A stretch of DNA of 64,000 nucleotides from the NCBI GenBank assembly GCA_002698305.1, contig NZWR01000004.1:164161-228160 (forward strand), given 5' to 3'. How positions within the stretch are numbered: the first letter of the stretch is position 1; every line of letters begins with the position of its first letter. The notes below the pieces were generated by a model, which had not been told where the DNA came from, made no database searches, and saw nothing but the letters and a program-made list of their open reading frames with translations. This document shows, piece after piece, positions 1 to 64,000 of the stretch. This DNA is from Candidatus Campbellbacteria bacterium. GTDB lineage: Bacteria > Patescibacteriota > Minisyncoccia > Phycocordibacterales > UBA1006. A program made the translations under genes and the position numbers.

Positions 1-298
1 CAGTTGAATCGCAGTGCCAAATTCCACCGTTGTCCTCAATAGTAGTTCTAATATATCCAAATTCTTCACCTGGCTCAAATTCATCACATAAAGTTTCTAA
101 ACTTGCCGGGTATTTAGTGAAATCTATGAGGTTGCTCACACCTGATAAAGTTTGTACCATAGAGGCATTTTTTGCTCGAAAATTTTGATCGCCAAAAATA
201 TTTAAGCCTATTGTCGCCAAAACTCCTACAATAGCTATTGTGATTAAAATCTCAACCAAGCTGAACCCTTGGTGAAAACTTTTTTTCTGTAATTTCAT
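1..298 (-). CDS. Type IV pilin-like protein with prepilin-type N-terminal cleavage/methylation motif (partial; C-terminus beyond window start)
   Basis: Manual reverse-strand translation from ATG 298-296 gives MKLQKKSFHQGFSLVEILITIAIVGVLATIGLNIFGDQNFRAKNASMVQ... The G|FSLVEILI motif plus hydrophobic helix is the pilin signature. The frame stays open to position 1. It is absent from the ORF track because no stop lies in the window. Confidence 0.7.
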   Translation of the reverse strand, partial: MKLQKKSFHQGFSLVEILITIAIVGVLATIGLNIFGDQNFRAKNASMVQTLSGVSNLIDFTKYPASLETLCDEFEPGEEFGYIRTTIEDNGGIWHCDST

Positions 299-344
299 AT
301 TAGTAGAGTATAGCAAAAAAAAACACCTAGTGGTATTTTTTTTA

Positions 345-1187
345 CTACTTGAATCGTTTTGTTTTTCGCCTTGAAACAATAGCGTGATTTGAGTATTTTT
401 TCGGTCGTCGTGTTTTAACTCCGTAGGCCAATTTTCCTTGTCGTGTTTTTGGTCCACGCCGAAGTCCAATACCCTGACGCCCTTCTCCTCCTCCGTGTGG
501 GTGATCCACAGGGTTCATAGCTGAACCACGAACGGTAGGACGAATTCCCCGCCATCGTGAACGTCCAGCTTTTCCTCCTTTGACTAATTTATAGTCTGAG
601 TTAGAAACTTCACCAAACGATGCATATGATTGATCAGGAATCTTTCGAACTTCACCTGATGGAAGTTTAATATTAGTATATCCGTTTGCGTGAGCTGTAA
701 TTTGCGCGTAAGCCCCTGCAGATCGTACTAACTTAGCACCTCCATTTGGTTTCAATTCAATATTATAGATGAATGACCCTACTGGAATTTTGTGTAGTGG
801 CATTCGGTTTCCTGGTTTTAGTGGAGCATTTTCCCCTACAAGGAATGTATCTCCTACCTTAACCCCTTTTGGCATAACAACGTATCGTCGTTCTCCATCG
901 GCATAACATACCAATGAAATAAATGCTGTTCGGTTTGGATCATATTCAACCGTTTCAATTTTGGCTGGAATATCTCGCTTATTAAACAAGAAGTCAATCA
1001 TACGATATTTTCGCTTGTTTCCTCCTCCTTTGTGACGAGTTGTGATGCGACCTTGATTATTTCGTCCCATATCTCGCTTTCCTCCTTTGGTTAAAGCCTT
1101 GTGAGGTTTTGAAGCGGTCAATGTATTTCGGTAATCAAGTGTCACCATATTTCGCCGTGATGGCGATGTTGGTTTATATTTTTTCAT
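345..1187 (-). CDS. rplB: 50S ribosomal protein L2 (uL2)
   Basis: 280-aa ORF with HKGGG and PVDHPHGGGEG motifs. It follows uL23 in S10-operon order. Confidence 0.97.
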   Translation of the reverse strand: MKKYKPTSPSRRNMVTLDYRNTLTASKPHKALTKGGKRDMGRNNQGRITTRHKGGGNKRKYRMIDFLFNKRDIPAKIETVEYDPNRTAFISLVCYADGERRYVVMPKGVKVGDTFLVGENAPLKPGNRMPLHKIPVGSFIYNIELKPNGGAKLVRSAGAYAQITAHANGYTNIKLPSGEVRKIPDQSYASFGEVSNSDYKLVKGGKAGRSRWRGIRPTVRGSAMNPVDHPHGGGEGRQGIGLRRGPKTRQGKLAYGVKTRRPKKYSNHAIVSRRKTKRFK

Positions 1188-1278
1188 GTGTGTGTTGTAT
1201 GCTCAGTTCTTATCAGTTACTGAGAACTGTAATTAATCTCACTCTTATCAGTTGTGAGCACTTTAATAAATAGTGGTT

Positions 1279-1605
1279 CTAAGCTAAATCAATTGAGTCA
1301 CCTTTCTTCAAAGTTACCATGGCTTTTTTATAGCCTTTTACGTGAACCTTCCTCCCTCGCCGTGTTGCCTTTCGTGGCTGTGTTCGAGCAGTATTCACTG
1401 AAAGTGGTGTTACTTTATATGCCTCCTTAATTGCCTTTTTAATTTGAACCTTGTTTGCATCATTTGATACAAGAAAAGTATACACGTTGTTATCTGAAAT
1501 CATTGCTGCTTTTTCAGTAACACGTGGACCTTTAATCACCCAAGAAAGGTCAGTGCCTTGTGTGTCTTGAGTTTCTTTTTTCGAATCTTTTTTGAAGAGA
1601 GCCAT
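1279..1605 (-). CDS. rplW: 50S ribosomal protein L23 (uL23)
   Basis: 108-aa basic protein (PRVTEKA...YTFLV...ANKVQIKKAIKEAYKV) located between uL4 and uL2. Confidence 0.9.
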   Translation of the reverse strand: MALFKKDSKKETQDTQGTDLSWVIKGPRVTEKAAMISDNNVYTFLVSNDANKVQIKKAIKEAYKVTPLSVNTARTQPRKATRRGRKVHVKGYKKAMVTLKKGDSIDLA

Positions 1606-1606
1606 A

Positions 1607-2275
1607 CTATTTATTGGTTAGTTTGGTTTCTAAAAATTCGACCGTTTTTTCTGGGTGTTCAAGAACAAGGTATCGATTATTTAACACATCCAGCACGTTA
1701 ATATTTTGTAGCTGTGCTGTATTCACGTGGTGAATATTTTTCGCTCCAGCTTTTACATCATCTGATAATTCAGGTGATGCGAAGAAAATATTGTTGTGTT
1801 TCTTTGTGTTAATCGTTTCGAATCCGTCAGCTTTTTCAAGCGCTTTGAATGAAGCTACGATATCTTTTGTTTTATTTGAACCTGATTCAAGAGTATCAAC
1901 AAATAATACTTGACCGTTTCGCACTTTTTCTGCGAGTGCTATCAAAAGAGCTTTTTGGCTCATTTTTTTGTTGATTTTTTTACTGTAGTTACGTTCAGCC
2001 CGAGGACCAAAAGTAACTCCTCCACCAGCCCAGATAGGTGACCGTCTTGAACCATGACGAGCTTGCCCTGTTCCTTTTTGTCGCCAAGGCTTTCGTCCTC
2101 CTCCGCGAACTTCTGATCGGTCTTTAGTATGAGCAGTGTTAGATCGTGCATTTGATTGCATACCAACAGCAACTTGGTGTACTAGGTCTGCATTCCACTC
2201 AAGTCCAAAGATTGATTCTGGTAGTTCGAATTCTCGAGCTACTTCTCCCTTCGTATTGTAAACATTCGTTTTCAT
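1607..2275 (-). CDS. rplD: 50S ribosomal protein L4 (uL4)
   Basis: 222 aa with the RGGGRKPWRQKGTGQARHGS signature. Position in the operon is conserved. Confidence 0.95.
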   Translation of the reverse strand: MKTNVYNTKGEVAREFELPESIFGLEWNADLVHQVAVGMQSNARSNTAHTKDRSEVRGGGRKPWRQKGTGQARHGSRRSPIWAGGGVTFGPRAERNYSKKINKKMSQKALLIALAEKVRNGQVLFVDTLESGSNKTKDIVASFKALEKADGFETINTKKHNNIFFASPELSDDVKAGAKNIHHVNTAQLQNINVLDVLNNRYLVLEHPEKTVEFLETKLTNK

Positions 2276-2289
2276 AGTACGTGCGTAGA

Positions 2290-2907
2290 TTATGCAGAAA
2301 CGACTTCTAGTAATGTCCCTCGACGTCCTGGAAGTGCTCCTTTTACCAATAATTGTCCGTTCTTTGTATCAACTGCAACAACCTTAAGATTTTTTACAGT
2401 TGTTCGATCTGAACCCGTTCGACCAGCCATACGGGTACCCTTGAATACTCGCTGTGGCCCTGTTGCCCCAATAGACCCTGGACGACGTGTGTCGTGTCGG
2501 TGTCCGTGGGACGTAGGTGCTCCGGCAAAGTTGTGACGTTTCACAACCCCTTGGAACCCCTTACCTTTTGATACTCCTGATACTGCGATAACGTCTCCGG
2601 CTTCAAATACTGAAGCATCAAGAGTATCGCCAGCTTGTAATTCTGAAGTTGCTCCGTTTTTTAAACGAAATTCTTTAACAAAACGGAAATTTCCTTTTCC
2701 AGCAAAGTGACCTTGCTGGGCTTTGTTAATGTTTTTTTCTTTTCGTTCCCCTGAAGCTATTTGTACCGCATCATATCCATCAGTTTCAACTGATTTTACG
2801 TGGGTTACGGTTGCTTCTGGAACAGAAATAACTGTTGCAGGAACAACAACACCATCTTCATTGAAGAATTGGGTCATGTGCTCCTTTGTTCCTAGAATAA
2901 ATTTCAT
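2290..2907 (-). CDS. rplC: 50S ribosomal protein L3 (uL3)
   Basis: Contains KGKGFQGVVKRHNFAGAPTSHGH. I moved the start to ATG at 2907 (MKFILGTKEHMTQFF), because the 17-codon upstream extension in the ORF track looks spurious. Confidence 0.93.
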   Translation of the reverse strand: MKFILGTKEHMTQFFNEDGVVVPATVISVPEATVTHVKSVETDGYDAVQIASGERKEKNINKAQQGHFAGKGNFRFVKEFRLKNGATSELQAGDTLDASVFEAGDVIAVSGVSKGKGFQGVVKRHNFAGAPTSHGHRHDTRRPGSIGATGPQRVFKGTRMAGRTGSDRTTVKNLKVVAVDTKNGQLLVKGALPGRRGTLLEVVSA

Positions 2908-3036
2908 AGTGTGCATATGTTCATACCGAAGGCGAAGACGCCCTCGGTAGTGGAACATCTAAGTGGTTGACTGCAGAGCAGCCAACATTAGTAAATAATA
3001 TTAATCAAACAGCTATAAGTGTGTTTGAAATATGAA

Positions 3037-3363
3037 TTACATCATCTTTACGTCGATATCGACTCCAGATGGTAAGTTCATGTTTGTTAACGCTTCCACA
3101 ACTTTTGGTGTTGGATTGATAATATCAATCAACCGTTTGTGAATGCGTGTTTCAAATTGTTCACGGGCGTCCTTGTATACAAATGATGCGCGGTTAACCG
3201 TGTACTTTTTGATGTCTGTTGGAAGTGGGATTGGACCACGTGTTTCTGCCTCGTATGAAGCAGCCGTATCCATGATTTGCTTTACCGATGTATCGAGTAT
3301 TTTACTTTCATAGGCACGAACGCGAATACGTAGTGTTGATCCTTGTGTTTTTTGTTCTGCCAT
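3037..3363 (-). CDS. rpsJ: 30S ribosomal protein S10 (uS10)
   Basis: 108 aa (LRIRVRAYESKILD...GPIPLPTDIKKYTVNRA), immediately downstream of tuf. Confidence 0.95.
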   Translation of the reverse strand: MAEQKTQGSTLRIRVRAYESKILDTSVKQIMDTAASYEAETRGPIPLPTDIKKYTVNRASFVYKDAREQFETRIHKRLIDIINPTPKVVEALTNMNLPSGVDIDVKMM

Positions 3364-3383
3364 AAAATCAATTAATTACGCTG

Positions 3384-4577
3384 CTAGGCGTTGATTTTAG
3401 TAACAACTCCAGCTCCAACGGTTCGTCCTCCTTCTCGAACAGCGAATCGCATGTTGTCGTTGATCGCAACAGGCACTTGTAGTTTTACCTTAAGAGTAAT
3501 AGTGTCTCCTGGCATAACCATTTCAGTTCCTTCTGGAAGTTCAATTTCTCCGGTTACGTCAGTTGTTCGAATGTAGAACTGAGGTTTGTAACCTTTAAAG
3601 AATGGTGTGTGTCGTCCACCTTCTTCTTTTTTAAGAACGTAGATTTCAGCTTCGAATTCTGTATGTGGAGTAATCGTTCCTTTTGCTGCAAGAACTTGTC
3701 CTCGAGTAATGTCTTCTTTTTTAAGACCTCGAAGAAGAATTCCAGCGTTATCTCCAGCAAGCCCTTCTTGAAGTTGCTTATTGAACATTTCAACTCCAGT
3801 AACGGTTGAAACAGTTGTATCTTTGATTCCAACAATTTCAATTTCTTCTCCAACCTTTACTTTACCTTGTTCGATTTTACCTGTTACCACTGTTCCTCGT
3901 CCTTCAATTGAGAAAATATCTTCTACTGGCATAAGGAATGGTTTATCAAGTTCTCGTACTGGTTCTGGGAAGTATGTATCCATAGCTTCTACAAGCTCAA
4001 GGATTTTTTGTACCCACTGGTCATCAGCTGAATCTGCCTCAAGAGCTTTCAGTGCTGACCCTTTGATAACTGGAGCGTTGTCTCCATCAAATTCATATTT
4101 AGTAAGAAGATCACGTAGTTCCATTTCTACAAGGTCTACCATTTCTTCTTCACCTTCCATCATATCCATTTTATTAATGAAAACGATTAAGTTCGGTACA
4201 CCAACTTGCTTTGCAAGAAGGATGTGTTCTCGCGTCTGTGGCATTGGACCATCAGTCGCAGCACACACGATAATAGCACCGTCCATTTGAGCAGCACCAG
4301 TAATCATGTTTTTGATGTAGTCCGCGTGACCTGGAGCATCAATGTGTGCGTAGTGACGAGTATCTGATTCGTACTCGTTGTGTGAGATTGAGATAGTAAT
4401 ACCTCGTTCTCGTTCTTCTGGAGCGTTATCAATTCCTGAAACGTCTCGCATTTTTACTGTTTTACCAGCAAGGTTCAATGAGTGCAGAATTGCTGCAGTC
4501 AAAGTAGTTTTACCGTGGTCAACGTGACCAATAGTTCCCACGTTTACGTGGACTTTATCTCGGTTGAATTCTGACAT
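3384..4577 (-). CDS. tuf: Elongation factor Tu
   Basis: 397 aa with [15 protein letters not shown] and NKMD GTPase motifs and full three-domain length. Confidence 0.98.
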
Positions 4578-4784
4578 GTGAATGTTTTTGAATTAGTAAG
4601 TACATTACGCGACGTCTAACCTTTCAATATCAATACATAGAACTAATTGCGCGTGTTCTGTGATTAATATTTTCCGGCTATGTGTTGCATCTCGTAAGTG
4701 GTACTGAGTAATAAAATTTAATGTTTTTATTTCCAAAAAGCTTGGTAAATAAAAACCACAACAACACAAGCTGTGATATTGAAT

Positions 4785-4812
4785 ATATTAGTTTTTTGCT
4801 TATAAATGTCAA
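4785..4812 (-). promoter_or_regulatory. Candidate sigma70-type promoter reading toward tuf
   Basis: On the minus strand, TTGACA (4812-4807) is followed by a 16-nt spacer and TAATAT (4790-4785). This would leave a 5' leader of about 200 nt before the tuf ATG at 4577. Confidence 0.4.
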
Positions 4813-4849
4813 AGAGTTTTCCACGAATATTCCTTATATTATAAGGGTT

Positions 4850-4905
4850 TAAAGGACATTATATGTCTTTTATAAAGGACATTATTACAGAGCAAAAATG
4901 TCCTT
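4850..4905. repeat. Three copies of the AAGGACATT motif (two direct 13-mers TAAAGGACATTAT, one inverted)
   Basis: Direct copies lie at 4850-4862 and 4873-4885 (23-nt register). The inverted 9-mer AATGTCCTT lies at 4897-4905. All are upstream of the candidate tuf promoter. Confidence 0.6.
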
Positions 4906-4918
4906 GTAAAAGCCCTAT

Positions 4919-4959
4919 TTTGTAACAAAAAAGAGCATGATGCTCTTTTTTGTTACAAA
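4919..4959. terminator. 41-nt perfect palindrome (20-bp arms), a bidirectional hairpin/terminator
   Basis: TTTGTAACAAAAAAGAGCAT-g-ATGCTCTTTTTTGTTACAAA. It overlaps the stop codon of the 42-aa ORF (4953-4955). Confidence 0.65.
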
Positions 4960-5081
4960 TTATCAATTAGCCAATTCTTTTGTTCATCATCAAATTTTTC
5001 AAAATTTAATAGAAGAAAAACTTTAATTCGATCATGTAGGTCTGATTCTGCTATCTTTTTACTAAATTCTTCTTTACTCAT
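4953..5081 (-). CDS. Small hypothetical protein (42 aa), translationally coupled to the upstream gene
   Basis: Manual translation gives MSKEEFSKKIAESDLHDRIKVFLLLNFEKFDDEQKNWLIDNL*. Its ATG overlaps the TGA of the 5078.. ORF (ATGA), and its stop lies inside the palindrome. It is below the ORF-track size cutoff. Confidence 0.4.
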   Translation of the reverse strand: MSKEEFSKKIAESDLHDRIKVFLLLNFEKFDDEQKNWLIDNL

Positions 5082-5778
5082 AATTTTTTCATTTCTAACT
5101 TAACCTTTTCTGCGAGTGCTTTGTATAAATCAACTGGTAATTCATCTGATGTAAAGCCTTCTGGTAATTTCTCTTTTGGATAAAATACTTCCTTTATTGC
5201 TCCTGTTTCAGTATTAACAATTTTTATATTTACAGCATCATTAGCTTGTTCAGTAGTATTATTTTCCGGAACATCGTCATAAATAATATAATGATCTGGC
5301 ATTGTGTATTCAGGGAAATCTATATCTTCAAGATATTCTGTACTCCCTCTATAAATTGTTTCAAAATCACCTTTATTTTCTGGCTCATTAACAACTAATT
5401 GATTTTCACCTCCAAAATCTAAATTAAATGCTTCTTGGGCATACATTTGGAATTTTAAGACTGGTGACTGTTCTCTATTTTCATTAAACAAGTCAGATTC
5501 ATTAATAAAAGCAACAGTGGGCTTGATAGATTCTACTTTGTTTGTACTTCTTTTTGCCCAAGTTTCTTCGTAATTTTCAATTTTATTTCTTAATATATCT
5601 CTACTCTCTTCTAAGGTTACATTTTCCTGTGCATCCGCATTAAATGAACCTAGAGTGATAACCCCCCCAGCGCAAGCATTTTTAAATATTTTTTAGATTT
5701 TTCCCAGTTTGTTGTTTTTCCTTCAATTGAGTTTTCCTTTTTTTCAACTGCTGGTGGTTTGTCAAAATTAAATTTCAT
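5078..5778 (-). pseudogene. Hypothetical signal-anchor/secreted protein split by a frameshift at a C7 (G7 on the coding strand) homopolymer at 5662-5668
   Basis: An ATG at 5778 opens a 42-codon ORF (MKFNFDKPPAVEKKENSIEGKTTNWEKSKKYLKMLALGGLSL*) that stops at 5650. The frame of the 137-aa ORF 5078-5491 is open upstream to 5690. One extra G would fuse both into about 233 aa (...MLALGGGVITLGSFNADAQENV...). Confidence 0.5.
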
Positions 5779-5819
5779 AATAATTTTATTATACTATATA
5801 TAAAAAAAAACTTAATTTA

Positions 5820-6587
5820 TTATAATTCAGTTAAAATTTCCGATCCGTTTTCCGTAATTAACACTGTATGCTCTACATGTGCAGAGACTTGTTTATCGGC
5901 GGTGGTTACTGTGTATCCATCATTATGAAATTTCACATTTGAGGTTCCTAGATTAAACATCGGCTCAATAGCGATAATCATTCCAGGTTTTAAGGTTGCA
6001 CCGGCTCCGGCTTTTCCATAATTAGGCACATACGGATCTTCGTGAACGGCAAGCCCAACCCCGTGACCTGATAATTCTTTGACGTTTCCGTAACGTTTAT
6101 TATTAAAAGATTCGATCGCATGCCCGATATCACCAACAGTATTACCTGGCTGCGCTGCAGCAATTCCTAGTGCAAGTGCCTCACGCGTATCATGCACAAG
6201 TTGAGCCTTTTCTTTTGAAACATTTCCAACAATGACGGTCCGTGCTGAATCCGTAAACATATTTTTGTATTTCAAGCCAAGATCTATGGAAACAATGTCT
6301 CCATCCTTGATAATCATATCGTTAGTTGGAATTCCGTGAACAATAACATCATTGATCGAAACACAGAGACTTGCTGGGTATTTAGGGGTATGTCGATCAG
6401 GTGAATACCCTAAAAATGACGGCTCTGCCCCTGCTGCTCGAACCTTCTGTTCAGCAATGATATCAAGCTCTTTTGCCGAAATACCTGGGGTAATTAATTC
6501 CTCAAGTTCATTTAAAATACGCGCATGTATTTTCCCAGCAGCCCGCATAATAGCGATTTGATTGTCATTTTTTATAGTAATTGCCAT
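5820..6587 (-). CDS. map: Methionine aminopeptidase, type I
   Basis: Pita-bread fold motifs are present (VHGIP, D..SID, GHGVG, EP, HVEHTV). I set the start at ATG 6587 (MAITIKNDNQIAIMRAAG). Confidence 0.93.
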   Translation of the reverse strand: MAITIKNDNQIAIMRAAGKIHARILNELEELITPGISAKELDIIAEQKVRAAGAEPSFLGYSPDRHTPKYPASLCVSINDVIVHGIPTNDMIIKDGDIVSIDLGLKYKNMFTDSARTVIVGNVSKEKAQLVHDTREALALGIAAAQPGNTVGDIGHAIESFNNKRYGNVKELSGHGVGLAVHEDPYVPNYGKAGAGATLKPGMIIAIEPMFNLGTSNVKFHNDGYTVTTADKQVSAHVEHTVLITENGSEILTEL

Positions 6588-6639
6588 AGCTAGCTGTATC
6601 CTAACAAAATGACCAAAAATAAAAACCTCTGACAAGGTT

Positions 6640-7131
6640 TTAATTATCTGCAGGAGTTACCCCAACCGTAATACTATTATTCCCCCATGCTAAATTTGTA
6701 CCGTTACTACATCTGGTCACGCCCCCGCTTTCCGTCGGATCGATAGTACGTTCTTGATTATATACGAGCATATACCATTGACCTGGCGTACACCCGATAG
6801 AGAAGCCTGTTCCAGTATAGTACGCATAACTCAAACCGCCGTTATATGGATAAGCACTTTCATCAGAAGGATCGCGAGGTAAATTCATCCCGATCTCAGT
6901 CTCAAAATTATCCCAAGTGTGTGGTAGTCGCCAACCATTGGTAACAGGATATTCTCCATTATTAGTGTAGTAAGTTTCAAGTGCCGTTTGAATATTCTTA
7001 ATATCTAGCTGTCGCCGTGCATCACGAGCACTCGCTCGAGCATCAGACAGTGAACCTAATATAGTACTCGAGAGCACTCCAATAATCGAAATAACTACTA
7101 ATAGCTCAATAAGTGTGAATCCTTTTTTCAT
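6640..7131 (-). CDS. Type IV pilin-like protein (prepilin N-terminal methylation domain)
   Basis: MKKGFTLIELLVVISIIGVLSS is a canonical G|FTLIELLVV motif. Start set at ATG 7131. Confidence 0.85.
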   Translation of the reverse strand: MKKGFTLIELLVVISIIGVLSSTILGSLSDARASARDARRQLDIKNIQTALETYYTNNGEYPVTNGWRLPHTWDNFETEIGMNLPRDPSDESAYPYNGGLSYAYYTGTGFSIGCTPGQWYMLVYNQERTIDPTESGGVTRCSNGTNLAWGNNSITVGVTPADN

Positions 7132-7167
7132 TAAATATAGTGTAGCAAGAAATATCAAAAAAAACGA

Positions 7168-7854
7168 TTATGATATAACCGTTCCTTCAAAATGTTCACC
7201 GTTAAGGTAACCTTTCAGATTTTCAATTGATGCGCCAAGAATTGCAACAGTAATACCAAGCTCTTGGGCTTTGCGGGACGCGATTGGATCAAAGGGGGCT
7301 GACATACCCGGTGTCCATTCTTTTGGTATAAGATTTCGGTATTCATCCCAAGAAAGTTTGTCGTAGCGAACAGCATCTGGATTTATTCTTGGATCTTCAT
7401 TGTACACATGCGAAGTATTTGAAAAATTGATAATTCTCTGTGCCCCAGAAACTTGTGCCATTTCAACAGCATCAGTATCTGACGAACAACCGGGTTCCCA
7501 AGCACCAACAATAACCAATGATTCATTAATACCTTCTAAATCTTTGGGTTTTAAAATAACTTCAGAGTGAACATTAAGGTCAGAGAATATTCGATATAAA
7601 AGTTCACAGTTAAGACGAATTGTCTGAATACCAATCCAATCTAAATCTTCATCGTTTGTATTCTGAAATTCTTCTGCTGCTGCTTGGTAACGACGACAGG
7701 TTTTCCCTCCACCAACAACCAACGCTATTTGATATCCATCAGTGATAAAGTACCGAACCATATTTTTAAGTGATTTGATAAAATCCACATCAATAGATTC
7801 TGGGATCAATAATGAACCACCCATTGCTATTACAATTGTCTCTTTAAATTTCAT
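7168..7854 (-). CDS. Amino-acid-kinase-fold protein, archaeal-type UMP kinase-like
   Basis: MKFKETIVIAMGGSLL...VVGGGKTCR...GAWEPGCSSDTDAVEMA...NTSHVYNEDPRINPDA matches the uridylate kinase (PyrH, archaeal branch) pattern. Start at ATG 7854, directly after the adk stop. Confidence 0.6.
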   Translation of the reverse strand: MKFKETIVIAMGGSLLIPESIDVDFIKSLKNMVRYFITDGYQIALVVGGGKTCRRYQAAAEEFQNTNDEDLDWIGIQTIRLNCELLYRIFSDLNVHSEVILKPKDLEGINESLVIVGAWEPGCSSDTDAVEMAQVSGAQRIINFSNTSHVYNEDPRINPDAVRYDKLSWDEYRNLIPKEWTPGMSAPFDPIASRKAQELGITVAILGASIENLKGYLNGEHFEGTVIS

Positions 7855-7858
7855 ATAC

Positions 7859-8455
7859 CTAGTCTTGTAATATTTCTTTAATTGATTGATGAATAGACTC
7901 AACTGACCCTTCACCATCAATATCGAAAACCTTATAATTTTTCTTTTCTCTGAGAAGTTCTAATGACGGGAGCACCTTTTCATTATAAAAAGTAATTCTA
8001 TTTTCAATTGCCTCTCTATCAACATCATCGGTTCGACCACGTTCAGTCATACGACGACGAACTTCTTCTTCTGAAACTTCGATGTGGATTACTACAACGT
8101 CGTCTGCTCGATTGTAATAATCTAATGCTCTATCGAGAGTATCCACTTGATGGAGAGTTCTCGGATAACCATCGAGAATGAGAATTTGTTCTGGATCATC
8201 AAGATTTTGCACTAAATCACCAACAAGGAGCCAGTCTGTAAGAAAATCTGGTACCAACTCACCTTTTTTGATTATATCTCTGAGACGATCCGAAGTGTAT
8301 CCATCCCCTTTCACCATTTGTCTAAAGAGATGTCCTGATTCAAAATGATAAACCTCTCTTTGATTTGAAATAATTTGTTTTTTAAGCAATTCAATTTGCG
8401 TTCCCTTTCCTGAACCAGATCGACCCATTACAATAAGTGTTTTTGGTATGTTCAT
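7859..8455 (-). CDS. adk: Adenylate kinase
   Basis: P-loop GRSGSGKGTQ is present, with an LDGYPRT motif and the R..D lid region. Confidence 0.88.
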   Translation of the reverse strand: MNIPKTLIVMGRSGSGKGTQIELLKKQIISNQREVYHFESGHLFRQMVKGDGYTSDRLRDIIKKGELVPDFLTDWLLVGDLVQNLDDPEQILILDGYPRTLHQVDTLDRALDYYNRADDVVVIHIEVSEEEVRRRMTERGRTDDVDREAIENRITFYNEKVLPSLELLREKKNYKVFDIDGEGSVESIHQSIKEILQD

Positions 8456-8501
8456 GCCGCGTATGATTATAACAAACTGAGATAGAAAAACAAAAAGCAG
8501 C

Positions 8502-8771
8502 TTATTCAGCTACTTCTTCTCCTTCCTTGTTAGGTTCATTAATTTTTACATTAACGCGGGCCTGAGATTTCATACCGCACACTCGAACCAAAGTTCGAAT
8601 TGATTTTGCAGTTGCTCCCTGGCGTCCAATAACTTGCCCCATATCTTCTGGGTTTACGTCTAGCGTCAGCAGTACTCCCATATCGTCAACGGTTTTTGTT
8701 ACCTTTACGTCATCAGGATTATCTACTATCCCTTTTATAATATATTCAAGAAAGTCTTGTGGTTCTGTCAT
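8502..8771 (-). CDS. KH-domain RNA-binding protein (KhpA/YlqC-like)
   Basis: The GQVIGRQGATAKSIRTL GXXG KH motif is present. Start set at ATG 8771 (MTEPQDFLEYI). Confidence 0.75.
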   Translation of the reverse strand: MTEPQDFLEYIIKGIVDNPDDVKVTKTVDDMGVLLTLDVNPEDMGQVIGRQGATAKSIRTLVRVCGMKSQARVNVKINEPNKEGEEVAE

Positions 8772-8894
8772 AATTTCCTTCTGTGGTACATCTACCCTGA
8801 TCATGAATAGACGTGGTTAGTTTATAGTGTTACGTAACAACATGAATAGTCATGTGTTATTTCTATTATACCTAATGACGAGTTTATTTTGCAA

Positions 8895-8923
8895 ATATAA
8901 AACCACTCTTTCGAGTAGTTTTA
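8895..8923 (-). terminator. Putative terminator directly after rpsG
   Basis: AAAACCACTC-tttc-GAGTAGTTTT forms 9 of 10 bp. On the minus strand it is followed by TATATTT and it overlaps the rpsG stop. This suggests the rpsL-rpsG transcript ends here. Confidence 0.4.
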
Positions 8924-9391
8924 CCAGGCAAAGTGTGCAAACGCCTTGTTTGCCTCTGCCATTTTGAGAACTGTTTCTTTTTTCTTTACTGCTTCCCCTT
9001 CTCCGGCTGCTGCCTGAAGAAGTTCATCAGCAAGGAATACTTTCATGTCATTACCTTTTTTTGATCGAGCGCCGTTGATAATCCATCGCATAGCAAGTGA
9101 TAATTGCCGTTCTGGACGTACTGGAACTGGAACTTGGTAATTAGCACCTCCGACACGACGTGATCGTACTTCGGTAGATGGACCTGCGTTTTTAAGCGCG
9201 GCTTCAAAAACTTCTAGTGGTTCTTTATCAGATTCTTTTTCTTTAATGATATCAAGAGCACCATAGACAATTTTTCGAGCAGTCTCTTTTTTTCCATCAA
9301 GCATGATGTAGTTGATGAATTTAGCGAGTGCTACTGAATTATATACTGAATCTGGTTGTGGTTGTTTTCTGTTTTTTACTGGTCTTCGCAT
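8921..9391 (-). CDS. rpsG: 30S ribosomal protein S7 (uS7)
   Basis: 156 aa (PDSVYNS...VEVRSRRVGGANYQVPV...AFAHFAW). Confidence 0.96.
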   Translation of the reverse strand: MRRPVKNRKQPQPDSVYNSVALAKFINYIMLDGKKETARKIVYGALDIIKEKESDKEPLEVFEAALKNAGPSTEVRSRRVGGANYQVPVPVRPERQLSLAMRWIINGARSKKGNDMKVFLADELLQAAAGEGEAVKKKETVLKMAEANKAFAHFAW

Positions 9392-9401
9392 AATATTTTA
9401 C

Positions 9402-9818
9402 TTATTCGCCTTTAGGCTTTTTAACACCATATCGTGAACGAGACTTCTTTCGTCCATCAACACCTGTTGCATCAAGAACTCCTCGTACAACGGTATACCG
9501 AACTCCAATCAAGTCCTTTACACGTCCTCCTCGCAATAGCACTACTGAGTGCTCTTGCAGGTTGTGCCCCATTCCTGGGATATACGCTGTAACTTCCATA
9601 CCGTTTGTTAAGCGAACACGTGCAATCTTTCGAAGCGCTGAGTTTGGTTTTTTAGGTGTTGTTGTTGTCACCTTGGTACATACCCCACGCTTAAATGGTG
9701 ATGGGTATTTTGTTGGTCGGTTTTTCAATGAATTGAAACCACGACGAAGTGCTACCGCTTTTGGTTTTGATGTCTGCTTTGTGCGACCTTTTCTAATGAG
9801 TTGATTAATTCTTGCCAT
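9402..9818 (-). CDS. rpsL: 30S ribosomal protein S12 (uS12)
   Basis: 138 aa with [10 protein letters not shown] and [15 protein letters not shown] signatures. Confidence 0.97.
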
Positions 9819-9917
9819 AATATAAATGAGTATAAAAACAGCTCCTTAAAGAGCGTTCATATGATTAAGACATTACTATAATGTTTTTAAAATGCAAGAG
9901 ACCTGTTATTACATTAT

Positions 9918-10514
9918 CTACAGGCTTAATAGGAAGTTCGATATACCAAAAATAACCGGTTCGATTATATCAAGACCAATGAACAGAAAGGCAATTAGGA
10001 TAGGAAATGCATATCTGCGCAGGCTCTCTTTTATATGTCGGTACTGTTCTGGGATAAGGGCAAATAATACGTGATGCCCATCTAATGGTGGAATTGGAAG
10101 CAAGTTAAATATTGCCAAGGCAACATTCATAACAACGGTAAGCTGAAGAAATGACGTTCCTAGTGGGCCCATTGAAGCAAGACTGAGAACAAGTACCGCC
10201 AATATAGCAATACCAATATTGGTTAGCGGACCTGCAACAGCAACCTTTACAGCGTCCCAGCGGGGATTTTTAAAATAATGTGGATTAAATGGTACTGGTT
10301 TTGCCCACCCAAGAATAAAAGGTGCGCCCGAAATAATTAGTAACGCAGGCAATATAACTGAACCAAACCAATCAAGGTGAACTAAGGGATTTAAGGTGAG
10401 CCTTCCTGCAATACGAGCTGTAGGGTCACCAAGTTTATCTGCGGTGTATCCATGAGCTACCTCATGAAAGACTACAGAAATTATAAGAATAACGACAAAT
10501 AAAATATCTTGCAT
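9918..10514 (-). CDS. Site-2 protease family (M50) zinc metalloprotease
   Basis: HEVAHG lies in a TM helix with NLLPIPPLDG downstream. The protein is polytopic and hydrophobic. Confidence 0.8.
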   Translation of the reverse strand: MQDILFVVILIISVVFHEVAHGYTADKLGDPTARIAGRLTLNPLVHLDWFGSVILPALLIISGAPFILGWAKPVPFNPHYFKNPRWDAVKVAVAGPLTNIGIAILAVLVLSLASMGPLGTSFLQLTVVMNVALAIFNLLPIPPLDGHHVLFALIPEQYRHIKESLRRYAFPILIAFLFIGLDIIEPVIFGISNFLLSL

Positions 10515-10630
10515 ACATGCAGTATAGGGAAGTTTTTAAACTGTTCAATGCACTTGCATTGATAACCGCTTGTGCTAATATCAAAAACATTATACGTCCG
10601 GGTCAGAAAGGCCTGTAATCAAATAAAACT

Positions 10631-10876
10631 ATGTCACGAACATGTCCAATCACAAAGAAAGGGTCACAAGTTGGCGGAGGTTACAGTAACCGTACCCGTG
10701 CGACTGAGTTTAATCCAACAGGAAAACGACGACGTTTCCCAAATCTTCAAAAGAAACGGGTATACGTTCCAGAACTTGATCAAACCTTTGTTATGAAAAT
10801 CTCAACTGAGGCAATCAAAACAATCAAGAAAAATGGAGCATACGTTACGCTGAAAAAAGCAGGAATCATTAAATAA
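10631..10876 (+). CDS. rpmB: 50S ribosomal protein L28 (bL28)
   Basis: MSRTCPITKKGSQVGGGYSNRTRATEFNPTGKRRRFPNLQKKRV is an L28 pattern. Confidence 0.9.
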   Translation: MSRTCPITKKGSQVGGGYSNRTRATEFNPTGKRRRFPNLQKKRVYVPELDQTFVMKISTEAIKTIKKNGAYVTLKKAGIIK

Positions 10877-10907
10877 AAAAGAGTTCAGATAATCTGAACT
10901 CTTTTTT
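10875..10907. terminator. Bidirectional hairpin terminator between rpmB and the MBL-fold gene
   Basis: AAAAAAGAGTTCAGAT-a-ATCTGAACTCTTTTTT. Confidence 0.75.
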
Positions 10908-11748
10908 ATTTCCTTTTCCACACCTTGCCATCAGACGCGAAGCTAATAGTTCCTTCGTCACAGGTACTGAGCATTTCTACATTGTTTATAAATAAAGTAG
11001 AGAGAACCTCTGTATGAGGATGACCAAAGCGATTATTACAGCCATAAGAAAGAATAGCAAATTCAGGAGAAACTGATTCCATGAAATCTTTTCCTGTAGA
11101 AGTACTTGACCCGTGATGCCCCACCTGAAGAATATCAGCTTTTATTTTTTCGCCATATGCATTAACAAGATCATGCTCTACAAATTTTGATGCATCTCCA
11201 GTAAATAAAATAGTATTATCAAAATGCTTTACCTTTATAACGACTGAATGATCGTTAGCATCATACGAGTCATTGTGCTCATGTGGATACAATATTTCAA
11301 GAGTAAGCCCGGGCTCAAGGGTAAACACCTGCCCGATACTGGCTGTAATAATTTGAGTAGTACTAAGTTTTTCAAACACGCTATTATACAATTCAGAACC
11401 AGCAGCTAACCCAGAATGAAGCATGGTATCAATAGCAAATTGATCTATCACCCCTATCATACCACCAACATGATCGAGGTCGGGATGCGTGAGAATCAGG
11501 AGGTCTATTGTTCTGTTGTGCAACGGAATCAGTGAACCAAGGTCGTGTACTATATCCGGTCGAGCCCCAACATCAATAAGGATATTTTTACCCAGGGGTG
11601 TAGTTATAAGCGTCGCATCACCCTGCCCCACATCAATAAAGTGCACATCCATATTCTGGCTTTTACCAAAAAAATAAAAACTGAAAATAACTGTTACTAG
11701 CAAACATACAGTGGTAATAGCAAAAAGATTCGGGTGCTTTGTCTTCAT
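10906..11748 (-). CDS. MBL-fold metallo-hydrolase, ComEC C-terminal-domain-like (stand-alone, membrane-anchored)
   Basis: An N-terminal TM helix is followed by HFIDVGQGDATLI, THPDLDHVGG and GHHGS motifs typical of the ComEC beta-lactamase-like domain. Confidence 0.8.
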   Translation of the reverse strand: MKTKHPNLFAITTVCLLVTVIFSFYFFGKSQNMDVHFIDVGQGDATLITTPLGKNILIDVGARPDIVHDLGSLIPLHNRTIDLLILTHPDLDHVGGMIGVIDQFAIDTMLHSGLAAGSELYNSVFEKLSTTQIITASIGQVFTLEPGLTLEILYPHEHNDSYDANDHSVVIKVKHFDNTILFTGDASKFVEHDLVNAYGEKIKADILQVGHHGSSTSTGKDFMESVSPEFAILSYGCNNRFGHPHTEVLSTLFINNVEMLSTCDEGTISFASDGKVWKRK

Positions 11749-11787
11749 ATAATCAGTATCTCAAAAATACCAGAAAAAATAAAAAGC

Positions 11788-12369
11788 CTAAGTGGCTTTT
11801 TTACAATGCTCAAGAAAGCCTTGAACAATTTTTTGAACGACAGTATCGAGATCATTCTCAGGAAGTCCAGTATCAATCACAAGATCAAAATGCTTGTGGT
11901 CAGTGTGATCAATATTATACAAACTCTTGTAACGCTTGATATCACTTTGATACCGAGATTGCATCTTAGCTTTCATTTCTTCAATATTTTTAGCATGCTC
12001 ACTTTTTAATCGACTTTCGTTTGTCTCTAGGTCCATTAGCATGCGAACAGCTGCAACATCAGGGTCAATTTCCAAATAGACCTTATATGATTCAGGAATC
12101 CAGTGAAAGGCTAGTCGTGAATCAATAATAAGATTTGACTCTCCTCCTTTATTTTTAAGGACATCATCAATCTGTTTATCAATTTCTGGGTTAGACTCTG
12201 CTTGCTTTACAAGCTCTTGAATACTCAAACCTCTCTCAGTTGCTATACCTCTTAAAAAGTCTCCCGAAGAAAAATGAGTTAGATTTAATAGTTTAGCAAC
12301 TTTTTTAGCGGCACTACTTTTACCGCTACCAAGCTTTCCTGCGATTGTAATTATTTTCTTCGGTTCCAT
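11788..12369 (-). CDS. Cytidylate-kinase-like P-loop NMP kinase
   Basis: IITIAGKLGSGKSSAAK P-loop. Size and layout resemble archaeal-type (d)CMP kinase family proteins. Confidence 0.55.
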   Translation of the reverse strand: MEPKKIITIAGKLGSGKSSAAKKVAKLLNLTHFSSGDFLRGIATERGLSIQELVKQAESNPEIDKQIDDVLKNKGGESNLIIDSRLAFHWIPESYKVYLEIDPDVAAVRMLMDLETNESRLKSEHAKNIEEMKAKMQSRYQSDIKRYKSLYNIDHTDHKHFDLVIDTGLPENDLDTVVQKIVQGFLEHCKKAT

Positions 12370-12381
12370 AGAGGCATACTA

Positions 12382-13878
12382 TCATACTTTAGCTCTCTGT
12401 GCTTTTTGTATAGTATATACCCAATATCCAATACCCCCGTACATAATAAACATCCATACGTAATGAAATTGTGGAATCATAATTGACCCATAGGGTACAG
12501 CCGCAAAAATATCAACAATAGTTAATTGGTATTTCAAAAAATACGTGGAAATGTATGCGAAGATAATTGAAAAATAGGGAAATAGATATGCAGATATAGA
12601 AGTAATAAATCCAAAAAGCATTGCATATGGCACCGCGAATAGAACCAATACATTCACTATAGGTGAGATTAGTGAAAACTCGCCTATTTGATAAATTAAA
12701 AGTGGCAAGACCATAATTTGCGCTGAAATAGTAGCGACAGCACTTTCTTTAACGGCAAAATATTTTGGTAACAATGAAAATTTTCTTTCAAGATAAGGAG
12801 CTAAAGCAATCAGTCCATACGTTGCCAAAAACGACAACTGAAAAGAAATATCATAGAGCAGAAGACGCGGGTTATACAATACCATGCAGATCCCTGCGAT
12901 AATGAGTGCGCGGCTAATATTGTAACGAGCACCGAGCGTATCAGCCAACACAATAAATACCGCCATAATTGAAGCACGAACGACTGTTGGACCAGCGCCG
13001 ACTAGAAGAGCAAAAGCAGCAATTCCCAAAACCGCGATAAGGGAACGCGGTACCCGCGGCAAAAAGCCAAGCATACTCGTCAAAATTTTAATCACTAAGG
13101 AAACATTGTATCCTGAAAGCACGACAATATGCATAAGCCCGACAATACGAAATTTCTTTTCTGTTTCTGCATCGAGACCTCCATCTTGCCCAAATAAAAT
13201 CCCAGCTAACAACCCTGATTCAGGAGCTGGAATCAAGCGGTAGATATTTTCCAAAAGACTGTTTTTAAATTGATAGAGTGACCCTAAAATGCTAGTTGGC
13301 AATGTTTCGATACGATCAACCTCGGCAAATGACATCGTATAGGAAATATTACTGTTTTTAAGATAGCTTCCGTAATCAAATTCTCGACCTGATTCAGTGA
13401 TAAATGACTCAGGTTGTTCTAATTCACCCTCGATACGTAAATAATCTCCATAGTGAACATTAACATCGCGTATCGCTGATACCAAGACCCGCGTTTCAAC
13501 AGAAAATTCATCTTCTGAATACAGTGAAGTAAGAGTGTCGACATCAAAAGAAAAGCGTTGATAGAGACCAGAATAGATAGGCTCGGAAACAACCCTCCCT
13601 TTCACAATAATTTCTTCAGGCTCGTGTGCAAAGATATCAAGCGGCATTGATTGAAATCTCTGTTCTGCGTAATCTGCACGCATAAAACCAAGGATAGACA
13701 TACTACTTACTATAAAAATTACAGGGAAATATTTTTGAGAAAATGTAGCAATTGAAAATAACACAAGCCCAGCTAGAACCATCATAAACAGCGAAAAATC
13801 AACATCTGCATGCAGCTGTCGAACGAGTATCCCAGCAAGTAACCCTCCTGCTGTGCCATAGAAATACTTGACCATCAT
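12382..13878 (-). CDS. comEC: ComEC/Rec2 competence channel (DUF4131 plus competence domain only, no MBL domain)
   Basis: 498-aa polytopic membrane protein with an OB-like N-terminal region and a ComEC core pattern (HIVVLSGYNVS, GAGPTVVRASIMA). Confidence 0.8.
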   Translation of the reverse strand: MMVKYFYGTAGGLLAGILVRQLHADVDFSLFMMVLAGLVLFSIATFSQKYFPVIFIVSSMSILGFMRADYAEQRFQSMPLDIFAHEPEEIIVKGRVVSEPIYSGLYQRFSFDVDTLTSLYSEDEFSVETRVLVSAIRDVNVHYGDYLRIEGELEQPESFITESGREFDYGSYLKNSNISYTMSFAEVDRIETLPTSILGSLYQFKNSLLENIYRLIPAPESGLLAGILFGQDGGLDAETEKKFRIVGLMHIVVLSGYNVSLVIKILTSMLGFLPRVPRSLIAVLGIAAFALLVGAGPTVVRASIMAVFIVLADTLGARYNISRALIIAGICMVLYNPRLLLYDISFQLSFLATYGLIALAPYLERKFSLLPKYFAVKESAVATISAQIMVLPLLIYQIGEFSLISPIVNVLVLFAVPYAMLFGFITSISAYLFPYFSIIFAYISTYFLKYQLTIVDIFAAVPYGSIMIPQFHYVWMFIMYGGIGYWVYTIQKAQRAKV

Positions 13879-13893
13879 TACTTTGATTGTACT

Positions 13894-14439
13894 ATGGAAA
13901 CTAAAGACAAACCAAAAAAAATAATAAAATTTATGAAGAAATTACAGTTTTGCCTGCAGCTATCTGGTTTTTTAAACTCAAACACTTTAGAAAGATTACT
14001 TAAAAAATTAGATGATTATATTGATTTTTTAAAAAAAATTGGAGATCTACAAGGATATAATACTTTCGATCTTTTAGAAGAAAATGAACATTTCAGGGAT
14101 GAATATGTTGGTAAAAAGAAATCAGCAATCATTGCTTATGAAAAAATTCAAATTGTATTTAATCACGCGGGATATACAAAAACTGCAATGAAAAAGTATG
14201 ATGAAGATACATGCATAAAAAATATCTGCGAAGTTTCAAAGCTTTTACTAGGGCTTGTAAGAAATTCGAAAACATTATTCAAATCTGAAAAAACTATCGA
14301 TTTTCGAATTTCTGAAATTGCAGGAGTAAGAAGATCAGTGGAGCAACTGCAAAAACAATTATCATTATTTTTAAATGAGAAGTTCGAAGTTGAGATATCA
14401 CAAACAAAGAACAAAAAAGAATTAACGAAAGTTTCTTAA
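13894..14439 (+). CDS. Hypothetical protein (Lys-rich, predicted all-alpha)
   Basis: 181-aa ORF in AT-rich sequence, followed by its own terminator. I recognise no family. Confidence 0.5.
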   Translation: METKDKPKKIIKFMKKLQFCLQLSGFLNSNTLERLLKKLDDYIDFLKKIGDLQGYNTFDLLEENEHFRDEYVGKKKSAIIAYEKIQIVFNHAGYTKTAMKKYDEDTCIKNICEVSKLLLGLVRNSKTLFKSEKTIDFRISEIAGVRRSVEQLQKQLSLFLNEKFEVEISQTKNKKELTKVS

Positions 14440-14444
14440 CTACG

Positions 14445-14470
14445 AGCCAGGACTATCCTGGCTTTTTTTT
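14445..14470 (+). terminator. Rho-independent terminator
   Basis: AGCCAGGA-cta-TCCTGGCT followed by T8. Confidence 0.8.
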
Positions 14471-14511
14471 ATTTCAATGGTAATATTTATATAAATCAAA
14501 ATACAAACAAT

Positions 14512-14904
14512 ATGAAAAAGCTTTCAATCTCAGATCAAGAAATTTTAATAATTCAAAATTACGTTGAAGAAATTAGAAAAATTAAGTTAATTCAAATTGA
14601 CGCTAAGTCTCTGGAAGAAAGAGCAAAAAGTTTTCCAAAGCTAGCAAAAGATATGATTTCCAAGCAGAAGCAAATCTCCTTAAAGCTTCGAAAAAAAGCA
14701 TTTAACGAGCTTAAGCGAGAATTTCAAGATATTCTGGCAAATCTCAAGGAACAGGTTGTCGAAAACAGGCTAGTCCAAAAATACCCAAGCATCATTGAGT
14801 ATACCTATGCTGAAGGGGCGGAAATGGCTTATAGAGACTTACAAAAGATTCTTACTGAGCTAGAAATTAAAGAAATAGCTGCTAAAAAAAGAAAAACTGC
14901 ATAA
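14512..14904 (+). CDS. Hypothetical protein (coiled-coil-like)
   Basis: 130-aa ORF rich in K/E/L. I recognise no family. Confidence 0.5.
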   Translation: MKKLSISDQEILIIQNYVEEIRKIKLIQIDAKSLEERAKSFPKLAKDMISKQKQISLKLRKKAFNELKREFQDILANLKEQVVENRLVQKYPSIIEYTYAEGAEMAYRDLQKILTELEIKEIAAKKRKTA

Positions 14905-14925
14905 GAGTATAAAAAGCAAATAGTA

Positions 14926-14949
14926 AAAACCCGGGTGAGCTCGGGTTTT
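14926..14949. terminator. Bidirectional hairpin terminator
   Basis: AAAACCCGGG-tgag-CTCGGGTTTT lies between convergent genes. Confidence 0.8.
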
Positions 14950-14952
14950 CTT

Positions 14953-15315
14953 TTACAAAAATTGTTTAATTTTTTCTGTATTTTTTTCAAATTCTTTCTC
15001 GGAACCATTGCTGGGAATGGCTGGGAATAATTTAATATGTGCATGCGGCACCTCTTCTCCTACTACCTTGCATATAATCATTTTGGTATCAAATGCCTGC
15101 TGTAGTGCTTTGGAAATTGTTCGTGCTAATTGCCAATATTCATCATAGCGTTCAACATCCCAAACCCATCGTGCCGGGGTTTTTGGAATAACCAGGCAGT
15201 GCCCTGGAGCCTCGGGCATATGATCCAAAAATACCAAGAAGTTATCGTCTTCGTGCACAATATGTGCTGGTATTTCTTTGTCTACTATTTTTTCAAAAAT
15301 ATTTTTCTCTGACAT
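14953..15315 (-). CDS. HIT (histidine triad) family protein
   Basis: 120 aa with PGHCLVIPK and a C-terminal PHAHIKLFP motif (H-x-H-x-K variant of the triad). Confidence 0.75.
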
Positions 15316-15393
15316 GACTCAATTATATCACGGTATAGTTTCTGACATGAAAAGCTTTCTTCTTTTCTGAATATCTTTAGGTATACTTTGACA

Positions 15394-17127
15394 ATGGATA
15401 TCTATACCCTGTCTGAAAAAATTACACAGAATCACCCTCTCTTAAAAAAATACTCTCCTCTCGTAGCCCAGCTATTGCTTAATCGCAGTATTACAGAAAC
15501 TACTGCAGCAGAAGAATTTATCAAGCCTAGTTATACAGGAAACCACGACCCCCTGCTTCTTCATAATTGCGAGCAAGCAATTGATCAAATATATTCTGCA
15601 ATAATACATACCAAGAAAATTATTATCTATGCTGATTATGATGCCGATGGAATCCCCGGTGCAGTAGTGCTCTCGACCCTTTTCGATAAAATTGGATACA
15701 CCAATTATGATATCTACATCCCTCATCGCCACGATGAAGGGTATGGCCTCCACATAGAAGCACTTGAGAAATGTAAAAACGATGGTGCTGAACTTATCAT
15801 TACCATTGACCTTGGTGTTACGGCGATAGACCAAGCAGATTGGTGTAATGATAATAATATTGAGTTAATTGTTACTGACCACCATTTGCCACAAACTGAT
15901 CCGGCTGGAAATGAAGAGTTGCCACATGCTCTTGTAGTAAACCCAAAACAATCAGCATGCCATTACCCAGAACCTATGCTCTGTGGAGCTGGAGTCATCT
16001 TTAAAATTGTTCAGGCCTTCATTCAAAAATATGGAGAAGAATTTAATGTTCACGTCGGATGGGAAAAATGGCTGCTTGATATGGTCGGGTTGGCTACCAT
16101 ATCAGACATGGTTCCTTTGACTGGTGAAAATAGAATTTTTGCTTATTTCGGAATGGAAGTAATGAAAAAAACGCGGCGAGGAGGATTAAAAAAAATGATG
16201 TGGGATGCAGGAATTAATAATCGCTACATGACCACCAGTGATATTGGATTTAATCTCACTCCCCGTATTAATGCTGCGTCACGTATGAGTCACCCTAAAG
16301 ATGCGCTTGCAGTGCTTCGCGCATCTAAAACAAATGAAATAGAGCGTAGTGCAAATCTACTCACCGAACTTAACAACACACGTAAAAAACTCACGCGCAG
16401 CACCACCAAAAAAGCTATTGCTATGGTAAATGAAAAGAATATCCCGAAAGTTATAGCTGTGGGAAACAAGGATTGGAGTATCGGTATTGCGGGATTAGTT
16501 GCCTCAAAGCTTGTTGATCGGTTTAAACGACCGGTCTTTGTGTGGACAGAGGAACATGGAGTTATTAAAGGGTCTGCGCGCAGCTATGGCGACGTACACT
16601 TGATTGAACTAATGAAAGCCTGTCCTTCTAGTACCTTTGAATCATTTGGCGGACACAAAGAAGCGGCAGGTTTTACCTGTACCAAAAAATATATTGATGA
16701 TTTGGAAACATATTTATCAGAGGCACTGAATTCCCTTCCTCAAGAAAAAAGCACTCAAAGACATGGCATCATCGTTGATGCAGAAATAGGAAAAGATCAG
16801 ATAATATTTGAAACCTACAAAGACCTAAGAAAACTTGCACCATTTGGTATTGGTAATGAAGAACCAATATTTATCATCAAAGACGTTCAACTTGAACATG
16901 TCGGCACTTTTGGTAAAGAAGGAGATCATACGGAAGTTGTATTTTCAAATACTAAAAATGAACCTATTCGAGGGATCTGTTTTTTCAAACAGCCAAATGA
17001 ATTTACTATAACCCCAAAAACTGGCGATACCGTTTCTCTTGTCGGAACTATAGAATTTTCGACATTCATGGGTAAAAATGAATTACGCATAAAAGTTATC
17101 GATATAACAGAAATTGACAAAATATAA
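15394..17127 (+). CDS. recJ: Single-stranded-DNA-specific exonuclease RecJ
   Basis: DHH-family motifs are present (ADYDADGIPG, TDHH, DHH1/DHHA1 order, GGHKEAAGF). ATG at 15394 is preferred over TTG at 15388. Confidence 0.9.
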   Translation: MDIYTLSEKITQNHPLLKKYSPLVAQLLLNRSITETTAAEEFIKPSYTGNHDPLLLHNCEQAIDQIYSAIIHTKKIIIYADYDADGIPGAVVLSTLFDKIGYTNYDIYIPHRHDEGYGLHIEALEKCKNDGAELIITIDLGVTAIDQADWCNDNNIELIVTDHHLPQTDPAGNEELPHALVVNPKQSACHYPEPMLCGAGVIFKIVQAFIQKYGEEFNVHVGWEKWLLDMVGLATISDMVPLTGENRIFAYFGMEVMKKTRRGGLKKMMWDAGINNRYMTTSDIGFNLTPRINAASRMSHPKDALAVLRASKTNEIERSANLLTELNNTRKKLTRSTTKKAIAMVNEKNIPKVIAVGNKDWSIGIAGLVASKLVDRFKRPVFVWTEEHGVIKGSARSYGDVHLIELMKACPSSTFESFGGHKEAAGFTCTKKYIDDLETYLSEALNSLPQEKSTQRHGIIVDAEIGKDQIIFETYKDLRKLAPFGIGNEEPIFIIKDVQLEHVGTFGKEGDHTEVVFSNTKNEPIRGICFFKQPNEFTITPKTGDTVSLVGTIEFSTFMGKNELRIKVIDITEIDKI

Positions 17128-17173
17128 TTTAGATATATTATTTAATAAAATAATCATTTAAATATCTACTATT

Positions 17174-17557
17174 ATGGCAAAGTTAATTAGTCAGAATGCC
17201 CTCATCTTGAGACACCAGTTCCAACGTCAAAATTATTTACTAACGAGTTATGCTAACCAAAATTTTCATAATGCGTTCACAGTAACTTTCGAAACAGGCG
17301 AAGAGTATATCGTTGGTTTCAGGCAAAAAGACGAGATAATTGAAATTTTTCAAGATATCGATTTCTTTGGTGGCCCAGAACCATCTTTGAAACTTACCCT
17401 AGCTGATGGCCCTAAAATATTCCCACTTAACGACGAACGAATCTTAAATGAGAATTTTAATCTTCGACCTATCGAGTCGAAATGCCACGTGCTGGAGTAC
17501 CCTGAATCTGATCTCCCCGAGAAGAATTGGCAAACTCGCTCGGTAACAAGAAAATAA
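17174..17557 (+). CDS. Hypothetical protein
   Basis: 127-aa ORF followed by a terminator. I recognise no family. Confidence 0.45.
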   Translation: MAKLISQNALILRHQFQRQNYLLTSYANQNFHNAFTVTFETGEEYIVGFRQKDEIIEIFQDIDFFGGPEPSLKLTLADGPKIFPLNDERILNENFNLRPIESKCHVLEYPESDLPEKNWQTRSVTRK

Positions 17558-17618
17558 AATGAGAGGAACTGCAAAAAATACTAATTCTTAATCACATGAG
17601 CCTACTTATGTGGCTTAA

Positions 17619-17652
17619 AATCCTGCAATACTACGGTATGTAGGATTTTTTC
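17619..17652 (+). terminator. Rho-independent terminator
   Basis: AATCCTGCA-(11 nt)-TGTAGGATT (one G-U pair) followed by TTTTTTCTT. It overlaps the spurious 5' extension of the efp ORF. Confidence 0.65.
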
Positions 17653-17688
17653 TTGCAGAAATGGCGCTTCCCTATTATCATTTTAGGT

Positions 17689-18273
17689 ATGTTGAACTAT
17701 AACGAAATCAAAGAACGAAAATATATTCTATTGGACGATGAGCCGTATGAAGTCGTCTCAGCCCAGGTGTCACGAAAACAAGCTAACAAACCAGTCAATA
17801 AAACTAAACTTAAATCACTTTTAAACGGGCGTGTTGTAGAACATACCTTCCATATGTCAGACAAGGTGAATGAAGCAGATATGTCAAAGCAAAACTTTGT
17901 GTTCATTTATCGTAAAGGAAATGAATTTTGGTTTCATGCCGAAGGTGACAAATCAGATCGATTCCCGATTGGTACTGAAGTAATTGGAAATGCAGAATAT
18001 TATATTCTCCCTAACGAAACTATTGAATTTTCAGTTTTTACGAATGACGATGATGAAGATATGATTATCGGTGTAAATCTTCCATTAAAAATGGAGCTTA
18101 AGGTCAAGGATGCACCACCAGCGGTTAAAGGAAATACTGCCCAAGGTGGTGACAAGATTGTCACCACAGTAACCGGATTAAAGGTTACCGCCCCAATGTT
18201 TATTAATCCAGGTGATGTGATCGCTGTTAGCACTGAGACTGGCGAATATTCCGAACGCGTTTCTAAGGCATAA
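17689..18273 (+). CDS. efp: Elongation factor P
   Basis: MLNYNEIKERKYILLDDEPYEVVSAQ... has three-domain EF-P length and pattern. Start at ATG 17689. Confidence 0.85.
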   Translation: MLNYNEIKERKYILLDDEPYEVVSAQVSRKQANKPVNKTKLKSLLNGRVVEHTFHMSDKVNEADMSKQNFVFIYRKGNEFWFHAEGDKSDRFPIGTEVIGNAEYYILPNETIEFSVFTNDDDEDMIIGVNLPLKMELKVKDAPPAVKGNTAQGGDKIVTTVTGLKVTAPMFINPGDVIAVSTETGEYSERVSKA

Positions 18274-18274
18274 T

Positions 18275-18299
18275 AAAAACTACCTAAGAGGTAGTTTTT
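18275..18299. terminator. Bidirectional hairpin terminator (efp / rpsR)
   Basis: AAAAACTACC-taaga-GGTAGTTTTT. Confidence 0.8.
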
Positions 18300-18300
18300 A

Positions 18301-18504
18301 TTATGAACGGATATATGGAAGTAATCCCATAAATCGTGCTCGCTTGATTGCTGTTGCAAGTTGACGCTGCATTTTTGCAGACGTTCCTGTTCGCTTTCGC
18401 CCCATAATGCGGGCTGACGGTGTCAGAAACTTTTTGATCAACTCGGTATCTTTGTAATCAATGTGTTTGATATTGTTTTGCTTGAAATAGCAGTGTTGTT
18501 TCAT
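18301..18504 (-). CDS. rpsR: 30S ribosomal protein S18 (bS18)
   Basis: 67 aa ([50 protein letters not shown]). Confidence 0.95.
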
Positions 18505-18523
18505 ACAAGTAGTTGGTTAGTAA

Positions 18524-18976
18524 TTAAAAAGGAATATCTTCTGGATTAATATCTTCTTCTGGATATTCGATAGTATCTGGCTCTGAATCGTCTTGTGGAG
18601 CTGATACTGGATTTTCAGATTGAGGAGTCATATTGCCAACACCTTGTGCCCGGCTTCCAAACTGAACGCTCTCTGCGACAACTTCAGTTCGGTACATCTT
18701 TTTACCTGAACCTGCGTCATCCCACGACCGTGTTTGCATACGCCCTTCAACCATCGCTTGAGAACCTTTTTTCAAATACTGAGCTGAAGTTTCAGCCTGA
18801 CGCCCAAATACCACGATATTGTGATAGTCAACTGCTTCTTGTTTTTGCCCCGCTTGGTCTTTCCAAACACGGTTTGTTGCAAGAGAGAAGTTGGTTACCT
18901 TGATTCCTGAAGGAAGTGTTTTCATTTCAGGATCTCGAGTTAGGTTTCCAATGATTGTAGCTTTGTTTAAATACAT
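18524..18976 (-). CDS. ssb: Single-stranded DNA-binding protein
   Basis: An OB fold (MYLNKATIIGNLTRDPE) is followed by an acidic tail ending DIPF. Confidence 0.93.
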   Translation of the reverse strand: MYLNKATIIGNLTRDPEMKTLPSGIKVTNFSLATNRVWKDQAGQKQEAVDYHNIVVFGRQAETSAQYLKKGSQAMVEGRMQTRSWDDAGSGKKMYRTEVVAESVQFGSRAQGVGNMTPQSENPVSAPQDDSEPDTIEYPEEDINPEDIPF

Positions 18977-19041
18977 AATAGATGTGTGGTTAATGAATAC
19001 CTCATAAGTATACCAAGAGGTATACCTGGTGAATAGTTACG

Positions 19042-19821
19042 TTATTCTCGTCCTCCATCAAGCTGTGCTTGAAGTGTTTCAAGTTCGTCCCATTTACCAT
19101 TCTTGGCAAGTGTTGCTTGTTTTTTCCATGTAGATGGATCATGTTGCGATAAATCAGCAGCAGCAAGATAATCACGTAGATCTCCCACCTTTGACCCTGA
19201 TAAATCAGCGTAAGTATAAATATCTTTTTTATTTAATACCTCTGCAATTTTTGGTCCGATTCCTTCAATTTTAGTTAAATCATCTGAAATTGAAGAAGAT
19301 GCTGACTGAGTTGTTTCAGAATCATCTGATGTAGATTCGTCTGAATCATCTTCATCTACTAGTTCTGCTCCTCCAAAATCTTCGTCATCTTCGTCTTCGT
19401 CATCGCTCTTGTTAACACGTGCAAGTTTGTACGGTCGTTCTGAAACAATCGTATTATCTCGCTCTGTTTTAATAACAAGTGATCGAATTATGGTTTCAAT
19501 AGCTTCTACTTCGTCAGTAAGCTCATCAATAACATCTGGTGTTACGTCAAACTTAATCCATCCGAAATATGCTTGAGAATAGATATGTTTTTTATTATTA
19601 ATCATTTTGGTCATATCATATGCCAAATCAATTAATTGAGGTTGTTCCTCTGAAATTACAATACCTTTGTGTTTAGTAATAATAGCCACTAGCGCATCGC
19701 GCTCTTCTGTGAGATCCCCTTCGTTTACGGTTGGCATTAAAAGATACCCTACTTCGTAAACGCGTGGCTCAGGTGTGTAAACACCTTGTTGAGAATCTGC
19801 GTGTGTATTATTTTCTTTCAT
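19042..19821 (-). CDS. rpsF: 30S ribosomal protein S6 (bS6) fused to an acidic linker and a C-terminal helix-hairpin-helix module
   Basis: Residues 20-125 match the S6 pattern (VYEVGYLL...YFGWIKFDV...IIRSLVIKT), in the canonical rpsF-ssb-rpsR order. Residues 139-170 are D/E/S-rich. Residues 180-259 contain LTKIEGIGPKIAEVL (HhH). Confidence 0.85.
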   Translation of the reverse strand: MKENNTHADSQQGVYTPEPRVYEVGYLLMPTVNEGDLTEERDALVAIITKHKGIVISEEQPQLIDLAYDMTKMINNKKHIYSQAYFGWIKFDVTPDVIDELTDEVEAIETIIRSLVIKTERDNTIVSERPYKLARVNKSDDEDEDDEDFGGAELVDEDDSDESTSDDSETTQSASSSISDDLTKIEGIGPKIAEVLNKKDIYTYADLSGSKVGDLRDYLAAADLSQHDPSTWKKQATLAKNGKWDELETLQAQLDGGRE

Positions 19822-19854
19822 ACCCTGTTTATACTACGGATTTTAACTTTTTTG

Positions 19855-19888
19855 TAAATAAAAACCTCGCGCAGCAAAAGCGCGAGGT
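19855..19888 (-). terminator. Strong GC hairpin plus U-run about 35 nt upstream of the rpsF ATG (terminator or attenuator)
   Basis: Minus strand: ACCTCGCGC-ttttgct-GCGCGAGGT followed by TTTTATTT. Confidence 0.65.
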
Positions 19889-19924
19889 ATATTGGGGATG
19901 TGAGTTTTACAGCTCTCTACTGTC

Positions 19925-19965
19925 AAAAATCAAAACAAACTTAGGTTGGCCCTCATCGGGGCCAA
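19925..19965 (-). terminator. Hairpin plus T-rich tract right after the 87-aa ORF
   Basis: Minus strand: TTGGCCC-cgatga-GGGCCAA, then CCTAAGTTTGTTTTGATTTTTG. Confidence 0.5.
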
Positions 19966-19967
19966 AG

Positions 19968-20231
19968 TTACACGAAGCCTGAGCTCGACATGCACGGTAT
20001 AACTACGTACCATTCTTGCTCATACAGTATTACCTGTTTGTCTTTGCGCTTAACTTTGATTTCTACAATCCCATCAAATAGTACTACTTCATCGGTCTTT
20101 TCTGCATTTTGAGCAGGCAATACGTAGGTAATACTATCTTGTGGTATTTCTTTTTCGATTTTTTCTTCCATTCCGTAACCTATGTAGCTAACGGAAAGAA
20201 TACATATACTCAGTACAATGTTCCGTTTCAT
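19968..20231 (-). CDS. Small secreted hypothetical protein
   Basis: 87 aa with an N-terminal signal-like segment MKRNIVLSICILSVSYIG. Confidence 0.45.
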   Translation of the reverse strand: MKRNIVLSICILSVSYIGYGMEEKIEKEIPQDSITYVLPAQNAEKTDEVVLFDGIVEIKVKRKDKQVILYEQEWYVVIPCMSSSGFV

Positions 20232-20291
20232 ATAGTTTAGGATTGGTTATTTGTCTTTATTATACATCAAATCGACACCTTCCCGAAAAAG

Positions 20292-20315
20292 AAAAATAGT
20301 TGTACAACTATTTTT
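20292..20315 (-). terminator. AT-rich palindromic hairpin overlapping the TatD-family stop codon
   Basis: AAAAATAGTTGTACAACTATTTTT contains a 16-nt perfect palindrome core. Confidence 0.45.
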
Positions 20316-21153
20316 TTAATCTGTACAGATTCTGTGCATTTTCCATTACCTGATTTGCCATCTCATATTCATCTATTTTTTTAATGCGGGCTATCTTACC
20401 AAGAACCTCACGAACGTGTGATGGTTCATTCCTCTGACCCCGATATGGATGTGGTGTTACATATGGCGCGTCTGTTTCAGATAAAATTTTATCATTTGGA
20501 ACAGCCTTCACTAGTTTCTCATACATACCTGCAAAGGTAATCACCCCAGTAAATGAAATATAAAAACCAAGTTCAATAAATTCTTGTGCTATTTCAGGAG
20601 TTCCCGCAAAAAAATGCGCCTGCCCTCGTAGATTACCCTTGTCCTTATATTCACCAAGAATCTCAAGAACATCACGGTATGCATTCATTGAGCCTTCTGA
20701 GGGACGGACATGCAGCATCAGCGGTAAATCAAGCTCAAGCGCTAATTCAATTTGGGCTCTAAAGGCCTTCTCTTGTGCTGCTTTCGTCTCTTTAGTATTT
20801 CGATAATAGTCGAGTCCACATTCCCCTATCCCTACTATTTTATCTGATGATTCCGCTAGGTTACGATAATATTCTATATCAAAGATCTCCCCACGCGACG
20901 TAAATTCATCTCCATCTTCACCTACCTCATCGTGGTCATGGAAAACAGAGGTGGTATGAATTGGATGAAGTCCTATAATTGCATAGAGATGTTCATTTTG
21001 CTGTGCCAATTCTACTGCACGCTGTGAGGTGTCTTGCTGAGTACCAACATTAATGACCATAACATCATCCCTGTAGGTACGATCGATAATCTCATCAATA
21101 TCATCATGATAAATCGCAAAATTCATATGCGCATGGGTGTCAATATATTTCAT
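20308..21153 (-). CDS. TatD-family metal-dependent hydrolase/DNase
   Basis: MKYIDTHAHMNF start, with IGECGLDY, HVR and ETDAPY motifs. Confidence 0.88.
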   Translation of the reverse strand: MKYIDTHAHMNFAIYHDDIDEIIDRTYRDDVMVINVGTQQDTSQRAVELAQQNEHLYAIIGLHPIHTTSVFHDHDEVGEDGDEFTSRGEIFDIEYYRNLAESSDKIVGIGECGLDYYRNTKETKAAQEKAFRAQIELALELDLPLMLHVRPSEGSMNAYRDVLEILGEYKDKGNLRGQAHFFAGTPEIAQEFIELGFYISFTGVITFAGMYEKLVKAVPNDKILSETDAPYVTPHPYRGQRNEPSHVREVLGKIARIKKIDEYEMANQVMENAQNLYRLKK

Positions 21154-21181
21154 ATAATAAGTGTATGAAAAAACAAAGAGC

Positions 21182-22042
21182 TTACAAGCTTTTGTTATTT
21201 TTGACCTTCGCTATGTCATAAATAATTAACTCGAAAAGAATTTCTATAGATTTTTTTTCTACTGGATGCTGCTGTAAAAAATAGTGATATCCAGGATTCG
21301 TATTTACCTCTAAAATAGTCATACTATTGGCTGGCTCTGAATAATTTCCAGGAATCATAACGTCTATCGCAGCATATGTTAAATTCAATACTCTCAAAGC
21401 CCTCACGGCCTGATTAATATATTGGGTATGAATCTCGTTCGTACAAACAGTTGCAGTTGCCCCATCTGATAAATTCCCCAGATGAGAATGCTTTCCATTT
21501 TTACCAATGCGGGGTTGTTTTGAATATGCCATAAAAAGTTTTCCATCATATATTACCAAACGTATTTCTATCCCCGATACTGCCTTCTCAATAATCAGCT
21601 CTCGTTCTGTTTGTAATCCTGTTCTTATTAATTCTTCTAGTTCGACAAGATGAGTTATTTTTTTAACACCCTGCCCTTGTGATCCTTCAGCGGGCTTGAG
21701 GAAAAAAGGGAAACCTTTTTCCTGAACAAAATCATTAATTTTTTCAGACTGCTGATCATACGAATAGTCATCATTATCAATGTACTCTTTATTGAATACT
21801 TGTAATGATTCCGGTACCAGAAAACCAGCTTCTTTTAACATCTGCAGGCAGGTCCATTTATGTCTTGCTATTCGTACTGGGACATAATTATTGATTCCAA
21901 GGTCATTATAAGAGACGTAGTGTCGCTCATTATTTTTGAATTTCATGTAGCCAAAAACAGAAGAATGCTTTTCAAAACAAACGGTATATTCATATCTGTT
22001 AGCAAATTTTTCAAGCATGGTTCTTGTAAAGGAACGTTTCAT
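21182..22042 (-). CDS. ATP-grasp ligase, RimK/glutathione-synthetase-like
   Basis: KWTCLQMLKEAGFLVPES...FFLKPAEGSQGQGV...EIRLVIYDG...EVNTNPG has ATP-grasp motif order. Confidence 0.7.
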   Translation of the reverse strand: MKRSFTRTMLEKFANRYEYTVCFEKHSSVFGYMKFKNNERHYVSYNDLGINNYVPVRIARHKWTCLQMLKEAGFLVPESLQVFNKEYIDNDDYSYDQQSEKINDFVQEKGFPFFLKPAEGSQGQGVKKITHLVELEELIRTGLQTERELIIEKAVSGIEIRLVIYDGKLFMAYSKQPRIGKNGKHSHLGNLSDGATATVCTNEIHTQYINQAVRALRVLNLTYAAIDVMIPGNYSEPANSMTILEVNTNPGYHYFLQQHPVEKKSIEILFELIIYDIAKVKNNKSL

Positions 22043-22115
22043 ACCTCAACTATACCGTGCTGATTACGTCTAGCCAATGACATCAAATAAGGTACAATAG
22101 CCAAGTAATTTAGCT

Positions 22116-23411
22116 ATGGTAAAGAACTCAGATAAGAAAAAGTATGTGGTATATGTTGGGAAGGTTAAAGCTTTTAGAGAAACACTTGAAGAACATATCG
22201 CTGCAAAAAAGCTTCCGTGGAAAATTCTTTCATTAGTAAGTAATGGACACGAAGCCGATATACAACCAGAGACAGATTTTTACAAACAAATTCATATAAA
22301 CTTTAACGACGTAGATGATATTAAAGAGTTTGTATTAGAGTATGGAAGATCTATTATAGCTGTCGTTAACCGGGGCGAGAGGTATATTCCTGATTACCAA
22401 AAACTTATACCCCATCTTCCTAAACGACTGCTCGTCCCAAGTGTTGACGCTCTCACTAAGGCAACCGAAAAGACTGCGATGAGAAAAGCTTTTTGGAAAT
22501 ATGATAAATCTATCACACCAAAATTTGAAATTTTAACTGAAATTTCAGATGAAGAAATCACTCGTATCAACAAACGACTAGAGTTTCCTGTGATTGTAAA
22601 ACCATCTGGACTTGCCCAAGCAGTACTGGTCCAAGCCGCACACTACCCTGCTGAACTTAAAGAAATTTTGCTTAAAATGCAAAAATACATTAAGAGCTCA
22701 TACAAAAAAATGAAAGGGCGCGGCACCCCAACTATTCTCATTGAGGAAATCATAGATGGGGATCAATACTCAGTCGAAGCATTTGTTGATGAAATTGGAA
22801 ATGTTTCCTTCTGCCCATTCATTAAATATATAACCAGCGGTCAAAAAGGTTTTGACGATTTCTTTAGTTATGAACAAACAACACCTGCGACTATTTCAAA
22901 AGAATCAGCCCAACTGGCTAAAGAAGTTTCAATCAAAGGGATCCATGCGCTTGGACTTCGAAATTCAATTGCTCATATTGAGTTAATCCGTAAAGAAGGT
23001 GAATGGAAAATTGTTGAAATTGGAGCGCGCATGGGTGGATTTAGATCAATGATGTATAGAAACTCTTTTGGAATAAATCTTGATATACAAGATATTAAAA
23101 TCCATCTTGGACGCCCTGTGAAAATTCCTCGTAAGAAGAAAGGATATACATCAGTAATCAAATTCTTTGCAAAAGAAGAAGGAACCATCACCAAAATTTC
23201 TGGTATTAAAAAGGCCGAAAAATTACCAAGTTTTATGGGTACCGTACAAAACCTCAAAAAAGGAGATCGGGCTCAGTTTGCAAAAAATGGTGGGACCTAT
23301 GTTTTTCGGGTGACTCTCTTTAATGAAAATAAAGCTCAATTCATTGAAGATAAACGAAGACTTGAAAAAATGGTACATATCGAAACACAAAAAGTACGTT
23401 CAAAAAAATAA
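22116..23411 (+). CDS. ATP-grasp domain protein (carboxylate-amine ligase-like) with an N-terminal pre-ATP-grasp domain
   Basis: EFPVIVKPSGLAQAVLV...ILIEEIIDGDQYSVEAF...HIELIRKEGEWKIVEIGARMGG. Confidence 0.7.
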   Translation: MVKNSDKKKYVVYVGKVKAFRETLEEHIAAKKLPWKILSLVSNGHEADIQPETDFYKQIHINFNDVDDIKEFVLEYGRSIIAVVNRGERYIPDYQKLIPHLPKRLLVPSVDALTKATEKTAMRKAFWKYDKSITPKFEILTEISDEEITRINKRLEFPVIVKPSGLAQAVLVQAAHYPAELKEILLKMQKYIKSSYKKMKGRGTPTILIEEIIDGDQYSVEAFVDEIGNVSFCPFIKYITSGQKGFDDFFSYEQTTPATISKESAQLAKEVSIKGIHALGLRNSIAHIELIRKEGEWKIVEIGARMGGFRSMMYRNSFGINLDIQDIKIHLGRPVKIPRKKKGYTSVIKFFAKEEGTITKISGIKKAEKLPSFMGTVQNLKKGDRAQFAKNGGTYVFRVTLFNENKAQFIEDKRRLEKMVHIETQKVRSKK

Positions 23412-23431
23412 GCCATATGTGGCTTATTTTT
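23402..23431. terminator. Bidirectional hairpin terminator
   Basis: AAATAAGCCA-tatg-TGGCTTATTT overlaps both convergent stop codons. Confidence 0.75.
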
Positions 23432-24878
23432 CTAATTCAATTCGTTTAAACAATGGTTCTTTAGGGAGAGATGCATTCGTGATGCACCGTTGAATTTTTT
23501 CAGCTGTTTCAGGCATGAAAGGATACAAACTTACCGCCAGACGCTGAATTTCTTCGGCGAGATAATAGAGATCCTTGTGTGCACCTTCTCTATCTTCTTT
23601 AATTTTTTTAAATGGCTTATGCTCAGCGATAAATTGATCAAGATCACCAACCAGGCGCCACATTTCATCCATCGCTTTTGGGAAATCAAAATTTTCAATG
23701 TGATCAGAGTGATATGCATAAATAGGATCATGGTCATTGAAATTAACACTACTTATATCAACTTCATAACTGGTTATCATTTTCATAACACGTTGAACAA
23801 GATTCCCTATCCCATTTGCAAGGTGTGCGTTATAGGCCTCATTAATTTTTTCCATGGTCACATCTGAATCATCAAATGAGTGCACATGTCTGAGTAAGAA
23901 ATAACGAAGCGCTTCTGACCCATAAGTATCTACAACATCATAAGGGCTAATAACATTACCTAGTGATTTTGACATTTTTTGACCTCCTGAATTGATAAAG
24001 CCACCTATGACGATATGCCGTGATGTCGGTAAGTCAGCTGCCATAAGCATTGCCTGCCACATAGCTGATTGCTGTCTAAGGTTATCCTTTCCCGCAAATT
24101 GGACAGGTTGTCCTTCGGTCCAAAATTTTTCAAAGGTATCAAGGTCGTTTGGCCAACCTAAGGTAGAAATATAATTTACCAAAGCATCAAACCATACATA
24201 CATAACATGATCCCCGTCTCCAGGTACCGGCACACCCCATGGCATTTTTGTTTTTAAGCGAGAAATAGAAAAATCTTCTAATCCATTTTCAACAAACTTT
24301 TTAATTTCATTTTGTCTAAATGAAGGAATGACAAAATCCTTGCGTTCAGCATAAAGACCAAGAAGCTTGTCTTGGAATGCTGAAAACTTAAAAAAATAAT
24401 TCTCTTCATCAAGAAGCTGCACTTTCCTGTCTGGATGAACTGGACACTTCCCATCTTCTAGTTCTGAGTCTGTTTTAGCAAGTTCACAACCAACACAATA
24501 TTTTGTTTGATAATTTTTTTTGTAAATATACCCGTTATCATCGCAACGCTGCCAGAACGCTTGCGCGGCCTCTCTATGAGACGCATCAGTTGTTCGAACA
24601 AAATGTATATCTTCTGAAATATTTAAAAGCTCAACAAGTCCTTTAAATTTTCCCAAAAGTCCGTCTACGTATTCTTGAGTTGAGATACCTTTCTCTTCTG
24701 CTTTTTCGTGGATTTTTGTACCATGTTCATCAGTACCTGTATTAAAAAACACCTCATCATTTTGAAGTTTTTTATACCGAGCGTATGCATCAGCTTTTAT
24801 TATCTCAAGAGCAAAGCCGATATGAGGATCAGCATTCACGTAAGGTAATGTTGTTGTAATATATTGAGGATTCTTCAT
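23424..24878 (-). CDS. metG: Methionyl-tRNA synthetase (short form, no C-terminal tRNA-binding domain)
   Basis: LPYVNADPHIGF (HIGH-like), a CVGCE...CPVH zinc knuckle, and KMSKSLGNV. Confidence 0.95.
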   Translation of the reverse strand: MKNPQYITTTLPYVNADPHIGFALEIIKADAYARYKKLQNDEVFFNTGTDEHGTKIHEKAEEKGISTQEYVDGLLGKFKGLVELLNISEDIHFVRTTDASHREAAQAFWQRCDDNGYIYKKNYQTKYCVGCELAKTDSELEDGKCPVHPDRKVQLLDEENYFFKFSAFQDKLLGLYAERKDFVIPSFRQNEIKKFVENGLEDFSISRLKTKMPWGVPVPGDGDHVMYVWFDALVNYISTLGWPNDLDTFEKFWTEGQPVQFAGKDNLRQQSAMWQAMLMAADLPTSRHIVIGGFINSGGQKMSKSLGNVISPYDVVDTYGSEALRYFLLRHVHSFDDSDVTMEKINEAYNAHLANGIGNLVQRVMKMITSYEVDISSVNFNDHDPIYAYHSDHIENFDFPKAMDEMWRLVGDLDQFIAEHKPFKKIKEDREGAHKDLYYLAEEIQRLAVSLYPFMPETAEKIQRCITNASLPKEPLFKRIELEK

Positions 24879-24880
24879 AG

Positions 24881-25948
24881 TTATTTCTTTCGCTTATGTG
24901 TTGGAACAACGACGGTCAATTCTTCTGGTGTTAGAAGAGGTTCTCTATTTTGTGATTTGTATTGTTCAGATTCTGCAATGAGCTCCATCACAATTAGTGC
25001 TAACGGCATAGCTAACAACAGACCATAAATACCAAAGAGTTTAGCTCCAACAATTACTGAAATAATAACCACTAATGAAGGTACACCAGTCAATTTGTTG
25101 ACTATCAGCGGTTGAAGCCCTAAGTCAAGAATTTGCTGAAGAACAAGATAAAATACAGCCACTCCTACCCCTGCCCAGATACCTCCGCTCCCTAAGGCAA
25201 TAGCAATAGCAGGTAACAGCGCCAAGAAAATTCCATAAGGCACCAACCCAAAGACACCGGCTAAAATCGCAAGAAGGAATGCATAAGGAATACCAGCCAA
25301 GGCAAGTCCTGTATAGGTTAGCACCGTAAGAATTACGGCAATAATAAGTTGCCCTCTAAACCATGATCCAATTTTTCGCTGCACTCGATGCCACAAATCA
25401 ACGACTCGATCTTCATATTTCATCGGTGTCATAATACGCAACAAATGATCAATTCCATATTGAGTTGCACTTAAATAGAATGATACAACAAAGATGATAA
25501 GGATATTCACCAAACCACCAAAGAAATTAATTGATGCAGAAAAAATTCTCTCTCTGGCTGCGGGATCCTGTAGCTGCTCACTAATACTTGAGAAACTAAT
25601 TGCTTCGCTTGATTGAGGAAGTAGATTATTACTACTCAAAAAAGCTTGAATTTCAGGATAGGTCTGCCCAAGAGCAGCAATTTCTCGCGCCAAGACAGGA
25701 AGAACAAAAATAACTAATAAACTAAGCACCAGACCAGCAACAAGGTAAAAGATAATAACTGAGGCAAGGCGTGGGATTTTAAATTTTCTTCCACGCACCA
25801 CAAAGTCCTCGATAAAGGCTGAGAGAATAACCCCAGCACCGAGTACTAAAAGAAAATCTCCTATGGTCCATAAACCATAGATAAGGATTCCAATCAAAGC
25901 GACTTCAAACAGATTATGTTTGTCAAAATGTATACGTACATCTTTCAT
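24881..25948 (-). CDS. AI-2E family transporter (PerM/UPF0118)
   Basis: 355-aa polytopic protein with the family-typical C-terminal pattern (GLVPYGIF...GVPSLVVIISVIVGAKLFGIYG). Confidence 0.75.
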   Translation of the reverse strand: MKDVRIHFDKHNLFEVALIGILIYGLWTIGDFLLVLGAGVILSAFIEDFVVRGRKFKIPRLASVIIFYLVAGLVLSLLVIFVLPVLAREIAALGQTYPEIQAFLSSNNLLPQSSEAISFSSISEQLQDPAARERIFSASINFFGGLVNILIIFVVSFYLSATQYGIDHLLRIMTPMKYEDRVVDLWHRVQRKIGSWFRGQLIIAVILTVLTYTGLALAGIPYAFLLAILAGVFGLVPYGIFLALLPAIAIALGSGGIWAGVGVAVFYLVLQQILDLGLQPLIVNKLTGVPSLVVIISVIVGAKLFGIYGLLLAMPLALIVMELIAESEQYKSQNREPLLTPEELTVVVPTHKRKK

Positions 25949-26013
25949 ACCTCCATCGTACCATGATTCACTCTGATTAAAATATCACGACGCCATCATG
26001 CTACAATGCAGGT

Positions 26014-27402
26014 ATGGAATTTATTGAAATTTTAACGATGCTCGTCACGATTATTTTTGCATCGAAAATCATAGCCAAGATTACAAAAACAGTCGATATT
26101 CTTTGGTACATTATTCTTGGGATGATAGGAACTCAATACGTCTTTCATTTAGATAGCGGGCTCTTAGATAACTGGGCGACACTTGGGGTTATTTTTATTA
26201 TGTTTTATGCCGGATGGCGTGAAGACTTGCTTACCTTTATCGGTGACATCTGGAAGCATAAATGGATTGCCTTAACGGGTGCTATTGGACCTTTTATTGG
26301 TGGAACTATCGCTTATCATTTACTTAATTTTACGACCACAGAAGCTATTGTTGCTGGATTTGTATTTACCTCAACAGCGATCCCTTATACCATCGGAGTC
26401 TTGCGCACTCTCGGCCTTGAAAATACTCGTGCCGCAAAAGCAGCAACGTCATCGTCGGTTGCCGATAATTTCTTATCTATTCTATTAGCTGTTGGTATTC
26501 TTCCTGCCTATGCCTTACTCGTCAGCTCAAAAGGAGGAAATGTTTCATTTGGTGAAATCTGGATTGATCTTGCACAGCAAGTAGGACTTATCTTTGGTGC
26601 TTTTGCTTTGTTTGGCCTTCTTGGTCTTCTTATTCTTCCAGACGCTCGAATGCATATGCGGATGAATATTCCTAATATTTTGCAACGCGATGGTATTCTT
26701 GCACGACTTACGTATTTTGTGGTGCGCATTAGACAAGCTCCAGGGTTCTATGGAATATCAAAGACATTAGCAAATCTTCGCATTGGTATTCCAATGACAC
26801 TACTCCTTATCTTTGGACTTGCATGGCTTGCTCATTATATGGGATTGCACCCTGCTATTACCGCCTACCTAACAGGACTCATTCTTCATGTTGAGATGTA
26901 TCATGAGACCGAAATCAGCGATATTACTCACGAAGAAACTCCCATTACGCATAAAAACCTTGGGGTCTTCTTCTACTTTGTTCAAGAATGGATTGGGCCT
27001 ATTTTCTTTATCCATCTCGGGTCACAGCTCGTTGTAGATTGGAGTCAGGCAGGTGATGTTATTGTCTATGGGATTGTTGCAGGAATTATCGTAGCTTTCT
27101 TTCAGTTCTGGTCTGCATATTTTGCTGGAAAGAAAACTTCTGGGCTTCCAGATCATGAAGCAACGCTTTTGGGAATCGGTATGCTGCCCTACGATATTGT
27201 TGCTTTTGTTGTGCTTGGTATCGCAACTGAAACAGGATTGATTAGTACTGATGGAAAATTTATTATCACGGTAATTCTTACTATCCTTGTGATCAACATC
27301 ATGACCTCGGTTGCCATGTTCTATTATCGAAAAGAGTATTTAAGTAAAAAAGAGTATCACGAAACATTAGAAGAACAACAAGCAAAAAAACCTTCGCACT
27401 AG
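26014..27402 (+). CDS. Cation:proton antiporter (Na+/H+ exchanger family)
   Basis: 462 aa with about 12 TM segments and a CPA-type pattern (FIMFYAGWRED...). Confidence 0.7.
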   Translation: MEFIEILTMLVTIIFASKIIAKITKTVDILWYIILGMIGTQYVFHLDSGLLDNWATLGVIFIMFYAGWREDLLTFIGDIWKHKWIALTGAIGPFIGGTIAYHLLNFTTTEAIVAGFVFTSTAIPYTIGVLRTLGLENTRAAKAATSSSVADNFLSILLAVGILPAYALLVSSKGGNVSFGEIWIDLAQQVGLIFGAFALFGLLGLLILPDARMHMRMNIPNILQRDGILARLTYFVVRIRQAPGFYGISKTLANLRIGIPMTLLLIFGLAWLAHYMGLHPAITAYLTGLILHVEMYHETEISDITHEETPITHKNLGVFFYFVQEWIGPIFFIHLGSQLVVDWSQAGDVIVYGIVAGIIVAFFQFWSAYFAGKKTSGLPDHEATLLGIGMLPYDIVAFVVLGIATETGLISTDGKFIITVILTILVINIMTSVAMFYYRKEYLSKKEYHETLEEQQAKKPSH

Positions 27403-27415
27403 CGAAGGTTTTTTA
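27384..27415. terminator. Bidirectional hairpin containing both convergent stop codons
   Basis: AAAAAACCTTCGC-acta-GCGAAGGTTTTTT. The plus-strand TAG (27400-27402) and minus-strand TAG (27399-27401) lie in the loop. Confidence 0.8.
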
Positions 27416-28676
27416 TATATGACTGAAGAAATGTTTTTTCTTTTTTCGACGTATGTGGACCGATCATAGAAATATTCAGTTTCTCTTTTACAAAATATTT
27501 TTTTACTACTCGCTTGATATCTCGGGCGGTAATACCCCGAATCTTCTTAGCAATATTTTTTGGAGAATCAAGCTCTAAATCAAAGAGCATTCGCTTGCCA
27601 TAGAAATATGCAAGATCATCCGACGATTCAAGATTCATGTGAGTATTCCCAATAATAAATTCTTGTACACGGCGCAGTTCTTCTTCTGAAACTGATTCTT
27701 CCTGCAGTCTCGTTACTTCCTGAGCGATAGCTTCAAGCGTTTCTTCGACTCGTGTACTATCAATTCCACATGACACCTGGAAGACACCAACATCTTCATG
27801 AGCACTATAGTTACTACGAACGTAGTACCCAACACCCATATCTTCTCGTAGTTTCTCAAATAACCGTGACGACATACCCGAACCTAAAACCGCTGATGCC
27901 ATTCTAATCGCAAGCGCGTCTTTGTGATGAAATCCTACTGTCGGATAACCAAGCATAACATGCGTTTGGTCTGTTTTTCTGTAGTGAAGCTTTATGGCTG
28001 ACTTTTTTTGATTCAGTTTTACCTTTTGAGTTTTTGCTATCTTTTTATTTTTCGATGTCTCAAAAGTTTTTTTTATTTCTTGGACAACATCTTTGTGTGA
28101 CACATCTCCTGCCACAACCATAACAGTATTATTCGGTACATAGCGTTTATTATGATACTCAACAAAATCAGATTGTTTCATCTTCTTTATAACCTTTCGA
28201 GGGCCTAAAACTGACCACCCTAAAGGCTCATCAGCGAACACAAGACTATTAAACAAATCGTAAATGTGTCGCATAGGCATATCTTCGTACATACTAATTT
28301 CCCCTAAAATGACCCCCTTCTCTTTTTCCATCTCAACTTCTGGAAACGTTGGATTATGGTAAATATCAGAAACAGTTGTTAACGTTTTTTTCCAAAACTT
28401 TTTAGGAGACTTAACATAGTATCCTGTGTAGTCTTGGGATGTGAACGCATTTGTTTCTGCCCCAAGTCCGTCAAGCATACGCATCATTGATCTCCCATCG
28501 ATGTTCTTAGTACCTTTGAAACACATATGCTCTAAAAAATGTGAGATTCCATTAATATCTTGTTCTTCATTTCGAGAACCTGTTTTGATTAACGAGAGTA
28601 CCGTCGTTGAAAGACTTTGGTGCTGAATACTAACGATCGATAATCCGTTTTCTAATTGTGATGTTTTAATGTTCAT
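27399..28676 (-). CDS. M16 (pitrilysin/insulinase) family zinc peptidase
   Basis: The inverted zinc motif HFLEHMCFKGT is present, with two M16 domains. Start is probably ATG 28676 (MNIKTSQLENGLSIV). Confidence 0.88.
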   Translation of the reverse strand: MNIKTSQLENGLSIVSIQHQSLSTTVLSLIKTGSRNEEQDINGISHFLEHMCFKGTKNIDGRSMMRMLDGLGAETNAFTSQDYTGYYVKSPKKFWKKTLTTVSDIYHNPTFPEVEMEKEKGVILGEISMYEDMPMRHIYDLFNSLVFADEPLGWSVLGPRKVIKKMKQSDFVEYHNKRYVPNNTVMVVAGDVSHKDVVQEIKKTFETSKNKKIAKTQKVKLNQKKSAIKLHYRKTDQTHVMLGYPTVGFHHKDALAIRMASAVLGSGMSSRLFEKLREDMGVGYYVRSNYSAHEDVGVFQVSCGIDSTRVEETLEAIAQEVTRLQEESVSEEELRRVQEFIIGNTHMNLESSDDLAYFYGKRMLFDLELDSPKNIAKKIRGITARDIKRVVKKYFVKEKLNISMIGPHTSKKEKTFLQSYIKNLR

Positions 28677-29289
28677 GATTGTTTTGTTCTGCAAATGAAT
28701 AGTAGGCGACGATCAGCATGAGCGCAATTGATGCCGTCATTGTAATAACAGGATAAAAATCCTTTGGCATTGCCAAGGTGGCAATAATTGTTTCAAGAAC
28801 TTTGATTGGTTGTGTTACCAAATCCCAGCTATTAAATCGGATATATCTTCCTAAATAGACGCCGTATCCAGAAAGTAGTGCAATAACCGGAACAAACCAT
28901 GATGATAACGAATAGCGAATTTTTACCATATGAACAGATCCAATCCAGGCAACAATTCCAGAAATGGTATACATGAAAATCATAATGGCGTCATACCAAA
29001 TATCTTCTCGAGCACCAACCACGTCCAGGTGAATGAAATCTGTCACCAAATATGGCGCATTCGGTAGAAAAAATAACCACGATAGTAATAGGAGCCCATT
29101 AATCCAATTCGGAAAACGCATCTTATATACGACATACACCAAGAAAAACGGAATCCATGCCAAAAACAAATTCCAGTTCAACCACAAGTACGATCCCTGA
29201 TTAACACCAGCATATCTAATCAAACCCAACAGTATTGCCGCGATACCTGTCAGCACCATCGGCCGTATAAACTTCCTAACTATATTCAT
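28666..29289 (-). CDS. DUF1361-like integral membrane protein
   Basis: WLNWNLFLAWIPFF...FLPNAPYLVTDFIHL pattern. Its 3' end overlaps the M16 start by 11 nt. Confidence 0.55.
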   Translation of the reverse strand: MNIVRKFIRPMVLTGIAAILLGLIRYAGVNQGSYLWLNWNLFLAWIPFFLVYVVYKMRFPNWINGLLLLSWLFFLPNAPYLVTDFIHLDVVGAREDIWYDAIMIFMYTISGIVAWIGSVHMVKIRYSLSSWFVPVIALLSGYGVYLGRYIRFNSWDLVTQPIKVLETIIATLAMPKDFYPVITMTASIALMLIVAYYSFAEQNNHEH

Positions 29290-29369
29290 ATATTCATTGT
29301 ACCGAATATTTTTATTTCAGATAGGTTTATGTATTTATATAAATAGAAATCTCAAGGTATACTTTAATC

Positions 29370-30191
29370 ATGATAGGTAGTTCTCGAAAAAATCTTAAAG
29401 AAGAAATTATTGAATTATTATTAAAAAAACCTGCAAGTTCTAAAAATATTCGCACGCAGTTAAAACACAAAGACATCAATGTGACTGTTCAGGCTGTCTA
29501 TAAACAATTAAATACCCTTCTCGAATCAGAGGTCATTTTGAAAAATAAAAAAGAATATTTGATTAATAACGAATGGATCAAAAATATTTCAAAGATCATT
29601 GACATTCAGGATATTGAACTTCCCGAAGAAGGTGAAAAATTTACCTATAAGTTTAATTCATTGCAAAATTTGGATGCACATTGGAAACACATGACGGAAG
29701 CATTTAACAAAATATTAGGAAATGAACCTATGTTTTTGTATTCATATCACCAATTTTGGATATATACACCTACTCGCGAAGAAAGTGAGCGGAAATTTGC
29801 TGGAGAGTTTCTTAATAAAAAACAATACACTTTCTATGTTATTGGCGGAGTCACTGACTTGGATAAAAAATATAGAAATAGCTTCAAGGATTCATATTAC
29901 AAGGTAGAAAACTACAGCATCAAGTCTCTGAAAGAAAAAGAACATATTTTAGTTATTGGGCAATTTATTATTAACGTCCGTGTTCCCGATGATATCACCA
30001 AGGAAATTGATAGTATCTATAAAACAGATAAGGATATTTTAAACAAAGAACAACAACTTAAAGAACTATTAAGCGAGAATCATAAATCAATGTTTACCAT
30101 TGAAAATAATTTATTAAAAGCAAACAAAATTAAAAGAAAAATAGCCCAACCTTTCGCACTACCATTAGAAATAAAACAAAAAATCAAATAG
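29370..30191 (+). CDS. Hypothetical protein with a probable N-terminal winged-helix DNA-binding domain
   Basis: 273 aa. The first ~70 aa (EEIIELLLKKPASSKNIRTQL...VQAVYKQLNTLLESEVILK) look wHTH-like. I do not recognise the rest. The gene is AT-rich. Confidence 0.4.
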   Translation: MIGSSRKNLKEEIIELLLKKPASSKNIRTQLKHKDINVTVQAVYKQLNTLLESEVILKNKKEYLINNEWIKNISKIIDIQDIELPEEGEKFTYKFNSLQNLDAHWKHMTEAFNKILGNEPMFLYSYHQFWIYTPTREESERKFAGEFLNKKQYTFYVIGGVTDLDKKYRNSFKDSYYKVENYSIKSLKEKEHILVIGQFIINVRVPDDITKEIDSIYKTDKDILNKEQQLKELLSENHKSMFTIENNLLKANKIKRKIAQPFALPLEIKQKIK

Positions 30192-30211
30192 ATTATGTGT
30201 CTATTTGATTT
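30181..30211. terminator. Bidirectional hairpin at the convergent ends of the wHTH-like and LOG-like genes
   Basis: AAATCAAATAG-(9 nt)-CTATTTGATTT. Confidence 0.6.
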
Positions 30212-30804
30212 ATTTTTTTAATTATTTGATGAACAATTTGATCTACGCTATCTTGATTACCATATTTAATGAAAGATATCCAAGAGTACTGAGTGACCAT
30301 ATTTTTCGAAATATCAAGATTATCAAGACGTGATTGAAACAGATTACTCCATTTATTATCGGGACCTTCAATGCAGACAATAGTCTTTACGGGTTTACCC
30401 AATAATTCGTTGATGGTATTTTCATGAATTACAATATTTAATTCAAGCAAGGTTCCATCCCCACCTGACGGAGCCACAACAAATATGTCTGACTGCGTAA
30501 TAATTCTCAAGCGATCATAAATATCAATAGCAGGTTCAGTGAAAGTCGCTGTGGGTACTCGAGGCCACTTTTCATCAAATCGTATCTCGGGTACACCAAT
30601 ATTTAAATTGATATCAAGATTACACTCATCGATGGCTGATTGTGCTCCGTCAGACACCGCCTGCATAATCCCGCCAGCATATCCTCCATGCATACAAACG
30701 TTTCCATCAGTAACGAGTCTGTATGCTAGTTCTTTGATAATTTTGTAAGACATTTCATTTTCATGTACCGTTGATTTTCCAAATATACTGATTCGTTTTC
30801 TCAT
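30193..30804 (-). CDS. LOG/TIGR00730-like (SLOG superfamily) Rossmann-fold protein, a putative nucleotide 5'-monophosphate N-glycosidase
   Basis: 203 aa. HGGYAGGIMQAVSDGA matches the GGGxxGxMG-type motif, and VVAPSGGDGTLLEL matches the PGGxGTxxE motif of LOG-family phosphoribohydrolases. Confidence 0.55.
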   Translation of the reverse strand: MRKRISIFGKSTVHENEMSYKIIKELAYRLVTDGNVCMHGGYAGGIMQAVSDGAQSAIDECNLDINLNIGVPEIRFDEKWPRVPTATFTEPAIDIYDRLRIITQSDIFVVAPSGGDGTLLELNIVIHENTINELLGKPVKTIVCIEGPDNKWSNLFQSRLDNLDISKNMVTQYSWISFIKYGNQDSVDQIVHQIIKKINQIDT

Positions 30805-30841
30805 AGTGTTAATTTTTTAAGTTTGATTTATTATAATAATA

Positions 30842-30864
30842 TTGTATAAATTATATTTATACAA
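30842..30864. repeat. 23-nt palindrome TTGTATAAAT-tat-ATTTATACAA in the ThyA-like/LOG-like spacer
   Basis: Perfect 10-bp arms read directly from the sequence. Confidence 0.6.
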
Positions 30865-30888
30865 AAATAGTTTTCTTGTTGGGTATTT

Positions 30889-31713
30889 TTAAACAGAAAT
30901 TTTAAAAAACAGCTTTTCTCCAGTAGTGTAGTTATTTAGTTGAACGTCGGTATAATTAAAATTATTTAGATGTACCTTTTTGCTTAATAATAATTTCGGA
31001 TATTGCTGTACATCTCTTTTTAGTAACTTTTCTGCATTCTCTCTATGGTTTTGATATAACTCAGCTTGACCAAACATCCCTATAACCTCTCCAGCTTCAT
31101 AGTTAGTTTCATTACAAATAAGTTGTAATAATAATGCATGTTGAGCAAAATCATTAGGAAGGCCTAAACAAACATCAACACTGCGCTGGTAAAAAACCAT
31201 ATTTAATTTATTTCCATATTTAAGAATTTGAAACGCAAAAGGGCAAGGAGGAATAGCACAATGTTTAATATTTGTCGGATTCCACTGTGACACAACTAAT
31301 CTTTTGCTTTCTGGATTATTTTTTATTTCTTTAATCAAATTATTTAATTGATCAATACTCTTACTTTTATCAGATTTATTTTCATAATCTAACCCCCAAT
31401 TTCTCCATTCAAACCCATAGATAGGCCCTAGATCATTCTTATCATCTGATGTTGGTGAATTCCAATATTTCCAAAAATTACACCCTCTATCTTCAAGCCA
31501 TCTTTTATCAGTTAACCCCTTTAAATAAAAATCTGTTTCAACTGATACTGACCTAAATGGTAGTTTTCTTAATGTGGTTGCAGGGAAACCCAATGACATA
31601 TCGTGACGGATGGTTACACCTGGCACAGAAAATGCAGAAATATCTCGCGTCGGACGTAGAGCGCCTTTGAGACACATTTCTATTACTCTTTTGTATTCCT
31701 TGTCGAAACTCAT
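30889..31713 (-). CDS. Divergent thymidylate-synthase (ThyA) family enzyme, a putative (deoxy)cytidylate C5-(hydroxy)methylase
   Basis: It aligns by eye to the in-window ThyA at DLGPIYGFEWRNW, IDQLNNLI..IKNNP, LVVSQWNP, AIPPC (catalytic Cys157) and YQRSVDVCLGLP. It has Asp188 where ThyA has Asn, Pro after the Cys, and GQAELY in place of GDVHIY. Confidence 0.65.
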   Translation of the reverse strand: MSFDKEYKRVIEMCLKGALRPTRDISAFSVPGVTIRHDMSLGFPATTLRKLPFRSVSVETDFYLKGLTDKRWLEDRGCNFWKYWNSPTSDDKNDLGPIYGFEWRNWGLDYENKSDKSKSIDQLNNLIKEIKNNPESKRLVVSQWNPTNIKHCAIPPCPFAFQILKYGNKLNMVFYQRSVDVCLGLPNDFAQHALLLQLICNETNYEAGEVIGMFGQAELYQNHRENAEKLLKRDVQQYPKLLLSKKVHLNNFNYTDVQLNNYTTGEKLFFKISV

Positions 31714-32369
31714 ATTTTTTTCAAAATTAAGATTACTGCACTCGGCGTGATAGTTCCTGAATATTTTTTTATATCTTTATTTAAAATTTCTTCAAAATTA
31801 GTAATTTTAAACCCATTACTTATACATGCTCGTATCCATGTTGTTAACGAAATATGATGTTCTATAAAATCTTGTGATGCATCATCTTGTGAGGTATACA
31901 CGATCTTTTGTTCAGAAAAATAGTTGTTTGACGGATTTAGTGCAAGAGACCTAAAAGGATGAGTTACTTGCAAAAACGCATGCCCTCCTGATTTTATGAC
32001 TCTACTTATCTCTTTAATACTTTTATCTACATCTTTTTCAACCTGCAAAGCATATTTACTCCAAACAGTATCGAATGAATTATCCTGCCATTCTAATTCT
32101 TGAAATGAACCATGAACTATCTCGGCATTTGGATTATTTTCTCGTGCAATATCGACAAGGCTTCCGGTAATATCAATACCAGCAATTTTTTTAAAACCTA
32201 TGTGGTTGAAAAATTCAAGATCTAAACCAGATCCACAACCAACATCAAGAATAGAAGATTCATCTGGTTTGATGGATATTTCTTTTAATAAATAATCTCT
32301 CATTTTTAAACTGTTTTTATTTTCTGCTATATATTTTTTTTGAAATGCGTGAAAGCTTTTTTTGTACAT
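31710..32369 (-). CDS. Class I SAM-dependent methyltransferase
   Basis: Motif I is ILDVGCGSGLD, with post-I GIDIT and motif IV-like DTVWSKYAL. Its stop TGA overlaps the ATG of the ThyA-like gene (ATGA at 31710-31713). Confidence 0.8.
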   Translation of the reverse strand: MYKKSFHAFQKKYIAENKNSLKMRDYLLKEISIKPDESSILDVGCGSGLDLEFFNHIGFKKIAGIDITGSLVDIARENNPNAEIVHGSFQELEWQDNSFDTVWSKYALQVEKDVDKSIKEISRVIKSGGHAFLQVTHPFRSLALNPSNNYFSEQKIVYTSQDDASQDFIEHHISLTTWIRACISNGFKITNFEEILNKDIKKYSGTITPSAVILILKKI

Positions 32370-32479
32370 AATTTTGTTTAATTAACGATAGTATAGATAT
32401 ACAGGTAAATACTTGACGTATCAAAAAAATATTGTGATAACAATGTTTTTTAAACAAAAAGTTAAAATATTGACAAAAT

Positions 32480-32504
32480 AAAAACACCTTGCATTAGTGT
32501 TTTT
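32480..32504 (-). terminator. Putative terminator after glyQS
   Basis: AAAAACAC-(9 nt)-GTGTTTTT, an AT-rich stem. Confidence 0.4.
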
Positions 32505-32507
32505 ATT

Positions 32508-33899
32508 TTATCTAGTGAGTTTATTAGTGAAATAGTTATTCAATTCTATTATAGCTACCCGCTCTTGTTCTGCTGTATCACGATGTCGTACTGACACTGT
32601 TCCAAAGTCTGTATGACCTTCTTCCAAGGTGTCATAATCAATAACAACACAAAACGGTGTTCCAATCTCATCTTGACGACGATAGCGTTTTCCAACGTTT
32701 CCATTATCATCCCATGCCACATTTCCAAATTCTGCCTTTAACATTCCAAAGACATCATTCGCCTTTTTAACAATATGTTCTTTGTTTTTTACAAGCGGCG
32801 AAACAGCAATAGTATACGGAGCAACTGCTGGATTTAATTTAAGGTAACTGCGTGTATTTCCGTCAATTTCATCCTCAGTATATGCAGACACCAATATTGC
32901 AAGAATGGTCCGATCAAGACCTAGTGATGGTTCGATAACATGTGGAACAAAGGTTTCATTTTTGATAGGGTCGGTAAATTGAAGTTTAGTTTTTGATGCC
33001 CCTGCGTGTTTTTTCAAATCATAATCACCCCGGTACGCTAAGCCATACAATTCTTTTTGTCCAAACGGATAATCAAATTCAAAATCAATGGTTCGTTCTG
33101 AATAGTGAGCCCTGTCTTCTTCTCCAATTTCTACTTCATGGAGTTTGTTCATATCAAGACCAATCATCTCTGCCCACTCAAGCATTTCATCTTTCCAATA
33201 TTCAAACTGTGCCTTCCAATTATCTGGATGAATAAAATATTCAATTTCCATTTGCTCGAGCTCGCGCAATCGGAAAATAAAATTCCTCGGTGTAATTTCA
33301 TTACGGTATGCCTTCCCTATTTGAGCGACTCCGAACGGTAGTTTTGGATGCATTGAATCCATGATATTTTTGTAATTGATAAAAATCCCTTGGGCAGTTT
33401 CAGGACGCAAGTATGCGGTTGATGATGAATCGGATGATGAGCCTAGTTGAGTTTTAAGCATGAGGTTAAATTCACGTACACTACTTAACTGATTTCCTTC
33501 TGGAGAAACAATATTGTTATCTTTAATTGTCTGTGACATCTCTTCACTACTCATTCCTTCGGGGTCAACACCAGCTTCTTCTAGTAAATGATCAGCTCTA
33601 TAATCTTTACCTGTCGCTGTATCAGTTGTCAACGGGTCAACAAAGGTTCCTACATGCCCAGATGCTGTTAAAGCGTCCTCACCCATAACAATTGCTGAAT
33701 CTAAAAGATACGTATCTCTTCGTTCCTCTACAAATTTTTTAATAAATAAATTTTTAATATTATTTTTTAACAGTGATCCAAGGGGTCCATAATCATAGAT
33801 CCCTGAGAGCCCACCATATAATTCGCCGGCTTGAAAAATAAAACCACGAGTTTTACAAAGAGAGATAATTTTTTCCATTAATTGTTCATTATGTGTCAT
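32508..33899 (-). CDS. glyQS: Glycyl-tRNA synthetase (class II, alpha2 type)
   Basis: [34 protein letters not shown]-type motif 2 and GLDR motif 3, with a C-terminal anticodon-binding domain. Start at ATG 33899. Confidence 0.93.
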   Translation of the reverse strand: [463 protein letters not shown]

Positions 33900-33950
33900 A
33901 GCATTAGTGTACACAAAATAATTCAAAACAAAAAAGCACTCGGTGCTTTT

Positions 33951-35873
33951 TTATCGTACTAATCCTTTTGCTCCAACCTCATTGTTGTTATCGATGCGGT
34001 TACGCAATGGTGATTTCTTAAATCTAAGCTCACTTTCAGTAAATGCGTCTTCAGCGGTCATAATAATATCTGTAGTTAAGGCAAGAGTTTTTCCTATTTG
34101 ATCGGTTGACGGTGTTACGGCTACCTGGACATACAATTGCCTGGGTGGCGTAGTACCTACCCCAATACCACTCGAGAGTTCACCTATCTCCCAGATAATT
34201 TCGCGTGTCGCTGGGTTGTACTCCACATTTCGTGATTCTCCTGATGGTGATATACCATCAGACCATTCTACATATCGCGGCAAGGTCGTTATCATTCGAG
34301 CATCGGTAATATCATTAGACGAATTAGTTGCCTGGAAAAGAAGCGTGTAATCTGTCGTTTGATTTGCTACTGGAGGCATTGGCCCTGTGTTATCAAAAGG
34401 TCCTTCTTGGTGAAGTGTCTTTGGAATAATTGAGATATCAGAATTTCCAAGGACAGTATGTGAACTGACCGATGTGGCAGTTTCAACATCACCGCTTGGG
34501 AGCGTTCCTATAATATCTACATCAATGGTTAAGAGAGGATTATCTAATATTGCTTCTGCACTTACTAAATCTCGCGCTTGAATTTCTATGGTAAATTCTC
34601 CTGATTCCCCAGGCCTAATAACAGATAATCGCTCATGTGTTGAGCTATCAAAAATAATTTCTTGATCCGCTGAATTATAGAATGCTTGTCCTGAACGCAC
34701 AGCATTAGGGTCAAAGAGCTCACCATCGAAGCGGACAATAATTTGTGCATTGGTAACTGACCCAGGAAGTGTATTCATGTATTCAATATCAATTGGAATA
34801 TCACCGCCCCCTCGCACAGCACTTGTTAAGTCATAAGTTCGATTTACCTGCATTCGCGTTTCAATAAATGGTTTTTCAATTTCAACTGTGTGGCGGGTTG
34901 CATTAAAGACGGTTTCTATTTGATTTTTATTAAGGGCACTTTGCTGCCCATAGATAGCTCTGAATGTCCGTGCCTGCCCTTTCAGGGCATTTAATGTTCC
35001 TCGAACAGTAATTTGCTCGACTTGATCAGTCAAACTATCGATATACCATCTATTACCTGCAAAATCTGGCTCTGGGGTTGTCTCTATAACATTAAACCCC
35101 TCAGGGTAATCTATTGCCAAGGTGGTATTCCTGATTTGCTTATTTGAATTAGAAGAAACATCAACAGCAAACTCAAATTCTTGATTTTGGATAATTGAAT
35201 CAGGAGCTGTGATAGCAAGCTGCGTCGGTGTAGATCGAATAATTACGGTATGCTCTGCTTCTTTTTCAAAAATAGAGCTTGATCCTTCGATGCGGTATTC
35301 CAACTCTGCATTAATGGTTCGGGTAGAGCCTTCTTGTCCAAAGAATGATAAATCAAATATTTCAGTCACCCGTCCTTCGTTGGGAATATCATTAAGGGAA
35401 CGACGCATAAATACCATTTCTGAATCTTCAGTAGAGTCTTTTGGATATGACAACACTAAATCTGGTAATTGTAATGATTGCTCGTTAAAATTTTGAATAT
35501 TAACCCGAAGCTCAAGCTCTTCTCCTCCATCCACAAATGGTTGAGCAAGGATTTCCATCGCGATTTGGTCTTCACTTACAATACTGTCTGCTTCATATAA
35601 AGAAACAGCCGCAATTCCAACTGCAATAACAAAGAAAAAACTAACCGCAATAAAGAATTTTTTAAATAATGATGTTGGGAGTTTAAACTTAGGTCGCGCG
35701 TTGATTAACTCTTCATATTCTTCATCTTGAAATTCATGCTCAAGCTCAATATCAGGGCTATGCATTGGGCGTCTGAGTTTTTGCTCATGATCTACCGTTG
35801 GGTCATACAAAGAATTATCGAGCTCCTCGATACGTGAACGTTTTTGTTTGTTTGGTGGAGTAATATCATCCAT
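33951..35873 (-). CDS. Large hypothetical membrane-anchored surface protein
   Basis: A charged N-terminus is followed by one TM helix (FFIAVSFFFVIAVGIAAVSLY) and about 540 aa that look beta-rich and extracytoplasmic. ATG 35873 or TTG 35906 could be the start. Confidence 0.55.
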   Translation of the reverse strand: MDDITPPNKQKRSRIEELDNSLYDPTVDHEQKLRRPMHSPDIELEHEFQDEEYEELINARPKFKLPTSLFKKFFIAVSFFFVIAVGIAAVSLYEADSIVSEDQIAMEILAQPFVDGGEELELRVNIQNFNEQSLQLPDLVLSYPKDSTEDSEMVFMRRSLNDIPNEGRVTEIFDLSFFGQEGSTRTINAELEYRIEGSSSIFEKEAEHTVIIRSTPTQLAITAPDSIIQNQEFEFAVDVSSNSNKQIRNTTLAIDYPEGFNVIETTPEPDFAGNRWYIDSLTDQVEQITVRGTLNALKGQARTFRAIYGQQSALNKNQIETVFNATRHTVEIEKPFIETRMQVNRTYDLTSAVRGGGDIPIDIEYMNTLPGSVTNAQIIVRFDGELFDPNAVRSGQAFYNSADQEIIFDSSTHERLSVIRPGESGEFTIEIQARDLVSAEAILDNPLLTIDVDIIGTLPSGDVETATSVSSHTVLGNSDISIIPKTLHQEGPFDNTGPMPPVANQTTDYTLLFQATNSSNDITDARMITTLPRYVEWSDGISPSGESRNVEYNPATREIIWEIGELSSGIGVGTTPPRQLYVQVAVTPSTDQIGKTLALTTDIIMTAEDAFTESELRFKKSPLRNRIDNNNEVGAKGLVR

Positions 35874-35908
35874 AGTAACAGTATACCGCAGGTCGCGGCG
35901 TTCCAAAA

Positions 35909-36487
35909 CTAAAGCTGAGAAATCGAAAGACCGTGATTAATATGTTTAATAATTTTCGTTTTATTTTTTCGTACCTCAGCTATATAGGTATCGTCAAACG
36001 TGAGTGAATCTTTGATAAACATATAATTATCATTCCAGTAACCGAGGTGATACAACAATCGAGCCATCATAATAATTTCATATACTGGTGCTGCCTTAAC
36101 TTTTTTATCTTCTTGAATAGCAGTAAAAAGCTGCTCTACGTCGTCCCATACTTCGGCGTGTGATTCTTCACCTGCAAGCAGTCGCATCATCGTTTCTCCA
36201 TAGCGTACCATCAATGGATACCAGCCTGATTCAACATAAAAAAATGAAGAGACCAGTGGATGTATCCCAGTAAGTCGCCACATCCCCCTTCCTTGCACAA
36301 CATCAATCATAACCAATGAGTTATTATGAATATGCATACGCATTTTTGATGATTGCTTGCGAGTAGATTGACTGGAAACATAGATCAAACCAAAGCGCTC
36401 TGAAAAACAAACAAGAATTTCATTTGCTTCCTTGCGGGTAATTGTCTGAAGAATATATGCTTTTGTTTGATACACAGCGTGCGCCAT
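35909..36487 (-). CDS. recO: RecO-like DNA repair protein (tentative)
   Basis: KAYILQTITRKEANEILVCFSERFGLIYVSSQSTRKQSSK resembles the RecO N-terminal OB-fold pattern, and C-terminal ARLLYHLGYW resembles the RecO helical domain. Start at ATG 36487. Confidence 0.45.
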   Translation of the reverse strand: MAHAVYQTKAYILQTITRKEANEILVCFSERFGLIYVSSQSTRKQSSKMRMHIHNNSLVMIDVVQGRGMWRLTGIHPLVSSFFYVESGWYPLMVRYGETMMRLLAGEESHAEVWDDVEQLFTAIQEDKKVKAAPVYEIIMMARLLYHLGYWNDNYMFIKDSLTFDDTYIAEVRKNKTKIIKHINHGLSISQL

Positions 36488-36585
36488 ACTTGCCTTAGTA
36501 TAATCAGTGTTATTTTTTTGGGAAATGGATGTTTTATGATAAGGTTCTAAGTAAATCAATTTTTAATTTTTAAATTCAATAACTT

Positions 36586-36870
36586 ATGACAACAATTTTA
36601 GTAGGAAATGACGCATCAAATGTGAAACTGGCAATTCTTGAAGATGAGAAACCAGTAGTAGTTACAAAAGGTAGCCCTGAAGAGATGGCTGATATTTTAG
36701 CTCAACAAACGAGCAACCTAGAACTGGGTAAAAATATTCCTGAGTACGAAAACGGGAAGTATTTTAGCCAATCAAAAAACAAACCTATGCCTTGCGACAA
36801 AGTACCAAATGAAACCTTACATATGCTCAAACGCACTGTTTCAAGAACTCATGCAAATGCTTGCTACTAA
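36586..36870 (+). CDS. Hypothetical protein
   Basis: 94-aa ORF followed by a strong terminator. Confidence 0.4.
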   Translation: MTTILVGNDASNVKLAILEDEKPVVVTKGSPEEMADILAQQTSNLELGKNIPEYENGKYFSQSKNKPMPCDKVPNETLHMLKRTVSRTHANACY

Positions 36871-36893
36871 AAAATTATTATGAAAAAGAAAAT

Positions 36894-36926
36894 AAAAAAT
36901 CGACCGATTTCATCGGTCGATTTTTT
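36894..36926. terminator. Bidirectional hairpin terminator
   Basis: AAAAAATCGACCGAT-ttc-ATCGGTCGATTTTTT overlaps the ileS stop. Confidence 0.85.
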
Positions 36927-39900
36927 ATTTTTCAATAGCAACAATAAACATAAGATGCTCTACAGTAATCTCATCTCCATCATTATGGGTGAAATTAAAC
37001 TCCTTAATTCCTGCTGTAGACTTAATCTCATCTGAGAATGCTTCTATTAACTGTTGTCCTTCTGTAGACGTTTGAACAATGAGATCAATCTCATCATGAG
37101 GCTCAAGCCCTGACTTTTTCCTCAGAGATTGGATTTGGCGCAAGAGTTCCCGCATATTACCCTCAGCTTGAAGTTCTGTGGTAATTTCAGTATCAAGTGC
37201 AAGTTCTCCGTTATGAACTTCTTTCACATTTAACTCATCCTTAATCAGCTCATAATATTGCCTATCTATTCCTTCTAAAGGAGCGGTTAGTGACTGCAAG
37301 GGTTGCCGTACTTTTATCTTTTCTTCTGAACGCAACTGAAGCCCTTCTGAAATAATATCTCGTACCGATTTCATGGTTTCAATAATTGATTGATCACTTT
37401 CTTTCATCTGGTTCCACTGAGCAAGGTGAACTGATTCTTCCATACCATCTGTTTTCAATGATTGCCAAATTTCTTCAGCAATAAATGGAACAAATGGTGC
37501 AATAATTTTTGCTGTCTCAATGAGTACGTATTGTGTTGTTCCTAAGGCCTGTTTTTTATCAGTCTCATCGTCACCTTTATATCGATCACGACTCCTGCGC
37601 ACGTACCATGTTGAGAAATCATCAACGAAATCGAAGATGGGTCGTGCCGCCCTATCAAGTTCATAACCATCAAGACCTGATCTAACTTCGTTTTCAAGTT
37701 CAGCGAGCCGAGCAATAATCCATGCATCCAAAACGTGACCTGAATCATTCCTGCCTATATGATCTACGTCCCCTGCATACATCTCATACAGTGACATAAT
37801 ATTTCTGAGGCGTCCCATAACCTTTGAAGCCACTTCACGAACACCTTTTTCAGAAAATGCGAATTCCTCGGCTCGAACGACCGGTGAATTAACCATATAT
37901 AATCGAATCGCATCCGCTCCGACAGAATCAAACATGTCATATGGATCAGGATAATTTTTCAATGATTTGGACATTTTCTTCCCATCTTCTGCCAAAATAA
38001 GTCCGTTCACGATAACATTTTCAAATGGCGTCTGGTCAAACAGCGCATTTCCAATAACCGTCATAACATAAAACCATCCGCGCGTCTGATCAAGACCCTC
38101 GGCAATAAATTGTGCTGGGAATGCCTCTTCAAACTGTTCTTTATTTTCAAATGGGTAGTGTTGTTGTGCATACGGCATTGATGCAGAGTCAAACCACACA
38201 TCAAACACATCAGGAATGCGCTCAAGAGTATCTCCATTTTCTCCAAGAATTTTTACCTCATCAATATATGGTCGGTGAATATCAATAATGAACTGTTCAT
38301 CATGTGGGAATGGCTTGAAATCTAACTGCAGTAAATGGGCATTTTGAGGTAATCGGTATTCATCCCAAAAATCATGCGCCATTTCTGGTCGTCCATAGCG
38401 ATGGTTTCCGAATTCAGCCGCACGCAAGACACCTCCATGAGATACAATAAGAATTTTTTTGTTTGAGTATGTTTCTTCAAGCTCAAACATTAATGACATA
38501 ACACGTTTATATACATCATTAATAGATTCGGCATCTTCTGAAAGCTTCAAATCAATAAAATCTTCATCGCTGGCGTAATATTCTTGATTGTGCGCGTCTT
38601 CCCATTTTTTACCTTCCCATGTGCTTCCAAGATTGGTTTCGGTAAGTCTTTGGTCAGTAATACACTGGTCATCAGAAAGACCGAGATGGTCTTTGATAAT
38701 GACTGCTGTTTCCTGGGTACGCTGCATTGGTGATACAAAAATATAATCGATATCATCTGGTATTTCAGAAAGTGCTTCCTGCACCTGAGAACGACCTTTA
38801 TCGGTTAGACTATTTGGCGTTTCAACAAGAGAATTAATAATTCCCATGATATTAGATTCTGATTCTCCATGACGAAGACCAAAATAGGTATTACCTGCAG
38901 TTTGCATCCTGCCTAGCATTTCTTCAAATGAGCTAGGAACAAAAGTTTCTTCGCCATCTTTGGATTGCCATACTGGTAACGGCGTTCCCCAAAACCGTGA
39001 TCGAGATAATGCCCAATCACGAGCTCCTTCCAGCCATTTTCCAAATCGCCCTTCCCCAACATGGTCTGGCACCCAGTTCACCTTTTGGTTTGAAGCAATC
39101 AGTTGATCTTTAATTTTTGGTACATCAACATACCATGATGTTGTTGCGTAATTCAGTAGCGGTGTATCACATCGCCAGCAATGAGGGTAACTGTGGACCA
39201 GTTTTTTCTTTGAAAATAATTTCCCGTCATGCGCGAGCCGTTTGATGATTTCAATATCAGTCGACATCAAATCATTTTTTTGTTTAACAAGCATTCCTGC
39301 AAAATCTCCGCCATCAATGGTTTCGGCAAACACATGTTTGAATGCTCCTGATTTTGCCACGTGTTGAATAAATGGCAGAGCTTTATCTTTTCCAAGCTGC
39401 ATATCATCAGAACCAAAGGCTGGTGCAATATGCACAATCCCTGTTCCATCTTCGGTGGTGACAAAATCAGCAGTTAACACTTTCCACCCGTTTTTTGAAT
39501 GTTCTACTTCCGAATCATTTTGGTAATAATCAAAAGGTGCAGTATATGCTTTTCCTTCAAGATCACTTCCTTTCATTTCTTCAGCTATTTCAAACTCTTT
39601 TCCTTCAAAAACTTTTTCTAGAAGATCTTTCCCAACAATAAATTGTTCATCGTCTGACTGAACTTTTACGTAATCAATATCAGTACCAACCGCCAACGCT
39701 ACATTTCCTGGAAGCGTCCATGGTGTTGTTGTCCATGCCAATAGAAAAGTACCTGGTTCATCTTTCAGCTCAAATTTGGCTGTGACTGAAATATCAGTGA
39801 CATCTTTGTAGCCTTGGTTCACTTCAAAATTAGCTAATGTTGTTTCACAACGTGGACACAGATGCATAGCTTTGAAGCCTTCTTTGGTCAGCCCCTTTTT

Positions 39901-40401
39901 ATGTAATTGAGCAAAGACCCACCAGATAGATTCCATGTATGAAGGATTCATTGCCATATAGGCATTATCCATGTCTACCCATCGTCCTGAACGCGGTACA
40001 TACCGTTTCCATTCTGATTCATAACGAAGCACAGAATTTCGAGCTGCATCGTTAAACTTATCAACGCCAAAATCTTCAATATCTTTTTTTGTTTCAAGAC
40101 CAAGCTCTTTTTCAATCAGGTTTTCAATTGGTAATCCATGGCAATCCCATCCCCATTTCCGTGGTACACGGTACCCCTGCATTGTTTTGTATCGTGGAAT
40201 GATATCTTTAATAGTTCCTGCAAGTAAGTGTCCGTAATGAGGTAACCCCGTCGCAAATGGAGGTCCGTCGTAAAAAACAAAATTGCCACTAGGTGATTCT
40301 TGTTCCAGTGATTTTTCAAAAATATTATTCTGTTGCCAGAAAGATAATATTGATTCTTCTGATTGAGCTGTTTTCGACTTTTTATTTTCGCTTTGATTCA
40401 T
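36925..40401 (-). CDS. ileS: Isoleucyl-tRNA synthetase carrying an inserted histidine-phosphatase domain
   Basis: HYGH (HIGH), the CP1 editing domain (WTTTPWTLPGN), KMSKS and an anticodon-binding domain. At 1158 aa it is about 200 aa longer than expected because of an internal extra domain. Confidence 0.95.
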   Translation of the reverse strand: MNQSENKKSKTAQSEESILSFWQQNNIFEKSLEQESPSGNFVFYDGPPFATGLPHYGHLLAGTIKDIIPRYKTMQGYRVPRKWGWDCHGLPIENLIEKELGLETKKDIEDFGVDKFNDAARNSVLRYESEWKRYVPRSGRWVDMDNAYMAMNPSYMESIWWVFAQLHKKGLTKEGFKAMHLCPRCETTLANFEVNQGYKDVTDISVTAKFELKDEPGTFLLAWTTTPWTLPGNVALAVGTDIDYVKVQSDDEQFIVGKDLLEKVFEGKEFEIAEEMKGSDLEGKAYTAPFDYYQNDSEVEHSKNGWKVLTADFVTTEDGTGIVHIAPAFGSDDMQLGKDKALPFIQHVAKSGAFKHVFAETIDGGDFAGMLVKQKNDLMSTDIEIIKRLAHDGKLFSKKKLVHSYPHCWRCDTPLLNYATTSWYVDVPKIKDQLIASNQKVNWVPDHVGEGRFGKWLEGARDWALSRSRFWGTPLPVWQSKDGEETFVPSSFEEMLGRMQTAGNTYFGLRHGESESNIMGIINSLVETPNSLTDKGRSQVQEALSEIPDDIDYIFVSPMQRTQETAVIIKDHLGLSDDQCITDQRLTETNLGSTWEGKKWEDAHNQEYYASDEDFIDLKLSEDAESINDVYKRVMSLMFELEETYSNKKILIVSHGGVLRAAEFGNHRYGRPEMAHDFWDEYRLPQNAHLLQLDFKPFPHDEQFIIDIHRPYIDEVKILGENGDTLERIPDVFDVWFDSASMPYAQQHYPFENKEQFEEAFPAQFIAEGLDQTRGWFYVMTVIGNALFDQTPFENVIVNGLILAEDGKKMSKSLKNYPDPYDMFDSVGADAIRLYMVNSPVVRAEEFAFSEKGVREVASKVMGRLRNIMSLYEMYAGDVDHIGRNDSGHVLDAWIIARLAELENEVRSGLDGYELDRAARPIFDFVDDFSTWYVRRSRDRYKGDDETDKKQALGTTQYVLIETAKIIAPFVPFIAEEIWQSLKTDGMEESVHLAQWNQMKESDQSIIETMKSVRDIISEGLQLRSEEKIKVRQPLQSLTAPLEGIDRQYYELIKDELNVKEVHNGELALDTEITTELQAEGNMRELLRQIQSLRKKSGLEPHDEIDLIVQTSTEGQQLIEAFSDEIKSTAGIKEFNFTHNDGDEITVEHLMFIVAIEK
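38302..38895 (-). other. Histidine phosphatase (phosphoglycerate-mutase superfamily) domain inserted in-frame in IleRS (aa ~503-700)
   Basis: The hallmarks are YFGLRHGESESN (RHG), SPMQRTQETA and VSHGGVLRA. The domain is flanked by the IleRS segments WGTPLPVW (aa 471-478) and HRPYIDE (aa 709-715). Confidence 0.75.
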
Positions 40402-40422
40402 AATGATATTTTAACATGCTGA

Positions 40423-40453
40423 TAAAAAAGGAGCGCTCTATCTAGGGCGCTCC
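40423..40453 (-). terminator. Rho-independent terminator upstream of ileS
   Basis: Minus strand: GGAGCGC-(10 nt)-GCGCTCC followed by TTTTTTAT. Confidence 0.7.
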
Positions 40454-40577
40454 AACAATCAATTATTAAAGAAACCCGATTCTTATGCGGTTGTTTCGAT
40501 AATAGTAATAATGATTGCGTTTGTTTGCATAAAACTATCCTAGCAAGAATAGATTTTTTGCAAAGAAAAAGAATCTA

Positions 40578-41417
40578 TCAAGAGTGTTTTTCTACAAGGT
40601 CAATTATTTGTATTAGTGATTGCTGTTTCCCCTGATGCACAACTCGAGGTAATGCATCGATGATATCAACCACAAAGGTATCCGTAATCCTGATGCCTAT
40701 TGATTTATATTCTTCTAGCCATGTAGTATTCGTTCCAAGTGCCACCGCATAAGCTAAATAATACGTAAATAGTTCTGGCTGCTCTTGTACCGAGTTATGA
40801 AAATCAAGGCGATTTTTTTCAGCAATATTAAGGTACTCTTGAAATCCACTAATCTGGTCACGTAACCTTAATCCTTTTTCTGTATATGTCTGCTCGGCTA
40901 ATTTTATAATATACGAAGTAGCAAAACCAAAAGGAATGAATCCAATAAAATATGCATATCGATCAAACCAACTTGATACTTCGATATTTTCTAGAGTTTC
41001 GAAAAATAACTCAAAACCTGCAAAAACAAAAGCGCCTAAAATTATCAAATATAATAATATTACCCATGCAGATTTACCATGAGTAAAATACCCTCTTTCA
41101 AAAGCTAATTCAGCAATATATGGCTCCACCTTTTTAATATCTTTTTCATCTACGACAGTTTTTCTTGGGCTGGATTTATCAAATTGTATAACCCCTTTTT
41201 CATGGAGAAAAATAATTCCAGCCACCATATCCTGAACGTGTAACTTCTTATCAACAAGAAAACCACACATCATCGGATTTATTTTTTCTGGAGGTTTATA
41301 TGTTGTGACTATCGGTTGATAGGGTTTGCTTTTCACGTAACGATAAAAGAGAAATAGAGTAAATAACCCAAGGAGCCCATACCATATAAGCCACATATCT
41401 GTGAGTGATAATGTCAT
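40578..41417 (-). CDS. Membrane protein, DUF2207-like C-terminal region
   Basis: The YKPPEKINPMMCGFLVDKK...VAGIIFLHEKGVI pattern is followed by TM helices. I chose ATG 41417 because the longer ORF would run through the upstream terminator. Confidence 0.4.
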   Translation of the reverse strand: MTLSLTDMWLIWYGLLGLFTLFLFYRYVKSKPYQPIVTTYKPPEKINPMMCGFLVDKKLHVQDMVAGIIFLHEKGVIQFDKSSPRKTVVDEKDIKKVEPYIAELAFERGYFTHGKSAWVILLYLIILGAFVFAGFELFFETLENIEVSSWFDRYAYFIGFIPFGFATSYIIKLAEQTYTEKGLRLRDQISGFQEYLNIAEKNRLDFHNSVQEQPELFTYYLAYAVALGTNTTWLEEYKSIGIRITDTFVVDIIDALPRVVHQGKQQSLIQIIDLVEKHS

Positions 41418-41430
41418 AATTTGATTATAC

Positions 41431-41464
41431 CAAAAGAAAAACCGCTGTTTCACAACAGTGGTTT
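41431..41464 (-). terminator. Rho-independent terminator
   Basis: Minus strand: AAACCACTGTT-gtga-AACAGCGGTTT followed by TTCTTTT. Confidence 0.65.
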
Positions 41465-41470
41465 ATGGTT

Positions 41471-42034
41471 TTAAATTTTTTGGCCAATATATTCCAAAAG
41501 GTATTTTTCAAAATCTTTTAAAAGTTCAGCCTTAATATCAGAAACATCAGATTTTTGAGTCACAAATAAATTAGTTGTTCTCATAAAATTTGATGCTCTA
41601 TAGAGACGAAATCTATTTTCTGGAAGATTTTTCCCTATAAATACATATCCGTCTTTTTTCATTTTCATATGGAAATTGGGATCAATTTGTGCAATATTAT
41701 CAGTCATTCTGTCATAGTGCTGAAACAGACTCTTCCCATCAAGATATTTATAATATTCCAACATAATTCTTTTGAATGTATACTCATCTTCATCAGATAC
41801 TAAAGTTACTTGGTCAACTACTTGAACCCTATCTTTCTTCTGAAAACAGTTAGGATAATTTTTTTCAAGAATAGCGATAAGTTCCTGCTTCTCTAATTTA
41901 GATATTTTACCCAATTGTGCGGCAGATTTAATTTCACGTAATTCTCTACTTACCTCAAGACACGAAACTCTTTGTGCCTGAGCTGTGAAAGAAATTAAGA
42001 AAGAAACAAAAATAAAAGTTATTAAATTTTTCAT
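41471..42034 (-). CDS. Secreted hypothetical protein
   Basis: 187 aa with signal peptide MKNLITFIFVSFLISFTAQA|Q. Confidence 0.5.
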   Translation of the reverse strand: MKNLITFIFVSFLISFTAQAQRVSCLEVSRELREIKSAAQLGKISKLEKQELIAILEKNYPNCFQKKDRVQVVDQVTLVSDEDEYTFKRIMLEYYKYLDGKSLFQHYDRMTDNIAQIDPNFHMKMKKDGYVFIGKNLPENRFRLYRASNFMRTTNLFVTQKSDVSDIKAELLKDFEKYLLEYIGQKI

Positions 42035-42070
42035 AATGATTGGTTTGTGGCTTGCGCCGATTTACATTAA

Positions 42071-42126
42071 TTTTTTATATTCAAATTTACCCAAAATAAT
42101 TTCTGTGCAAATTTGAATATAAAAAA
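42071..42126. repeat. Perfect 18-bp inverted repeat with a 20-nt spacer in the 5' leader of the 41471-42034 gene
   Basis: TTTTTTATATTCAAATTT (42071-42088) and AAATTTGAATATAAAAAA (42109-42126). Confidence 0.7.
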
Positions 42127-42156
42127 CTACCAACCACCAAAGAACAACTTAATATT

Positions 42157-42185
42157 ATAATACACTAAATTTATAAATTTGTCAA
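42157..42185 (-). promoter_or_regulatory. Near-consensus sigma70-type promoter
   Basis: Minus strand: TTGACA (42185-42180), 17-nt spacer, TATTAT (42162-42157). It reads into the inverted repeat and the secreted-protein gene. Confidence 0.5.
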
Positions 42186-42186
42186 T

Positions 42187-42217
42187 GTAAAAACAACTGT
42201 CTTTTAGTTGTTTTTAC
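42187..42217 (-). terminator. Hairpin overlapping the argS stop codon
   Basis: GTAAAAACAACT-(7 nt)-AGTTGTTTTTAC, a 12-bp stem. Confidence 0.55.
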
Positions 42218-43929
42218 ATCTCTTCAGGTGCCTCGATACCCAAAATCCATAATGCGTTTTTAATTACCTGTGCTGTTGCGTCAGTTAATGCCAACTTGTA
42301 CGGGCTTGCTGTATCCTCAGCATCAACAATTTTGGTATTTCCGTACCAACTATTAAAGAGTTGCGCGAGCTCAGTAATATAGGTCACCACGTAGTGTGGT
42401 GCCAAATCAGCAAAGGCCTGCTGGACAACTAATGAATATCGATAGAGATATCGTTCGATATCGGTGATCTTCCAATTTTCAGGACGCTGTACACTAACAT
42501 CTATTCCTTGTTGGTGAGCCTTTCTCAGCATTGATTGCGACCGTGCGTAGGTATATTGCAGATACGGACCCGAATCTCCTTCAAACGACAGTGAGGTCTC
42601 TGGATCAAAATTGATGTTTTTTCCGGCCTGCGTTCGCAGCACAGCATATTTAATTGCGGCTATTGAAATAATATCAGCCTGTTCTTCGGATTTAATTTTT
42701 CCTTCAGCTTGTATATAAACCTCGTGATTAATTGCATCTAAAATATCAGAAACAATCGGCGTGTTCCCTAGGCGAGACGACATTTTTACACCCTTGAACT
42801 GCATGCGTCCGTGGGTCTTGTGAATTGTTTTATTTTGCCAGTCTGGATTAATTTTACCTGCTGCGGTTCCAACAACTTCAAAATATGGACCTTGCTCGGA
42901 ATCAGTTACAAAAATAGAACGGTCTGGGTTATATCGATCAAATTTAAGTTTTAATAATCCTGTATCTTTGGCTTCGTAGGTTGGGTTTCCATCTTTGTTG
43001 ATAAACACACGCGTATGGAGTGAGCTATTTTCCTCTAAATCATTTTCTGTAGGTTCAAAAATAATTGCCTCATTTGATTCAGCGTAAATGTTAGGGGTAT
43101 TTTTTTTAACCAGTTCTTTCCCAACAATTCCAGCTTCTGATTCAAAAATAAATCCATCAAATGCAGAACCCAAGCGGGCCGTCATCTGAATAAAGTATTG
43201 CAGGTTCAAATCTCGTCCTGCCTTATACGCTTCATAGGCAGGCGTATCACGATGCTCATAGATGTCCTGCGTAATTTCTCTGACGCGAGGTTCAATTTCT
43301 GGATGATCTTGAAAATACTGTGTCCCCTCAGCATAACAGCGACCAAGGAACTGCATTTTTTCTTCAATCGTTTCGAACTCGTCAATTTTTTCTATCCCAT
43401 ATTCTGATAATTGCCATACCGCTTTTCCGATACCTAATGAGACATCAGATGGATACGATATCATCGTTACATCAGCACTGCTTGTTCGGCACAAACGCGT
43501 CATCGCCTCTCCTACGGTGTTGTTCATCATGTGACCAATGTGAAAGGGTTTGAAAAGATTTGGTGATGAATGCTCAACCAGGATTGTCTTGTTTTTCCAT
43601 GATTCATTCCAACCATAGAAATTTCCTTTTTCAAGAATGTTTGACACCTCTTCAGCAAGGAAATCATCAGATAATTGAATGTTAATGAATCCTGGACCTG
43701 CAATTTCAACCGATGCTATTTCGGGAGCAGATATTTTTTCAGTAATTGCTTCTGCAAGTTCTCGGGGATTTTTTCCTTCTTTTTTCGCCAAAACCATGGC
43801 TATGTTTGTAGAAAAATCACCGTGTAATAATTCCCGCGGATGCTCGACTGTAATATCACCCTCATGGTGAATATCTAACTCTTCAAGAGATTGGTGTATA
43901 GCGCTCCTAATTTTTCCCGCAATATTCAT
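42214..43929 (-). CDS. argS: Arginyl-tRNA synthetase
   Basis: SSPNLFKPFHIGH (HIGH region), the DALR anticodon-binding domain and a C-terminal ...EEM. Start at ATG 43929 (MNIAGKIRSAI). Confidence 0.93.
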   Translation of the reverse strand: MNIAGKIRSAIHQSLEELDIHHEGDITVEHPRELLHGDFSTNIAMVLAKKEGKNPRELAEAITEKISAPEIASVEIAGPGFINIQLSDDFLAEEVSNILEKGNFYGWNESWKNKTILVEHSSPNLFKPFHIGHMMNNTVGEAMTRLCRTSSADVTMISYPSDVSLGIGKAVWQLSEYGIEKIDEFETIEEKMQFLGRCYAEGTQYFQDHPEIEPRVREITQDIYEHRDTPAYEAYKAGRDLNLQYFIQMTARLGSAFDGFIFESEAGIVGKELVKKNTPNIYAESNEAIIFEPTENDLEENSSLHTRVFINKDGNPTYEAKDTGLLKLKFDRYNPDRSIFVTDSEQGPYFEVVGTAAGKINPDWQNKTIHKTHGRMQFKGVKMSSRLGNTPIVSDILDAINHEVYIQAEGKIKSEEQADIISIAAIKYAVLRTQAGKNINFDPETSLSFEGDSGPYLQYTYARSQSMLRKAHQQGIDVSVQRPENWKITDIERYLYRYSLVVQQAFADLAPHYVVTYITELAQLFNSWYGNTKIVDAEDTASPYKLALTDATAQVIKNALWILGIEAPEEM

Positions 43930-44028
43930 ATTGTTATTGTACATGGCTCTCATAAATAGCAAAAACATACTCACTATTAATAAGCTTCATAGTTTTACAA
44001 ATTGTACAATTTATGGTAGTATGATCTT

Positions 44029-45858
44029 ATGAAAAAAGTTTATAAAGCACAAGAAATACGAAAACTATTGAAGGAATTAAACCTTCGATTTGCTGTTCTT
44101 CACAAGCGACATGAGGAATATTTTTGGAAGGTCGCTATGGGAAACGAGGATTTTAAAGAAAAGATGAATACAGCTCTGGCAGAGAGAAACGATTTTTTTG
44201 GAAACAATGAACTTCAGAAAAAAGTTAAAGATATGCTCCCTTCTGCAACAGATGAATTAAAGGAACGTTTGATGGCGTGGAAACGTTTCTTTAAAATGAA
44301 CACTGTCCCAACAGAAGCAAAAGAATTACGTAACGAAATCGCACAACTTGAATCAGATATTGAGTCTTTAAGAGAGCATCATGAATTTGGCTATAAAGAT
44401 CCTAAAACGAAAAAGTTTGTTTCGGTAACAAAAAGTGGGTTAATGGCTAAAATGAGAACTGATGAATCTGCAGCACACAGGAAAGCTTATTTTAAAGGAC
44501 TTGAAAATGGTGCAAAAATAGGATTAAAAGAATATGTAAAACTTATTGATAAACGTAATACGTTTGCCAAGCAAATGGGCTATGATGATTTTTTTGATTA
44601 TAAGATTCAGCACGAAGACAAGATGACCAAAGAAGAGTTGTTTAAGCATTTTGATGAAATCTACAAAGCTACTAAAGGCTCATTTAAACAGCTTCGCGCT
44701 CTTGCAAAGAAAAAGAAGAATCTTCAAAAACCTTGGAACTTTGCCTATATGATGAGTGCAGATATCAAGAAAGAAGAAGAACCCTATTTCCCTTTTGAGC
44801 GAGCACTTCCCTATTGGGGACGCAGTCTTCATGATATGGGAATTGGCTTTGCAAAAGGGCGACTTACCCTTGATTTGGTAGCTCGACCGGAAAAGTTTTC
44901 AAACCCGTTCTGTCAATGGCCAGATGTTGTACGGTATAGCGGAAAACGTCGTATCCCTGGGTCAGCCAGGTTTACTGCTGATCTAGTGCCCAACACTCTT
45001 GGCTCAGGTAAACGAGCAATGCGTGTCATGTTCCATGAAGGAGGGCATGCGAGCCACCTACTGAATAGTACCGAAACTGAAGCCTGCAACAACAGCGAAT
45101 ATCTCCCGATGACCTCAGCCTGGGCAGAAACGCAGTCTATGTTTATGGATACGATGTTCAATTCTGCAGAATGGCATTCAAGATATGCACATAACAGTAA
45201 GGGGGAATACTATCCATTAAATCTTCATAAAAAGAAATTTGAATCAGAAGAACATACTTACGGTCTACGTATGATGAGCATCATAGCGATGAGTGAATTT
45301 GAACGAAAAATTTACGAAATGAAAAAGCCGACCGTAGCGAAAATCACTACTCTGGCAAAGAAAATCTCAAAAAAATATTTTGATTATTCTGAAGACAGTC
45401 ACTGGCCATTGTATGTATCACATCTTTTTGTATTTGAATGGTCATGTTCATACTATGGATATGGACTGGCTCAAATGGCCGTTGAACAAATGCGTTCACA
45501 TTATTACCAAGAGTTTGGTTCAATTGTTGGTAATAAAGAAGTTGGTAAAGAATTAACCAAATTATGGAATATGGGAGCGCGACATACCTTTAAAGACTTT
45601 GTGAAAATCGCAACAGGTAAAAAGATTAGTACAACCGCTCTCATCAAAGAATTCACTAAAACCCCGAGCGAACGTTACAAGGAAGCAGTACAACGTATTG
45701 ATGCAATTAAAGATCTCCCTCGTCCAAAGAAAAAAATTAATCTTAAAGGATACATCACCATGGTTCATGGAGAGAGAAAAATCTGTAGTAATATGCGCGA
45801 CTATGCAGGCATGGTAAGCCGATACCATGAATGGATTACCACATACAAAAACACCTAG
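44029..45858 (+). CDS. M3-family-like zinc metallopeptidase (oligoendopeptidase-like)
   Basis: 609 aa with an HEGGHASH (HExxH) motif and a downstream Glu (AETQSMF), on a long helical N-terminal region. Confidence 0.55.
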   Translation: MKKVYKAQEIRKLLKELNLRFAVLHKRHEEYFWKVAMGNEDFKEKMNTALAERNDFFGNNELQKKVKDMLPSATDELKERLMAWKRFFKMNTVPTEAKELRNEIAQLESDIESLREHHEFGYKDPKTKKFVSVTKSGLMAKMRTDESAAHRKAYFKGLENGAKIGLKEYVKLIDKRNTFAKQMGYDDFFDYKIQHEDKMTKEELFKHFDEIYKATKGSFKQLRALAKKKKNLQKPWNFAYMMSADIKKEEEPYFPFERALPYWGRSLHDMGIGFAKGRLTLDLVARPEKFSNPFCQWPDVVRYSGKRRIPGSARFTADLVPNTLGSGKRAMRVMFHEGGHASHLLNSTETEACNNSEYLPMTSAWAETQSMFMDTMFNSAEWHSRYAHNSKGEYYPLNLHKKKFESEEHTYGLRMMSIIAMSEFERKIYEMKKPTVAKITTLAKKISKKYFDYSEDSHWPLYVSHLFVFEWSCSYYGYGLAQMAVEQMRSHYYQEFGSIVGNKEVGKELTKLWNMGARHTFKDFVKIATGKKISTTALIKEFTKTPSERYKEAVQRIDAIKDLPRPKKKINLKGYITMVHGERKICSNMRDYAGMVSRYHEWITTYKNT

Positions 45859-45860
45859 CC

Positions 45861-48491
45861 CTAGGTGTTTTTTTGTGTAAACGATTTTTGTATTTCAAAG
45901 ATGCTTACTGGTAATAGTGATGCTATGGCAACAATACCCCAATCTTGCCACGACAGTGGTACTGTCCCTAAGAAAGTATTAATAAATGGAACATACGTTA
46001 CAGCAAGTACTAATCCAAAGGAGATAGTAAATGCTGTAACGTGAAATGGGTTTTTGATTATATGTTGCCATGTAATTCTTCTTTTGCTCTTTACAGAAAA
46101 AGAATTAAACAACTGAGCAATCACCAAAGTAGCAAAGGCAACTGTTTGTCCATGTTGAAGCTTTATTTCACTGAAATCAGATCCAAAACGATAGCCGTCC
46201 AAAGAAATAACAAGAATAAAAGCAGCGACAACAGACAACCCTAGAACAAGACCAATTGAAAAGAGTCGTTTGTAGAATTGTTTATTTAACACTCTTGTCT
46301 GTGGATCTCTTGGCTTGCGCTTCATTATATAGGCTTCGGCTGGATCCACACCAAGCGCTATTGCTGGTAAAATATCTGTACCTAAATTTATTACCAAAAT
46401 GAGAATGGCGGTTAGAATCAATGGCAAGCCAGCAATAATAGAGAGAATAATCACCACCAACTCACCAACATTTGAAGAGAGGACATAGAGCACAAATTTC
46501 TTAAGATTGTCATAAATTCTCCGTCCTTCGTGAATAGCATCGACAATAGTACTGAACGAATCATCCAAAAGAATCAGTGTTGCTGCCTCTTTTGAAACAT
46601 CAGTTCCGGTGATACCCATAGCTACCCCGATATCCGCACGCTTAAGCGCAGGTGCATCATTCACCCCGTCACCTGTCATGGCGACTACCTCACCGTTGTG
46701 TTGCAGTGCTTCTACGATACGCATTTTTTGAGCAGGAAGACTACGAGCAAAAATAACACTTCGATCTTTATCGGAAAGCATGTCACGCAACGATTCGTCA
46801 CTGATAGATTCGAGTTCAGCACCCGAAATAACAATATGGTTTTCGGCCTCAACAATTCCTAGGTCTTCTGCAATTACCGAAGCGGTAACACCGTAATCTC
46901 CAGTAATAACAATAGTTCGTATACCCGCCGTGTTACATTTTTTTATTGCATTACGAACCTCTGCGCGTGGTGGATCAATCATCCCTGCTAAACCAATGTA
47001 GACGAGATCAGACTCAGCCTCATCTTGATTCATTTCTTCTGTGCGTGCTTTTTTATAGGCTAGCGCAAGAACACGCAAAGCTTTGCTGGCCATAGCATTG
47101 TAGCTCTCTTGTATTTCTTTTTTCTTTTTTTCAGTTAACCGTGTTACTTTGCTGCCGTTATAGTAGTAGTTACATTTTTCAAGGACATGGTCTGGACTTC
47201 CTTTTACAAACACGCGGTTAGTGCCCTCGCCGTCTTCAGCTATAACTGACATCATTTTCCTTTCTGAATCAAAAGGAAATATTTTTTGAGCAGTATATTG
47301 AGTCATACTGTCACCCACAGCTAAATACATTTTTTCAGCCATCGTTAATAATGCTGCTTCTGTGGGGTCACCTAAAATTTCGTAACCGTCTTGGTTTCTG
47401 ACGAGTTTTGCTTCGTTACAGTAATAAGCAATATCAGCTGCTCGAAGAAACTCGGAGTGGTTTAAATTTGACCCAGTAATCTCACCTTCATTCGGATTAT
47501 ATCCAACACCTGTTATGTGATACGACGCCCCATCAGATAAAATAACATCAGTAACCGTCATTTGATTTTTTGTAAGAGTCCCTGTTTTATCAGTACAAAT
47601 AGTTGATACCGTTCCAAGCGTCTCGGTTGATGAAAGCTTTTTAATAATAGCTTTTTTCTTTGCGAGCACGGTTGCCCCAAGAGCAAGTGCTACAGTAACG
47701 GTTGTCGGTAAGCCTTCGGGAACAGCTGCAATAGCAACTGAAATCGCAAAAATAAATCCTTCGCTTATTAATTCAAAAAGTGATTCATTTTCACCTATGT
47801 TTCGCAATACATGAATAACTAACAGTGCTACTGAAATTATTCCAGCCATCTTCGCAACAAAAGTTCCAATATCTTTGAGCTCTTTTTGTAGCGGCGATAC
47901 TCCCTGGCGAGTAGTAGTTGTTAGTTTTGCGATGGTTCCGAGCTCTGTTTCTGCACCAATAGAGCTAACGACATAGTAAGCAGAACCTCTGACCACAGCA
48001 GTCCCCATTAATATTGAGTCATCAACCTTTTTTTCAACAGGGACTGATTCTCCTGTTATCGCAGATTCTTCAACACGAAAAGTATGAGCAACAATAACAT
48101 CTCCATCTGCAGGAACCTTATCTCCTTCACTAAGCATTACAATATCACCTGGCACGAGGTCTCTCGTGTCTATCATTGTCTCTCGTCTATCTCGCAATAC
48201 TCGTATCTTTGGATTTATCATCTTTTGCAAAGCTTCAAGCGTTCTTTCAGTGCGGTATTCTTGAAAAAATCCAACCCCGGCATTTAACACAATAATGCTC
48301 CCAATAACAATAGCCTCGGTAATATTATGAAATGCTGAAATAACTACAGCAATTAATAAGATAATAATCAGAGTGTCTTTAAACTGATTAAGCAGCATAT
48401 GATACCATTTCTTTGTATCAGTTTTTGGCAGCTCATTATATCCATATTTCTTTCGAGCTTCTCGTACCTGGGTATTCGTGAGTCCTGTCAT
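45861..48491 (-). CDS. P-type ATPase, cation-transporting (P2/Ca2+-type)
   Basis: TGES, DKTGTLT and TGDGVNDAPAL motifs, with about 10 TM helices. Confidence 0.92.
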   Translation of the reverse strand: MTGLTNTQVREARKKYGYNELPKTDTKKWYHMLLNQFKDTLIIILLIAVVISAFHNITEAIVIGSIIVLNAGVGFFQEYRTERTLEALQKMINPKIRVLRDRRETMIDTRDLVPGDIVMLSEGDKVPADGDVIVAHTFRVEESAITGESVPVEKKVDDSILMGTAVVRGSAYYVVSSIGAETELGTIAKLTTTTRQGVSPLQKELKDIGTFVAKMAGIISVALLVIHVLRNIGENESLFELISEGFIFAISVAIAAVPEGLPTTVTVALALGATVLAKKKAIIKKLSSTETLGTVSTICTDKTGTLTKNQMTVTDVILSDGASYHITGVGYNPNEGEITGSNLNHSEFLRAADIAYYCNEAKLVRNQDGYEILGDPTEAALLTMAEKMYLAVGDSMTQYTAQKIFPFDSERKMMSVIAEDGEGTNRVFVKGSPDHVLEKCNYYYNGSKVTRLTEKKKKEIQESYNAMASKALRVLALAYKKARTEEMNQDEAESDLVYIGLAGMIDPPRAEVRNAIKKCNTAGIRTIVITGDYGVTASVIAEDLGIVEAENHIVISGAELESISDESLRDMLSDKDRSVIFARSLPAQKMRIVEALQHNGEVVAMTGDGVNDAPALKRADIGVAMGITGTDVSKEAATLILLDDSFSTIVDAIHEGRRIYDNLKKFVLYVLSSNVGELVVIILSIIAGLPLILTAILILVINLGTDILPAIALGVDPAEAYIMKRKPRDPQTRVLNKQFYKRLFSIGLVLGLSVVAAFILVISLDGYRFGSDFSEIKLQHGQTVAFATLVIAQLFNSFSVKSKRRITWQHIIKNPFHVTAFTISFGLVLAVTYVPFINTFLGTVPLSWQDWGIVAIASLLPVSIFEIQKSFTQKNT

Positions 48492-48513
48492 GTTTCTATT
48501 ATACCGTAGCCTT

Positions 48514-48547
48514 AATAAAAAAAGTTAAAGAACATTTCTTTAACTTT
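48514..48547 (-). terminator. Rho-independent terminator after msrA
   Basis: Minus strand: AAAGTTAAAGA-(5 nt)-TCTTTAACTTT followed by TTTTTATT. Confidence 0.65.
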
Positions 48548-48585
48548 CAAAAATGGTAGCAACAACATTTTTTATATCGTTCATA

Positions 48586-49104
48586 CTATTTTCCAAATAC
48601 TTGATTAAATTTTTCCATTTTAGGAGCAATCACAACCTGACAATATCCAGCTTGTGGATTTTTATTAAAGTAATCTTGATGCTCTTCTTCGGCTGGATAA
48701 AACTCTGTAAATGGTACAATTTCGGTAACAATAGGGTTTTCATACGCACCTGATTTATCAAGCTCTTTTATAAGATCTGTAATAAGCGCCATTTCTTCTG
48801 CATTATTATACAAAATAATACTTCGGTATTGAGTTCCCTTGTCTGCCCCCTGCTGATTTAATGTCGTCGGGTCATGCATCGTAAAAAATATTTCAAGTAT
48901 CTTTTTAATTCCAATAATATTTTCATCATAATCAATTTTCAATACTTCTGCGTGACTGGTCTTGCCATACGCAACCTCACCATAGCTTGGGTTTTTCTCC
49001 TCACCTCCTGCATATCCAACGGTCACCTTAACCACTCCATCTACTTTTTGAAAAATTGGGTCAAGACACCAAAAGCATCCACCTCCTAAAATAATTGATT
49101 TCAT
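48586..49104 (-). CDS. msrA: Peptide-methionine (S)-S-oxide reductase
   Basis: The GGGCFWC active site is present, with HDPTTLNQQG and YHQDY-like motifs. Confidence 0.93.
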   Translation of the reverse strand: MKSIILGGGCFWCLDPIFQKVDGVVKVTVGYAGGEEKNPSYGEVAYGKTSHAEVLKIDYDENIIGIKKILEIFFTMHDPTTLNQQGADKGTQYRSIILYNNAEEMALITDLIKELDKSGAYENPIVTEIVPFTEFYPAEEEHQDYFNKNPQAGYCQVVIAPKMEKFNQVFGK

Positions 49105-49141
49105 ATGTTAAGTATATCAAATTAAAAAACCATTACTGGTT

Positions 49142-49675
49142 TTATAATTGAGCTGTTGCAAATAAGGTTGAGAACGCACGGCAGTAAATTGAAACTGATT
49201 CATACTCATCAAGATTATATGCAGAAACATCATAATTCTGAGCTCCAATATTTCCCTTAAGTCTTGAAACGGTTACGTGTTCACCAAAATCTGCTGAGCT
49301 TGGATTTGATTTTTTATTGAGCGTTACAAAAAGATCCGGACCATTGGTTACTTCAAAATCTTCAAAACGAAGATAGGTTTTTTCTTCATCACGAATAATT
49401 TTTAATTTTCCTGCTGCTTGATGAAAATCATCTGCACCGGAAAATGTTCCAGCTTCCACTACCGACATTTCGCCCTGGCTAATTTGCATATCTTCCATAT
49501 CTTCTGAGATGGATATATCATTTCCTACGATAATATCTCCTGGAACAGCTCTATTAGCCAAATTCTCAACAGGTAACTCTTCGTTAACTGTTGTATTCGT
49601 AACAAGTGGTGAGATCAAATACCATACCAGAGCAAGCAAAGCGATGCTTATAATAATAAAAAATGTTTTTTTCAT
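49142..49675 (-). CDS. DM13-domain protein (membrane-anchored)
   Basis: A signal anchor is followed by GTFSGADDFHQAAGKLKII...YLRFEDFEVTNGPDLFVTL, a DM13 pattern. Confidence 0.7.
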   Translation of the reverse strand: MKKTFFIIISIALLALVWYLISPLVTNTTVNEELPVENLANRAVPGDIIVGNDISISEDMEDMQISQGEMSVVEAGTFSGADDFHQAAGKLKIIRDEEKTYLRFEDFEVTNGPDLFVTLNKKSNPSSADFGEHVTVSRLKGNIGAQNYDVSAYNLDEYESVSIYCRAFSTLFATAQL

Positions 49676-49699
49676 ATAATTAAGTATATCAGTAAAAAA

Positions 49700-50389
49700 C
49701 TATTCAGAGAGAATAGTTTTTACTTTTTTATAGATAGTTTCGTGTATATCTTCAATTGAAAAAATACGTCCGTCTTGGCTGCATTCTACTCGTATCCAAT
49801 TATTATTTTGAGCTATCATCTTAAGTCCCGATTCTCGTGCAGCCTCAAGGTGTTCTACATTGTTTTCATGCTGATCTCCTTGGCCTTTAAGGTATTTCTT
49901 AGACTCTTTATTCCCTTTAGTTTTAAGTAGTTTTTGCGTTATAGCAACTGAAACATCAAGATACAGGATTGCATCTGGTCGTGGGATATCAAATACCTCA
50001 TGTTCCATGGTGTCTAACCAAGCAATAAATTCACGTCTTTTATCGTCGTCATTAATTTTCCCTCCTTGGTGTATCTGATTAGAAGATACATACCGATCAA
50101 GAATAACAATGTGACCCTGCTGCAGCCATTCTTTAATGTGGTGCGACGATTCATAACGATCTGCAGCATAAATAACTGACGCGATTTTCGGATTGGTTCC
50201 AGCCCAGTCTCCATGGTCACCTTTCAAACATTCTCCAATAAACCCACCGAAGAAATTGTCATAATACCGAGGAAAATCCATCGTGTGGACAGTATGCCCA
50301 TCATTTTCTAAGCGTTTTTTTAACAAAGCTACTTGGGTTGCTTTCCCTGAGCCATCTGTCCCATCAATAACAATAAGTGTACCTTTCAT
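49700..50389 (-). CDS. tmk: Thymidylate (dTMP) kinase
   Basis: MKGTLIVIDGTDGSGKATQ P-loop and a DRYVSSN (DRY) motif. Start at ATG 50389. Confidence 0.9.
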   Translation of the reverse strand: MKGTLIVIDGTDGSGKATQVALLKKRLENDGHTVHTMDFPRYYDNFFGGFIGECLKGDHGDWAGTNPKIASVIYAADRYESSHHIKEWLQQGHIVILDRYVSSNQIHQGGKINDDDKRREFIAWLDTMEHEVFDIPRPDAILYLDVSVAITQKLLKTKGNKESKKYLKGQGDQHENNVEHLEAARESGLKMIAQNNNWIRVECSQDGRIFSIEDIHETIYKKVKTILSE

Positions 50390-50434
50390 GTCTAAATTAT
50401 AGCATGGCGAACATGTTATAATTTGCGTATGGAT

Positions 50435-50839
50435 ATGTTTGAAAAAATAGTAAGGTGGAATGAAGAGCGCGGCCTTCTTGGAAAAGAATTTGACCATCAA
50501 AAAGAAGTCTCTTTTATTCTTGAAGAACTACTTGAAAGTACTGGGAATTTTGACAGCATAAGTGCACGAGAGCGGGCCGAGCAGCTTGCTGCGGAAATCA
50601 CCCAGAATACCCAACATGATAATGAGACAATCATAGATGCCCTGTTTGATATTATGATATTTGCGACTGGGGCTATGGCAAAACTGGGATATAATCCTTC
50701 CAAGGTTATGGATGAAGGATTTAAAGAAATTAATTCACGTACGGGAAATCTGGTGGATGGGAAATTTATTAAAGATCCTCAAGCAAAAAAATACGAAGCT
50801 GATTTTAGCACGTGTTTATCAGAAAATAACCTATTATAA
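50435..50839 (+). CDS. MazG-like all-alpha NTP pyrophosphohydrolase family protein
   Basis: [13 protein letters not shown] (EExxE) and [10 protein letters not shown] (D...D) follow the all-alpha NTP-PPase pattern. Its stop lies 2 nt before the thyA ATG. Start is ATG 50435 or 50429. Confidence 0.55.
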
Positions 50840-50841
50840 TT

Positions 50842-51678
50842 ATGAATACTGCAGACACACAATATCTTGATCTTCTTAAACAAATTAAAGAAAAAGGAAT
50901 CTACAAGGGTGACAGAACAGGAACTGGAACCCAAAGCTATTTCGGAGCTCAGTTACGTTTTAACCTATCAGAAGGATTCCCTCTTTTAACGACAAAGAAA
51001 GTTCACCTTAAATCAATTATTTATGAACTCTTGTGGTTAATCAAAGGAGATACCAACATTAAATACCTTCAAGACAACGGAGTGCGTATTTGGAATGAAT
51101 GGGCAGACGAAAATGGTGATCTCGGACCTGTGTATGGAGCTCAATGGCGAAATTGGAACAATGAAGGTATCGATCAATTGCAAAATGCTATTGATCAGAT
51201 AAAAAGTAATCCAAACGGTCGTCGGATTATTGTATCGGCCTGGAATCCAAGCGTTATGCCAGATACCAGCAAAAGCTTTTCAGAAAATGTAGCTAACGGA
51301 AAAGCCGCACTTCCACCATGCCATGCATTTTTCCAATTTTGGGTAGCTGATGGGAAACTTTCATGTCAACTATACCAACGCAGTGCTGATGTTTTTCTTG
51401 GGGTGCCATTTAATATTGCGTCGTATGCCCTGCTAACTATGATGATCGCCCAAGTTTGTGAGCTTGAGTCAGGAGATTTTGTTCATACTTTTGGAGATGT
51501 TCATATTTATAATAATTTACGTGAACAAGTTGACGAACAATTGGAGCGCGTACCACGTAAACTTCCAACCATGAAAATTAACTCTGCGATTAAAAATATA
51601 GAGGATTTTGACTATGACGATTTTGAACTCGTTGGATATGATCCTCACCCTCCAATAAAAGGAAAAGTTTCCATTTAA
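50842..51678 (+). CDS. thyA: Thymidylate synthase (ThyA, canonical)
   Basis: [58 protein letters not shown] and FGDVHIYNN are all present. Confidence 0.96.
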
Positions 51679-51704
51679 AAACATATAGTGATCTATGTGT
51701 TTTA

Positions 51705-52733
51705 TTATTGGGCCATTTCCCCTACCCAAACAAACTCCCATGGCTCAGGATTAGGACCTTGATTACTTACTCCTTCAGGATAACTTGGAATAAATCCATG
51801 ACGCCTGGCATTTTTAAAATTATCTTTTGATAAATATTCGTAACATTCTGTTTCAGCAAAGCTGTAGACTAGATAATCATTACCACAACCAAAGTCAACT
51901 GCATATCCAGAATGATGTTTTGAATATCCAGGAATTGAACTGACCGCGAGAACTGAATCAAGAAACGCATCATAACTTCCATCAGGAATTCCCTCTGGGC
52001 GAACAAGATTTAACTTATTTTTAAAAATAGATCTTTGAGAGGTGGAAGAACGGTATCCAGATACAAAATGAAGGCGTATATTTTCTTCTTGCATTTCATT
52101 TCTCAGTGCCTTATAAGCATCTCTTACCTCTGGTCTTATTCGCACATTCTCAAACCACACCATTTCTGATTCATCACCAAAACCACGTTGTTGATATCCA
52201 CGAATCATAGCCTTAGCAGTAATATAAATATCAACCGCTGGGATATTATAAATATACTTATTACGTATTTGAAGATTTTGTGAATTTTCAAAGCTGTCGT
52301 AAGTATCTAAAAAGTCTTGAGAACTCATGTCACGTAATTCTATTTCGGTATCTTGTTGAAGTTCCAAAGTATCTTCTCGGGAATCTAGTATTACCTGCTT
52401 TGGAATTTCTGCATGATTATTTTGAGAGTTTTCCGGGACTGCTTTTTCAGTGCTGCTATTTTCTTCTAGGATAATCTCTGGGTCAGTAGCGATATTATCT
52501 GTTTGGCTGTTTGAAACATACAGCTCTTGAGGTTGAGAATCGATAGTGAAAAAATCATCACCTGGCTGATTGAGTGTTTCTTCCTTGTCTTCATAGGCTA
52601 AAACACCAATATCATATCCGTTATGAGTATTTGCTGCAGCTCGTTTCTCATGTAGATAGATATAACTCACTAAACTAAGCCACCCTATTGCTACAAAAAA
52701 AATGAGAACTGATTTCCCACTTTGTCTGTTCAT
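51705..52733 (-). CDS. M15B (VanY-type) D-alanyl-D-alanine carboxypeptidase, membrane-anchored
   Basis: An N-terminal TM helix is followed by SGYRSSTSQ...PGYSKHHSGYAVDF...EPWEF (H-x-D...H zinc site). Confidence 0.8.
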   Translation of the reverse strand: MNRQSGKSVLIFFVAIGWLSLVSYIYLHEKRAAANTHNGYDIGVLAYEDKEETLNQPGDDFFTIDSQPQELYVSNSQTDNIATDPEIILEENSSTEKAVPENSQNNHAEIPKQVILDSREDTLELQQDTEIELRDMSSQDFLDTYDSFENSQNLQIRNKYIYNIPAVDIYITAKAMIRGYQQRGFGDESEMVWFENVRIRPEVRDAYKALRNEMQEENIRLHFVSGYRSSTSQRSIFKNKLNLVRPEGIPDGSYDAFLDSVLAVSSIPGYSKHHSGYAVDFGCGNDYLVYSFAETECYEYLSKDNFKNARRHGFIPSYPEGVSNQGPNPEPWEFVWVGEMAQ

Positions 52734-52747
52734 ATATATCTAGATTC

Positions 52748-53959
52748 TTACTTCCTGAGGATTTTGTCAATGCGCTCTGCAAGAGCAATCATATCTTTTT
52801 CTTTTTTACCTCGAGTTGTTTCTGCTGCTGTACCGAGTCTGAGCCCCGAAGGATTAAACGGTGAACGAGTATCGTACGGAATGGTATTCATGTTTACAAT
52901 AATACCTTCTTTTTCTAAACGCTCTGAAGCTTCTTTTCCTGTAAGTCCTTCTTTCCATACGTCCATCAAGAACACGTGACTGTCTGTTCCGCCACTTGTA
53001 ATACGCCAACCGCGCTTCTTTAATTCACCTGAAAGCGTTTTGGTATTTTTAATAACTTGCTCTGTGTATTTCTTAAATGACGCAGAGTCAGCTTCCTTCA
53101 AAGCTACGGCGAGGGCTGCTATTTGATTCATATGAGGTCCACCTTGCATTCCCGGAAACACTGATTTTTGAATTTGGTCAAATAATGTCGGTACTGATTT
53201 CCCTTTTTTAGTTTTCGGTGCCTTTTTCCCGACACCGTAATCTTGGCGAGCAAAAATCATTCCTCCGCGAGGGCCACGCAATACCTTATGTGTTGTTGTT
53301 GTAACAATATCTGCATACGTAAATGGTGACGGGTGCTGTCCTCCAGCAATAAGCCCTGAAATATGTGCCATATCAACCATTAAATATGCTCCGGCTGCAT
53401 CAGCAACTTCGCGCATTTTTTTAAAATTTATTTTTCGTGGGTACGCTGAGTATCCGGTAACCACAATGTCTGGTTTTTCTTTTTTGGCTATTTTCAAGAG
53501 CTCGTCATAATCAATTTTTTCATTTTTTTCACTGACTCCGTACGGGACTTGCTGCCAAAATTTTCCTGAGAATGAGACACCGTGACCATGAGTAAGATGT
53601 CCTCCATGAGCCAAAGACATTCCCATTATTTTCCCACCCTGCGGAACCAGTGCCTGATACACAGCGATATTTGCTGGTGATCCTGAGTGAGGTTGCACAT
53701 TTACTCCCCATTTTTTTGGATTTAACTTAAAAAGTTTTAATGCTCTATCAATAGCAAGGTTTTCAATTTTATCAATAACCTCATTTCCACCATAGTATCG
53801 AGCCCCAGGATACCCTTCGGCGTACTTATTGGTAGTTTCTGTTCCGAGAGCTTTTAAAACATCATCTGAAACATAATTTTCAGATGCAACTAAATTAATA
53901 ACAGATTTTTGTCTTTTCTTTTCAGCGGCGAGTAAATTTTTTACCTTAGTATCTTTCAT
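52748..53959 (-). CDS. glyA: Serine hydroxymethyltransferase
   Basis: VTTTTHKVLRGPRGG (PLP lysine), with a SENYVS motif and full length. Confidence 0.96.
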   Translation of the reverse strand: MKDTKVKNLLAAEKKRQKSVINLVASENYVSDDVLKALGTETTNKYAEGYPGARYYGGNEVIDKIENLAIDRALKLFKLNPKKWGVNVQPHSGSPANIAVYQALVPQGGKIMGMSLAHGGHLTHGHGVSFSGKFWQQVPYGVSEKNEKIDYDELLKIAKKEKPDIVVTGYSAYPRKINFKKMREVADAAGAYLMVDMAHISGLIAGGQHPSPFTYADIVTTTTHKVLRGPRGGMIFARQDYGVGKKAPKTKKGKSVPTLFDQIQKSVFPGMQGGPHMNQIAALAVALKEADSASFKKYTEQVIKNTKTLSGELKKRGWRITSGGTDSHVFLMDVWKEGLTGKEASERLEKEGIIVNMNTIPYDTRSPFNPSGLRLGTAAETTRGKKEKDMIALAERIDKILRK

Positions 53960-54012
53960 ATATTCAGTATATCAAACATCTATATAAAAAAAGTTTGTCA
54001 TAAACAAACTTT

Positions 54013-54435
54013 TTATTTCCCGGAGCTTCCAAATCTTTTTTCTCCTCTGTCACTTGTCGACAAAGTTTCAACTTCTTCAAAGCTTATAGTTTCCGTTTTC
54101 TGAATAATCATTTGGGCAACTTTATCTCCTACCTCAAAGATGTATGGTGTATCAGATAAATTGATAATTCCAGCATGAATTTCTCCGCGGTAATTAGAAT
54201 CAATCACGCCACCCATAGTTCGTAATTTATGTTTAATTGATAAACCACTTTTATCAGTAATGTAGGCATAATACCCTTCTGGAATTTCAACAGCCAGCCC
54301 AAGAGGAATAGCAACACAATCACCAGGGTTCAGTACAGTATGAGCACTTGCATACACATCCATACCCGCATCTCCGCGATATGCCTGAAATGGCGTTGGT
54401 AACTCTTGATTTAGTTTTTTAATTTTGATTTTCAT
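54013..54435 (-). CDS. dut: dUTP diphosphatase (trimeric dUTPase)
   Basis: GDAGMDVYA, GVIDSNYRGE and a C-terminal RGEKRFGSSG motif. Confidence 0.92.
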   Translation of the reverse strand: MKIKIKKLNQELPTPFQAYRGDAGMDVYASAHTVLNPGDCVAIPLGLAVEIPEGYYAYITDKSGLSIKHKLRTMGGVIDSNYRGEIHAGIINLSDTPYIFEVGDKVAQMIIQKTETISFEEVETLSTSDRGEKRFGSSGK

Positions 54436-54910
54436 AGCTCTGGACTTCTGTATGTATAAGCTGATACTCTATTTTCGCTTCATCGAATATTTCTTTAGAA
54501 CGCTGTGCTCTATGATAATCATGTAACGCTACAACACGCTGTATACCAGCGTTAATAATTAATTTCGAGCAGATGTAACATGGCATCATTTTACAGTAGA
54601 GTGTCCCTCCTTCAATAGAGACGCCATGACGAGCAGCAGATGTAATAGCATTTTGTTCAGCATGTGTCGTTCGAATACAGTGCTGCGATTCACTTCCGTC
54701 TGCATGAGTTATGGTGTGGAGCTCATGACCAACATCATCACAGTGAGCAATTCCCGATGGGGCTCCTGCATACCCTGTTGCTAGAATTCTATTCTTCCGC
54801 GTTATTACCGACCCAGCCTGCCCGCGGTCACAGGTTCCACGCTTTCCGACAGCGAGCATTATTTCAATAAAGTATTCATCCCAATTAGGCCGTGTATTAG
54901 AGCTGTTCAT
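54419..54910 (-). CDS. Deoxycytidylate (dCMP) deaminase
   Basis: HAEQNAI and PCYICSKLI zinc motifs, with ComEB/dCMP-deaminase length. It overlaps dut by 17 nt. Confidence 0.88.
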   Translation of the reverse strand: MNSSNTRPNWDEYFIEIMLAVGKRGTCDRGQAGSVITRKNRILATGYAGAPSGIAHCDDVGHELHTITHADGSESQHCIRTTHAEQNAITSAARHGVSIEGGTLYCKMMPCYICSKLIINAGIQRVVALHDYHRAQRSKEIFDEAKIEYQLIHTEVQSYENQN

Positions 54911-54969
54911 ATATTCTATTATATGAAGTATTTGATAAATCTAAAACCCCACCGTGATATAATCAAACT

Positions 54970-55500
54970 ATGTTGAGTTTCTTAAAAAAATTTCTTCCAA
55001 AGAAACAGTCAAAAATAATCATAATTGCTGCCATCCAGAATGACCGCGGTATTGGTTACCAAGATAATCTTATTCACCATATCAAAAAAGATATGCAGCA
55101 TTTTGTGAACCAAACGACAGGTCACACGGTAGTAATGGGACGAAAAAATTGGGAAACAATTCCAGAAAAATTTAGACCCTTTAAAAACAGACAGAGTATT
55201 ATCATTACGCGAAATAAAAATTACACCGCAGCAGGTGCTCTGGTCACGCATTCTCTTGAAGAAGCAATCATAAAAGCAAGTTCAGAGAAAATTTACATTA
55301 TTGGTGGTGGTGAAATCTACAAACAAGTATTGGCGTATGCTGATACGCTTGACCTCACCATTATTAATGCTAATAAACCGGCTGATACGTTCTTTCCTGA
55401 ATTTGAAAACAAATTTAAGGTGGTACAGAGCTCAGAGGAAATGTATGACGAAGAATCTCATACATCATATATATTTACGGTGTGGGAAAAGAAAAAGTGA
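54970..55500 (+). CDS. folA: Dihydrofolate reductase
   Basis: IAAIQNDRGIG, VVMGRKNWETIP and IIGGGEIY motifs. Confidence 0.9.
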   Translation: MLSFLKKFLPKKQSKIIIIAAIQNDRGIGYQDNLIHHIKKDMQHFVNQTTGHTVVMGRKNWETIPEKFRPFKNRQSIIITRNKNYTAAGALVTHSLEEAIIKASSEKIYIIGGGEIYKQVLAYADTLDLTIINANKPADTFFPEFENKFKVVQSSEEMYDEESHTSYIFTVWEKKK

Positions 55501-55523
55501 TATACTAATAAAAATAGCTAATT

Positions 55524-55883
55524 ATGTTCGAACAACTTCATGCTCGATATCACGTAACTTCATCTATGTGTCATGATTTACTTGTATGTATGATTTTTGA
55601 TAACGATGAGCAAGACTGTAGTGAGTTCTTAATCATAACCAATGATTCATTTCAAGTTGGCTTTGAAAATGCCCGGGTTATATGTTTTGATTTTTGGGAT
55701 CAAAACACAATTGAACTACTGACAAGTAACGAAAAGCAAAGACATTGGCTTTTTTATAAAGACACTCGCTCATACATTCAAATTTCTGAAGATGATGCAA
55801 CAATATTTAAACATGCATTGACTGAATTCAAGAGCTCAGAAAATGAACTAGATGATAATCACGAGTTGGTATATTTCAATTAA
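55524..55883 (+). CDS. Hypothetical protein
   Basis: 119-aa ORF followed by a terminator. I recognise no family. Confidence 0.4.
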   Translation: MFEQLHARYHVTSSMCHDLLVCMIFDNDEQDCSEFLIITNDSFQVGFENARVICFDFWDQNTIELLTSNEKQRHWLFYKDTRSYIQISEDDATIFKHALTEFKSSENELDDNHELVYFN

Positions 55884-55885
55884 CT

Positions 55886-55906
55886 AAAGGCGCTAAGGCG
55901 CCTTTT
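55886..55906 (+). terminator. Rho-independent terminator
   Basis: AAAGGCGC-taag-GCGCCTTT followed by T. Confidence 0.65.
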
Positions 55907-55912
55907 AAATGT

Positions 55913-55941
55913 CTTAAAAAAGAAAAACCGCTTTCGCGATT
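55913..55941 (-). terminator. Terminator immediately after rplK
   Basis: Minus strand: AATCGC-GAAA-GCGGTT (one G-U pair, GNRA loop) followed by TTTCTTTTTT. It overlaps the rplK stop. Confidence 0.55.
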
Positions 55942-56362
55942 ATCCCTTAATCTCAATTCCAGCTGATCGACATGATCCGGCAACAATTTTCTTTGCTGCC
56001 TCAATATCATGTGCGTTCAAGTCTGGCATTTTAATTTCAGCAATTTCAGTAAGCTGAGCATCAGTAATTGAACCCACTTTTTTCGTGTTTGGTTTTCCTG
56101 ATCCTCCTTTCAAGCCTGCGGCCTTAAAGATAAGCCCTGCTACAGGGGGTGTTTTAAGAATGAAATCAAATGTTCGATCTTCGTATACATTTACAACGAC
56201 TGATAGTTTGTTACCCATTTGATCTTGAGTAGCTGCGTTGAATTGATTTACAAATTCTCCAATATTGATTCCTGCTTGTCCAAGTGCTGGTCCAAGTGGT
56301 GGTGCTGGATTTGCTTTTCCTGCATCAATTTGAAGTTTTAGTTGTTTTACAAGTTTTGCCAT
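55940..56362 (-). CDS. rplK: 50S ribosomal protein L11 (uL11)
   Basis: 140 aa ([26 protein letters not shown]). Confidence 0.96.
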
Positions 56363-56441
56363 AGTGTATTGTTTATTTCGTGTAATTCAGAAATAGAGCA
56401 CGTATCTCTGTTAATAGAAGCATTTTTCTTACTCAAGCTCG

Positions 56442-57002
56442 TTAGAGCTTTTTAATCTGCAAGAAATCAAGTTCAACCGGAGTTTCCCGACCAAACATAG
56501 ATACCAAAAGTTTAACTTTTCCGCGTTCAGTGTCAATGCCGCTAATCTTTCCTTCAAAGTCTGAAAAGGGTCCATCAGTAATCATAACGGTTTCATCAAT
56601 TTCATACTTAGAATCTTGTTCGATATTGGTGTTTTTTGCACGTGCAAAAATTGCATCAATTTCTTCTTGTTTTACTGGAACCGGGTCAGTTCCTCCTGCC
56701 CCAATAAATCCTGTTACTCGAGGCGTGTTTCGAACAATGAACCATGAGTCTTCGGTAACAATCATGTCTACCAAAACATACCCAGGGTAAATTCGTTCTT
56801 CTACCTCAACACGTTTCCCATTTTTAATCTTTACCTTTTTTTCAGTTGGCACCAAAACATCAAAAATAAGATCTTCTACCCCAAGAGATTCAATACGCTG
56901 ACGTAGATTTCGCTCAACCGCATTTTCATATCCAGCATAGGTATGAATCGCATACCAAGCGCGCTCACGTTTTATATCATTTTTATCAGTAATATCTGAC
57001 AT
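56442..57002 (-). CDS. nusG: Transcription termination/antitermination factor NusG
   Basis: An NGN domain (WYAIHTYAGYENAV) is followed by a KOW motif (GPFSDFEGKISGID). Confidence 0.93.
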   Translation of the reverse strand: MSDITDKNDIKRERAWYAIHTYAGYENAVERNLRQRIESLGVEDLIFDVLVPTEKKVKIKNGKRVEVEERIYPGYVLVDMIVTEDSWFIVRNTPRVTGFIGAGGTDPVPVKQEEIDAIFARAKNTNIEQDSKYEIDETVMITDGPFSDFEGKISGIDTERGKVKLLVSMFGRETPVELDFLQIKKL

Positions 57003-57006
57003 ATGA

Positions 57007-57180
57007 CTAGTTAATGAGAGCTTTCAACCCGTAATTAGTGAAGATGTAATCCCATAAACCAAGGTAGTACGCCACAAATAATGAGACAAGTACTACGATA
57101 AAGGTATACAGTGCTGTTGTGTTTTTATCTGGCCAAACTACTTTGTTGAGCTCGAGCCATACATTTTTAAGAAAATCCAT
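57007..57180 (-). CDS. secE: Preprotein translocase subunit SecE
   Basis: Manual translation gives MDFLKNVWLELNKVVWPDKNTTALYTFIVVLVSLFVAYYLGLWDYIFTNYGLKALIN* (57 aa). It has the ELxKVxWP motif and one TM helix, in the canonical position upstream of nusG. It is below the ORF-track cutoff. Confidence 0.85.
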   Translation of the reverse strand: MDFLKNVWLELNKVVWPDKNTTALYTFIVVLVSLFVAYYLGLWDYIFTNYGLKALIN

Positions 57181-57296
57181 AATATTATTTCTTCATGACT
57201 ATTAGCAATCATGTAAGTTAAAAACCCGTCGGGCTTTTCCTTCAGGGCTTTTATTGCTTTAAGTATATGTTTTTAACGTGTATAAGTCAATTACAC

Positions 57297-58121
57297 CTAT
57301 TTAATCTCGTACGTAATCGTTACACTTGAAGATATTTCATTTTCTCCTGTTGGAAGTTCTGGAGCAAAGTCTGCGTCATCCATAGCAAAACTTGCAGCCT
57401 CCATCCGTGCATACGGCTCTGGGTACCATCCTCCGTTGTTCTCGTTAAATGAAACAATATCACCTAAACGAACACCAAGATCTTTAGCTAAACGCCGTGC
57501 TTTTTCTTTCGCTTCGTCTATTGCTTGTTCTCGCGCTTCTTCTTGTAATTCTTCAGGCTTATCAATCTCAAAATTTGGACCATTGAGATTTTCAACACCC
57601 GTACCTCCTAACACGGCAAGGATATCAGGAATAGTATCAAAATCACGTGCAGTTACGGTAATTGACTGACTGACATCAAATCCTGTTTGTTTTCGGGTTC
57701 TATCATTTCCTGGGTAAAACTCTGTTCCGTCTACCGCAATATCAATGGCTGGCTTCACGGTTCTCACGTATTCATAGCGAGGAGTGATTCGATAGCTATT
57801 AGTTTTGATATCTTTTTCTTCAACCCCTGCCTCTTCAATGCCATCAAGAATACGTGACACTTTTTCGTTTATAGTTGCCTGTGCTTCTTCAGTTGATTTT
57901 GCATTTTCAAGGACGGTAAACGAGAAGCGCGCAACATCTGGAACCGCTGAAACATCAGCTGTTCCAGAAACACTAATCGTATTTTGTGGATAGTCATCAT
58001 TATTTTTCCAACTTATCGCTACCACAATGGCAATAATAGAAACAATAACAAGGAACAATGTTCCTGCATACATAAGTAAATTTTTTGCTGATATATTTTT
58101 CATAGTAGTCATAGTATACAT
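57297..58121 (-). CDS. SIMPL/DUF541 domain protein (periplasmic immunogenic-protein-like)
   Basis: A TM anchor is followed by ISVSGTADVSAVPDVARFSF...EEAREQAIDEAKEKARRLA. The start could also be ATG 58103 (MKNISAK). Confidence 0.7.
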   Translation of the reverse strand: MYTMTTMKNISAKNLLMYAGTLFLVIVSIIAIVVAISWKNNDDYPQNTISVSGTADVSAVPDVARFSFTVLENAKSTEEAQATINEKVSRILDGIEEAGVEEKDIKTNSYRITPRYEYVRTVKPAIDIAVDGTEFYPGNDRTRKQTGFDVSQSITVTARDFDTIPDILAVLGGTGVENLNGPNFEIDKPEELQEEAREQAIDEAKEKARRLAKDLGVRLGDIVSFNENNGGWYPEPYARMEAASFAMDDADFAPELPTGENEISSSVTITYEIK

Positions 58122-58822
58122 TAGTTTGTATATATTTTTTCAATATCTTTAGCACTGATAATATCTCGAGTCGTGTTTTCCTTAATTTCATTTGTATACA
58201 TTCTATAGGGGTCAATCACAATAGGGGGCGTATCCATTTTTCTAAATGAACACTGCAAGTAAAGTCCCGGGTGATTATCTCGGGACAAGCCTGATACCGA
58301 AGCTGTTCCAAGTTTGGTTTCAGTGGTGACGGGAATAATTGGATAACTTGCTAAGCTAATTTCTCTAAGCATTTTTTGATATGAACTAAAAGAAACAAGT
58401 GGTTTTTTAAGGTGGCAGTACATCGTATGGAACACATATCCATCTTCAGTAACAATATCAGGGTGAGAAATCAAGATATAGTGACCATTCGCTGCACCAT
58501 AGCCAGCATATTCAAGAATACCGTCACGCAAGGGATAGACCGCATCCTCATGCGACAAGTCAAAAGAGAGTCCAGCATGAAAATATTTTGCTTCTTTGGT
58601 AACGGGGTGTACTCGGTATCCAAAATAACCATAGGCTTCATTAATACAGGTATCCAGCTCTTTGTCTCGCACAGGTAAAGGCATGTCTATTGCAAAGAGA
58701 AAATTATATATGTCAGCCCAAAAGTCCTGATATTTCTCGTCAGGAATATGGTACGGCTTCTCATATAAAGGTCTGTTAGGGCGAGATTTTGTTGTGTGGG
58801 CGATCGGAGGAAGTGTAAACAT
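58121..58822 (-). CDS. M23 (LytM)-like peptidase-domain protein, divergent
   Basis: YFHAGLSFD...GILEYAGYGAANGHYILISHP...HTMYCHL resembles the HxxxD...HxH M23 layout. Confidence 0.45.
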   Translation of the reverse strand: MFTLPPIAHTTKSRPNRPLYEKPYHIPDEKYQDFWADIYNFLFAIDMPLPVRDKELDTCINEAYGYFGYRVHPVTKEAKYFHAGLSFDLSHEDAVYPLRDGILEYAGYGAANGHYILISHPDIVTEDGYVFHTMYCHLKKPLVSFSSYQKMLREISLASYPIIPVTTETKLGTASVSGLSRDNHPGLYLQCSFRKMDTPPIVIDPYRMYTNEIKENTTRDIISAKDIEKIYTN

Positions 58823-58829
58823 AGTTGTA

Positions 58830-59843
58830 TTATAAAATAATTACCTCAGGCTCTAAAGTAATCCCAAACATATTTTTAGTTTTCTTTTGAAGTTTGTGTA
58901 TAAATTCTCGTACCTCTTTTCCTGTCGCGGTACCATCATGAGCAATAACAAGCGCATGATTGTGGTACGTTCCAACTGTTTTTCCTTCTGGGATACCTTT
59001 GTATCCGAGCGTTTCTATGATCCATGCTGCGGGTATTTTTACTTTGTTATCTCCAATCTCATAAAAAGGAATGGTTGGGTATTTTTTTTGAATATCACTA
59101 AGTAACTGCTCTGAAATAACTGGGTTTTTAAAGAAGCTGCCAGCCATACCAATACTTCCAACATCAGGAAGCTTTGATCGTCGTATCTCAGTAATCGTAC
59201 TCGTGATATCTTTGAGAGATGGGGTACTAATGTCTTTGCGCGCAAGCTCTGCCGAGACGGTACCGTAATTAAGAACGGGTTGTGGTGATGTTAATAACTT
59301 AAAGCTAACTGAAATAATAAGCCACTGTGGATGTTGTTTGAAGAAACTATTACGATAGGTAAATTGACACTCATTATTTGAAAAATTCCTATGCTCTCCT
59401 GTTGCCAAATGAATGGCCTCAACATTACTAATAGTATCTTTTGCTTCTACCCCATAGGCACCGATATTCTGAACAGCTGATGCTCCTACTGTCCCAGGAA
59501 TGAGTACAAGGTTTTCAATACCCCATAGATTATGGTCGCAGGCATACCCAACAAATTCATGCCATGACTCGCTCGCTGCTACTTTTATTATCTGATACTC
59601 ACTCGTCTTTTCGACAATTTCTTTTCCGAAAAAATTAGGAGCTATGATGGTTCCTTTGTACTCGTCAGTAAAAAGTACGTTACTTCCACCGCCAAGAATA
59701 AAATAATCAGATTCAGCAAGTAAGCCGGTAGCAATAAGCCCCTGAACATCAGAAATACTTGAAACTTCTACATAGCTGCGAGCAACTGCCGGGACCATGA
59801 AACTCGTTTTGTCTTTTAATTGTACATTTTTGTGTACCTTCAT
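58830..59843 (-). CDS. murB: UDP-N-acetylenolpyruvoylglucosamine reductase
   Basis: An FAD-binding domain (ILGGGSNVLF), with AGSFFKNP and the MurB C-terminal domain. Confidence 0.9.
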   Translation of the reverse strand: MKVHKNVQLKDKTSFMVPAVARSYVEVSSISDVQGLIATGLLAESDYFILGGGSNVLFTDEYKGTIIAPNFFGKEIVEKTSEYQIIKVAASESWHEFVGYACDHNLWGIENLVLIPGTVGASAVQNIGAYGVEAKDTISNVEAIHLATGEHRNFSNNECQFTYRNSFFKQHPQWLIISVSFKLLTSPQPVLNYGTVSAELARKDISTPSLKDITSTITEIRRSKLPDVGSIGMAGSFFKNPVISEQLLSDIQKKYPTIPFYEIGDNKVKIPAAWIIETLGYKGIPEGKTVGTYHNHALVIAHDGTATGKEVREFIHKLQKKTKNMFGITLEPEVIIL

Positions 59844-59894
59844 ATCTTTATTGTAGTCAGTTTTCGAAAAAGAAAAAACCTTTTCAGGAAGTTC

Positions 59895-60593
59895 TTATTC
59901 AGTAGGGACCGTTATCGGCTCTCCTTCTTGATTGTTAATTGTGACTTCTACTTCAAGTAGATTTTCTGCAATAAATTCATTAAGATCAACTCGCTCTCCG
60001 TTATATACGAAACTTGGTGTTCCAGATAATTGTAGTTCTGTCGCTTCATCGTAATTTTCATTCACGCGATCTTTAATATCGTCTGAATTTAAATCGTAAC
60101 GGAACCGGTCAACATTGAGACCAAGCTCTTGTGCATATTCTCGGAAGTATCGTTCTGGATTAAATGATTGTGACCATTCAGATTGTTTTTCAAAAAGAAG
60201 ATCATGCATTTCCCAAAACATTCCCTGATTTGCTGCTGCCTCTGAAGCCTGTGCAGCAAGTTGTGCATTCGGATGAATGCTTCTCAGTGGAAAATGTTTG
60301 TATTCTACAGCCAGTCGTTCACTATAGCTTTCTACAATTGAAGTTACTTGCGGTGCAGCAGCTTTACATGATGGACATTGAAAGTCTGAGAATTCAGTAA
60401 TAATAAATTCTGCTTCAGGATTTCCTTTGATGTGTGGTCCGTCTGCTTCAACCGTGATGGCTGCAACTGCGGCTTCATCAATCGGCTCATCATTGTTTGA
60501 AACAACAAATGAAATAATAATAAGTACGATTACGGCGATAATTCCGCCCGTCCAAAGTCGTTTGTTACGACGTTTTTTTGATGTATTTCCCAT
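59895..60593 (-). CDS. DsbA-family thioredoxin-fold thiol:disulfide oxidoreductase, membrane-anchored
   Basis: A TM anchor precedes the FSDFQCPSCK (CxxC) active site. Start at ATG 60593. Confidence 0.8.
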   Translation of the reverse strand: MGNTSKKRRNKRLWTGGIIAVIVLIIISFVVSNNDEPIDEAAVAAITVEADGPHIKGNPEAEFIITEFSDFQCPSCKAAAPQVTSIVESYSERLAVEYKHFPLRSIHPNAQLAAQASEAAANQGMFWEMHDLLFEKQSEWSQSFNPERYFREYAQELGLNVDRFRYDLNSDDIKDRVNENYDEATELQLSGTPSFVYNGERVDLNEFIAENLLEVEVTINNQEGEPITVPTE

Positions 60594-60629
60594 ATAGATA
60601 CCAGTATAGTTTGGAAGCACGTTTTTGCA

Positions 60630-60660
60630 ACAAAAAAACCCTCGCCTTTAGGCGAGGGTT
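60630..60660 (-). terminator. Strong rho-independent terminator immediately upstream of the DsbA-like gene
   Basis: Minus strand: AACCCTCGCC-taaa-GGCGAGGGTT followed by TTTTTGTTG. Confidence 0.8.
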
Positions 60661-60872
60661 AACTATCATTGCTTAGGACCGTTATAATTACGGCCGGGGT
60701 TCTCTTGTTTTAAAATTTTTGAGTCGCCCAGACTTATACGATAGTAATTCAAAATTTAATCTATCAGGTGAACTGTTGCACTCCTTAAAGAATTGACTGT
60801 TTCCAAGCCAACATTTCTAGTTCTCAGCGAGGGACGCCATAAATAATTAATTTAAAAGATGCCTTCCATGCT
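60661..60872 (-). other. About 210 nt of apparently non-coding sequence, a candidate structured leader or small RNA ending at the 60630-60660 terminator
   Basis: I found no ORF longer than about 10 codons. Local hairpins are present (e.g. GGCCGT-aattata-ACGGTCC at ~60688-60707). The upstream CCCTCGC (60832-60826) repeats the 5' arm of the terminator. Confidence 0.3.
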
Positions 60873-61058
60873 TCAGTGTGCACTGTAGCAAAAAATAATA
60901 CTGAATAATAGAAGTATTGATACACAAACGAGCCCTAATCGATCCCATCTAAAATATTTTTCTTCATGATGGTATGCACCGAATCTCACTTCCCATATAT
61001 CATTTTCATCTTTTCTAAACCAAAATTTCTGCCATTTATTTTCCATAAACAAGAACAT
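60873..61058 (-). CDS. Small hypothetical membrane protein
   Basis: 61 aa with a C-terminal TM segment (LGLVCVSILLLFSIIFCY). Coding status is uncertain. Confidence 0.3.
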   Translation of the reverse strand: MFLFMENKWQKFWFRKDENDIWEVRFGAYHHEEKYFRWDRLGLVCVSILLLFSIIFCYSAH

Positions 61059-61082
61059 TAATTTTTTCTATTATCAATAAAT

Positions 61083-61113
61083 AAAAAACAAAAGTCAACG
61101 ACTTTTGTTTTTT
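61083..61113 (-). terminator. Hairpin terminator overlapping the tyrS stop
   Basis: AAAAAACAAAAGTC-aac-GACTTTTGTTTTTT. Confidence 0.65.
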
Positions 61114-62287
61114 ATTTAATCTTAAACCAGCGTTTCTTACCAATCTGAATGGTATCTCCTGATTTCAGAATGTCTTCTTCATTGAGCTTTTCTCCTTCGC
61201 GCTTTACAGCACCCTCTTTCAGTGAACGTCGTATTTGGGATTTGCTTTCACCTGCTCCGTCAGCAAGGGTCTCAACAATATCAGATTTCAATGCAATGTC
61301 TGGAATATCATCTGGTGTGTTGTCTTGTTGAACATCATTAATCCAAGCTTCTTTGGCGGCTATAGCCTCATCTTCTGAATGGAATTGTGTCACAATAGCT
61401 TTAGCTAAATCAAATTTTACATCACGCGGATTTTCCCCTGAATCAAGCCGCTCTTGTATTTTACGCAAATCAACACTCGTCAAAAGCTCAAACCCATTCA
61501 CAATCATACCGTCAGACCAGGTCATAATTTTTTTAAATTTCTCATCGGCTGAATCAAGAAAGGACAACATGTTTCCGGTTGTCTTTCCCATTTTCTCTCC
61601 GTTATTATCAACCAAAAGCTTCATTGGAATAACAAACTTTTCTTTTCCGTCAGGTTGATTTTTCAACAAATCACGTCCAACCAGCATATTAAAGGTCTGG
61701 TCGTTTCCTCCAACCTCACCATCAACATTCATGGCTACTGAATCATAGCCCTGCATCAATGGGTACATAAATTCATGAATGTATACCGGTGTCCCAGCAT
61801 CAACGCGGCGCCGAAACATATCACGATCAAGCATACGCTGAACAGTCATTTGAGAAGCTAGATTTAAAACATCAGCAAAATTCATTTGATCGAGCCATTC
61901 TCCGTTATATTTGAGCTCTGCTGGATTATCGCCCTCAAAGTCAAGCACCGCTGCTGCCTGGTCTTTGTATAATGTTGCATTCTCAAGCACTTCCGTGTGG
62001 GTCAATACGGCACGTGCCTGTGATTTATCTGGGTCACCAATCCGCGCAGTAAAATCCCCAATAAGCAAAATAATTTTATGTCCCAATTTTTGTATTTGAG
62101 CTAGTTTTGTCAACGCAACCATATGCCCCATATGCAGCGTAGGGCCGGTTGGATCAATACCAAGATACACGGTTAGCTGTTCACCAGAATTAAGGCGGGC
62201 GCGCAGAAAATCTTCATTTGGAAAAACTCTCTCAACGCCGCGCGTAACCACCGTTTCTATCATGTGCTTATCAGTAGAAATATTCAT
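61112..62287 (-). CDS. tyrS: Tyrosyl-tRNA synthetase
   Basis: PTGPTLHMGH (HIGH), KMGKT (KMSKS) and a C-terminal S4-like domain. Confidence 0.93.
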   Translation of the reverse strand: MNISTDKHMIETVVTRGVERVFPNEDFLRARLNSGEQLTVYLGIDPTGPTLHMGHMVALTKLAQIQKLGHKIILLIGDFTARIGDPDKSQARAVLTHTEVLENATLYKDQAAAVLDFEGDNPAELKYNGEWLDQMNFADVLNLASQMTVQRMLDRDMFRRRVDAGTPVYIHEFMYPLMQGYDSVAMNVDGEVGGNDQTFNMLVGRDLLKNQPDGKEKFVIPMKLLVDNNGEKMGKTTGNMLSFLDSADEKFKKIMTWSDGMIVNGFELLTSVDLRKIQERLDSGENPRDVKFDLAKAIVTQFHSEDEAIAAKEAWINDVQQDNTPDDIPDIALKSDIVETLADGAGESKSQIRRSLKEGAVKREGEKLNEEDILKSGDTIQIGKKRWFKIK

Positions 62288-62384
62288 ACTGTTAGTATAA
62301 CGATTAGCTCTTATTACTCAAACCATCAGTGGATTTATGCTTTTTAAAAAATGATGGTATAATCAAAAAAATAAATTATTTAAT

Positions 62385-62858
62385 ATGGTAGAAGTTAAAA
62401 CTAAAGTAGACTCTAACGGCTCTTACAAAGCTATTAAAGAGTGGCCAGAGTTAAAGTGTTATGAAGAAATTTCAGCAAACAAAATTTCTCATAGAGTCTT
62501 CAAAAAAGACCATTGCCATAACACCTTGTTCTGCAGAAATTTGCTTTTTTGTAGATGTGTAAATAATCTATGGCACAGTATTCTATCACGCTATAAAAAA
62601 AGTCTTGCAGAGAAGTGGTATATTGATGAGATTATTTTTTTCAATGGAAACTATATCAAGAATGGGGAGCATTTTTTTGAAATAACTTTTGGGTATAACT
62701 CAAGTAACAAAATCAATGCTATTGTTGTTACTACTCTTCATGACAGAAAGTCAGCGCACATGGAAGGTTTCGATCTTTCATTCAAGGATGACCTAGATGG
62801 ATTCGTATATATTTATTATACAAAAAACATATCGGTCTTAACGCTAAAAAGTAAATGA
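62385..62858 (+). CDS. Hypothetical protein (Cys/His-rich N-terminal half)
   Basis: 157-aa AT-rich ORF followed by a strong terminator. Confidence 0.4.
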   Translation: MVEVKTKVDSNGSYKAIKEWPELKCYEEISANKISHRVFKKDHCHNTLFCRNLLFCRCVNNLWHSILSRYKKSLAEKWYIDEIIFFNGNYIKNGEHFFEITFGYNSSNKINAIVVTTLHDRKSAHMEGFDLSFKDDLDGFVYIYYTKNISVLTLKSK

Positions 62859-62860
62859 TT

Positions 62861-62892
62861 AAATTCCGCAAGTAAAGCTTGCGGAATTTTTT
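62861..62892. terminator. Bidirectional hairpin terminator
   Basis: AAATTCCGCAAG-taaag-CTTGCGGAATTT followed by TTT. Confidence 0.85.
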
Positions 62893-64000
62893 ATAACCGG
62901 CTTGTATCGCGAGGTACAAATAAATTACGAATCCATTCACCTAAGATGGCAATTCTTTTACGCCAGAAACCAAAGAGTATCCAGTAGACACTTCGCCATA
63001 CCAGCCAAGCAAAGACTCCTTTTACCTTAAACCCATTCACCTGTCCGATAGCATCAAATGAACCCAGTGATGCCAAAAGCCCTTTTTCTTTGTAGGTAAA
63101 TTCCTTTAGTTCTTTCCCTCTCATAAGTGCTACAAGATTATTCCCTGCACATTCACCCTGCTGGTGAGCAACCTGGGCTGTCATAGGAAGACCTCGTCCA
63201 TCTTCTGTTGGAAACAGTGCCATATCCCCGACCACAAAAACATTGTCATTATTTTTAGCCTGCAGTGTTCTTTTCGTAAAAATACGTCCACGCTCTTTTT
63301 CAAACGAGCCGCACTCACAGGTTAAATCAATCGCTGAAACACCGGCCGTCCAAATAATCGTATAGGCTGTTAATGCTTCCCCCTCTGCGGTGATAGCCTT
63401 ACCCTCCTGAACTTCGTTAATACGCACATTATTAGATATTCTAATATGGTTCTGTTCTAAAGATTTTTGAGCGTACGCACTTAATGATTCATCAAACATC
63501 TGGAGGATGCGCGGTCCTCCATTCACGATATGTAGACTTACCTCATCTCTTGTAATACGAGGGTGTTGTTTTAACAAAGTATTGAATAGCAGTTCTCCCA
63601 TTTCTCCAGCAAGCTCGGCCCCTGTTGGTCCTGCCCCAACGACCATAAACGACAGTAGCTGTGCTCGCTCTTCTTTTGATTCTATCTGTGACGCTTGCTC
63701 AAAAACATCAATACAAATATTTCTAATAGCTACAGCATCTTCTAGATGTTTAAGAACCAGGCAGTGCTCTTCTGCTCCCGGTGTGCCATAAAAGAATGTT
63801 TCTGCTCCAAGAGCTGAAATCAAATAATCATATTCAATATCCTCTCCTTCAAGTGAAACTATTTGGGTATCGGTATTTACTTTTACGACCTTTTTATTTA
63901 TGAAGCGAGTGTCTTTGTGAAGAATGTCCCGCAGCGGTGCAACAATGCTATGCTGATCGAGACTTGATCCTGCTACTTCGGGCAATAATGGGGTGAAAAG
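62891..64000 (-). CDS. ndh: Type II NADH dehydrogenase (NDH-2) / FAD-dependent pyridine nucleotide-disulfide oxidoreductase (partial; N-terminus beyond window end)
   Basis: The frame is open to 64000 (…FTPLLPEVAGSS...). An NAD-binding MVVGAGPTGAELAGE is present, with a GDMA motif and a C-terminal membrane-association helix. Confidence 0.8.
   Translation of the reverse strand, partial: LFTPLLPEVAGSSLDQHSIVAPLRDILHKDTRFINKKVVKVNTDTQIVSLEGEDIEYDYLISALGAETFFYGTPGAEEHCLVLKHLEDAVAIRNICIDVFEQASQIESKEERAQLLSFMVVGAGPTGAELAGEMGELLFNTLLKQHPRITRDEVSLHIVNGGPRILQMFDESLSAYAQKSLEQNHIRISNNVRINEVQEGKAITAEGEALTAYTIIWTAGVSAIDLTCECGSFEKERGRIFTKRTLQAKNNDNVFVVGDMALFPTEDGRGLPMTAQVAHQQGECAGNNLVALMRGKELKEFTYKEKGLLASLGSFDAIGQVNGFKVKGVFAWLVWRSVYWILFGFWRKRIAILGEWIRNLFVPRDTSRL

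Follow-up and report, generated by a model that had tools for sequence, protein, structure and literature searches.

The window, the whole stretch of 64,000 nucleotides that was analysed, carries an ileS gene whose isoleucyl-tRNA synthetase (IleRS) harbors a complete and apparently catalytically competent histidine phosphatase domain in its CP3 zinc-knuckle subdomain. The same phosphatase is found in relatives as a separate gene directly before ileS, which argues that the phosphatase and IleRS are functionally linked. The insert is widespread in Patescibacteria and is not peculiar to the genome from which the window derives. The link appears to be undescribed: searches of the literature, covering open-access papers and preprints only, found no description of a phosphatase within IleRS, in line with the view of an earlier, sequence-only reading of this DNA.

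The host synthetase

The gene (Table 1) is unbroken, as the sequence-only reading had claimed, and its whole product scores 884.7 bits with the IleRS equivalog model TIGR00392, above the cutoff of 621.4. Both class I signatures, HYGH and KMSKS, are present and invariant among 49 homologues, as are the CP1 editing motifs (WTTTPW at aa 223-228, H324 and D333). N-terminal of the insert lie the first Rossmann half, which bears HYGH, then the CP1 editing domain and CP2, and last the N-terminal half of CP3, which contains WGTPLPVW; the Pfam tRNA-synt_1 match of this part covers profile positions 2-267 of 414. The part C-terminal of the insert comprises the other half of CP3, the second Rossmann half with KMSKS, the anticodon-binding domain and DUF5915.

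The protein is assigned to type 2, because its best solved relatives are 8C8U (E = 1.2e-218) and 1ILE (E = 8e-207), whereas the type-1 structure 1FFY matches at only 8e-96. When compared with type-2, eukaryote-like and mupirocin-tolerant bacterial IleRS (Priestia megaterium IleRS2, 8C8U, and the Thermus thermophilus enzyme, 1ILE), it is collinear over its full length outside the insert, and it shares with them the HIGH, KMSKS and CP1 editing motifs and, according to Pfam, a C-terminal DUF5915 instead of the type-1 zinc-binding domain. It is a functional-looking type-2 IleRS whose synthetic and editing motifs are intact, and it is predicted to aminoacylate tRNA. Scores of 722 and 765 bits against a cutoff of 1900 do not admit it to the mupirocin-resistance IleRS models MupA and MupB.

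Table 1. Features of the ileS locus (positions in the window; aa, residues of the 1158-aa IleRS)
Feature	Position	Strand	Basis
ileS, type-2 IleRS with inserted domain	36925..40401	-	One uninterrupted ORF, 1158 aa; TIGR00392
IleRS N-terminal part, aa 1-498	38908..40401	-	Pfam tRNA-synt_1, aa 18-498
HIGH signature of the synthetic site, HYGH, aa 55-58	40228..40239	-	H55, G57 and H58 invariant
WGTPLPVW, conserved IleRS motif N-terminal of the insert, aa 471-478	38968..38991	-	Sequence, alignment
Inserted His_Phos_1 domain, aa ~499-703 (~205 aa), CP3 hairpin tip	38293..38907	-	Pfam; boundaries from 8C8U and L081; AlphaFold; Foldseek
RHG motif: R510, H511 (predicted nucleophile), G512	38866..38874	-	Codons cgt cat gga, read directly
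R561, predicted second phosphate-binding Arg, in SPMQRTQETA (aa 557-566)	38719..38721	-	Kept in 191/192 embedded copies
E588, predicted proton donor	38638..38640	-	Glu in 186/192, Asp in 6/192 embedded copies
H655, predicted second catalytic His, in VSHGG	38437..38439	-	Codon cat; kept in 192/192 embedded copies
HRPYIDE, CP3 strand right after the insert, aa 709-715	38257..38277	-	Sequence, alignment
IleRS C-terminal part, aa 704-1158 and stop	36925..38292	-	Pfam; structure-relative and homologue alignments
KMSKS loop, aa 809-813	37963..37977	-	K809, M810 and K812 invariant
argS, upstream partner (context)	42214..43974	-	Pfam Arg_tRNA_synt_N, tRNA-synt_1d, DALR_1; synteny with L081, L091-L170
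recO-like gene downstream of ileS (context), weak match	35909..36559	-	RecO_N, E = 9e-6; 26 bits against a gathering score of 27

The insertion site

The sequence-only reading placed the insert in the IleRS catalytic core. The site is instead the CP3 zinc-knuckle subdomain, a peripheral and topologically variable insertion within the Rossmann fold (PMC7191050), and not the catalytic core proper. In an alignment to 8C8U, residues 496-703 of the window protein stand in place of chain residues 475-483, and the boundaries were also set from the insert-less sister IleRS of locus L081. The window protein differs from 8C8U and 1ILE in that a foreign enzyme takes the place of about 5-9 residues at the CP3 tip, and in that the zinc-knuckle cysteines of CP3 are gone. 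Most other insert carriers retain a CP3 zinc knuckle like that of T. thermophilus (cf. PMC7191050). The motifs on either side of the insert lie exactly where the earlier reading put them, and the enlarged gap that it saw is real: the spacing from WGxPxPxW to DxWFDS is 227-260 aa in carriers versus 54-80 aa in ordinary IleRS.

An intein or other homing element was rejected, as Pfam finds His_Phos_1 alone in the insert, and the junctions (...EEMLGR and ...PHDEQFIID) lack a conserved Cys, Ser or Thr nucleophile.

The inserted domain

Pfam His_Phos_1 (PF00300) matches aa 509-662 with 106.4 bits (E = 1.9e-30), far above the gathering score of 21.7, and the segment first proposed, 38302-38895, matches at E = 7.7e-32 when translated separately. 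The AlphaFold model of aa 490-712 (pLDDT 94.4, pTM 0.91) shows the alpha/beta fold of the superfamily, and Foldseek matches it to PspA, PhoE, CobC and GpgP at E values of about 1e-11 to 1e-12, with probability 1.00 for the first three. The hallmarks listed by the earlier reading (RHG, SPMQRTQETA and VSHGGVLRA, the last at aa 653-661) are all confirmed. R510 and H511 are conserved in 192 of 192 distinct embedded copies, and the full set R510/H511/R561/E588/H655 in 185, with a conservative change of Glu to Asp in 6 more. From the retained residues, the embedded phosphatase is apparently competent for catalysis.

Outside its catalytic residues the domain is variable. It has diverged more rapidly (mean p-distance 0.66, against 0.51 for the IleRS body), and its net charge ranges from -19 to +10 across copies, with -19 in the window protein. 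Family-specific features are an N-terminal 'N.Y' lead-in before RHG and a C-terminal 'P.PHN' return linker.

On sequence and model, the insert is assigned to branch 1 of the histidine phosphatase superfamily, as a predicted member of the small PhoE/CobC/PspA type and not of the mutases. Of the "phosphatase or mutase" of the earlier reading, the first half is borne out by the conserved residues and the fold neighbors; the second is not, as models of cofactor-dependent phosphoglycerate mutase (dPGM) stay far under their cutoffs (NF038349, 69 versus 225 bits; NF002339, 29.5 versus 316; TIGR01258, 27.6 versus 81.7). The best NCBIfam match is the CobC equivalog TIGR03162, at 76.8 bits (81.4 for the insert alone) against a cutoff of 162.9. 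The phosphoserine phosphatase PspA (NF045917, 49.6-53.9 bits versus 350) and the phosphohistidine phosphatase SixA (TIGR00249, 24.6 bits versus 74.5) were likewise rejected. The insert reaches none of the curated equivalog cutoffs, which leaves no basis for transferring a substrate to it.

PhoE/YhfR (1H2E), PspA (4IJ6), CobC (6E4B) and GpgP (Rv2419c, 4QIH) have the same fold (TM 0.62-0.72, E of about 1e-11), a similar size, the Arg-His-Arg-Glu-His set, and the 'GES..DV..R' and 'SHGG' motifs that are also present in the insert. However, identity is only 23-26%, and unlike these enzymes the insert is embedded in IleRS or encoded right before it. A curated precedent for an extra catalytic domain in IleRS is the family with an N-acetyltransferase (GNAT) domain (NF040702), which involves another IleRS lineage and another domain; its cutoff of 1999 bits is far above the scores of both the window protein (330) and a GNAT-bearing CPR protein (P0191, 321). 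A nucleic-acid enzyme is fused to a CobC-like histidine phosphatase in the Rv2228c type (NF005567), whose phosphatase half matches the insert at E = 3e-18. That fusion is end to end instead of internal and has a different partner, and the NF005567 score is 66 bits against a cutoff of 326. In these bifunctional RNase H/CobC-like acid phosphatases, the phosphatase is not known to have a clear link to its partner's function.

Other searches yielded little. Anti-phage profiles of PADLOC gave no significant match, only partial ones (E = 0.003 and 0.0005), PHROGs profiles matched only a family without known function, and neither a gathering-level Rfam match nor a tRNA gene was found in the window.

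Distribution and copy number

The insert is not an assembly artefact: every one of the 120 best full-length homologues has it, as do 36 of 80 species-representative loci, and these carriers are all labelled Patescibacteria/CPR, save a few likely mislabels. A chimera is also at odds with the occurrence of the same architecture in more than 100 independent assemblies and with the even composition of the gene, in which GC content across the insert (0.38-0.39) equals that of the remainder. A protein from Tara Oceans matches at 100% identity over 769 aa. Among the best 50%-identity representatives retrieved, 77 of 147 are embedded in IleRS. The linkage is not universal in Patescibacteria, because the insert has been lost at least once (L058) and because some members (L047 and L071) have neither the insert nor a phosphatase gene within 4-kb flanks.

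Other lineages have 2-4 copies of the phosphatase per IleRS, at no fewer than four different insertion points, all within or beside the IleRS catalytic domain. Unrelated inserts, namely GNAT domains and a REP-associated tyrosine transposase domain, also occur in this IleRS family. The insert-less clade of the L081 type is sister to the embedded clade that includes the window protein. A neighbor-joining tree of the domain has an unsupported backbone, with only shallow clades robust. Fitch parsimony on a tree of the IleRS body suggests approximately 11 changes of state; because the backbone of this tree is weak, we hold only that there has been more than one insertion or loss.

The stand-alone gene

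The closest stand-alone relatives of the domain are genes of about 190 codons that sit between argS and ileS, and several (P0258, P0318, P0308 and P0343) immediately precede an ileS that has no insert; others (P0265, P0212 and P0301) do not adjoin ileS. A set of 80 metagenome loci, biased because it was seeded with ileS-adjacent proteins, contains 29 embedded and 51 stand-alone loci, of which 44 stand-alone loci are long enough to judge. In all 44, ileS lies downstream on the same strand, within 400 nucleotides in 41 and within 2.3 kb in the other three, and argS is upstream in 41. The stand-alone gene abuts ileS, mostly at less than 20 nucleotides or overlapping, across IleRS bodies that share only about 50% identity, and the two genes are probably co-translated. 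None of the 80 metagenome loci has both forms, and an HMM built from the insert, run over the rest of the window and over the flanks of the first 80 loci, found no separate His_Phos gene.

The arrangement argS-[phosphatase]-ileS-recO is conserved, and the embedded domain is the intragenic counterpart of the stand-alone gene. The order in the window, argS...ileS-recO-CLIPPER-class II synthetase, is that of L081, and the position of the recO-like gene matches that of recO in L081, L083, L084 and L086. The upstream stand-alone gene and the repeated insertion at several sites of IleRS are the strongest evidence in this analysis, and neither could have been seen by the sequence-only reading.

Proposed function

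On balance we lean toward the view that the domain is a catalytically competent phosphomonoesterase, kept in one-to-one linkage with IleRS and likely to act on a small phosphoester; its activity, the class of its substrate and the reason for the linkage are what we infer here. Its identity, boundaries, site, conservation and distribution, and its equivalence to the stand-alone gene, are established by the data above. In the histidine phosphatase superfamily, catalysis proceeds by a phospho-histidine route. In the embedded domain, H511 would attack the phosphomonoester to give phospho-histidine, R510, R561, H655 and N517 would hold the phosphate, and E588 would protonate the leaving group. The first strand of the fold appears to begin near the point where the last strand ends, so a self-contained enzyme of the PhoE/CobC/PspA type might fit into the CP3 hairpin at its tip and leave the Rossmann fold undisturbed. 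The fold acts on phosphomonoesters, which Ap4A-type dinucleotides are not, and for this reason the Ap4A-type role suggested earlier fits poorly. The other two roles raised by that reading, dephosphorylation of a tRNA end and a moonlighting enzyme stabilized by fusion, may still apply.

A small phosphoester seems a more likely substrate than tRNA. The best structural neighbors are capped phosphatases of small substrates, and the unconserved net charge of the domain leans the same way, as does the lack of any reported contact of CP3 with tRNA in PMC7191050 or PMC11685878. Since copy number varies from 1 to 4 over at least four insertion sites, no fixed geometry seems to be needed. Selection may keep one-to-one co-expression and co-localization with IleRS, and not an exact geometry toward its active site.

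Alternative explanations

Perhaps the insert is a neutral passenger. The neighboring phosphatase gene would have been copied into a tolerant loop of ileS by illegitimate recombination and the original lost, so that the embedded copy is kept only as the cell's single, unrelated housekeeping phosphatase (a constructive-neutral ratchet), and the linkage has no selective meaning. The clearly unrelated GNAT and transposase inserts and the secondary loss of the insert are consistent with this, argS-ileS-recO is a conserved housekeeping cluster in any case, and nearness of the donor gene would favor such events. However, several lineages keep 2-4 copies, there are four or more insertion points, and the stand-alone gene persists right upstream of ileS across very divergent IleRS bodies. 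Such persistence and recurrence exceed what a single accident predicts, and we regard a purely neutral origin as unlikely.

That insertion has recurred at several sites within or next to the catalytic domain could just as well mean that the phosphatase must act on something that IleRS binds or releases, and this counts against the small-phosphoester reading. In its strongest form, the phosphatase would be a third catalytic activity on an IleRS-bound ligand. Most attractively, it would take a blocking phosphate or pyrophosphate off the tRNA 3' end or off a phosphorylated inhibitor, and selection for this built-in repair or counter-toxin role would have acted time and again in Patescibacteria, through fusion as well as translational coupling. 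We consider this proposal rather unlikely.

A more specific version is repair of tRNA ends in cis, in which a 3'-phosphate, a 3'-pyrophosphate or an opened 2',3'-cyclic phosphate is removed from the tRNA held by IleRS to restore a chargeable 3'-OH, perhaps countering toxSAS-type or ribonuclease toxins. Pyrophosphorylation of the tRNA 3'-CCA is a real and physiologically used block to aminoacylation (PMC11559606; bioRxiv 10.1101/2021.04.30.441581). The phosphatase is tied to a tRNA-binding enzyme and lies between two synthetase genes when it stands alone, every insertion site is in or beside the catalytic domain, and the catalytic residues are strictly retained. Nevertheless, we know of no histidine-phosphatase-fold enzyme that acts on RNA ends, and a literature search found none. 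The domain is often strongly acidic, its nearest folds are capped small-molecule enzymes and not open-site phosphatases of protein or RNA, and a defined geometry is hard to square with several sites and a copy number that varies. No link emerged from PADLOC, and a need restricted to tRNA-Ile is hard to account for. Repair of tRNA ends is, on this evidence, quite improbable.

The phosphatase might instead process a nucleotide by-product. AMP, pyrophosphate or a 2'- or 3'-phosphorylated adenosine nucleotide from IleRS would be hydrolysed, thereby pulling the reaction forward or feeding nucleoside salvage in an organism unable to make nucleotides. Patescibacteria rely on salvage, proximity without fixed geometry suits product capture, CobC (alpha-ribazole-5'-phosphate phosphatase, with its nucleotide-like substrate) gives the top NCBIfam match, and both CobC and a riboflavin-pathway HFP are among the top structural matches. 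Yet the CobC score is far under its cutoff, AMP and pyrophosphate are made by every synthetase and are normally handled by adenylate kinase and pyrophosphatase, and dinucleotides of the Ap4A type are not phosphomonoesters. The specificity for IleRS would go unexplained, and we hold this explanation to be very improbable.

That the domain guards IleRS by reversing an inhibitory phosphorylation by HipA-like toxin kinases is scarcely credible. Such kinases target other synthetases, the superfamily includes protein phosphatases (SixA, Sts-1 and PGAM5), and a tether to the target would make sense, but the SixA score is far under its cutoff, the top 50 structural matches include no protein phosphatase, and the conserved neighborhood showed no kinase gene. 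Finally, the probability that the insert is the organism's glycolytic dPGM is negligible: it belongs to the same superfamily and KEGG-type annotation could count it as gpmB, but the dPGM models fail as given above, dPGM structures rank under phosphatases in Foldseek, and the insert has SHGG in place of the HGN motif of the mutases and, at about 200 aa, lacks their C-terminal tail.

Implications

Public databases contain hundreds of such proteins with precomputed Pfam domains and name them only 'class I tRNA ligase family protein' or, inconsistently, 'histidine phosphatase family protein, partial'. Pipelines that read any His_Phos match as a mutase may credit carriers with a phosphoglycerate mutase that they lack.

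Few enzymes are as conserved as the aminoacyl-tRNA synthetases. Extra catalytic domains seldom occur inside them, and those that do have mostly led to new biology, for example editing, signalling or resistance. Throughout Patescibacteria/CPR, a huge radiation of which most is uncultured, a complete phosphatase is tied to IleRS in three forms: as an upstream gene that is probably translationally coupled, as a single CP3 insert, and as 2-4 copies at several sites. Such recurrence argues strongly, on genomic grounds, for a functional link, and no known pathway accounts for it. If the enzyme is an unrelated housekeeping phosphatase, the family would be a clean natural case of a gene moving into its neighbor, and would illustrate how enzymes become attached to essential scaffolds in reduced genomes. 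Should the phosphatase act on a nucleotide, on an inhibitor or on the end of a tRNA, it would add a new accessory activity to the translation apparatus.

A phosphatase domain within isoleucyl-tRNA synthetase

The ileS gene of the window is a single uninterrupted ORF, and its product, an isoleucyl-tRNA synthetase (IleRS), scores 884.7 bits against the NCBI equivalog TIGR00392 (cutoff, 621.4). The Pfam tRNA-synt_1 match is interrupted at residues 509-662 by His_Phos_1 (PF00300; E=1.9e-30), and the corresponding segment, translated by itself, matches the same model with E=7.7e-32. The ORF and these matches, among them the Pfam scan proposed in the sequence-only reading, confirm its description of a phosphatase domain within a continuous IleRS, and all motifs that it quoted lie where it placed them. 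The insert and the rest of ileS do not differ in GC content. By all sequence and fold criteria, the protein is both a type-2 IleRS and a member of histidine-phosphatase branch 1. The HIGH and KMSKS signatures and the editing motifs of IleRS do not vary among 49 full-length homologues, and the synthetic and editing sites are intact.

An AlphaFold model of the full-length protein (pLDDT 86.8, pTM 0.76) has pLDDT mostly above 90 within the insert, and the 10-residue blocks that cover both linkers score 77-95; the insert modelled alone reaches 94.4 and 0.91. The domain is thus confidently predicted to be a self-contained phosphatase fold at the tip of the CP3 subdomain, with all catalytic residues present. 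The best fold matches of the insert-only model are small phosphatase-type superfamily members (TM 0.62-0.72, 23-26% identity), including Entamoeba and Hydrogenobacter phosphoserine phosphatases, PhoE, riboflavin-pathway HFP, CobC, GpgP and TIGAR. The curated equivalogs for dPGM, CobC, PspA, GpmB and SixA all score far under cutoff, and therefore no substrate can be transferred from them. The window protein also misses the cutoffs for MupA/B and for the NCBI "IleRS with GNAT" family.

Among the 49 homologues (52-85% identity), R510, H511, G512, R561, E588 and H655 are invariant, as are T533, G536, S557, T565, E625 and R633, and N517 is 98% conserved. The sequence-only reading had called the catalytic residues conserved, and the Arg-His-Arg-Glu-His set is indeed exact in 185 of the 192 distinct embedded copies gathered from every source, with Glu-to-Asp in six. 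The phosphatase domain evolves faster than the IleRS body (mean p-distance, 0.66 vs 0.51), and retention of the catalytic set in such a domain looks like the pattern expected of purifying selection on catalysis.

Distribution

The arrangement is neither an artefact nor a one-off, as it recurs in other assemblies. Searching with the junction region brought up 13 fragments of other assemblies in which WGxPxPxW, RHG and HRPYID follow one another as they do here, and the 120 best matches to the full-length protein (49-100% identity) all carry PF00133 and PF00300; a Tara Oceans fragment is identical across 769 aa. Among the best 80 loci in one-genome-per-species contigs, at least 36 have the insert. 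Ordinary IleRS have 54-80 aa from WGxPxPxW to DxWFDS, whereas the distance is 227-260 aa in carriers and about 430-440 aa in the Peregrinibacteria loci. When the insert by itself was compared exhaustively with 1.84 billion representatives by HMMER, 404 sequences matched at E<=1e-10, and 77 of the 147 best-hit sequences retrieved are embedded in IleRS.

The records of the 36 species-level carrier loci are titled Patescibacteria/CPR (Paceibacteria, Nomurabacteria, Yanofskybacteria, Spechtbacterales, Peregrinibacteria, "Saccharibacteria"), with the exception of a small number of MAG labels, which are probably mistaken. CPR-type IleRS contigs occur in MAGs labelled Spirochaetia, Gammaproteobacteria or Crocinitomicaceae (L011, L016, L019; protein P0085), probably through binning or labelling errors.

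Insertion site

Among solved structures, the closest relatives are type-2, eukaryote-like IleRSs (8C8U, 1.2e-218; 1ILE, 8e-207), against 8e-96 for the type-1 enzyme 1FFY. In the alignment, residues 496-703 of the query replace chain residues 475-483 of 8C8U, between the halves of a zinc knuckle (CxxC...CxC). The insert is hosted by CP3, a peripheral subdomain that varies in topology among IleRSs and has a zinc motif in T. thermophilus (PMC7191050). Because CP3 is peripheral and no CP3-tRNA contact is reported in that paper or in one on yeast IleRS-tRNA (PMC11685878), the earlier statement that the domain is inserted into the "catalytic core" was too strong. The four knuckle cysteines, retained in most carriers and in the insert-less sister IleRSs, are gone from the window protein (QSKDGEE... 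and ...ILGENGDT).

A stand-alone gene at the same locus

The phosphatase of the insert also exists as a gene directly before ileS. A search of representatives recovered complete proteins of about 190 aa that have both the lead-in (N.YF.LRHGE) and the ending of the insert. Of these, P0258, P0318, P0308 and P0343 lie directly upstream of insert-less type-2 ileS genes of 931-955 aa, with a gap of 1 nt in locus L081. The argS gene is upstream in L081, L083 and L084, and recO follows ileS in L083, L084 and L086. Where flanking motifs can be matched (L081, L083, L086), CP3 is short (50-59 aa) with intact cysteines. Another stand-alone protein, P0254, follows argS, and P0265, P0212 and P0301 are encoded elsewhere in their genomes.

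A scan of metagenomes that took these four ileS-adjacent proteins as seeds, a choice that biases the sample, yielded 80 loci, 29 with the phosphatase embedded in IleRS, 51 with a stand-alone gene and none with both. Among the 44 stand-alone loci with at least 600 nt downstream, ileS starts on the same strand within 400 nt in 41, mostly overlapping or less than 20 nt away, and 0.9-2.3 kb downstream in three. The argS gene is upstream in 41 of the 44 stand-alone loci with enough sequence to judge; where the phosphatase is embedded, argS and ileS are usually direct neighbours. Despite the seed bias, the sample shows the embedded and ileS-adjacent forms as mutual nearest relatives at the same locus, and gene and domain are equivalent there.

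A sister subfamily of stand-alone proteins of about 198 aa (97% support; P0265, P0301, P0277, P0302, P0304, P0323, P0340, P0280, P0300, P0309) shares the lead-in motif, and ileS is not adjacent in the two contexts examined. A Ham1-like ITPase gene adjoins one, and a diadenylate cyclase gene is about 3 kb downstream in the other.

In the window, argS is followed by two small ORFs and then ileS, after which come a recO-like gene, a DUF11/CLIPPER-like gene and the gene of a class II synthetase. L081 has the same order, so argS-ileS synteny is kept. The two small ORFs occupy the interval where relatives have the phosphatase gene, and three synthetase genes lie within 12 kb. Across the 64-kb window, ARAGORN detected no tRNA genes, and none of the Rfam families reached its gathering score.

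Features of the window around ileS
Feature	Window position	Strand	Residues or length
Class II synthetase gene	32508-33926
ileS	36925-40401	minus	1158 aa
Cysteine-less CP3 flanks	38200-38260 and 38940-38970		aa ~479-485 and ~716-725
Phosphatase segment	38302-38895
RHG codons (cgt-cat-gga)	38874-38866
DUF2207_C-like membrane protein	40578-41453	minus
ORF with no Pfam match	41471-42034	minus	187 aa
argS	42214-43974

Recurrent insertion

Neighbour-joining trees built from the IleRS body, without the insert columns, place the window protein in a 21-member embedded clade (100% bootstrap). Its sister is a 7-member insert-less clade with the upstream phosphatase gene (100%; joining node, 80%), and embedded and insert-less states are interleaved in the rest of the tree. 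The insert-less IleRS of L058 is nested among carriers at 99%, which implies secondary loss of the insert and therefore that the phosphatase-IleRS linkage is dispensable; there is no phosphatase gene within 4 kb of this ileS. The correlation between distances in the insert and in the body is only moderate (Spearman 0.40), and the backbone of the domain tree lacks resolution. His_Phos was inserted into IleRS recurrently, and motif order, which places copies at four or more positions, is firmer evidence of this than the trees.

Positions of His_Phos copies in IleRS
Site	Position	Proteins
CP3-a	before HRPYID	window protein and most carriers
CP3-b	after HRPYID	Peregrinibacteria second copy; P0228 copy 1
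B	between DxWFDS and KMSKS	P0213 and P0227 copy 1; P0228 copy 2
C	~70 aa past KMSKS, before anticodon-binding domain	P0213, P0227, P0246, P0291 copy 2

Two to four copies per IleRS occur in Peregrinibacteria/Peribacteria (L028, L031, L032, L033, L035) and in P0204, P0213, P0227, P0228 and P0246, with four in P0204. The "tandem" copies of Peregrinibacteria lie on either side of the HRPYID strand, not head to tail.

The same IleRS family hosts GNAT and REP-associated tyrosine transposase domains. P0191 (1325 aa) has, besides His_Phos, a RimJ/RimL-type GNAT acetyltransferase (aa 285-415) in the CP1 editing domain, after TTTPW at 230 and before GTGxVH at 483; its score of 321 bits, against 1999, leaves it outside the curated "IleRS with GNAT" family. 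P0286 (1066 aa) has an in-frame REP-associated tyrosine transposase/IS200-like domain in CP1, His_Phos in CP3 and, further downstream, a GNAT of a second type (extra domains at aa 326-472 and 935-1063). This suggests that IleRS genes of the family tolerate large in-frame inserts, some apparently from mobile DNA.

Possible functions

We somewhat favor an active phosphomonoesterase whose substrate would be a small phosphoester rather than tRNA, with selection acting on one-to-one co-expression and co-localisation with IleRS. H511 would be the nucleophile, R510, R561, H655 and N517 would bind phosphate, and E588 would act as the acid. A small phosphoester seems likelier because the nearest folds are capped small-substrate enzymes and because surface charge is unconserved (-19 in the window protein); since copy number and position vary, no fixed geometry would be needed.

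A purely neutral passenger has a modest chance. Repair in cis of the tRNA 3' end is less probable still, and no enzyme of the histidine-phosphatase fold is known to act on RNA ends. A phosphorylated CCA end is, for its part, a known physiological block to charging (PMC11559606). Processing of a nucleotide by-product is improbable, and dephosphorylation of IleRS itself very much so. The mutase identity raised in the sequence-only reading is unlikely because the curated equivalogs, dPGM and GpmB among them, score far below cutoff, and mutases rank below phosphatases among fold matches; a glycolytic mutase is the least credible role.

No description of this architecture was found in open-access papers and preprints, in agreement with the sequence-only reading, which had not recognised it. 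Such proteins are already present in public databases, where the two Pfam domains are precomputed and the names uninformative, and NCBI naming is inconsistent ("class I tRNA ligase family protein", "histidine phosphatase family protein, partial", "GNAT family N-acetyltransferase"). The closest precedents are the NCBI GNAT-bearing IleRS family and the mycobacterial RNase H/CobC-like fusion, which is end-to-end. The window protein is a synthetase with an additional catalytic domain, an unusually strong evolutionary signature and a function that is experimentally tractable.
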